DNA of 24,028 nucleotides from a virus (taxonomy: Duplodnaviria; Caudoviricetes). The notes below the pieces were generated by a model. That model searched no databases. It saw only the letters and a list, made by a program, of their open reading frames with translations, and was not told where the DNA came from. Shown here in pieces: positions 1 through 24,028 of the stretch. Both the position numbers and the translations under genes were made by a program. How positions within the stretch are numbered: the stretch's first letter is position 1; every line of letters starts with the position of its first letter. The stretch spans positions 1 to 24,028 of IMG/VR virus record IMGVR_UViG_3300047288_000016; one strand, given 5' to 3'.

Positions 1-232
1 GGACATCGCTATCCATATCAGCGAGTGACTGTGACTGCTGAACCGGAGCATCTTTCGGCTTAGGCTCGGACAAGATAAACCAGCCATCGCTACCAAACGG
101 CATTGATTCCATCTTGAGAGATAGACCCTTGGCTGTTTCCATCACTACGCCTACTTTCATCCAGCGATTCTTTTCCTCACCAGACTTGGTGGTGTACGTT
201 CCGGTTTTAGCGATCACTTCATACTTAACCAT
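1..232 (-). CDS. Small SSB-like protein (3' end truncated by the window edge)
   Basis: Not in the ORF track. Manual translation from ATG 232 gives MVKYEVIAKTGTYTTKSGEEKNRWMKVGVVMETAKGLSLKMESMPFGSDGWFILSEPKPKDAPVQQSQSLADMDSDV(P..). It has a beta-rich body and an acidic tail resembling the SSB DDIPF tail, overlaps the exonuclease stop, and follows exo/ERF. Confidence 0.6.
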   Translation of the reverse strand, partial: MVKYEVIAKTGTYTTKSGEEKNRWMKVGVVMETAKGLSLKMESMPFGSDGWFILSEPKPKDAPVQQSQSLADMDSDV

Positions 233-857
233 TTGACTTCTCCATGCGTTTGTTTAGGGATGCTACGGTTGCTTCTACTTCTGCTAAAAACTCAGTTACT
301 TCATTCTCCATTGCCAAGATGTATTTGTCATCAGCGTTAACCCTAACAATGAACAATTGGAGTCCATCTGGCAGACGGGGATCGAATGATACAAAGTCGC
401 ACCACTTTCGTCCAGTGCAAGCCATCTGCGCCATCATCTGCGGGATGTATTTCTTGGGCGGCTGATCTGCCTCCAAGTACTCTAGGTGCGTGGTTGACTG
501 CGGACACTTTATTTCAACCAGCCCATCATCTCCCACCAAACCATCAGGCGAACATCCAAACCACTTAATCGTCGGGTGATCTACAAAGGCTACCTGATCT
601 ACAAGATTGCCCGTAGCGACCTCGTAGGCGGCTCTGGCAAGCGGTTCTGTTTCAACCCCCCATTCCATAGCGGCATTGGTAAACCCTTCTGTTTTTTTAC
701 CCGTTAACCGTTCAACGATTAACTCTGTCCGCAGATTTCGACGGGAGGCAGACTCTCCCGTTTTTGCTTTAGACAGTACGTCAGCGACACGGGAAGCTGT
801 CACCTTCCCGATTCTTAGAGCGTGCCATTCAGGACTGCCCTGTACGATGCTAGACAT
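225..857 (-). CDS. YqaJ/lambda-exonuclease family recombination exonuclease
   Basis: Motifs QGSPEWHALRIGKVTAS, AMEWGVETEP, CSPDGLV, LVEIKCP, YIPQMMAQM and WCDFVSFDPR. Confidence 0.93.
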   Translation of the reverse strand: MSSIVQGSPEWHALRIGKVTASRVADVLSKAKTGESASRRNLRTELIVERLTGKKTEGFTNAAMEWGVETEPLARAAYEVATGNLVDQVAFVDHPTIKWFGCSPDGLVGDDGLVEIKCPQSTTHLEYLEADQPPKKYIPQMMAQMACTGRKWCDFVSFDPRLPDGLQLFIVRVNADDKYILAMENEVTEFLAEVEATVASLNKRMEKSNG

Positions 858-1392
858 CCGTTAGCTCCTTTTTGCGCTCATCCTTGGCGGCAGACAGTTT
901 GGTGATAGCGTCCTTGTCTGTCTTAAACATGGCATAGGCGGCTGTATAGTGAGCCTTTAGCTGGTCTAGTGACTCGGCTGACATAATGCTCTTGAGAGCC
1001 ACAGAAACGTCCTGTGTGGGCTTTCTAGAGGCGGCATTACCGTCATCATCCTCCGGGGCGATTCCACACGCTGCCATCAGGCTGTAGCGTCTGGCGTATG
1101 TCAATGCTGAACCGTAGCCTTGTGGGTCTTGCTTGGCGGCAGGGACGTGGAGTTTGCCGGATGACAATGTTTCGCCTGACTCATGTATCAACATTGTTTC
1201 TACAATCACACCCGTATCGGACTCATGGCAGTTCTGCATAAGACCGATCCCGTTGTTGTTTAGGGCATCAATTACAGCCTCTACGCAAGCAGATAGATCA
1301 GCATACTTGCTACGGAAATGCGGGTTAGTGGACGACTTGAGAGCAGGCCCAAACTCCTTCTGGGCTTTTACGAAAGCGGCATGGATTTTCAT
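850..1392 (-). CDS. erf: ERF-family single-strand annealing protein
   Basis: NPHFRSKYADL, the ERF signature QGYGSALTYARRYSL and GIAPEDDDGN; adjacent to the exonuclease. Confidence 0.92.
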   Translation of the reverse strand: MKIHAAFVKAQKEFGPALKSSTNPHFRSKYADLSACVEAVIDALNNNGIGLMQNCHESDTGVIVETMLIHESGETLSSGKLHVPAAKQDPQGYGSALTYARRYSLMAACGIAPEDDDGNAASRKPTQDVSVALKSIMSAESLDQLKAHYTAAYAMFKTDKDAITKLSAAKDERKKELTDV

Positions 1393-1583
1393 TAGATTTC
1401 CTCAACAATAACTTTGAACTTACGGTTGTTGGCTTCGACAATAAACGCACCGTTAATTACCTCGGTTACGGATTCAATCGGAAGCACAGCGGACATTAGG
1501 ATGGCAAAGTTGGCTTCTTCTGCAAGCTCATCAATCAGTTCTTGACGCTCCAACTGTTGCTGGTGGTGTTCTGCCTCAGTCAT
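1392..1583 (-). CDS. Hypothetical protein (63 aa)
   Basis: Translationally coupled to both neighbours; AGGAG upstream. Confidence 0.7.
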   Translation of the reverse strand: MTEAEHHQQQLERQELIDELAEEANFAILMSAVLPIESVTEVINGAFIVEANNRKFKVIVEEI

Positions 1584-1666
1584 AGCACGATCACTCCTGA
1601 ACCGATAAGTACAGCGATGGCGATCATGGAACAGCCTACGATGGCGTAGATGGTTTTGTCGTACAT
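1580..1666 (-). CDS. 28-aa hydrophobic (single transmembrane) peptide, first gene of the recombination operon
   Basis: MYDKTIYAIVGCSMIAIAVLIGSGVIVL*; strong RBS CAAGGAGAAAACAA-ATG; ATGA overlap with the next gene; below the ORF-track cutoff. Confidence 0.7.
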   Translation of the reverse strand: MYDKTIYAIVGCSMIAIAVLIGSGVIVL

Positions 1667-1719
1667 TTGTTTTCTCCTTGTAACGCTTCTATTTTGTGCT
1701 TGTTTGTGGGTTATGTGTA

Positions 1720-1735
1720 TAGGTGTTTTCCCTAA
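1720..1735. promoter_or_regulatory. Palindromic TAGG-N7-CCTA operator, copy 1
   Basis: TAGGTGTTTTCCCTAA, directly upstream of a weak leftward promoter candidate (TACACA-17-CAAAAT). Confidence 0.55.
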
Positions 1736-1738
1736 TTG

Positions 1739-2047
1739 CTAAAACTCCATTTCTTTCAGTTGATACCGCCCGTTATCGCCCCGCCACCAACCGTGTACGA
1801 TCACACGCCATCCTGACCGCAGCATCTCCGGTAAGGCCTCGCTCTCCTCTATCTTGCGGATACGGCTAGACATATTGGACTTGCTCGTAACCTGGACAGC
1901 CAAGGTTTCCCCGTTGCCGATAGCTAGGATGTCGATACATCCAAACAAGTCATGGCGGCGTTTGGTGAAGTTGTTGTAATGCTCCACATTCGCAACCATG
2001 TAGCCTTGGTCTTTCAGGTGCTTAATCGTCCGTTGTGATGGGGTCAT
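1739..2047 (-). CDS. PD-(D/E)XK nuclease, Holliday-junction resolvase-like
   Basis: HLKDQGYMV...DLFGCIDILAI...LAVQVTS matches the D-x(n)-Q/E-x-K/T pattern of small phage resolvase-like nucleases. Confidence 0.65.
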   Translation of the reverse strand: MTPSQRTIKHLKDQGYMVANVEHYNNFTKRRHDLFGCIDILAIGNGETLAVQVTSKSNMSSRIRKIEESEALPEMLRSGWRVIVHGWWRGDNGRYQLKEMEF

Positions 2048-2477
2048 TTAACGCCTCTGTATAAGTCTTAATCTGCATAGGTGATAGACGCTCACCGCTT
2101 TTGTGCCTATCCCGTAGCCTGTACGCCCATGCTTTAGGATCGCTAGGTGTAAACGCTTCTTTGACCAATTTGGCCATTTCCTTTGTAACCACTACCTCAT
2201 CTGCTTTTGGCTCTGGCAGCGCTGTGTATGCAGGAGGTGGCGCTTGCCTGCACAAATCCCGAAACTGGAGCATAGATGGACAGCGGTCAGCAGGCAGATG
2301 ATCTAGCGCAAACTTTATCGCATCTGGTCTGTCCTTGAACCCGGCTAGGCATTGTTGCCATTCCGCCTTAACAGCCGCAGGATCAAGACCGGAATAGCGC
2401 TTGGCTATGTCTACACCGTAAATCAAAGCTAGTTTGTGGAACAGCTTGTCAACCCATTCTATCGGTAGCATCGTCAT
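2022..2477 (-). CDS. Putative replication protein P-like / helicase loader
   Basis: WVDKLFHKLALIYG...W...L...PSMLQFRDLCR and ALPEPK resemble lambdoid P-like proteins; lies downstream of the O-like gene. Confidence 0.5.
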   Translation of the reverse strand: MTMLPIEWVDKLFHKLALIYGVDIAKRYSGLDPAAVKAEWQQCLAGFKDRPDAIKFALDHLPADRCPSMLQFRDLCRQAPPPAYTALPEPKADEVVVTKEMAKLVKEAFTPSDPKAWAYRLRDRHKSGERLSPMQIKTYTEALNDPITTDD

Positions 2478-2643
2478 CTCCCATAACGAACCATTCGTAT
2501 ATCTCGTTGATGATTTCTTCGCCCTGCATGACCATAATCGTTTCTTTGGACGGGGTATCAGTATGTTTATGCGCTCTCTGCCAACCGTAGGACAGCCCGT
2601 TATCGATACACTGCTCTAGCACTCGAATAGTCTTGGCTTTCAT
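2449..2643 (-). CDS. Hypothetical protein (64 aa)
   Basis: Fits the operon; GGAG upstream. Confidence 0.6.
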   Translation of the reverse strand: MKAKTIRVLEQCIDNGLSYGWQRAHKHTDTPSKETIMVMQGEEIINEIYEWFVMGDDDATDRMG

Positions 2644-2644
2644 C

Positions 2645-3076
2645 TCACATCTCCAAATAGGGTACTGAGGGTTTCAATAGTGCTGCCACTTCGTCCTGCT
2701 TACTACGAGTCCATTCAGCTTTAAACCCTGTCCAGCCACGGCTACAACACTCTCGTAGAGCCGCCTCTAGCGTCATCCCTGCCTTCATAGCTTCGTTGGC
2801 TATACCTTCGATTGCCCTAGCGGTAATCGGCGCTTTCTTGGCGTTTCTGAGGGCTTTAAAGTCTGCCCACGTTTGCTCAGACACACCGTCCGGCAATCCC
2901 AGACCATTCCTGATTTGAGTACGTTCCTGCTTAACTTTGGTTTGCCTGTTTTCCGTCTTTTCGTCTAGCAGCAGGCAAATCATGCTAGACAGGCTACGGT
3001 TGTCAGCCTGGGCTAGTTCTGTCAGATGTTGCCTCATAGTTTCTGACATTCTGATAGTGACGTATACGTTTTTCAT
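2645..3076 (-). CDS. Ribbon-helix-helix (Arc-like) domain fused to a phage replication-initiator C-terminal-like domain
   Basis: The N-terminus VYVTIRMSETMRQHLTELAQADNRSLSSMICLLL is Arc/CopG-like. The C-terminus LPDGVSEQTWADFKALRNAKKAPIT...ECCSRGWTGFKAEW resembles phage replisome-organiser C-termini. Confidence 0.6.
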   Translation of the reverse strand: MKNVYVTIRMSETMRQHLTELAQADNRSLSSMICLLLDEKTENRQTKVKQERTQIRNGLGLPDGVSEQTWADFKALRNAKKAPITARAIEGIANEAMKAGMTLEAALRECCSRGWTGFKAEWTRSKQDEVAALLKPSVPYLEM

Positions 3077-3270
3077 GCCTCATCCCAAGGTTCAAGTTGT
3101 TCGGTAATGTCGGTAATGCTGAATGCGTCCTCAATGTCTAGCGTCTCTACTACATCCCATGCCGACTTTGGCAGGTCAAGCGCTGCATCCCATGCGTACT
3201 CATCATCCTTGTGGGTAACGATGACCTCTACCAGTTGTCTGCGGTATGCTCGGATTCTGTACGTTTGCAT
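3073..3270 (-). CDS. Hypothetical acidic protein (65 aa)
   Basis: Start reassigned to ATG 3270 because the RBS CAAGGAGAAACAAA directly precedes it. Confidence 0.7.
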   Translation of the reverse strand: MQTYRIRAYRRQLVEVIVTHKDDEYAWDAALDLPKSAWDVVETLDIEDAFSITDITEQLEPWDEA

Positions 3271-3335
3271 TTTGTTTCTCCTTGGTTTGTATTCACTACA
3301 ACCACAGTACACCACTTTAACTCACGTTGTGTATA

Positions 3336-3351
3336 TAGGGACAAACCCTAA
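3336..3351. promoter_or_regulatory. Palindromic TAGG-N7-CCTA operator, copy 2
   Basis: TAGGGACAAACCCTAA, upstream of a leftward promoter candidate (TACACA-18-TACTGT). Confidence 0.55.
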
Positions 3352-3392
3352 CGCATTAGGAAATAATTGTGCTTGTATTATTTCCGCAACAG

Positions 3393-3420
3393 TTGCAATC
3401 CTTTATGGATTAGGTATACT
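3393..3420 (+). promoter_or_regulatory. Sigma70-like rightward promoter
   Basis: TTGCAA-16 bp-TATACT, directly before the structured RNA region. Confidence 0.6.
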
Positions 3421-3425
3421 TGTAA

Positions 3426-3732
3426 TGTTGCTAAGGCGAACAGCGACAAAGACCGTTTAGGTCTGTGCCTCCCATTGGGCGACAATCCGGTGGTGTTTCG
3501 CCAGGTGCAGACTTAAACGGTTTTTTACCGATTAGCAACCGCCAGAATCGTCGGGTGACAATACGGCAGGGTCTGGGGATAGTCGCTACTGTGGGGTTAG
3601 GTGTGAGACAGCGACAAGGGTGGCGAAGTTAGCGCCCAACACCGAACGGCTGACGGGTTCCGTGGCTCCGAAGAGCAGGATGAAGGACTTAGCTACCGCT
3701 AGGATAGGCTAGGTTCGTCCACCAAAGAGCAG
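3426..3732 (+). ncRNA. Candidate structured non-coding RNA (C4/CI-like three-way junction plus a downstream multi-stem domain)
   Basis: A 23-bp stem (3448-3470/3503-3525) encloses two small hairpins and ends in a U-run. At least five further hairpins follow, up to ~3716. No credible ORF is present. Confidence 0.55.
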
Positions 3733-3740
3733 ATGTATAA

Positions 3741-3767
3741 ATACTAGTAATACTACTAATACTAATA
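3741..3767. repeat. Three tandem 9-mers ATACTA(G/C/A)TA in an AT-rich tract
   Basis: ATACTAGTA ATACTACTA ATACTAATA. Confidence 0.75.
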
Positions 3768-3883
3768 AATGTAATTATTGCTATATAGTGAGAATATGCA
3801 GTAGCTGGTGCTAGGTGTTGGCTACCTAGTGTGTTTTCCTTGTGTGTTAGTCCTACAAAATCCCGCCTTACGGAAGCCAGCTA

Positions 3884-3911
3884 TTGCATATTTCTAAAAA
3901 ACAGGTACAAT
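3884..3911 (+). promoter_or_regulatory. Sigma70-like rightward promoter
   Basis: TTGCAT-16 bp-TACAAT. Confidence 0.6.
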
Positions 3912-3916
3912 TTCTG

Positions 3917-4000
3917 CGGGGTAGTGTTTTCTCCTCCTTGTACATTACCCGATCAGGTAGCTAGACCCAGTCCCCCGCCCGAGTGCGGGGGATTCCTTTT
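3917..4000 (+). ncRNA. Candidate ~80-nt sRNA/leader with an anti-SD loop
   Basis: Stem GGGTAGTGT/ACATTACCC (3919-3950) with loop TTTCTCCTCCTTGT, lying between a promoter and a terminator-like hairpin. Confidence 0.5.
3969..4000 (+). terminator. Rho-independent terminator-like hairpin
   Basis: AGTCCCCCGC-CCGAGT-GCGGGGGATT followed by CCTTTT. Confidence 0.6.
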
Positions 4001-4009
4001 GGAGCTAAG

Positions 4010-4660
4010 GTGATACCGAGAAAACTGCACATTGTGTGGGTCGGAGACGAAAGTAAACGCCCGGACAATTGCATCAACACATGGCGCAACAAGAATCCAG
4101 GCTGGGAGATTAAGGTCTGGGGGAACAAAGAGCTTGCGGAAACTCCGTGGCGCAATGCCAAGCACATGATGGACTTTGCCAAGCGTGAGCTTTGCGGTGT
4201 TGCTGACCTTATGCGCTATGAAATCCTGTATGCGGAAGGTGGCTTGGCTGTCGATGCTGATAGCGTGTGTCTAAAACCGTTACCGTCTTGGCTAATGGAT
4301 GCAGAGGAATGGTGCTGTTGGGAAAATGAGATTAAGCGTCCTGGACTATTGGCAGTTGGCTACCTCGCAGCGAAGGCGGGCAGTCCGTTTATCGGACAGA
4401 TCATCGAGGATATCTACGCAGACGACCTTACGGGCAGACCCGCATGGCAAGCAACAGGCCCCGTCCGGCTTACCGAGATATTCGAAAAATTCGAATACCC
4501 TAACTTAACCATCTACCCGTCCCACTATTTCATCCCAGAACACTTTACCGGGCAGCGTTATACCGGATGCGGACATGTGTTTGCCAAACAGTTCTGGGGC
4601 AGCACCCACAAAATCTACGATAGTTTGTACATGCAGGAGTGCATAGATGAACGAGAATAA
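4010..4660 (+). CDS. Glycosyltransferase, DXD sugar-binding (GT32/OCH1-like)
   Basis: IPRKLHIVWVG, ADLMRYEILYAEGGLAVDADS and TGPVRLT; GTG 4010 preceded by GGAG. Confidence 0.85.
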   Translation: MIPRKLHIVWVGDESKRPDNCINTWRNKNPGWEIKVWGNKELAETPWRNAKHMMDFAKRELCGVADLMRYEILYAEGGLAVDADSVCLKPLPSWLMDAEEWCCWENEIKRPGLLAVGYLAAKAGSPFIGQIIEDIYADDLTGRPAWQATGPVRLTEIFEKFEYPNLTIYPSHYFIPEHFTGQRYTGCGHVFAKQFWGSTHKIYDSLYMQECIDERE

Positions 4661-5309
4661 GTTCATCATCACCTCTACGGTTGCCACAGACTTTGGTACT
4701 GGCGACAGATTGCATGAAACTTTAATGACCATACAAAGCATTAGAAAGCGTTTAGACGCAAAAATTTACCTAATTGATAGTTCGGTACACGATTGGGACG
4801 AAAACCCCGTCAGAGAGGCTGTAGACACGTTTCTGAGGGTGTCTGATACGCATACCAGAAACATCATCGAGTCTGGCTACGGAATGCCGTTTGTCAAGTC
4901 TGCAACGGAGGTGTATCTCATGCAGATTGCGCTAGACCTGATTGGGTACAGCGGCGGCGTAGTGTACAAGATAAGTGGCAGATACCGGCTTAATGACAAT
5001 TTTACTGAACATAAAGGTCAAAAGTTTAGGTTTCTAAAACCCATGCCTACGGGCATTCCGTTTGAGAAATGCAAGACAGACGGGATGCTGATGACGAGGC
5101 TGTATAGCTTTCCTGGTGAGTTCAGGACGTACTTTAGTAACGTGCTTGTCCAGGTCAACCGATACCTGTGGAAAACATACAGTTCTGGTGGGCTGACTGA
5201 CATAGAACACGGGCTGTACGAGCATCTGCCGCACGACTTGTGCAACTTTGTAGAAACCATAGGTGTAGAGGGCAGGATCGGACACCTAACAACAGAGGTG
5301 AGGGAATAA
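4647..5309 (+). CDS. Hypothetical protein, possible GT-A-fold glycosyltransferase
   Basis: Overlaps the GT32 gene; TLMTIQSIRK, IYLIDSS, YKISGRY and DIEH motifs resemble phage GT-like proteins. Confidence 0.5.
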   Translation: MNENKFIITSTVATDFGTGDRLHETLMTIQSIRKRLDAKIYLIDSSVHDWDENPVREAVDTFLRVSDTHTRNIIESGYGMPFVKSATEVYLMQIALDLIGYSGGVVYKISGRYRLNDNFTEHKGQKFRFLKPMPTGIPFEKCKTDGMLMTRLYSFPGEFRTYFSNVLVQVNRYLWKTYSSGGLTDIEHGLYEHLPHDLCNFVETIGVEGRIGHLTTEVRE

Positions 5310-5437
5310 TGCCACCAGTTTCAAAGGCTCAGGAACGGCTGTTTCAGGCTGTTGCCAACAGCAAAGAATTTGCACAGAAGGTAAACATTCCGCAGAAGGT
5401 TGCGAAAGAGTATCTAGGAAAAGGGAAAAAGAAATGA
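5309..5437 (+). CDS. Small basic protein (42 aa)
   Basis: MPPVSKAQERLFQAVANSKEFAQKVNIPQKVAKEYLGKGKKK; TAATG coupling and GAGG upstream. Confidence 0.7.
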   Translation: MPPVSKAQERLFQAVANSKEFAQKVNIPQKVAKEYLGKGKKK

Positions 5438-5556
5438 TGAAATCAGGCAAATGTACCGACAACGGCAACCGTGTCAAGGCGGCGATGAAGGCTGCTGGCA
5501 AGGGCAAGGAAAAGATGCCCGCATACGGCAAGCCGATGAAAGAGAAGAAAAAGTAA
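5434..5556 (+). CDS. Lys-rich small protein (40 aa)
   Basis: MMKSGKCTDNGNRVKAAMKAAGKGKEKMPAYGKPMKEKKK*; ATGA and TAATG overlaps on either side; not in the ORF track. Confidence 0.65.
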   Translation: MMKSGKCTDNGNRVKAAMKAAGKGKEKMPAYGKPMKEKKK

Positions 5557-5729
5557 TGCCTTGGCTACCTATCCTCTTTGTCTGCATGATGGGTAGCTGT
5601 GATTTTATGGTGGGCGATGTAGAGTGGTCTGCCAGTGAGTGTGAAAAGGTAATGATTGCTGCCGCTAAAGAGCTAGAAGTTGCTGGCGCTACGGTGGCAG
5701 GTGTGTGTATACAGGTTAAGATAACTTAG
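5556..5729 (+). CDS. Small Cys-containing hypothetical protein (57 aa)
   Basis: MPWLPILFVCMMGSC...C...GVCIQVKIT; TAATG coupling. Confidence 0.6.
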   Translation: MPWLPILFVCMMGSCDFMVGDVEWSASECEKVMIAAAKELEVAGATVAGVCIQVKIT

Positions 5730-5742
5730 GTATTAACCCTAA
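5727..5742. promoter_or_regulatory. Palindromic TAGG-N7-CCTA operator, copy 3
   Basis: TAGGTATTAACCCTAA, upstream of the small terminase gene. Confidence 0.5.
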
Positions 5743-5770
5743 CTACCCATGACCCGATAGGAGTGGGACT

Positions 5771-6097
5771 ATGAGCAGCAAACTAGAGAAAAATGGTGAC
5801 AGACCACTACCGCCTAACGCAGGCAAGGGTAGACCGAAAGGTGTACCTAACAAGTCAACAGCAACGGTAAGAGAGGCTATAGCTAACCTGCTAGAGCGTA
5901 ATGCAGAGAAGATGGACGAATGGCTACAGCTAGTGGCATACGGTGACTCAGAGCTAGGGGTAAAACCACAGCCTGATAAAGCACTAGACATCATGCAGAA
6001 GCTAGCTGAATACCACATACCCAAGCTATCCCGAACAGAGGTAACAGGCGAGGATGGCGGTGACGTTAGAGTGGCGGTGTCGTGGTTAAAGAAATAG
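5771..6097 (+). CDS. terS: Terminase small subunit (putative)
   Basis: GKGRPKGVPNK, and EVTGEDGG near the C-terminus; AGGAG RBS; directly upstream of TerL. Confidence 0.7.
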   Translation: MSSKLEKNGDRPLPPNAGKGRPKGVPNKSTATVREAIANLLERNAEKMDEWLQLVAYGDSELGVKPQPDKALDIMQKLAEYHIPKLSRTEVTGEDGGDVRVAVSWLKK

Positions 6098-7338
6098 TCA
6101 TCGACTACAGTCCTCGTGATCCGCAGATGGCGATACACAACGCTGTAGACAATCACCGTTTCGTGGTTGTGGTGGCTCATCGTCGTTTTGGGAAAACTGT
6201 AGCGGCGATCAACGAGGCGATCAGGGCGGCAATAGACTGCCAGCTAGAGCGTCCCCGTATCGGCTACATAGCACCTACCTACAGCCAAGCTAAGAGGGTA
6301 GCGTGGGATTACCTTACGCATTACACCCGTCCTCTGGGTGCGGTGGCTAACATTGCTGAACTCAGGGTGGACTTCTGGGATAGGCGTATCCAGCTATACG
6401 GGTCAGATAACCCTGATAGCTTGCGGGGACAGTATTTTGACCTCGTGATACTGGACGAGATTGCAGACCAGAACCCTAAGATATGGAACGAGATCATCCG
6501 TCCTGCGCTGGCAGATAGGAAGGGTAAGGCGATATTTATCGGTACACCCAAGGGGCAGAACCACTTTAAGGAACTGCGAGATAGGGCTGAGGTAGAGCCA
6601 GATTGGGCGCTACTAGAGTTCAGGGCTAGTGAGACAGGGATTGTCGCCAAGGAAGAACTGGACGCTGCCAGACGGGAGATGGGCGAGGATAAGTACGCTC
6701 AGGAGTTCGAGTGTAGCTTCCATGCCGCTATCGAGGGCAGCTACTACGGCAAGATACTGAACGATATGCTGCCTGAGAGGTTTACGGCAATCAACAGGGA
6801 TGACCTATGCCGGACATATACCGCATGGGACTTGGGCGTAGGTGATTCTACGGCTATCTGGGTGGCTCAGGTAACAGGCAAAGAGATTCGCCTGATGGAC
6901 TATATCGAAAACCACGGTGTAGGGCTAGATTGGTACGTCAGAGAGCTAACAGAGCGCTCCTGGCACAAGGCAGAGCATATTGTCCCGCACGACATACAGG
7001 TAAGAGAACTAGGCACAGGTAGGTCTAGGCTTGAGTTGCTACAGGAGGCGGGGTTCTCCTGCACCGTAGCGCCGAGGCTGTCTGTAGACGATGGGATACA
7101 GGCTGTGCGTAGGATGCTGCCAGACTGCTGGTTCAACCTGCCCGCCACCAAGCAGGGGCTAGAGTGCTTGCGTAACTACCGCAGGGAGTTCGACGAGAAG
7201 CGTAGTGTATTCTGGGACAAACCCTTGCATGATTGGGCATCCCACGGGTCAGACGCTTTCCGCTACCTAGCTGTGGGAATGAATGACACCACATCGTGGG
7301 GTAAACCTTTACAACCTAACACAAGGTGGATTGTGTAA
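6082..7338 (+). CDS. terL: Terminase large subunit
   Basis: Walker A HRRFGKT, APTYSQAKR, LRGQYFDLVILDE (Walker B), IGTPKG, nuclease AWDLG and HDWASHGSDAFRY. Confidence 0.96.
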   Translation: MVKEIVIDYSPRDPQMAIHNAVDNHRFVVVVAHRRFGKTVAAINEAIRAAIDCQLERPRIGYIAPTYSQAKRVAWDYLTHYTRPLGAVANIAELRVDFWDRRIQLYGSDNPDSLRGQYFDLVILDEIADQNPKIWNEIIRPALADRKGKAIFIGTPKGQNHFKELRDRAEVEPDWALLEFRASETGIVAKEELDAARREMGEDKYAQEFECSFHAAIEGSYYGKILNDMLPERFTAINRDDLCRTYTAWDLGVGDSTAIWVAQVTGKEIRLMDYIENHGVGLDWYVRELTERSWHKAEHIVPHDIQVRELGTGRSRLELLQEAGFSCTVAPRLSVDDGIQAVRRMLPDCWFNLPATKQGLECLRNYRREFDEKRSVFWDKPLHDWASHGSDAFRYLAVGMNDTTSWGKPLQPNTRWIV

Positions 7339-7478
7339 TGTGGGCAAGACCTAAAGGCAACCAGCCTACTAGAGAAGAATTTGATGCGCTGCTGCGTAGG
7401 ATCGAGGAGCTAGAGAAGAAACTAGCCGAGCAGCCTAAACGTGGCAGACCTAAGAAAGAGGATGAGCAGAATGGATGA
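7338..7478 (+). CDS. 46-aa coiled-coil protein with an AT-hook-like KRGRPKK motif
   Basis: MWARPKGNQPTREEFDALLRRIEELEKKLAEQPKRGRPKKEDEQNG*; coupled to the terL stop and overlapping the portal start. Confidence 0.65.
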   Translation: MWARPKGNQPTREEFDALLRRIEELEKKLAEQPKRGRPKKEDEQNG

Positions 7479-9558
7479 AGGACGCTTAAAGGCGATACTA
7501 GAGGACGAGATCGACAATGCCATTGGCTACCTCGATTCTGAAACCACAGAGGCTCGTGCCAAAGCGCTAGAGTATTACTTGCGCCAACCTTACGGGAACG
7601 AAGTCGAAGGTCGCTCTCAGATCGTCACGGGTGAGGTTGCCGAGGCTGTCGATGGTGCGCTGCCGCAACTGGTTCGGGTGTTTACGCAGTCGGACGATAT
7701 CGTGCGGTTTGAACCGAAAGGCCCCGGCGATGAGGAAGGTGCTAAACAAGCTACCGAGTACTGTAATTGGGTGTTCTACACGCAGAACCCTGGCTTCCTC
7801 GTCCTGCACAACTGGTTCAAGGATGCTCTCCTGCAAAAGACAGGCGTGGTCAAGGCTTACTGGGACAACAAGGTAGACGTTACCAAGGAAACCTACGAGA
7901 ACCTGACCGACGAGGAATTGATCTTGTTGCTGTCAGATGGTACGAGAGACGTACTGGAGCAGGACACGCAGGAGATCGAGACGGGTGATGTGGACGAGAT
8001 GGGTCAGCCTGTCATGTATCGCACTCACTCTGTCGTCCTGAGCAAGAAAACGACCCGTGGCGGCGTCAAGATCGAGAACATCCCTCCAGAGGAGTTCCTG
8101 ATCTCCAAGAAGGCGACAGATATCGTCAACAGCCCGTTTGTGGCGCATCGTAAGCTATTGCCACGGTCAGACTTGGTGGCGATGGGGTTTGACCCAGAGA
8201 TCGTGGCTGATCTGCCAGCGTTTGATGAATTGTCTTACACAGGTGAGCGTCTAGCCCGTTACTCTCAGGGTGAGCAACCACACCAAGACACGAGCATAGA
8301 TCAGTCTATGCAAGAGGTAGAGGTATACGAGTGCTATATACGCACCGATATGGATGGGGATGGCATCGCCGAAATTCGGCAGGTGTTTTACAGCGGGTCA
8401 GAGATTCTCAGCAATATTGAGACGGACTACATACCGTTCCACAGTCTCTGCCCAATCCCCATCCCGCACAAGTTTTTTGGCGAGTCGATGGCTGACCGCA
8501 CGATGGACATCCAACTAATCAAGTCCACCGTTGTGCGCCAGATGCTAGACAACCTTTATCTCAGCAACAACACCCGTGTCGGCGCTGTAGAGGGTCAGGT
8601 AAACCTAGATGACTTGCTGACCGCTACGCCTGGCGGCGTGGTGCGGATGAAGAACCCCAACGCCATTGTCCCGTTGAACGTGCCACAGGTGATCGGGCAA
8701 GCCTTCCCGATGCTGGAGTACCTAGACAACCAGCAGAGCAAGCGTACAGGTGTTTCAGATGCACAGCAGGGGCTAGACCCAAACATCCTGCAAAACGTCA
8801 CAGCAGCGGCTATTGCGGCGGCTACACAGGCATCTCAGGGCAAGTTGGAACTGATCGCCCGAATCTTTGCTGAAACGGGAGTTAAGAGCCTGTTTAACGG
8901 GATCCTGCAGCTTGTCTGTAAGTATCAGGACAAGCCTGCGATCATCCGGTTGCGTGGCAAGTACGTCCCGATTGACCCTCGTGCGTGGTCTAACCACTAC
9001 GACCTAGAGATTAATGTAGGCTTAGGCACGGGTAACAAGCAGGAGCAGATGGCGATGCTTCAGATGGTGATGGCAAAGCAGGAGGCGATCTTGCAGCAGT
9101 ACGGCCCCGCCAACCCGCTAGTAACAGTCGGTCAGTACCGCCAGACGCTAGGCAGGTTTATCGAGGCAGCAGGCTTTGTAGACTCTCAGGAGTTCTTCAA
9201 GGAAGTCCCGCCAGAGGTAGACCAAGCGCTTCAGCAACCACAGCCCAAGCAGCCTGACCCCAATATGCAGGCGATGATGCAGCAATTGCAGGCTCAGATG
9301 GAGATTGACCGCCAGAAAGCTATGGCAGATATCCAGTCTAGGCAGATGAAGGCTCAGTCGGATATTGAACTGGCAAGACAGAAAGCAGCAGCCGATATTC
9401 AGGTTAAGCGTGAGGAAGCTGCCGCAGAGTTGCAGATATTGCGTGAAAAGCTAGCTGTTGAGTTACAATTGCGGAGGGAAGAACTGTCTGCAGAAATCGC
9501 ACTTAAACAGCAGAAATTAGCTGCTGATTTAACAAACGATGTGAGGTTACCGGGATGA
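7471..9558 (+). CDS. Portal protein (P22-like, long C-terminal coiled coil)
   Basis: ~695 aa following TerL; DALLQKTGVVK, IPPEEFLI and RTGVS...QGLD motifs; Q/E/A-rich helical barrel; start at ATG 7471 behind GAGGA. Confidence 0.92.
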   Translation: MDEGRLKAILEDEIDNAIGYLDSETTEARAKALEYYLRQPYGNEVEGRSQIVTGEVAEAVDGALPQLVRVFTQSDDIVRFEPKGPGDEEGAKQATEYCNWVFYTQNPGFLVLHNWFKDALLQKTGVVKAYWDNKVDVTKETYENLTDEELILLLSDGTRDVLEQDTQEIETGDVDEMGQPVMYRTHSVVLSKKTTRGGVKIENIPPEEFLISKKATDIVNSPFVAHRKLLPRSDLVAMGFDPEIVADLPAFDELSYTGERLARYSQGEQPHQDTSIDQSMQEVEVYECYIRTDMDGDGIAEIRQVFYSGSEILSNIETDYIPFHSLCPIPIPHKFFGESMADRTMDIQLIKSTVVRQMLDNLYLSNNTRVGAVEGQVNLDDLLTATPGGVVRMKNPNAIVPLNVPQVIGQAFPMLEYLDNQQSKRTGVSDAQQGLDPNILQNVTAAAIAAATQASQGKLELIARIFAETGVKSLFNGILQLVCKYQDKPAIIRLRGKYVPIDPRAWSNHYDLEINVGLGTGNKQEQMAMLQMVMAKQEAILQQYGPANPLVTVGQYRQTLGRFIEAAGFVDSQEFFKEVPPEVDQALQQPQPKQPDPNMQAMMQQLQAQMEIDRQKAMADIQSRQMKAQSDIELARQKAAADIQVKREEAAAELQILREKLAVELQLRREELSAEIALKQQKLAADLTNDVRLPG

Positions 9559-9905
9559 GTGGGAATCCAGCGTTAGACAGACAGATCATGCAGGCTGTAC
9601 AGCCTCAGTTCGACCCAATGCAAGCTATCCAGCAGATGCAGCGTCCACAAGCGCAACCAGTACAGAACCCTGTATTTGGCGGCACGATCCCGATGAATTT
9701 CGGGCTACCGCAAGCATCTCAGATACCGCAGGGCTATACACCCCGGTTAGCGGGATTTACGCCTAGCCAAGCACCTATACAACCTGTAGCGCCAAAGGTT
9801 AACCCGCTGATGATGTTTGCTTTCGGGGATATGTTCGGTGGTGGGCAACCAAACGTAGGACAGCCAACGGCTGATGCGGTTGTCGGGTCTAGCCAAGGTA
9901 ACTGA
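9555..9905 (+). CDS. Q/P-rich low-complexity hypothetical protein
   Basis: ATGA overlap with the portal and TGATG coupling to the next gene. Confidence 0.6.
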   Translation: MSGNPALDRQIMQAVQPQFDPMQAIQQMQRPQAQPVQNPVFGGTIPMNFGLPQASQIPQGYTPRLAGFTPSQAPIQPVAPKVNPLMMFAFGDMFGGGQPNVGQPTADAVVGSSQGN

Positions 9906-10135
9906 TGGACAAGCCACAACTAGCGTTAAACCTATTGCGGGATGACTTTTTTATGGGCGAGATAAACGCTCTGAGAGAAGGATGCCTGAAACAGTTTGAG
10001 AACAGCCGAGCAGATGATTACGAAGTAAGGGAAAATTCTTACTTAAGGCTCAGGGCTATCAACGAGATTATTAGCCACTTTGAATCCATTGCCGCTGCAA
10101 AGCAGATGGAACAGAAACGGTGGAAGATACTGTAA
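9905..10135 (+). CDS. Small helical protein between portal and scaffold
   Basis: 76 aa; position typical of podovirus head modules. Confidence 0.7.
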   Translation: MDKPQLALNLLRDDFFMGEINALREGCLKQFENSRADDYEVRENSYLRLRAINEIISHFESIAAAKQMEQKRWKIL

Positions 10136-10195
10136 TTACTCCCATATTGGGATAATGCCGTACCTAGCGGATTTACTAGGAAAGAGGGTAAAAAG

Positions 10196-11167
10196 ATGAG
10201 CGAAAACATGACACCCGGTCAGGGTAGTGGGACGCTATCGGTGGGAGCAGCCGCCGAAGCAATGTTAGGACTGATGGGCGGTGAGGACTCGCAAGAGCAA
10301 CCCGTAACCGAGCCGGAGGTTCAGGCAGGAGCAGAAGCAGCCGAGGAACAGTACGAATCGCAAGACGAATACGAATCCGAAGCAGAGGATGATAACGCAG
10401 AGGAAGTTCAAGAGCAGCCTAAATACCGTGTCAAAGCCGCTGGCGAAGAACGGGAGGTAACGCTTGACGAACTTATTCGGGGTTATCAACTTGAGGCTGA
10501 TTACACCAAGAAAACCCAATCTCTCTCAGAGGAGCGCAAGCAGGTAGAAGCCGAGCGTGTGCGAATCCAGGAGGCAAACAAACTGAGGGATCAGTACGCA
10601 GAACGGTTGCAGATTATTGAGCAGATGCTCCAACAGCAACCGACTGAGAACTTGGAACAACTGAAAGAAACCGACCCAATTGGGTATGCAGTCAAGGTAG
10701 CTGAACAACAGCAGAAAGAGAAACAACTGCAAGCTGTGCAGATGGAACGGTTCAGAATTGCTCAACAGCAACAAGCTGAACAGACCGAGATGCTGGCGAA
10801 ACACGTTGCGACTGAAGCTGAGAAATTGGCTCAAGCTATCCCAGACTTTGCAGACAAGGAAAAAGGCGAACCCGTCCGTAAGGAAATTCGCAGTTTTGCT
10901 AAATCAATTGGCTGGACGGATCAAGAGTTGGCAAGTGTGTACGACTCTCGTGCAGTCCTGACGCTGTACAAGGCGATGCAGTACGACAAGCTAATGCAGA
11001 ATAAGCCCGATGTTGCCAAGAAAATGGCACAAGCGCCCAAGATGCTGAAGGCTGGTGCGTCACAGCAGCGCAGTCCAGATCAGGAACAAGTCAAACGACA
11101 AAAACAGCAGCTAAAGCGCTCAGGACGAGTGGCTGATGCGGCTGGATTATTTGAACGCTTTTTATAA
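10196..11167 (+). CDS. Capsid scaffolding protein
   Basis: Acidic N-terminus, VKAAGEEREVTLDELIRGYQLEADYTKKTQ, coiled coils; precedes the capsid gene. Confidence 0.85.
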   Translation: MSENMTPGQGSGTLSVGAAAEAMLGLMGGEDSQEQPVTEPEVQAGAEAAEEQYESQDEYESEAEDDNAEEVQEQPKYRVKAAGEEREVTLDELIRGYQLEADYTKKTQSLSEERKQVEAERVRIQEANKLRDQYAERLQIIEQMLQQQPTENLEQLKETDPIGYAVKVAEQQQKEKQLQAVQMERFRIAQQQQAEQTEMLAKHVATEAEKLAQAIPDFADKEKGEPVRKEIRSFAKSIGWTDQELASVYDSRAVLTLYKAMQYDKLMQNKPDVAKKMAQAPKMLKAGASQQRSPDQEQVKRQKQQLKRSGRVADAAGLFERFL

Positions 11168-11176
11168 GGAACTATC

Positions 11177-11230
11177 ATGGCTACATATACCGCCCATAGC
11201 GCTATTGGTCAGCGCGAAGATTTGACGGAT
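11177..11230 (+). CDS. Major capsid protein, exon 1 (codons 1-18)
   Basis: TAAGGA RBS; ATG 11177 gives MATYTAHSAIGQREDLTD, followed by an in-frame TAA that is the first codon of the intron. Confidence 0.9.
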
Positions 11231-12182
11231 TAAAGTTAGTCTAATAAACTAACGCCAGTCCCCTTCATATTTAGAGGCTGGCAAATGGGAAAGCTAAACA
11301 TTAGTAAGGAGCAGTTAGAAACCTTAAGTAAGACCAACACTTGTGAAGAAATTGGCAGGATGTATGGCTGTAGTGCAGAGTTAGTTAGACGAGCGATGCA
11401 CAAAAATGGTGTTAAACTGAGCAGGCGAAAGTTCGACCCCAGTAAACACGATTTAGAACAGCTATATCAAACCATGTCAATGCGGCAAATTGCCGATCAT
11501 TATGGAGTTGGTGAAACGGTAGTGTGGGCTAGGCTCAAAGAACATGGGATTGTTCTGCAAGAATTTGGTAATCACAGGCTGAAACCAGGAAGGATATTTA
11601 GCTTGGAACACCGAAAGAATTTGAGCAAAGCACACACGGGAAGATGGGAAGGTGATAAAAACCCGAATTGGAAAGGCGGGGTACATCATCAAAACTTGAA
11701 AGCTAGGGCAACAGGCGAATACAAGCAGTGGCGTATCGCAGCACTAGCAGCCAAGGGAAATAGATGTGAATGTTGTGGAGTTGAGCAAGACACAGTTTGT
11801 AACTGTTGTGGCGTAAAAATAAGACTCCATGTTCATCACATCAAACCGTTTTCTAAATACCCTGAATTAAGGTACGAACCGCTAAATGCTGAAGTTTTGT
11901 GTCCCAGATGCCATGCAGCTAGACATGATTGAATAATCGGGTGAATTGCTGGAACGCCCTTAGAGCCTTGAGTACCAAAGCGTAATAATCTCAAGGATTG
12001 GGTAATCAGCAGCCAAGCCGCAAATGTAAGGTGAAAACCCCAGGGTTGCGGAAGGTTCAACGACTAGGCAGTGACGAAAGAATAATCTGCCCACGAGCGC
12101 CCGACACGAAAGTGATGATATAGTCTGAGCTACCGTGAAAGCGGTAGAAGCAAGGATAAAGAGCCTTGCGATAACATAACTG
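11231..12182 (+). mobile_element. Group I self-splicing intron (952 nt, IA-like) carrying a homing endonuclease
   Basis: P1 with U.G wobble; P AATTGCTGGAA 11944; Q AATCAGCAGC 12004; R GTTCAACGACTA 12055; S ATGATATAGTC 12115; P3 TCGGGTG/CGCCCGA; P7 GACTA/TAGTC; P8 and P9 GAAA hairpins; terminal G 12182. Removing it restores the capsid reading frame. Confidence 0.93.
11285..11932 (+). CDS. Intron-encoded HNH homing endonuclease (2x HTH, NUMOD3-like, zinc-finger HNH)
   Basis: HTH-like CEEIGRMYGCSAELVRRAM and MRQIADHYGVGETVVWARL; FSLEHRKNLSKAHTG and GDKNPNWKGG; LHVHHIKP...N...LCPRCH. Confidence 0.9.
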   Translation: MGKLNISKEQLETLSKTNTCEEIGRMYGCSAELVRRAMHKNGVKLSRRKFDPSKHDLEQLYQTMSMRQIADHYGVGETVVWARLKEHGIVLQEFGNHRLKPGRIFSLEHRKNLSKAHTGRWEGDKNPNWKGGVHHQNLKARATGEYKQWRIAALAAKGNRCECCGVEQDTVCNCCGVKIRLHVHHIKPFSKYPELRYEPLNAEVLCPRCHAARHD

Positions 12183-13073
12183 GTTATTTACGACATCTCC
12201 CCCACCGACACTCCTTTGCTGAATACCTTGGCTCGTGGTAAGGCTACGGCTGTGTTCCACGAGTGGCAGACCGACAACCTCGCTGCTGCTACCACGGGTA
12301 ACGCTGCTGTTGAAGGCGCGGATGCTACCTCTGCTACGCTTGCTCCTACGACCCGTCTCGGGAACTATACGCAAATCGTGCAGAAAACGATTCAGGTCAG
12401 CGGAACGCTTGAGGCCGTTAATAAGGCTGGTCGCAAGTCTGAAAAGGCTTACCAGTTGGCTAAGGCTTCTAGCGAGTTGAAGCGCGACATCGAAACCATC
12501 CTGTTGAGCAACCAGGCTCGTTCGGCTGGTAGCGGCTCTACCGCTCGTAAGATGGCTTCCATGCTGTCTTGGCTCAAGACCAACACCAGCGAGGGTGTTT
12601 CGGGTGCTGATCCCACGACCATTGGCGAGTCGACCCGTTCGGACGGTACTGCCCGTACCTTTACCGAGCAGTTGCTCAAGGATGTGATTCGTGGCGTGTA
12701 CGAGTCGGGTGGTTCGCCCAAGATCCTGTTGGTCGGCCCCGCTGTCAAGCAGAAAGTCTCTACGTTTGCTGGCATCGCCGAGCAGCGTTACATGGCCCCT
12801 GCTGACGCTCCGACCACGATCATTGGCGCTGCTGATGTGTATCTCAGCGACTTTGGTTCGGTTTCTGTCGTGCCTGACCGCTTTATGCGCGCAACCGATG
12901 CTTTCGTGCTTGATCCTGAGTACGCAGCAGTCGCTTATCTGCGTCCGTTCGCTACCAACGAACTGGCTAAGACGGGTGACAGCGAGAAGACACAGATTCT
13001 CGCCGAGTTGACGCTCGAGATGAGAAATGAAAGTGCGCATGGACTCGTGACCGACATCAACGCTGCTCTCTGA
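12183..13073 (+). CDS. Major capsid protein, exon 2 (spliced product 314 aa)
   Basis: Begins VIYDISPTDTPLLNTLARGKATAVFHEWQTD; RLGNYTQI, KELKRD-like SSELKRDIE and LAKTGDSEK motifs of SU10/DUF5309-like capsids; follows the scaffold gene. Confidence 0.92.
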   Translation, partial: VIYDISPTDTPLLNTLARGKATAVFHEWQTDNLAAATTGNAAVEGADATSATLAPTTRLGNYTQIVQKTIQVSGTLEAVNKAGRKSEKAYQLAKASSELKRDIETILLSNQARSAGSGSTARKMASMLSWLKTNTSEGVSGADPTTIGESTRSDGTARTFTEQLLKDVIRGVYESGGSPKILLVGPAVKQKVSTFAGIAEQRYMAPADAPTTIIGAADVYLSDFGSVSVVPDRFMRATDAFVLDPEYAAVAYLRPFATNELAKTGDSEKTQILAELTLEMRNESAHGLVTDINAAL

Positions 13074-13083
13074 TAGAGAGATG

Positions 13084-13105
13084 GGGGAGGGGGCAACCTC
13101 TCCCC
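13084..13105 (+). terminator. GNRA-capped hairpin after the capsid gene (terminator or mRNA stabiliser)
   Basis: GGGGAGGGG-GCAA-CCTCTCCCC; no immediate U-run. Confidence 0.5.
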
Positions 13106-13124
13106 TAACCAACTATTTAGACAA

Positions 13125-13445
13125 ATGCCGAAAATATTCAATGTTGACCCCTACACAGGGAGACATACGGTAGCCCACGAAGATGGCGAAGGTGGGATCA
13201 TCCTAGAGACAAAGCAGGATGTATCTCAGATCATCGAGGGCAACAAGAAGATGTTCAACGAAGTTACCTCGTTAGACAGATGGGGTGACATTACTCACGT
13301 TGCTAGACTCCCTCTCACGGTTATAGATGACCTGAATAAAAAGGGAATTATGCGTGGGTTTCATGTTTTGAACGAAACGGAGTTCAAGGCGTTTTTGAAC
13401 CATCCTGACAACCGATTCTTTCGCACTAGACCGGGAAAAGTATGA
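13125..13445 (+). CDS. Conserved-type phage hypothetical protein
   Basis: 106 aa; QDVSQIIEGNK...FLNHPDNRFFRTRPG; located right after the capsid gene. Confidence 0.7.
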   Translation: MPKIFNVDPYTGRHTVAHEDGEGGIILETKQDVSQIIEGNKKMFNEVTSLDRWGDITHVARLPLTVIDDLNKKGIMRGFHVLNETEFKAFLNHPDNRFFRTRPGKV

Positions 13446-14086
13446 AGATAGCTATCTGCGTCCCATGCAGGGATCAGGTGATGGCTGGCTTCTGTTTTGA
13501 CCTCGCTAAATTGGTCGGCTATCACTCAAGAAATACCAAGGATGAGATACAGATTTACCAGATGCCAGGAACGCTAATCTTCCACCAACGGGAGAAACTA
13601 GCGAAAGAGGCATTAGACAACGGGGCAGACGCTATCCTGTGGATCGACTCAGATATGCGTTTCCCAAGCGATACGCTAGAAAGGTTGTTATCACACAATG
13701 TAGAGATTTGTGGGGTAAACGCTACTACCCGTGTTGATCCTATCAAGCCTACAGCGCTGAACCTAGACATCGTGGACGATAAGCCTGTGTTTAGCAAGGT
13801 AGAGACACGGGGCAAGGATTATGTCGAAGAAATCTCGGCGGTTGGGTTTGGTGTCACGCTGACCCGCAGAAGTGTGTTTGAGAAGATGGCACAGCCTTGG
13901 TTCGATATCCTGTGGACAGATGCAGGTGGGATTATCGGCGAGGATGTGCATTTCTGTATCAAGGCGCAGGATTATGGCATTAAGACGTATGTAGACCATG
14001 TGCTGTCACCTTACATCAAGCACATTGGGACGAAAGAATACTCATGGGATGATGTGAAATGGCAATCACCAACTACAGCGACCTAA
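13442..14086 (+). CDS. GT-A/GT2-like glycosyltransferase
   Basis: MKIAICVP, ILWIDSDMRF (DXD), VGFGVTL, GEDVHFC and HIG motifs. Confidence 0.8.
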   Translation: MKIAICVPCRDQVMAGFCFDLAKLVGYHSRNTKDEIQIYQMPGTLIFHQREKLAKEALDNGADAILWIDSDMRFPSDTLERLLSHNVEICGVNATTRVDPIKPTALNLDIVDDKPVFSKVETRGKDYVEEISAVGFGVTLTRRSVFEKMAQPWFDILWTDAGGIIGEDVHFCIKAQDYGIKTYVDHVLSPYIKHIGTKEYSWDDVKWQSPTTAT

Positions 14087-14679
14087 AGGCAACGGTTGCC
14101 AGCTACCTAGCCAGGACAGACCTAACGGTTCAGATTCCTGACTTTATCCAGTTGGCAGAGGTTCGCCTGCGCCGTGATTTGCGTATCCGGCAGATGCTCA
14201 AGTCGGCTACCACAACGATGACGGGGGGCGATCAGACGGTAGCATTGCCTACGGATTTCCTAGAACTGCGTGACCTGTTTGTAGAAACCAACCCTATCCG
14301 TGATCTGCAATATGTCACGCCCAGTGTGTTCTCTCGTAACGGACGGGTGACGGAATCAGGCTTGCCCGTGTTCTATACGATCATTGCGTCTGAGTTCAAG
14401 TTTGCGCCTGTGCCGGATGGTAACTACACGCTACAGGTTCACTACTACGCCAGACCAGAACTGTTAAGCGACAGTAATCCGAGCAACGTATTCTTGGCTA
14501 ACTGCCCTGACTTACTGCTCTACGGTGCGCTGATCGAGGCAGAGCCGTTTCTGATGAATGATGCCCGCATCCAACTATGGGCAGGAATGTATGACCGAGG
14601 GGTAGCTTCTCTGACTGCATCTGATGACAGGTCGGAAAACTCTGGTGTCCCACTTAGAATGACAACGACAGCGAGGTAA
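14059..14679 (+). CDS. Head-tail adaptor / tail tubular protein A-like
   Basis: YSDLKATVASYLAR...IPDFIQLAE, LPTDFLE and PDLLLYGALIEA; position in the tail module. Confidence 0.7.
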   Translation: MAITNYSDLKATVASYLARTDLTVQIPDFIQLAEVRLRRDLRIRQMLKSATTTMTGGDQTVALPTDFLELRDLFVETNPIRDLQYVTPSVFSRNGRVTESGLPVFYTIIASEFKFAPVPDGNYTLQVHYYARPELLSDSNPSNVFLANCPDLLLYGALIEAEPFLMNDARIQLWAGMYDRGVASLTASDDRSENSGVPLRMTTTAR

Positions 14680-14681
14680 TC

Positions 14682-15068
14682 ATGTCAGCAATCTCGAATT
14701 ATCTGGAGGATGCGCTTATTAACGCAACCCTCCGCAATACCGCCTACACCTCTCCCACAACCGTTTATGTTGGTCTGTTTACGACTGACCCCACGGATGC
14801 TGGCTCTGGTACGGAAGTGTCTGGTGGCTCTTACGCCCGTACTTCTGCCACGTTTGCCGCACCTAGCAACGGATCATCGTCTACCAATGCAGACGTACAG
14901 TTTCCCCAAGCTACGGGCAATTGGGGTACGGTTACGCACTTTGGTTTGTTTGACGCACTTACAAGCGGTAATTTGTTGTATCACGGTGCGCTTACGGCAA
15001 GCAAAACGATTGAGACGGGCGATGTGTTCAAGATCGCTTCCGGCAACTTGACAGTTACGCTTGCATAA
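14682..15068 (+). CDS. Virion structural protein (tail-associated)
   Basis: T/S/G-rich beta protein, SNYLE...VYVGLFTTDP...EVSGGSYAR; GAGG RBS. Confidence 0.7.
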   Translation: MSAISNYLEDALINATLRNTAYTSPTTVYVGLFTTDPTDAGSGTEVSGGSYARTSATFAAPSNGSSSTNADVQFPQATGNWGTVTHFGLFDALTSGNLLYHGALTASKTIETGDVFKIASGNLTVTLA

Positions 15069-15658
15069 TGGCAGATGTGTGCGGCCCCTTTACGCTAGAT
15101 CAGCTAGACGTATTCGGAGGTATTGACCAATTAGGCATTACGCTTGACAGCCCTATTTGGCAATCTGCAAATACTTGTTTATTAACGTCAACGGCTTCTG
15201 TTTCTGGCGTTGGCACACTATCCGGAAACGCTATTCGTGTCCGTTTGTCTGTTGCTTCTATAACGGGTACTGGTACTGTATCTAGCAATGCAATCCGTGT
15301 GAGATTGTCTACTGGGTCTATTACGGGAACTGGGTCTGTTTCACTAGACGCTATCCGTGAAAGGCTTACATCAGGCAGCGTGACGGGCACAGGAACGGCT
15401 ACAGGTCTTGGTGGCGTAGAGTATTCTGGAGAAGCAAGCATTATCGGTATAGGTACGGTAGACGCTACGGCGTGGGCTATCTGGGACAGCCAAGGAAATA
15501 TCACCGGAATAGCCTTTGTAGCGGCTGATGGCGGCGTATTGGGCGAGGAATGGGTAGAGATTCCCGCAGACGCTAATGTGTGGACAGACTTATCGGCAGG
15601 CTCGGAGGTGTGGCTTCCTGTGCCTGAAGGGACAAATACATGGCTACGAAAAGGGTAG
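15068..15658 (+). CDS. Structural protein with 20-aa repeats
   Basis: Repeats of the form (A/G)S(I/V)TGTGTVSxxAIRVRLS. Confidence 0.7.
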   Translation: MADVCGPFTLDQLDVFGGIDQLGITLDSPIWQSANTCLLTSTASVSGVGTLSGNAIRVRLSVASITGTGTVSSNAIRVRLSTGSITGTGSVSLDAIRERLTSGSVTGTGTATGLGGVEYSGEASIIGIGTVDATAWAIWDSQGNITGIAFVAADGGVLGEEWVEIPADANVWTDLSAGSEVWLPVPEGTNTWLRKG

Positions 15659-17061
15659 TATTTGGCGAGTGGACACCGGATCAGCCCGGCTTGGCTACAT
15701 CGCTAACAGATGCGCTAAATGTCGTGCCAGAGCTAAATGGGTACGGCCCTCTCCCCTCGGTTAACGTGCTATCCGATAACGCCTCTGAGAACCTTCTAAC
15801 CACGTTTGTGGGCAAGTTTGGCGGCACGGTTCAGCTATTTGCTGGCGGCGAGACAAAGCTGTTTAAGTTTGACCCAAATGATCTGGACTTGGATGATGTG
15901 TCTAAATCGGGTGGATATACGGGTGTCACCGATTGGAACGTCACTCAGTTTGGTAAGGTTCTGATTGCGGCAAACGGTAACAACGTGCTTCAGTCTTGGA
16001 CAATCGGAACGTCTACAGCATGGGCTGATCTGTCCGCATCTGCTCCTACGGCTCAGTTTATTACGGTTGTGCGGGACTTTGTGGTGGCAGCCAGGAATAC
16101 AGCTAACCCTAACCGTGTCTACTGGTCGGACATTAACGATGAGACGGATTGGGTGTCTGGCACTACCTCTCAGTCAGACTTCCAAGATATCCCTGATGGC
16201 GGCAACATACAAGGTATTACGGGTGGCGAATTCGGGCTTGTATTGCTAGAGAACGCTATCTACCGTATGTCCTACATTGGTAGCCCGCTGTTCTTCCAAT
16301 TCGACGCTATTTCCCGCACCTTGGGGTGCTACGAGCCAAACAGTATCGTCCAGCAGGGTGGGCGCACGTTCTTTCTCTCGGACGATGGGTTTTATGTGTG
16401 CGATGGGCAAAATGTTACGCCTATCGGTGCAGAGAAAGTAGACCGCTGGTTTTTCGATGATGCAGACGAGGGCAATCTAGATAAGATGTCTGCTGCTATA
16501 GACCCAGAGCGTCATGTTGTCGTCTGGTGCTATCCCAACACCAACGCAGGGCAGTCCATGCTCCTGTTTAACTGGCAAACGGGCAAGTGGTCGCACAGCA
16601 TCACCACAGCAGACTATGTGGCAAATGCCGCTACAACAGGCACAACGCTAGAACAGTTGGATATCTACACATCGCTTGAGGGTGTTCCTGCCTCGCTAGA
16701 CTCACGCCTGTGGGCTGGTGGCAAGCCGATCTTTGCGGGCGTAAGAGATGCCCAGATCGTGCTGTTTGGTGGAGCGCCAAAGGATGCTGAGATCATCACC
16801 GGAGACATTCAGGAAGGCGCTCAGTCAATCATAAAAATGGCATACCCACAGGTAGATAACGGGTCTGCATCTGTTGCTGTTTCCTCTCGCTTTAGGCTAG
16901 ATGAGGCAATTGCTTTTGGCTCTGATATCCCCGCTACGTCTGAAAACAGGGTGTCTCTCAGGTCTGTTGGGCGTTATCATAGACTAAAGATAAAACCAAC
17001 CGGAAACTGGACGGACATGATGGCGATTGATGTTGAAATGCAACCAGTAGGTGCTAGATAA
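15640..17061 (+). CDS. Tail hub/nozzle protein (P22 gp10-like, probable beta-propeller)
   Basis: 473 aa, beta-rich, NRVYWSDIND and FFLSDDGFY; position in the podovirus tail module. Confidence 0.65.
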   Translation: MATKRVVFGEWTPDQPGLATSLTDALNVVPELNGYGPLPSVNVLSDNASENLLTTFVGKFGGTVQLFAGGETKLFKFDPNDLDLDDVSKSGGYTGVTDWNVTQFGKVLIAANGNNVLQSWTIGTSTAWADLSASAPTAQFITVVRDFVVAARNTANPNRVYWSDINDETDWVSGTTSQSDFQDIPDGGNIQGITGGEFGLVLLENAIYRMSYIGSPLFFQFDAISRTLGCYEPNSIVQQGGRTFFLSDDGFYVCDGQNVTPIGAEKVDRWFFDDADEGNLDKMSAAIDPERHVVVWCYPNTNAGQSMLLFNWQTGKWSHSITTADYVANAATTGTTLEQLDIYTSLEGVPASLDSRLWAGGKPIFAGVRDAQIVLFGGAPKDAEIITGDIQEGAQSIIKMAYPQVDNGSASVAVSSRFRLDEAIAFGSDIPATSENRVSLRSVGRYHRLKIKPTGNWTDMMAIDVEMQPVGAR

Positions 17062-17843
17062 TGTTCCGCAGATTAGCGCCTCAGGGGGCTAGTCCTCGTG
17101 AGATATCCGAGGTTGTCAACAACATCCTCAACGGCAAGACCAACAACACCGGCAGTATCACATTGGATACAGGTGGGGCTAGTACGACAACCCTGTACGA
17201 TGAACGTATCAGCCCTGATAGCAAGATCATCATCCTTCCGGCATCTGCTGCGGCATTTGCCGATACAGCGCCTTATGGGATGTTTAGCAACAACACAGAC
17301 CAACTAGCACCTAGTGCGGGTACGTCTGCGGTTGTCACATGGGATACGACAGAGTTTTCTAACGGTGTAACCCTTAGCAATACCACAAGGCTGAACGTAG
17401 CCAACGGTGGGCTGTATAACGTGCAGTTCTCGCTACAGCTACAGAACAGCACAAACGATGGTCAGTTTGCAGATGTGTGGTTTCGTGTGAATGGGGCAGA
17501 TGTTGTGCGGTCAGCTTCTAGGTTCGGCTTGCCAGCTAGAAAGTCCACGGGCGATCCGTCTCATCTAATTGGGTCAATGAACGCTTTCCTAGACCTAGAT
17601 GCCGGGGACTATATAGAGATTGCTGGTGCGGTTTCCAATGTAGGCGTGTCGCTAGAGCATTTTCCTGCTGACACAGGCATTCCTCGTCCCGCCATCCCTG
17701 CCGCAATTATTACGCTAGATTACATCGCACCATTGGCATACTCGGATGTGTATGTGTCTAGCCAAGGATTCGGTCAGGCAACGATTACGCATTGGGCAAA
17801 CAGTACTGCGAACAAGACTTATTCTTATGTGATTGTCGGATGA
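17061..17843 (+). CDS. Structural protein with an internal C1q/TNF-like jelly-roll domain
   Basis: VVTWDTTEFSNGV...GLYNVQFSLQL...VWFRVNG...LDLDAGDYIEI pattern. Confidence 0.6.
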   Translation: MFRRLAPQGASPREISEVVNNILNGKTNNTGSITLDTGGASTTTLYDERISPDSKIIILPASAAAFADTAPYGMFSNNTDQLAPSAGTSAVVTWDTTEFSNGVTLSNTTRLNVANGGLYNVQFSLQLQNSTNDGQFADVWFRVNGADVVRSASRFGLPARKSTGDPSHLIGSMNAFLDLDAGDYIEIAGAVSNVGVSLEHFPADTGIPRPAIPAAIITLDYIAPLAYSDVYVSSQGFGQATITHWANSTANKTYSYVIVG

Positions 17844-18226
17844 TGTACAGGCTAGTAGAACCAACCGAACTCAGGAATACATGGCGATTTGTACGACCTG
17901 GGCTAGAGCATATCTTGCGTAAGTCACCGGAGTGGTGGATACCGGAGGATGTGTATACGGCTCTGTCGGAGAACAAGGCGAACCTCTGGCTGTGGCTAGA
18001 AAATGATCGGGCGGTGGGGTTTGTGATTGGCTATTTGCACGGCGATACGTTCATTATCTGGTGTGCTTACGGCAAGCCAACGGATATCGAGAAAGCGTTT
18101 CAAGAAATTGAGGAAATGGTGAAGGATAAATGCAAACGCATTACCTTTGAATCGTGGCGGCAAGGTTGGGATAAGGTCGCTAGAAAATTAGGATTTAGCC
18201 CACGAGGTTGGGTGAAGGAGCTTTGA
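17840..18226 (+). CDS. GNAT-like (acetyltransferase-fold) protein preceding the ejection proteins
   Basis: ATGA coupling; AVGFVIG...CKRITFESWRQGWDKVARKLGF. Confidence 0.55.
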   Translation: MMYRLVEPTELRNTWRFVRPGLEHILRKSPEWWIPEDVYTALSENKANLWLWLENDRAVGFVIGYLHGDTFIIWCAYGKPTDIEKAFQEIEEMVKDKCKRITFESWRQGWDKVARKLGFSPRGWVKEL

Positions 18227-18227
18227 T

Positions 18228-19271
18228 ATGTCTATGGGTGGCGGTGGTGGCGGCGAACAAACAGTCCGCACAGAACTTGATCCGGCAATTCGTCCTTACG
18301 TTCAGTTTGGGCTGGATGAGGCTAAACGCCTCTACGGTGCAGGCCCAATGGAGTACTATCCAGGGCAGACGTATGTCGGCGCATCTGACCTTACCCAACA
18401 GGGTATGCAGATGGCACAACAACGTGCCTTGGCTGGTAGCCCTCTCGTACAGGGCGCACAGCAGACCGTAGGAGCGCTACAAACAGCGATGAACCCTGCT
18501 TTGGGTGCTTATGGTGATATCTACGGCAGAGCCGCCTATAACCCCGCTATGGGGCTTACAGGGCAAACGGCTAGTGGCGCGTATCTCGGTGGCAACCCGT
18601 TCTTTCAGGGAGCATTCCAACCCGCTGCCCGTGCTGCTCAGGATGTGTTTGAGCAGAACATTCAGAATATCTCGTCCCAAGCCTCTCAAGCTGGTCGATA
18701 CGGTTCTGGGGCGATGGGTCAGCTACAAGACCGTGCTTCTGGTCAATTTGCTCAGGCGCTTACAGACGTTGCCGGACAGCTTGCGTATCAAAACTATGGT
18801 GCAGAACGTGGACTTCAAGAAGCGGCTATACAGAACCTTGGCGGTCTATCCAATCAGGCTTTGCAAACTCAGTTGGCAGCGGCTGGTGGTCTTGGTCAAA
18901 CGGCTGCGAGCGACTTTGCCAGACAGCTACAGGCTGCCCAATTGTCGCCAGAAATGGCAGCACAAGACTACGCCGATATCCAGCGCCTCATTGACTTGGG
19001 GCAGATGCAGGAGGGCTATCAGGAACTGGCTCTCGCGGATGCGATGAACAGGTTCAACTTCCAACAAGCTGCGCCGTACTCTGCTCTGCAATCCTATCTG
19101 TCGGCTGCATACGGTGCGCCGATGGGTACGCAAACCTCTCAGCCGATCTTCCGCAACCAGTTAGGCGGTGCATTGTCTGGCGGTCTAGCGGGTCTAGGAT
19201 TGGCGGGTGCAGCAGGAATCAACCCGTACTTGGGTGGCGCACTAGGCGCTGGTGCAGGACTCTTGGGGTAA
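18228..19271 (+). CDS. Internal virion / DNA ejection protein
   Basis: Poly-G N-terminus, Q/A/G-rich body and hydrophobic Gly-rich C-terminus; AAGGAG RBS. Confidence 0.65.
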   Translation: MSMGGGGGGEQTVRTELDPAIRPYVQFGLDEAKRLYGAGPMEYYPGQTYVGASDLTQQGMQMAQQRALAGSPLVQGAQQTVGALQTAMNPALGAYGDIYGRAAYNPAMGLTGQTASGAYLGGNPFFQGAFQPAARAAQDVFEQNIQNISSQASQAGRYGSGAMGQLQDRASGQFAQALTDVAGQLAYQNYGAERGLQEAAIQNLGGLSNQALQTQLAAAGGLGQTAASDFARQLQAAQLSPEMAAQDYADIQRLIDLGQMQEGYQELALADAMNRFNFQQAAPYSALQSYLSAAYGAPMGTQTSQPIFRNQLGGALSGGLAGLGLAGAAGINPYLGGALGAGAGLLG

Positions 19272-19275
19272 GAAA

Positions 19276-19857
19276 ATGAGTGGATTAGAACCAATCCTGA
19301 TCGGTGCTGCTATCGGTGGTGGCGTATCTGCTGCTACGGGTGGCAATCCTTTATTGGGCGCTGCTCTAGGCGCTGCTGGTGGTGGTTTAGGAGGCTTTGC
19401 TGGTGGTGCTGGAGGTGCGGCTAGTGGAGCAGCCGGAGGCGCTACAGGCGGTGCTGCTGGCGGGACGGTAGGTGGTGCTACTGGCGCTACAGCGGCTCAA
19501 GCATTCCCTGTTGCGGCTCAAGCGGCTATTCCCGCCGCACCATTAGCCGGATCGTCTGCATCAATGGTAACAAACCCTTTGCTTGCTGAAATGGCTGCGA
19601 TGGATGCAGCTTTGGCGGCTGGTGGAGAGGGGTTTGCCAAGACAGCAGGCTTGAGTTTGCTGGATTCTGCTTCACTAGACAAAATGCTACCTTTAGCGGG
19701 TCAGATGATGGGCGGCGGTCAAAAACAGCAACCGATGGCTATGTCTGCGCCACAAATGCGTAGAGGGCAAGCACCACAGGTACAACAGCCGATTGATGAG
19801 CTAATGCGGATGCAGATGATGGCACAGCGCCAGCGCCGCCCAATCTCTCTTTTATGA
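19276..19857 (+). CDS. Gly/Ala-rich putative ejection/pilot protein
   Basis: Hydrophobic glycine-zipper N-terminus MSGLEPILIGAAIGGGVSAATGG; start reassigned to ATG 19276. Confidence 0.6.
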   Translation: MSGLEPILIGAAIGGGVSAATGGNPLLGAALGAAGGGLGGFAGGAGGAASGAAGGATGGAAGGTVGGATGATAAQAFPVAAQAAIPAAPLAGSSASMVTNPLLAEMAAMDAALAAGGEGFAKTAGLSLLDSASLDKMLPLAGQMMGGGQKQQPMAMSAPQMRRGQAPQVQQPIDELMRMQMMAQRQRRPISLL

Positions 19858-19864
19858 GGTAATT

Positions 19865-20935
19865 ATGGCAACAGGACTTTTATCCGGCTTGCTTGGTCAA
19901 GACGAGGAACAAACGCCAGAGCAACAAGCCAGAAGCAACGCTTTGTTGATGGCTGGTTTACAGGGTCTGATAGCAAGCGGCCCCTCTCTAGCGCCAACAT
20001 CGTTTGGACAAATTCTTGGTCAAGCAGGGATGACAGGCTTATCCGCTTACAATCAGTCGCTAGAACAAGCCCAAGCAAACCAAATGGCTCAACAGATGCA
20101 ACAAGCGCTTTCTGGTGGCGAAGGACAACCTGGAGGTGCTAATGTTGCTGACCGTTACCGCCAATTAGCAATTCAGCTTTCTGCTCGTGACCCGCAAAAG
20201 GCTAATTTGTACCTACAAATGGCTGACAAACTAGAGGGCGATGTCGGAAAGTTTACGGGTAATGCAGCAAACCTTGCTTTCTCAATGTATGGCACGGCTA
20301 ACGTAGACGAATTAACGCCAGAGCAACGACAGAGCGTTATGAATACGTTGCAACAGCAGTCAACATCAGCGGCTAGGGCTGGCGCACCTGTTGTTAACGT
20401 CAAGTATGGCGAATCGTTCGGCACTAAGTTAGCAGGAAACCAAGCCCAGATGATTCAAGACAGCTTTGGTCAAGCAAAGAGTGCTTCTAGCACTATTGAT
20501 ACGGTTAGCAGAATTATTCCGTTGGTTAACGAATCGTTTACCGGCCCAGGCTCAACTGCTCAAACGGCTCTCGCTCAGATTGGCGAAAAGTTAGGTGTTG
20601 GCGGGAAAGATAGGCAGGAACAGTTAGTTAACACAGCAAGTATCTTCAAAGCAGCAGCACAGCTAGAACTTGATGCCGCTTCTGCTATGAGAGGTCAAGG
20701 GCAAATTACCGAAAACGAACGGGCAATTTTGCGGAAAGCCGCATCGTTTGATCCGACACAATCAAACGCATCTGAAATTAACGAAATTCTTAATACCATT
20801 AACTCTGTGGCTGCTAAACGGATGGCAAGCCACAACCAGATGCTTGATCGGTTTATTGAAACCCAAGACCCATCAATCAGACCTCAGCTTGAGCTGTACC
20901 GAGTTGCGCCACCAGTTCCTGTGCGGAGAAAATAA
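19865..20935 (+). CDS. Putative DNA ejection protein
   Basis: Q/A-rich and helical, GQGQITENERAIL; GAGGT RBS. Confidence 0.6.
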   Translation: MATGLLSGLLGQDEEQTPEQQARSNALLMAGLQGLIASGPSLAPTSFGQILGQAGMTGLSAYNQSLEQAQANQMAQQMQQALSGGEGQPGGANVADRYRQLAIQLSARDPQKANLYLQMADKLEGDVGKFTGNAANLAFSMYGTANVDELTPEQRQSVMNTLQQQSTSAARAGAPVVNVKYGESFGTKLAGNQAQMIQDSFGQAKSASSTIDTVSRIIPLVNESFTGPGSTAQTALAQIGEKLGVGGKDRQEQLVNTASIFKAAAQLELDAASAMRGQGQITENERAILRKAASFDPTQSNASEINEILNTINSVAAKRMASHNQMLDRFIETQDPSIRPQLELYRVAPPVPVRRK

Positions 20936-22786
20936 ATGGATACATTTGAGGTTGATTTGCCAACCGGAACTGTTGAGGTTAAGGCAAATAATGAATATGA
21001 GGCGTATGTCAAAGCATTACAAATGCAACGCCAAGCACAGCAGGTGCCAACACCACAAGCACCAACGGTTCAAGCGCAAAGACCAGAAGGTACACCAACG
21101 CCAGATCAACCTATATTTGAAGCTGGTGGTCTAATTGCAAAGGGCGCACAAGAACGTATTGGTGAGATGCAACGGGGCTTAACAGGTCAGGCTCTACGGT
21201 TTGGCGAAATGATGGGAATCGCACCAGAGGGTTCTGTTGACCTATTCCAGCAAGCCCTGCAAAGAGAGCGTGACCAGCGTTCCGTTATGGATCAGCCTGT
21301 TGACCGCACGTTTGGCGAATACATTGGTGGCGCATTGCCGGATATTGCTTTAGGGCTAGGAGCTGGTGGTACGCTTAGAGCCGCTGGTCGAGGTTTGTCT
21401 GGTGTTATGCCAAGAACCGGGCAGGCTTTGCAATATGTTGGCGAGTCTATGTATATGCCTCGCACAGCACCGCAAGCGGCATTAGGTGGTGCCTTATACG
21501 GTCAAACGATGCCTTATGCGTCCGGTCAAGAGGCTATGGTCGGTACGGGTGCAACGGCATTAGCTGGTGGCGTAGCACAACCATTCTTGCGAGCAGCAGG
21601 GCTTACGGGTCAACCAGCAAGCCAATTGCCACAAGCACAACAAGAAGCCGCTAGACGGGCTATTGAGGCTGGTTTCCAGTTCCCCGTGTCTGAGATGACA
21701 GGTAGCGCAACGGGTCGGTTCTTGGGTGAGGGTTTGAAAGCATTGCCGTTTGGCCGTGGTGCTTACGATGCGCTGGCAGAAGGAAACCAAAAGACTGTTA
21801 ATACGATTGTTAACCGTTCTATCGGGCTTCCGGCAAACATTGAGCTTACGCCAACTACCTTGCAATCTGTAAAAGACTCAGCCATTACTGCTTACGATAA
21901 TCTGCAAAATATCCCCACCATCAAGCTAGACCAACAGTTTGCCAATTCGGTTGATGCTTTGATTGCACAGTTATCTGCTGGTGCTAAATCAACCAGAGGA
22001 GAGACTGGCGCAACTAAAGCGTTAAATGTTTTGCAGGATTTCCGTAGATACGTCAACAGCGGTTTGGATGGTGAGGGGGTTAAGCAAAACCTGCGTAGCC
22101 TTACAGATTTGGCTTTCCAAGCATCTAAACAAGGCAAGATTGCAGGACAGACCTATAAGACTTTGCGGGAAGAATTTGAGAACGCTATTGACCGTAGCCT
22201 AAACAATTCTGCTCAGTCTGGATTGATCCGACCTGACCTGATCCAAAACTATCGTGATGCCCGTCAGAAACTAGCCAATGTCTTTGTTGTCGAGAATGCG
22301 TTCGATGAGGCAACCGGAAAAATATCTGGCAAGAAAATAGCGTCTGCACTCAGTAAGCGGTCTGATTACGGAACTCGTGGAACTGATCTGGAAACAGCGG
22401 CTATTGGGTCAACGGTTTTCCCTGAGTACATTGGGTCTTCTGGTACGGCAGAGCGCACTCAGTCAGCAGAATTGTTGAAAGGCTTGTTCACTGGTGGCGC
22501 TGGTGCGGCTGGTATGTATGGCGCTATACAAGACCCAACCATCGCTGCATTGGCTGGTGGTAGCCTGATTGCTCCTTATTTGGCTGGACGGGCAGCTACT
22601 GCAAAACCAATTAGGGATATTGTTGCTCGCAGGCAATTAGGCGCTATCCCGCCAGACGAAAGTAAGATTGCTGCTGGTATGCGTATGTTTGAGCAGGCCA
22701 TACCAGAGACAGCACGTTACGGGCTAGGTGCAGGAACAAGGGCAATGCTTGAGCGTTACCTTAACCGTGGATTATTGGGTGAATAA
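20936..22786 (+). CDS. Large putative DNA ejection protein
   Basis: 616 aa, A/G-rich with hydrophobic segments, ending GLLGE; last gene of the ejection cluster. Confidence 0.6.
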   Translation: MDTFEVDLPTGTVEVKANNEYEAYVKALQMQRQAQQVPTPQAPTVQAQRPEGTPTPDQPIFEAGGLIAKGAQERIGEMQRGLTGQALRFGEMMGIAPEGSVDLFQQALQRERDQRSVMDQPVDRTFGEYIGGALPDIALGLGAGGTLRAAGRGLSGVMPRTGQALQYVGESMYMPRTAPQAALGGALYGQTMPYASGQEAMVGTGATALAGGVAQPFLRAAGLTGQPASQLPQAQQEAARRAIEAGFQFPVSEMTGSATGRFLGEGLKALPFGRGAYDALAEGNQKTVNTIVNRSIGLPANIELTPTTLQSVKDSAITAYDNLQNIPTIKLDQQFANSVDALIAQLSAGAKSTRGETGATKALNVLQDFRRYVNSGLDGEGVKQNLRSLTDLAFQASKQGKIAGQTYKTLREEFENAIDRSLNNSAQSGLIRPDLIQNYRDARQKLANVFVVENAFDEATGKISGKKIASALSKRSDYGTRGTDLETAAIGSTVFPEYIGSSGTAERTQSAELLKGLFTGGAGAAGMYGAIQDPTIAALAGGSLIAPYLAGRAATAKPIRDIVARRQLGAIPPDESKIAAGMRMFEQAIPETARYGLGAGTRAMLERYLNRGLLGE

Positions 22787-23575
22787 ATGGCAAAGACAAA
22801 GATTTCTGAGTTCGACTCTAACCCCGCTAACAATACGGATATCGACGGTATTAACCTAGCAGAGGGCATGGCTCCTGGTCTGGTGAACAACGCTATACGG
22901 GAGCTAATGGCACAACTAAAAGACTTTCAAATAGGCTCTGCAAGCGATAACTTTACCGTTGGCGGCAATCTGGCTGTTACGGGTACGTCTGCGCTTACGG
23001 GCAACGTCACCATTACTGGCACGGCTACGATGTCTGGCAGGGCTGTAGATGCCTTCCCTAGCGGTACTAAGATGCTGTTTCAGCAGACATCTGCGCCTAC
23101 AGGGTGGACTAAAGACACTACGCACGATAACAAGGCTCTGCGTATCGTTTCTGGTACGGCAGGATCGGGTGGGTCGGTAAACTTTACTACGGCATTTGGC
23201 AGCCAGAACGTTGGCGCTACTGCGCTCACAGAGGCACAGCTTCCAAGCCATACGCACTCGTTTAGTGGCTCTACAGCATCTGCTGGCTCTCATAGCCATT
23301 CTGTAAGCGATCCGGGTCACACTCATGTCCAAGACGGTAATATTGGTGGCAATTTCCTGTATAGCGCTGGTGGTGGCAACCCTGGCGTAGGCGTTCCGCT
23401 GCAAACGAACGTAAATGTCTCTACATCAACTACTGGCATAACAATTGGTTCTGCTGGCGATCACACTCACTCAGTATCAGGAACAATTGGATCTACTGGT
23501 AGTGGCGCAACACACACGCACACGCTAGACTTAGCCGTATCCTATGTAGACGTAATTATCTGCACTAAAGCATGA
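22787..23575 (+). CDS. Tail fibre protein
   Basis: N-terminal anchor, collar-like FPSGTKMLFQQTSAPTGWTK, five HxH motifs, and C-terminal YVDVIICTK. Confidence 0.8.
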   Translation: MAKTKISEFDSNPANNTDIDGINLAEGMAPGLVNNAIRELMAQLKDFQIGSASDNFTVGGNLAVTGTSALTGNVTITGTATMSGRAVDAFPSGTKMLFQQTSAPTGWTKDTTHDNKALRIVSGTAGSGGSVNFTTAFGSQNVGATALTEAQLPSHTHSFSGSTASAGSHSHSVSDPGHTHVQDGNIGGNFLYSAGGGNPGVGVPLQTNVNVSTSTTGITIGSAGDHTHSVSGTIGSTGSGATHTHTLDLAVSYVDVIICTKA

Positions 23576-23850
23576 AACTAGAACCTGGCACATTCTGCCC
23601 GCTTATCAAGAAAGACTGCATCCAAACGAAATGCGCTTGGTTTACTCAACTCAGGGGACATAACCCCAATACCGGAAAAGAGGTAGACGAGTGGGGATGT
23701 GCTATCGCTTGGATGCCAGTGCTTATGATTGAGAACAGTCAGCAACAGAGGCAGACAGGTGCTGCGGTAGAGTCATTCAGAAATGAGATGGTGCAGGCTA
23801 ACGCTTCCACAGCAGAGCTAATCGCCAACCAACAGAAATTATTGGGGTAA
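23572..23850 (+). CDS. Cys-rich hypothetical protein following the tail fibre
   Basis: CPLIKKDC...CAWF...WGCAIAWMP; ATGA coupling. Confidence 0.7.
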   Translation: MKLEPGTFCPLIKKDCIQTKCAWFTQLRGHNPNTGKEVDEWGCAIAWMPVLMIENSQQQRQTGAAVESFRNEMVQANASTAELIANQQKLLG

Positions 23851-23852
23851 TT

Positions 23853-24028
23853 ATGTCCAAGGACAAGATCAGCCAATACAGCACTACCAATGCGCTGAAT
23901 ACCGATATTGGCGGTATAGATATAGACGAGAACTGTTTACCGTCTAACCTGAACGATGCTATTCGTGAGGTGATGGTTCAGCTAAAGGAGTTCCAAGACG
24001 GTTCTAGCGGCGACTCTCTTACGATTGC
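23853..24028 (+). CDS. Second tail fibre/spike protein (5' part only)
   Basis: MSKDKISQYSTTNALNTDIGGIDIDENCLPSNLNDAIREVMVQLKEFQDGSSGDSLTI is paralogous to the N-terminus of the 22787 protein. Confidence 0.75.
   Translation, partial: MSKDKISQYSTTNALNTDIGGIDIDENCLPSNLNDAIREVMVQLKEFQDGSSGDSLTI

Follow-up and report, generated by a model that had tools for sequence, protein, structure and literature searches.

The segment at 3884–4000 of the window (the whole stretch of DNA analysed here, 24,028 nucleotides long: a 24-kb virus record that is 67% complete and occurs in river and freshwater metagenomes) is very probably transcribed as the leader of a late promoter. It is a real and conserved unit, undescribed as far as searched, and sequence comparison places it in an apparently undescribed family of late-promoter RNAs, unannotated in Rfam, that is frequent among uncultured phages of freshwater. 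The reading towards which we lean goes one step further: a late promoter followed by a short terminated leader of the pR′-tR′ type, whose leader RNA would also act in trans as a repressor of the phage's own early translation. This targeting of its own early genes is argued from comparative evidence.

The unit opens the rightward, late block and follows a Betaproteobacteria-1 RNA at a distance of 225 nt. The leftward block (left of 3270, − strand) carries O-like replication, Erf-like and exonuclease genes, and the rightward block (from 4010, + strand) encodes glycosyltransferase, terminase, portal, scaffold and capsid proteins. The first late-region gene (4001–4660 with its RBS at 4001–4004, + strand, start codon GTG at 4010) encodes a DXD glycosyltransferase (Pfam Gly_transf_sug, E 5.2e-10), and such a gene is also found downstream of the unit in L134, L135, L139, L140, and L362. 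Two short genes lead the early operons. The first, a hydrophobic gene of 28 aa (1666–1580, − strand; 1580–1682 with its RBS at 1668–1682), is the leader of the Erf/exonuclease operon and the best predicted target of the unit; its product falls into no PHROG family, and the Erf-like and exonuclease genes come next. The second, a gene of 65 aa (3270–3073, − strand; 3073–3285 with its RBS), is the leader of the replication operon and the second predicted target. A host search returned three distant MAG matches only, with no close prophage.

Several other features of the window were recorded. A Rfam scan (E up to 1) found only two known RNAs, neither of them on the unit. The Betaproteobacteria-1 RNA lies at 3540–3658 (+ strand, 95.8 bits), is preceded by a promoter-like site at 3393–3420, is also present in L024, a record without the leader unit, and is covered in a relative by an RNA-library contig (X20) that spans window positions 3547–3663. 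The other match is a group I intron at 11889–12147 (+ strand, 79 bits), accompanied by an HNH endonuclease ORF at 11285–11932; this region (11285–12147) lies just 5′ of the major head protein frame at 12216 and probably interrupts it. A palindrome, TAGG-N7-CCTA, occurs upstream of both early operon leaders (1720–1734 and 3336–3350) and a third time at 5727–5741, before a small terminase-like gene; relatives have similar sites, and the palindrome is a candidate operator. In G013 (12127–12775, oriented) and G017 (7195–7389), small leftward genes with early-type RBSs are embedded in the late region and immediately precede the small terminase-like gene.

The unit begins with a predicted sigma-70-type promoter (3884–3911, + strand), composed of a −35 element TTGCAT (3884–3889) that agrees with the consensus at 3 of 6 positions, 16 nt of spacing, and a −10 element TACAAT (3906–3911), so placed that transcription would start near 3917–3918. 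It is followed by a 5′ stem-loop (3919–3950), in which arms at 3919–3927 and 3942–3950 form 9 pairs, one of them G-U, around a CU-rich loop of 14 nt (3928–3941). A predicted intrinsic terminator (3969–4000) closes it, with a GC hairpin at 3969–3994 and a tail, TTCCTTTT (3993–4000), whose U-run is interrupted; the GGAG at 4001–4004 and the GTG at 4010 come directly after. The unit has the layout of a pR′-tR′ leader, a sigma-70-type promoter and an intrinsic terminator directly 5′ of the late genes. A previous inspection of the letters (hereafter the sequence-only reading) had described a promoter, a 9-bp hairpin and a terminator-like hairpin, and each of these elements is where it placed them. 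Both promoter and terminator fall below threshold in a simple consensus scan, so that their support comes from conservation in relatives. Folding against shuffled sequences backs the earlier proposal of a discrete non-coding unit on the + strand: z is −2.46 for the whole unit (2/200 shuffles), −2.58 for the first hairpin (2/200) and −3.33 for the terminator (0/200), whereas the − strand folds no better than its shuffles (z −0.62, 58/200). A leader peptide starting at a GTG in the arm was considered and rejected, as its length varies from 6 to 62 aa and it is not conserved.

Coverage by RNA was judged from the contigs of four RNA-labelled and three DNA runs, in which gaps carry no weight. The sole RNA-labelled contig across the unit comes from run X18, which is flagged as probably DNA; this contig, from a relative, has seven substitutions in 3848–3894, none in 3895–3949 and three small changes downstream. 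Two further structures lie around the unit. The motif TTCC-TTTT-GGAG (3993–4004, + strand), also present in B2 units, could fold into a small hairpin over the first late RBS in a read-through RNA. Upstream, a hairpin at 3808–3832 (+ strand) is terminator-like in the consensus scan, and a degenerate second anti-SD-like stretch, within 3808–3845, looks like the arm and loop of the unit.

Relatives' loci were gathered through neighbouring genes and sequence patterns, most pattern-search matches being due to chance, and yielded 30 distinct strings behind a promoter-like site. Two of these (L277 and L302) were discarded by eye as not unit-like, two correspond to type E, and 26 share the 5′ arm. The latter are distinct homologous units with an AGTG arm, located at the late promoter of freshwater phages. 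The string G.GG..AGTG, just behind the predicted start, is invariant in 21 of the 21 aligned units, the 5′ arm having served as the search key. A promoter of the form TTG..TA.AAT stands at an equal distance from the 5′ arm in the homologues, and that of L372, L377, and L378 is near-identical to the window promoter. Every homologue listed is closed by a GC hairpin and a T-run of varied sequence, which was a criterion of selection. L346, L362, L372, L377, and L378 were added as members by eye or through a tract-plus-terminator search. The unit is single-copy in each record matched, and no unit precedes the first late gene in three relatives (G017, G019, and G020). A Rfam scan of 16 loci gave no match on the unit.

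The homologous units fall into types that differ in where the CU-rich tract is placed. Types A (that of the window), B1, and B2 carry it in the loop of the 5′ hairpin, and types C and C2 in the linker between the two hairpins; the C2 units have the same 5′ arm as the window and no CUCC in the loop. Display in a loop, which the sequence-only reading had taken as the defining feature, thus does not hold across the family, and the unit most probably represents a late promoter's terminated leader and not a free-standing sRNA gene. In the predicted folds, the tract remains open wherever it stands: in 25 of 26 units CUCCU is unpaired with a probability of 0.85 or more, and in the window the value is 0.93–0.99. 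The pair types of the 5′ stem alternate between A-U and G-C at two positions between type A and type B, and RNAalifold on 8 A and B hairpins finds a double change in just one of the eight pairs, so that formal covariation is thin. A profile (R1) built without base pairs detects A, B, and C units and misses types D and E, which are consequently treated as analogues by position and layout, their homology with A, B, and C not being established. Type F units (L343, L370, L375–L377, and L382) were left out, as they lie before a replication gene and show no clear covariation. As a side observation, these type F elements (L343, L370, L372, L375, L376, L377, and L382) consist of a promoter, a CUCC hairpin and a terminator beside the divergent early promoter, and L377 holds both a late-leader unit and a type F unit.

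The predicted seed of the window unit is an extended anti-Shine-Dalgarno tract at 3925–3942 (+ strand), comprising the loop (3928–3941) and stem-adjacent bases. The 11-nt identity between 3925–3935 and 1668–1678 that had been pointed out, and with it the complementarity to the RBS of the 28-aa leader gene, is exact, and so is the match to the RBS of the gene starting at 3270, which spans 8 nt at 3275. Three of the 11 matched bases (3925–3927) belong to the stem and lie outside the loop. Pairing with the RBS of the 1666 leader (1668–1682) reaches 15 pairs with a 3-nt bulge, at −17.1 kcal/mol. Match length alone proves little, since an unrelated exact 11-nt match links 3951–3961 to position 589, within the exonuclease gene. 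When all bases but the fixed CUCC cores were shuffled, 11 nt at an SD-bearing start were attained in 7 of 1000 trials. After opening costs, the duplex with the 1666 leader ranks first among 37 start regions (−10.2 kcal/mol) and that with the 3270 leader third (−8.5 kcal/mol); the region ranked second belongs to a frame of 28 codons that lies within another gene. The UGUUUUCU half of the 11-nt match also forms the 5′ arm in C2 units, in which it pairs in cis, so that some of the match may be inherited.

One check on this predicted pairing, which the sequence-only reading had itself proposed, is whether tract and RBS change together among relatives. Tracts and the phages' own leading early RBSs match over 11 nt in type A (AGGAGAAAACA), 9–11 nt in type C (ACCAAGGAGA and variants), 11 nt in type B2 (CTGAGGAGGGC), 9–10 nt in type D (AAGGAGAAG) and 9–10 nt in type E (ACACGGAG variants). 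In type B1 (CTGAGGAGGA), the matches of G004 span 10 and 9 nt, and those of G001 and G009 just 7 nt. These values were read from whole records, and the 19 tract-RBS pairs were picked after the matches had been seen. Relative to the unit, the partner RBSs can be on one DNA strand or the other, and at the RNA level they are antisense in every case. Within the C and C2 units listed by 5′ arm, TCTCCTTGGTTC is identical in 10 of 10, and stems and terminators vary. The C tract also matches the 3270 RBS of the window, over 11 nt.

An unsupervised test drew on 12 genomes from six clades, with all of their SD-bearing starts, and compared the true assignment of tracts to genomes with the 720 clade permutations. 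Pairing with the own genome reached 1/720 by exact match for the sum of the top three and 2/720 for the best match, figures that are ranks and not clean probabilities, since the clades are related and share RBS styles. By duplex energy over an 18-nt stretch the preference is less marked, with ranks of 43 and 20 among 720, and with the energy test restricted to the four homologous types it is 1/24. Raw duplex energies of the 50-nt bodies show no own-genome preference and no diagonal in the matrix. When flanks were shuffled 1000 times, the top-three sum was reached by 6 shuffles for type A, by 31, 46, and 22 for type C, 9 and 5 for type D, 32 for type E, 80 for type B2, and 93, 435, 609, and 1000 for type B1, the last three being G001, G005, and G009, which do no better than chance. 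The expected covariation was therefore recovered across lineages by exact match, less clearly by energy, and not in these three B1 genomes. As a predicted interaction, pairing in trans with the RBSs of the phage's own leading early genes, which had been proposed for both leftward operons, is supported by this covariation.

It could be objected that such an RNA would mask any strong RBS of the AGGAG type, mainly on host mRNAs as a means of host shut-off, the phage early genes being incidental. In every unit the core of the tract is indeed complementary to the SD consensus, and AGGAG or GGAGG is commoner in early than in late genes whether the unit is present or absent: 77/203 early versus 35/232 late genes in ten unit-bearing genomes, and 13/43 versus 4/54 in two genomes without the unit. 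Since the bias also holds in these two, it was rejected as support for regulation; it nevertheless suggests that a CUCCU seed would spare most late genes. For masking of this general kind the core alone would suffice, yet the conserved flanks pair outside the SD of the phages' own early mRNAs, and we consider this account distinctly unlikely.

Two outside tests were available for the match between tract and RBS. In the first, the linker of type E was noticed before any partner was known, and its complement was then searched for as an advance prediction. In each of two records the complement occurred at a single further place, which proved to be the RBS of the first gene running leftward, and related RBSs were found elsewhere in G013; this prediction held. 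The second, which used genes positionally equivalent to the 28-aa gene at 1666, gave a mixed result. A match of 9–10 nt was present in 10 of 10 C-type loci, namely those with a start found out of the 13 examined. The RBS of these loci reads ACCAAGG with a tract CCTTGGT, and that of the window TACAAGG with CCTTGTA, such that the two adjacent bases upstream of AAGG differ in RBS and tract alike; the window tract is placed in the loop and the C-type tract in the linker, yet both match the RBS of the 28-aa gene. In L362 and L377, the RBS of the 28-aa gene matches over about 6 nt only (by eye), the units of L371 and L373 reach 7 nt at most, and the divergent unit of GenBank MW202462.1 matches an internal early gene (9 nt by eye) and not the operon leaders.

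According to a rival account, the unit is a terminated late leader and nothing else, the CU-rich tract serving transcription (pausing, read-through or RNA stability) and the RBS match being a by-product of lineage sequence habits. In its favour, position and architecture fit a pR′-tR′ leader and AGTG is invariant near the start; relatives carry Q-like proteins, the matches of B1 are weak or at chance level, and the energy test is borderline. It leaves aside that the flanks beyond the SD core shift with the phages' own RBSs in several lineages, that the tract remains open though it moves between loop and linker, and that the type E prediction came true. A leader acting on transcription only is unlikely in our judgement, and a leader that would act on early RBSs as well is preferred.

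A terminator just before the first late RBS means that read-through is needed for the late genes, likely by means of a Q-like antiterminator. The type E phage has a Q-like gene (phrog_127, E 2.6e-5). In the B, C, and D phages, a protein family of about 120–145 aa is suggestive of a Q-like antiterminator. Its look-alike clusters in the atlas carry Phage_antitermQ on 42% and 27% of their members, and a structure model of the family (pLDDT 77.9, with 16 of 24 sequences aligned) matches the Q chain of 6jnx (6jnx_P) end to end (Z 7.7, rmsd 4.5 over 105 residues) and AlpA with Z 5.7 and rmsd 4.8 over 99 residues. Sigma-4 domains outscore Q on this model (Z up to 9.1), over its C-terminal part. A single-sequence model (pLDDT 38.7) was unusable. 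The search for Q yielded no Q family in Pfam and no sequence match in the PDB, and Foldseek gave none at E up to 0.001. In the window itself, a fragment put at 67% completeness, no Q-like gene is present. Within the AGTG arm, TAGTGT (3922–3927 in type A) or AAGTGT resembles a −10 element in the A and C types, the B types having TAGTGC, and this element could be a pause signal for the loading of Q.

A quite different possibility is that the tract is not an RNA seed at all. It might serve as the RBS of a gene on the minus strand or as an operator in the DNA, be the fossil of an inverted early hairpin-plus-RBS cassette, or block the GGAG at 4001 in cis. Early hairpin-plus-RBS cassettes, read backwards, do look like a tract followed by a terminator, and reversed cassettes of this kind may be the origin of the unit's layout. 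Beyond the tract, however, the likeness is at chance (4.4/20 and 4.3/15 bases over 19 pairs), and the palindrome that marks early promoters is absent at the unit. The sequence-only reading had allowed that the motif might simply serve a translated minus-strand ORF, but a start codon stands behind the antisense RBS in just 1 of 28 units, and the − strand, as noted above, does not fold better than its shuffles. It had also offered cis action on the GGAG at 4001 as an alternative. A GGAG lies downstream of the terminator in 15 of 28 units, but the cis duplex of the window has only 4 bp, and the homologues before the glycosyltransferase gene have GGTGA instead. This whole group of explanations is therefore extremely unlikely.

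Small RNAs with C-rich or CU-rich anti-SD seeds, such as RsaE/RoxS and the cuckoo RNAs, are known from bacteria, where they are host-encoded and have many targets. The unit resembles them in its open CUCC-type motif, predicted to pair with the SD, and differs in that its flanks follow a few leaders of its own phage and in having no Rfam match. Among phage RNAs, the closest in origin is StxS, a base-pairing sRNA that is a by-product of the terminated PR′-tR′ leader and blocks the RBS of stx1B (PMC7547250). RNase E releases it as a 74-nt fragment of a 258-nt leader; it associates with Hfq, and its targets are host rpoS and a gene of the late region (PMC7547250). The lambda 6S RNA has one early-operon partner in RIL-seq, its role being undetermined in that preprint (bioRxiv 10.1101/2024.10.31.621285). 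As in both of these, a short RNA is predicted here between a late promoter and a terminator ahead of the late genes, with likely read-through of the Q type; unlike in StxS, the whole leader would measure 70–90 nt, and pairing is predicted with the leading early genes of the phage. The comparison with StxS is one of descriptions and not of sequences, and the unit has no Rfam match.

In its targets, the unit is closer to the c4 RNA of P1/P7 (RF01695; PMC12197685), which pairs in trans around an RBS of the phage's own mRNA with lineage-specific complementarity, as is predicted here. For the unit, however, no antirepressor target was seen, one extended anti-SD tract makes up the whole seed, the location is a late promoter, and the c4 model gave no match in the window in the Rfam scan at E up to 1. 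P22 sar is likewise a short phage RNA acting at a phage RBS, a blocking that is predicted for the unit, but sar is cis-encoded opposite arc-ant and fully complementary to it (PMC7968456), whereas the unit lies 0.65–2.3 kb from its predicted targets and would pair over 8–15 nt. A cis-encoded antisense RNA of the sar/OOP type was rejected, as 27 of 28 units have no start codon behind the antisense RBS and the predicted targets lie elsewhere. By analogy, the unit would work like StxS in origin and like c4 in target logic, as a member of no Rfam family. A literature search found no paper on this RNA; five motif strings were absent from six supplementary files of PMC10690425, and files 1, 2, and 4 of that article, not covered, may list the unit.

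The complementarity itself is also compatible with a role against other phages, in which the main job of the RNA would be to silence the first genes of a related phage that enters an infected or carrier cell, as in c4-like immunity, and not to time the programme of the resident. RBS styles are shared within lineages, so that the tract fits relatives too, and by extension from lambda pR′ (PMC7547250), a relative entering the cell would already meet a leader that is made constitutively. The c4 RNA offers a precedent (PMC12197685), and no integrase or cI-type repressor was named when 69 of the 72 early ORFs of four relatives were scanned against Pfam, an incomplete coverage. Sequence alone cannot tell such exclusion apart from self-regulation, and no sign of a carrier state was seen; as the main role of the unit, exclusion of kin appears very unlikely.

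Under the preferred reading, a constitutive late promoter would make a leader of about 83 nt (70–90 nt in the family), closed by the 5′ stem and the terminator. The open anti-SD seed between them would pair with the RBSs of the genes that lead the early operons and so damp their translation. We infer that the leader would build up before Q acts and would afterwards be absorbed into the late mRNA, once a Q-like antiterminator carries the polymerase through the terminator into the late genes. Whether such units form a widespread class of late-leader RNAs, repressing the first early genes of their own phage and of close kin with seed and RBS co-evolving by lineage, is a wider proposition that we regard as possible and hold tentatively. 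The natural compensatory variants of tract and RBS would provide ready-made pairs for allele swaps. If the proposal is true, the late promoter would act back on the translation of early genes, and phages that have no recognised protein repressor might thereby gain an exclusion specific to their kin. StxS is the worked exception among the Q-type late leaders, which are usually regarded as waste; here, such leaders would have been turned against the phage's own early programme.

Follow-up and report, generated by a model that had tools for sequence, protein, structure and literature searches.

A probably active, mobile group I intron with an HNH endonuclease gene in an SU10-type phage major capsid gene

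The interrupted capsid gene

The window analysed here, i.e. the whole stretch of 24,028 bases, is a linear virus record with an estimated completeness of 67%, and it carries genes for a terminase, an SU10-type portal, a scaffold, a capsid and virion proteins. On the plus strand, the major capsid gene lies in two parts, exon 1 (11177..11230) and exon 2 (12183..13073), on either side of a group I intron of 952 nt (11231..12182) that contains a gene for an HNH homing endonuclease (11285..11932). The gene upstream, found in the list of open reading frames, codes for the head scaffolding protein (10196..11167, plus strand; phrog_3927, E 1.8e-55), and its stop codon overlaps the ribosome-binding site of the capsid gene. 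The capsid region was partly present in 20 listed sequencing runs, every one of them freshwater or riverine; at least half of the window's sampled words were found in 18 runs, two of which are possibly its source.

A preliminary description of the locus had proposed a ribosome-binding site and an ATG followed by an 18-codon reading frame that ends at U11230 and runs directly into TAA. All of these elements are present: AAGGA (11166-11170) precedes the ATG at 11177, exon 1 consists of 18 codons with U as the last base, and an in-frame TAA (11231-11233), the first codon of the intron, comes right after U11230. Exon 2 comprises 296 codons plus a stop codon (13071-13073), its frame is open from 12183 to that stop, and joining 11230 to 12183 gives the proposed capsid protein of 314 aa. 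Since the frame also stays open with several other cut points, it is insufficient to place the junction, and we dropped it as proof. The junction was placed at 11230/12183 because of the U and G at the boundaries and because relatives are continuous there. For this comparison, 362 viral relatives of exon 2 were available, of which the best 80 were used; at 77 of these 80 loci, the homologues of exon 1 are continuous and D18|V19 (or D|M) is uninterrupted, i.e. the gene is intronless, while the other three (L016, L017 and L066) have an intron at the same capsid position. The alignment to intronless homologues suggested earlier as a check therefore supports the proposed junction.

The longest plain capsid reading frame starts with TTG at 12216, codes for 285 aa and is 29 residues short, in line with the expectation that standard annotation would lose the N-terminus. 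These 29 residues are conserved in 77/77 intronless relatives and in solved capsids, contrary to the possibility, raised beforehand as a potential refutation, that homologues might lack the N-terminus encoded by exon 1. In the solved capsids 9ny2 and 7z45, the stretch corresponding to exon 1 aligns with the N-terminus of an intronless relative. Full-length capsid protein likely requires splicing, as had been claimed: the in-frame stop of the intron ends the reading of exon 1, and the plain frame from 12216 lacks the 29 conserved residues. Exon 2 matches SU10_MCP (PF17236) at profile positions 17-291 with 335 bits, above the cut-off (E 4.4e-100), as well as phrog_1328, and the intronless relative L001 matches PF17236 at positions 6-291. 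On the strength of these matches, we assign the host gene to the SU10-type major capsids. The capsids of PaP4, phiIBB-PAA2 and other phages, which we take to be LUZ24-like, are about 41% identical to the window capsid.

Ribozyme core, endonuclease gene and 5' splice site

Related introns were collected by searches with the HNH, the core motif and the junction pattern, which yielded 100 locus records, many of them duplicate contigs, and 47 distinct 5' types. From these we left out L242, L235 and L237 (wrong exon calls or other sites) and added L395 and L387, so that 46 types remain at one site, 40 with an HNH match, five short ones without HNH and one remnant (L118). Internally deleted HNH genes were found in L101 and L118. 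Compared with the close relative L001, the capsids of the intron-bearing relatives are between about 32% and 90% identical, and group I introns occur at several sites in this SU10-type capsid family. Twelve of the 14 pattern matches that were inspected were chance matches in unrelated genes and were discarded. Among 50,697 cultured-phage records compared with the intron, none covers 80% of it and 52 have short core matches.

The covariance-model search proposed earlier gave a match to Rfam RF00028 at 11889-12147 with 79 bits (E 8e-19), where the gathering score is 50. Within 11937-12169, a core with P3, P4, P5, P5a, P6, P6a, P7, P7.1, P8, P9 and P9.1 can be drawn, in which P3 (11937-43/12098-104), P4 (11947-51/12007-11) and P6 (12012-14/12054-56) are followed by P7 (12062-66/12121-25), P7.1 (12067-71/12087-91), P8, P9 and P9.1. 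Across 33 aligned introns, this structure pairs in 96.4% of the cells compared to 32-40% in slid controls, and two-sided changes occur at 44 of the 57 core pairs, a number equalled by 0/500 shuffles. The core has the P3/P7 pseudoknot, and the invariant G-C pair of P7 is found in 33/33 introns. One pair drawn at the base of P5 was rejected, since it fails in 27/33 introns. P9.0 (12128..12181), in which 12128-12129 pair with 12180-12181, forms in 34/40 introns with five compensatory letter combinations (shuffles: mean 17.0, maximum 24); because this pairing ends directly before G12182, it fixes the terminal G of the intron. The covariation in the 33 introns and P9.0 thus corroborate the previously proposed core and 3' end, and we assign the element to the RF00028-type group I introns with the boundaries 11231/12182. 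Splicing would almost certainly proceed in two steps initiated by guanosine. For P10, the pairing of the guide with exon 2, inspection revealed no conserved register for the window.

Subgroup IA introns have one or more extra stems between P7 and P3. One such stem, P7.1, is present here (93.9% paired, with two-sided changes). On the basis of this stem the intron appears to be IA-like, a class to be read with the remark, in the available text of PMC11878797, that the group I subgroups fit phage introns poorly.

The loop of P2 is filled by the HNH reading frame of 215 aa (PF01844, E 3.7e-7; phrog_8446, E 8.9e-24). The 5' strand of P2 (11265..11283, plus strand) holds the Shine-Dalgarno sequence of this gene and pairs with 11909-11928, the 3' strand, which consists of the last codons of the reading frame. 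The stability of P2 reaches z -3.7 in the window and z < -1.64 in 29/39 introns, without a signal for L314, L220, L309, L302, L304 and L317 and with the test window misplaced for three short introns. The predicted protein has HTH-like repeats in its N-terminal part and an HNH with CxxC pairs in its C-terminal part, where C161, C164, C172, C175, H184, H185 and N201 are invariant in six relatives. The HTH-like matches score below curated cut-offs. For the HNH pair L082/L214, pN is 0.07 versus a pS of 0.37; for the window HNH, pN is 0.18-0.24 with pS saturated. Judged from these sequences, we regard the gene as intact and under strong purifying selection. An HNH copy identical to that of the window was assembled separately (L213). 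None of the solved structures searched with the HNH protein was significantly alike (best E 0.26); the genome collection contained nine HNH relatives, and the one inspected (L415) lacks the capsid-exon pattern. The preliminary description had overlooked this reading frame in the P2 loop and also the mobility of the intron.

The 5' splice site is set by P1 (11227..11261, plus strand), in which the exon letters GGAU plus the first intron U (11227-11231) pair with the guide AGUCC (11257-11261) and U11230.G11258 forms the U.G pair that marks the splice site. The guide in this position makes 4/4 pairs in 43/46 intron types and changes together with the exon (AGAU/GUCU, GAAU/GUUC and GAGGAU/GUCCUC). 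Within the P1 loop lies a small hairpin, P1a (11236..11252, plus strand), which covaries among close relatives and is missing from the short HNH-less introns; the folding minimum contains both helices. A palindrome spans the -10 region, described below, in this loop; it would be a candidate operator if the HNH protein, by way of its HTH-like N-terminus, repressed its own promoter in the manner of the T4 intron endonucleases.

For the HNH gene, a promoter of the sigma70 type is predicted at 11222..11250 (plus strand), where it overlaps the splice site. Its candidate -35 box TTGACG (11222-11227) coincides with codons 16-17 of exon 1, its 17-nt spacer spans the splice site, its -10 box is TAAACT (11245-11250), and the predicted transcription start is near A11257, at the guide. 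It agrees with the consensus at 9/12 positions, which for the window by itself is no better than chance (4 such matches found versus 3.2 expected in 4 kb), so that the prediction draws on positional conservation in relatives. A match of at least 8/12 with a spacing of 16-18 before the guide is found in 20 of the 40 HNH-bearing types compared to 3.0+-1.6 (maximum 9) in shuffles, and in 8/18 compared to 1.4+-1.1 when one row per family is used; a -10-like hexamer ending 0-8 nt 5' of the guide occurs in 33/40 HNH-bearing types compared to 12.7+-2.8 with shuffled loops. In these numbers, the families are hand-made groupings, the shuffles take no account of palindromy and some types came from a pattern requiring GGAT. 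The HNH remnant L118 retains the promoter match.

These statistics have to be weighed against an unlikely but still substantial alternative, in which the intron is the same but an internal promoter is lacking. In this case, the TATAAT-like stretch of the P1 loop would be a P10 guide or due to chance, and weak translation of HNH would take place on the long capsid mRNA or on the intron after its excision. The chance-level match in the window and the 20/40 HNH-bearing types in which the full match is missing speak for it. So does the histogram of spacers, where besides the peak at 17 there is a second one at 23 (9 rows, 5 families), because of which TTGAC at the junction must also arise without the correct spacing. 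As to a P10 guide, the -10-like hexamer makes 5-6 pairs with exon 2 in 3/28 types and at least 4 in 11/28, but 3 or fewer in 17/28. Chance, on the other hand, does not readily account for the -35 box keeping its distance of 16-18 to the -10 box while its position moves with loop length from -9 in the exon to the junction and to +4..6 in the intron, nor for the short HNH-less introns, which have P1 loops of 6-9 nt compared to 12-61 and 0/5 promoter matches. We therefore prefer the internal promoter.

Such a promoter would act together with a predicted hairpin (11254..11282, plus strand), in which the guide region pairs with the Shine-Dalgarno sequence GAGG (11274-11277) of the HNH gene. This hairpin is mutually exclusive with P1 and with P2; its folding energy is -12.7 kcal/mol, and -5.1 kcal/mol if the RNA begins at 11257. 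In 25/40 local folds, a count that includes some miscalled start codons, the guide has more of its pairing with downstream letters than with the exon. The computed accessibility of the HNH ribosome-binding site rises from 0.27 in an RNA cut just upstream to 0.52 in one starting at the predicted +1; with this start, accessibility is raised in 23 of 31 introns and lowered in one, a few HNH start codons being uncertain. On balance, we lean towards a separation of HNH expression from capsid expression. On the long capsid mRNA, the ribosome-binding site of HNH would be masked at first by the guide hairpin and later by P2, whose formation would also release the guide for P1. A host sigma70-type promoter over exon 1 and the P1 loop would give rise to a short RNA starting at the guide, and this start would weaken the hairpin between guide and Shine-Dalgarno sequence, so that the nuclease could be expressed.

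The preliminary description had assigned the role of P1 partner to another stretch, UAGUCU (11237-11242), which we now place in the 5' arm of P1a. The splice site is identical whichever pairing is used. In the window, UAGUCU could indeed make six pairs with a U.G at the junction (-3.0 kcal/mol), and some alternative register upstream of the guide is possible in 12/46 intron types. P1 with AGUCC plus P1a is, however, more stable (-5.8 kcal/mol) and equals the folding minimum, and AGUCC is conserved and covaries with the exon across intron types, whereas UAGUCU is not conserved: it reads UAUUCU in L083 and is absent from L123, L118, L153 and L085, and in the short intron L123 the guide at the AGUCC position is the only one present. 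We thus consider a P1 formed with UAGUCU very improbable and abandon this part of the earlier proposal in favour of AGUCC.

Splicing and homing

The RNA-run data consist of assembled contigs only, and RNA and DNA stem from different samples. The window phage is represented by four short near-exact contigs in the RNA run X19 and two in X20; one of these six runs across the 5' site unspliced. X21 contained almost nothing of the window. The search for a spliced junction in metatranscriptomes, which had been proposed as a check, revealed none of the window phage's own among these six short contigs, and an exact joint in a relative, L296. There, in X19, a joint 1449>2398 omits exactly the 948-nt intron; it is carried by two contigs at depth 16, whose short side has only 22 letters, at a likeness setting of 93. 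The same run contains an exon-1 contig that ends at L296 position 1449 and an intron contig from 1420 to 2427, each with 0 differences, and an intron contig of X20 likewise begins at 1420. The joint is absent from the listings of X20 and of the DNA runs X3 and X7, and a DNA contig of X7 crosses the 5' site of L296 without a branch. As one of the 77 intronless relatives (L052) ends exon 1 in the same last nine letters, the joint may also come from an intronless allele with that exon end. Coming from one RNA study with unmatched samples, the L296 contigs weakly support splicing in the wild. That the intron is dead, with capsid synthesis starting at the internal TTG (12216) or with a defective phage, is extremely improbable: the 285-aa frame and the lack of the phage's own junction in the RNA-run contigs fit this idea, but all 77 intronless relatives, as well as the solved capsids, conserve the 29 residues that such a start would lose, the ribozyme core is intact and covarying, and at least half of the window's sampled words recur in 18 runs, two possibly its source, alongside the separately assembled identical HNH copy.

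The distribution of the active intron that we favour was mapped onto a capsid tree of 48 hand-picked rows, i.e. 34 of the 80 relatives, the window and 13 more intron-bearing capsids. Intron presence on this tree implies seven gains or losses, at least five of which are forced by well-supported branches, and the window capsid groups among intronless ones (92% identical to L003). The introns of L016 and L066 differ at 4/948 nt, yet their exons 2 are only 77% identical. The early part of exon 1 resembles in each case that of its own intronless kin, and the two share a single patch that covers about 20 nt before the site and a few nt after it. A G at position -4 is found in 1/77 intronless alleles compared to 42/46 intron types, some of which came from a pattern requiring GGAT. 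Intronless alleles with other exon-1 ends are present in the RNA and DNA runs described above, at higher depth. The patchy distribution, the near-identical introns in capsid genes only 77% alike and the exon co-conversion indicate recent homing, as far as it can be read from sequences.

We consider it likely that the HNH protein would cut or nick intronless capsid genes near the site in mixed infections. Repair after the cut would copy the intron together with some 20 nt of exon 1, and the co-converted patch would bring along the G at -4 needed for P1 and, in this clade, also the -35 box. Exon co-conversion has been described for mobile introns in the available text of PMC2988022. With HNH genes that are intact, internally deleted or absent, the family appears to follow the known cycle of gain, spread and decay of mobile introns. 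Taken together, this is a real mobile group I intron, probably active, in an SU10-type capsid gene; it is very likely that the HNH-bearing intron between codons 18 and 19 self-splices to give the 314-aa capsid and homes into intronless relatives.

Gene callers will truncate such capsids, since they start at 12216 and lose 29 residues, in a common freshwater phage family. The 46 types at one site, with HNH intact, internally deleted or absent, provide a large natural series for the homing cycle, and they do so in the phage gene that is expressed most highly.

For the capsid-intron family as a whole, we tentatively propose, at somewhat less than an even chance, that the endonuclease is controlled within the splice-site helix by means of the promoter, the guide acting as an anti-Shine-Dalgarno sequence and re-masking by P2. 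The nuclease would then be made early from the short RNA, the abundant capsid mRNA would yield almost none of it, and homing would have to co-convert exon 1 in order to obtain a splice-competent P1 and the promoter. This model offers a way in which a mobile intron may keep translation of its nuclease from disturbing capsid splicing. If it is true, the timing known from T4 would be inverted, and the early nuclease could be a weapon against the commoner intronless relatives in the same river samples.

Comparison with known systems

The preliminary description had stressed that capsid-gene introns are much less often reported than others; the surprise implied there is not supported, given two precedents and the several occupied sites in this capsid family. 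In the mycobacteriophage LittleE, according to the part of the report available (PMC3706429, Pope et al. 2013), the junction of a capsid intron was established by RT-PCR and N-terminal sequencing. Like in the window, that intron lies near the mature capsid N-terminus with a U before it and a terminal G, carries an endonuclease gene and has intronless relatives. The LittleE endonuclease gene, however, is on the bottom strand and its intron is called 'most likely group I', whereas the window HNH gene is in sense orientation in the P2 loop of a clear RF00028 intron, within an SU10/LUZ24-type capsid gene and at a site occupied in 46 intron types. In the lactococcal phage Tuc2009, cited in the same text (PMC3706429), the gene of a capsid subunit contains a group I intron, so that this case is similar by description only. 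The capsid location of the intron is thus not new, even though reviews still emphasise genes of nucleotide metabolism as intron hosts (available text of PMC12350094), and PMC3984707 and PMC11878797, in their main texts as available, never use the word 'capsid'. In the literature that could be covered, incomplete for subscription papers and exclusive of supplements, we found nothing on introns of this capsid family, nor on any promoter that spans a 5' splice site.

An HNH gene in a group I intron after a conserved Asp is also described for gp210 of PhiPA3, in the available text of 10.1101/2023.09.30.560319, where the enzyme is directed against the allele without intron in relatives that infect the same cell. 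The host gene there codes for a jumbo-phage RNA polymerase, and cleavage and interference were demonstrated, whereas for the window such activities are predicted. The LUZ24 group, whose capsids are related to that of the window, uses host sigma70-type promoters, and the LUZ24 group I intron is in the DNA polymerase gene rather than the capsid gene (PMC10914365, as available).

The closest parallels with regard to regulation are the mobile introns of T4, td/I-TevI, nrdD/I-TevII and nrdB/I-TevIII, as described in the available parts of PMC2988022 and PMC3073962. They share with the window an in-frame stop just past the 5' splice site, an endonuclease reading frame that overlaps the intron structure, and exon co-conversion. 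In T4, a hairpin masks the ribosome-binding site of the endonuclease and an RNA from an internal promoter lacks part of this hairpin; for the window, the like is predicted. The T4 host genes are early or middle genes, the I-TevI frame is in P6 and a late phage promoter lies just upstream, whereas the window has a capsid gene as host, the frame in P2 and a predicted host sigma70-like promoter over exon 1 and the splice site. While T4 uses a dedicated hairpin, the predicted masking strand in the window is the splicing guide itself and then P2, a regulatory layout that is possibly new.

Intron-bearing, decaying and intronless capsid alleles

We compared the intron-bearing relative L296 with the assembled contigs of the RNA runs X19 and X20 and of the DNA run X7. 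In all three runs, the contig depth of the intronless alleles was several-fold above that of the intron-bearing allele, and homing targets thus co-occur with the latter. The introns of the relatives L101 and L118, in which the HNH gene is internally deleted (380 and 421 nt), retain the P1-loop hairpin, the promoter-like boxes and P2; both are decay intermediates. The L052 allele (about 2980-3010) lacks an intron, its exon-1 end carries the intron-type letters, including the G at -4, and may represent either a precise intron loss or a homing-immune allele.

Further introns and an HNH relative

Several loci of the same capsid family gave more than one match to the group I intron model RF00028 (three in L142, two each in L169 and L153). 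Other group I intron sites in this family lie near residues 23-26, 47-50, 107-111 and 119-120, and also near the N-terminus. The second break in the capsid match of L316/L319 (2387-3586), near residue 240-243, and the group I 3' end upstream of the HNH gene of L322 (about 1330-1500) probably reflect additional introns. An HNH relative was also found in a Bryobacterales MAG (L415, 1622-2419; 59% in the best segment), where the capsid exon pattern was absent, and this gene is possibly free-standing.

Other features of the window

One glycosyltransferase-like gene belongs to the head module (phrog_12406, E 3.5e-8), and two more ORFs resemble glycosyltransferases as judged by eye. The three lie at 13442-14086 and 3983-5309. 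Between the leftward and the rightward gene block, the plus strand carries a match to the Rfam Betaproteobacteria-1 RNA (RF02932; 3540-3658, 95.8 bits), which weakly suggests that the host is betaproteobacterial.
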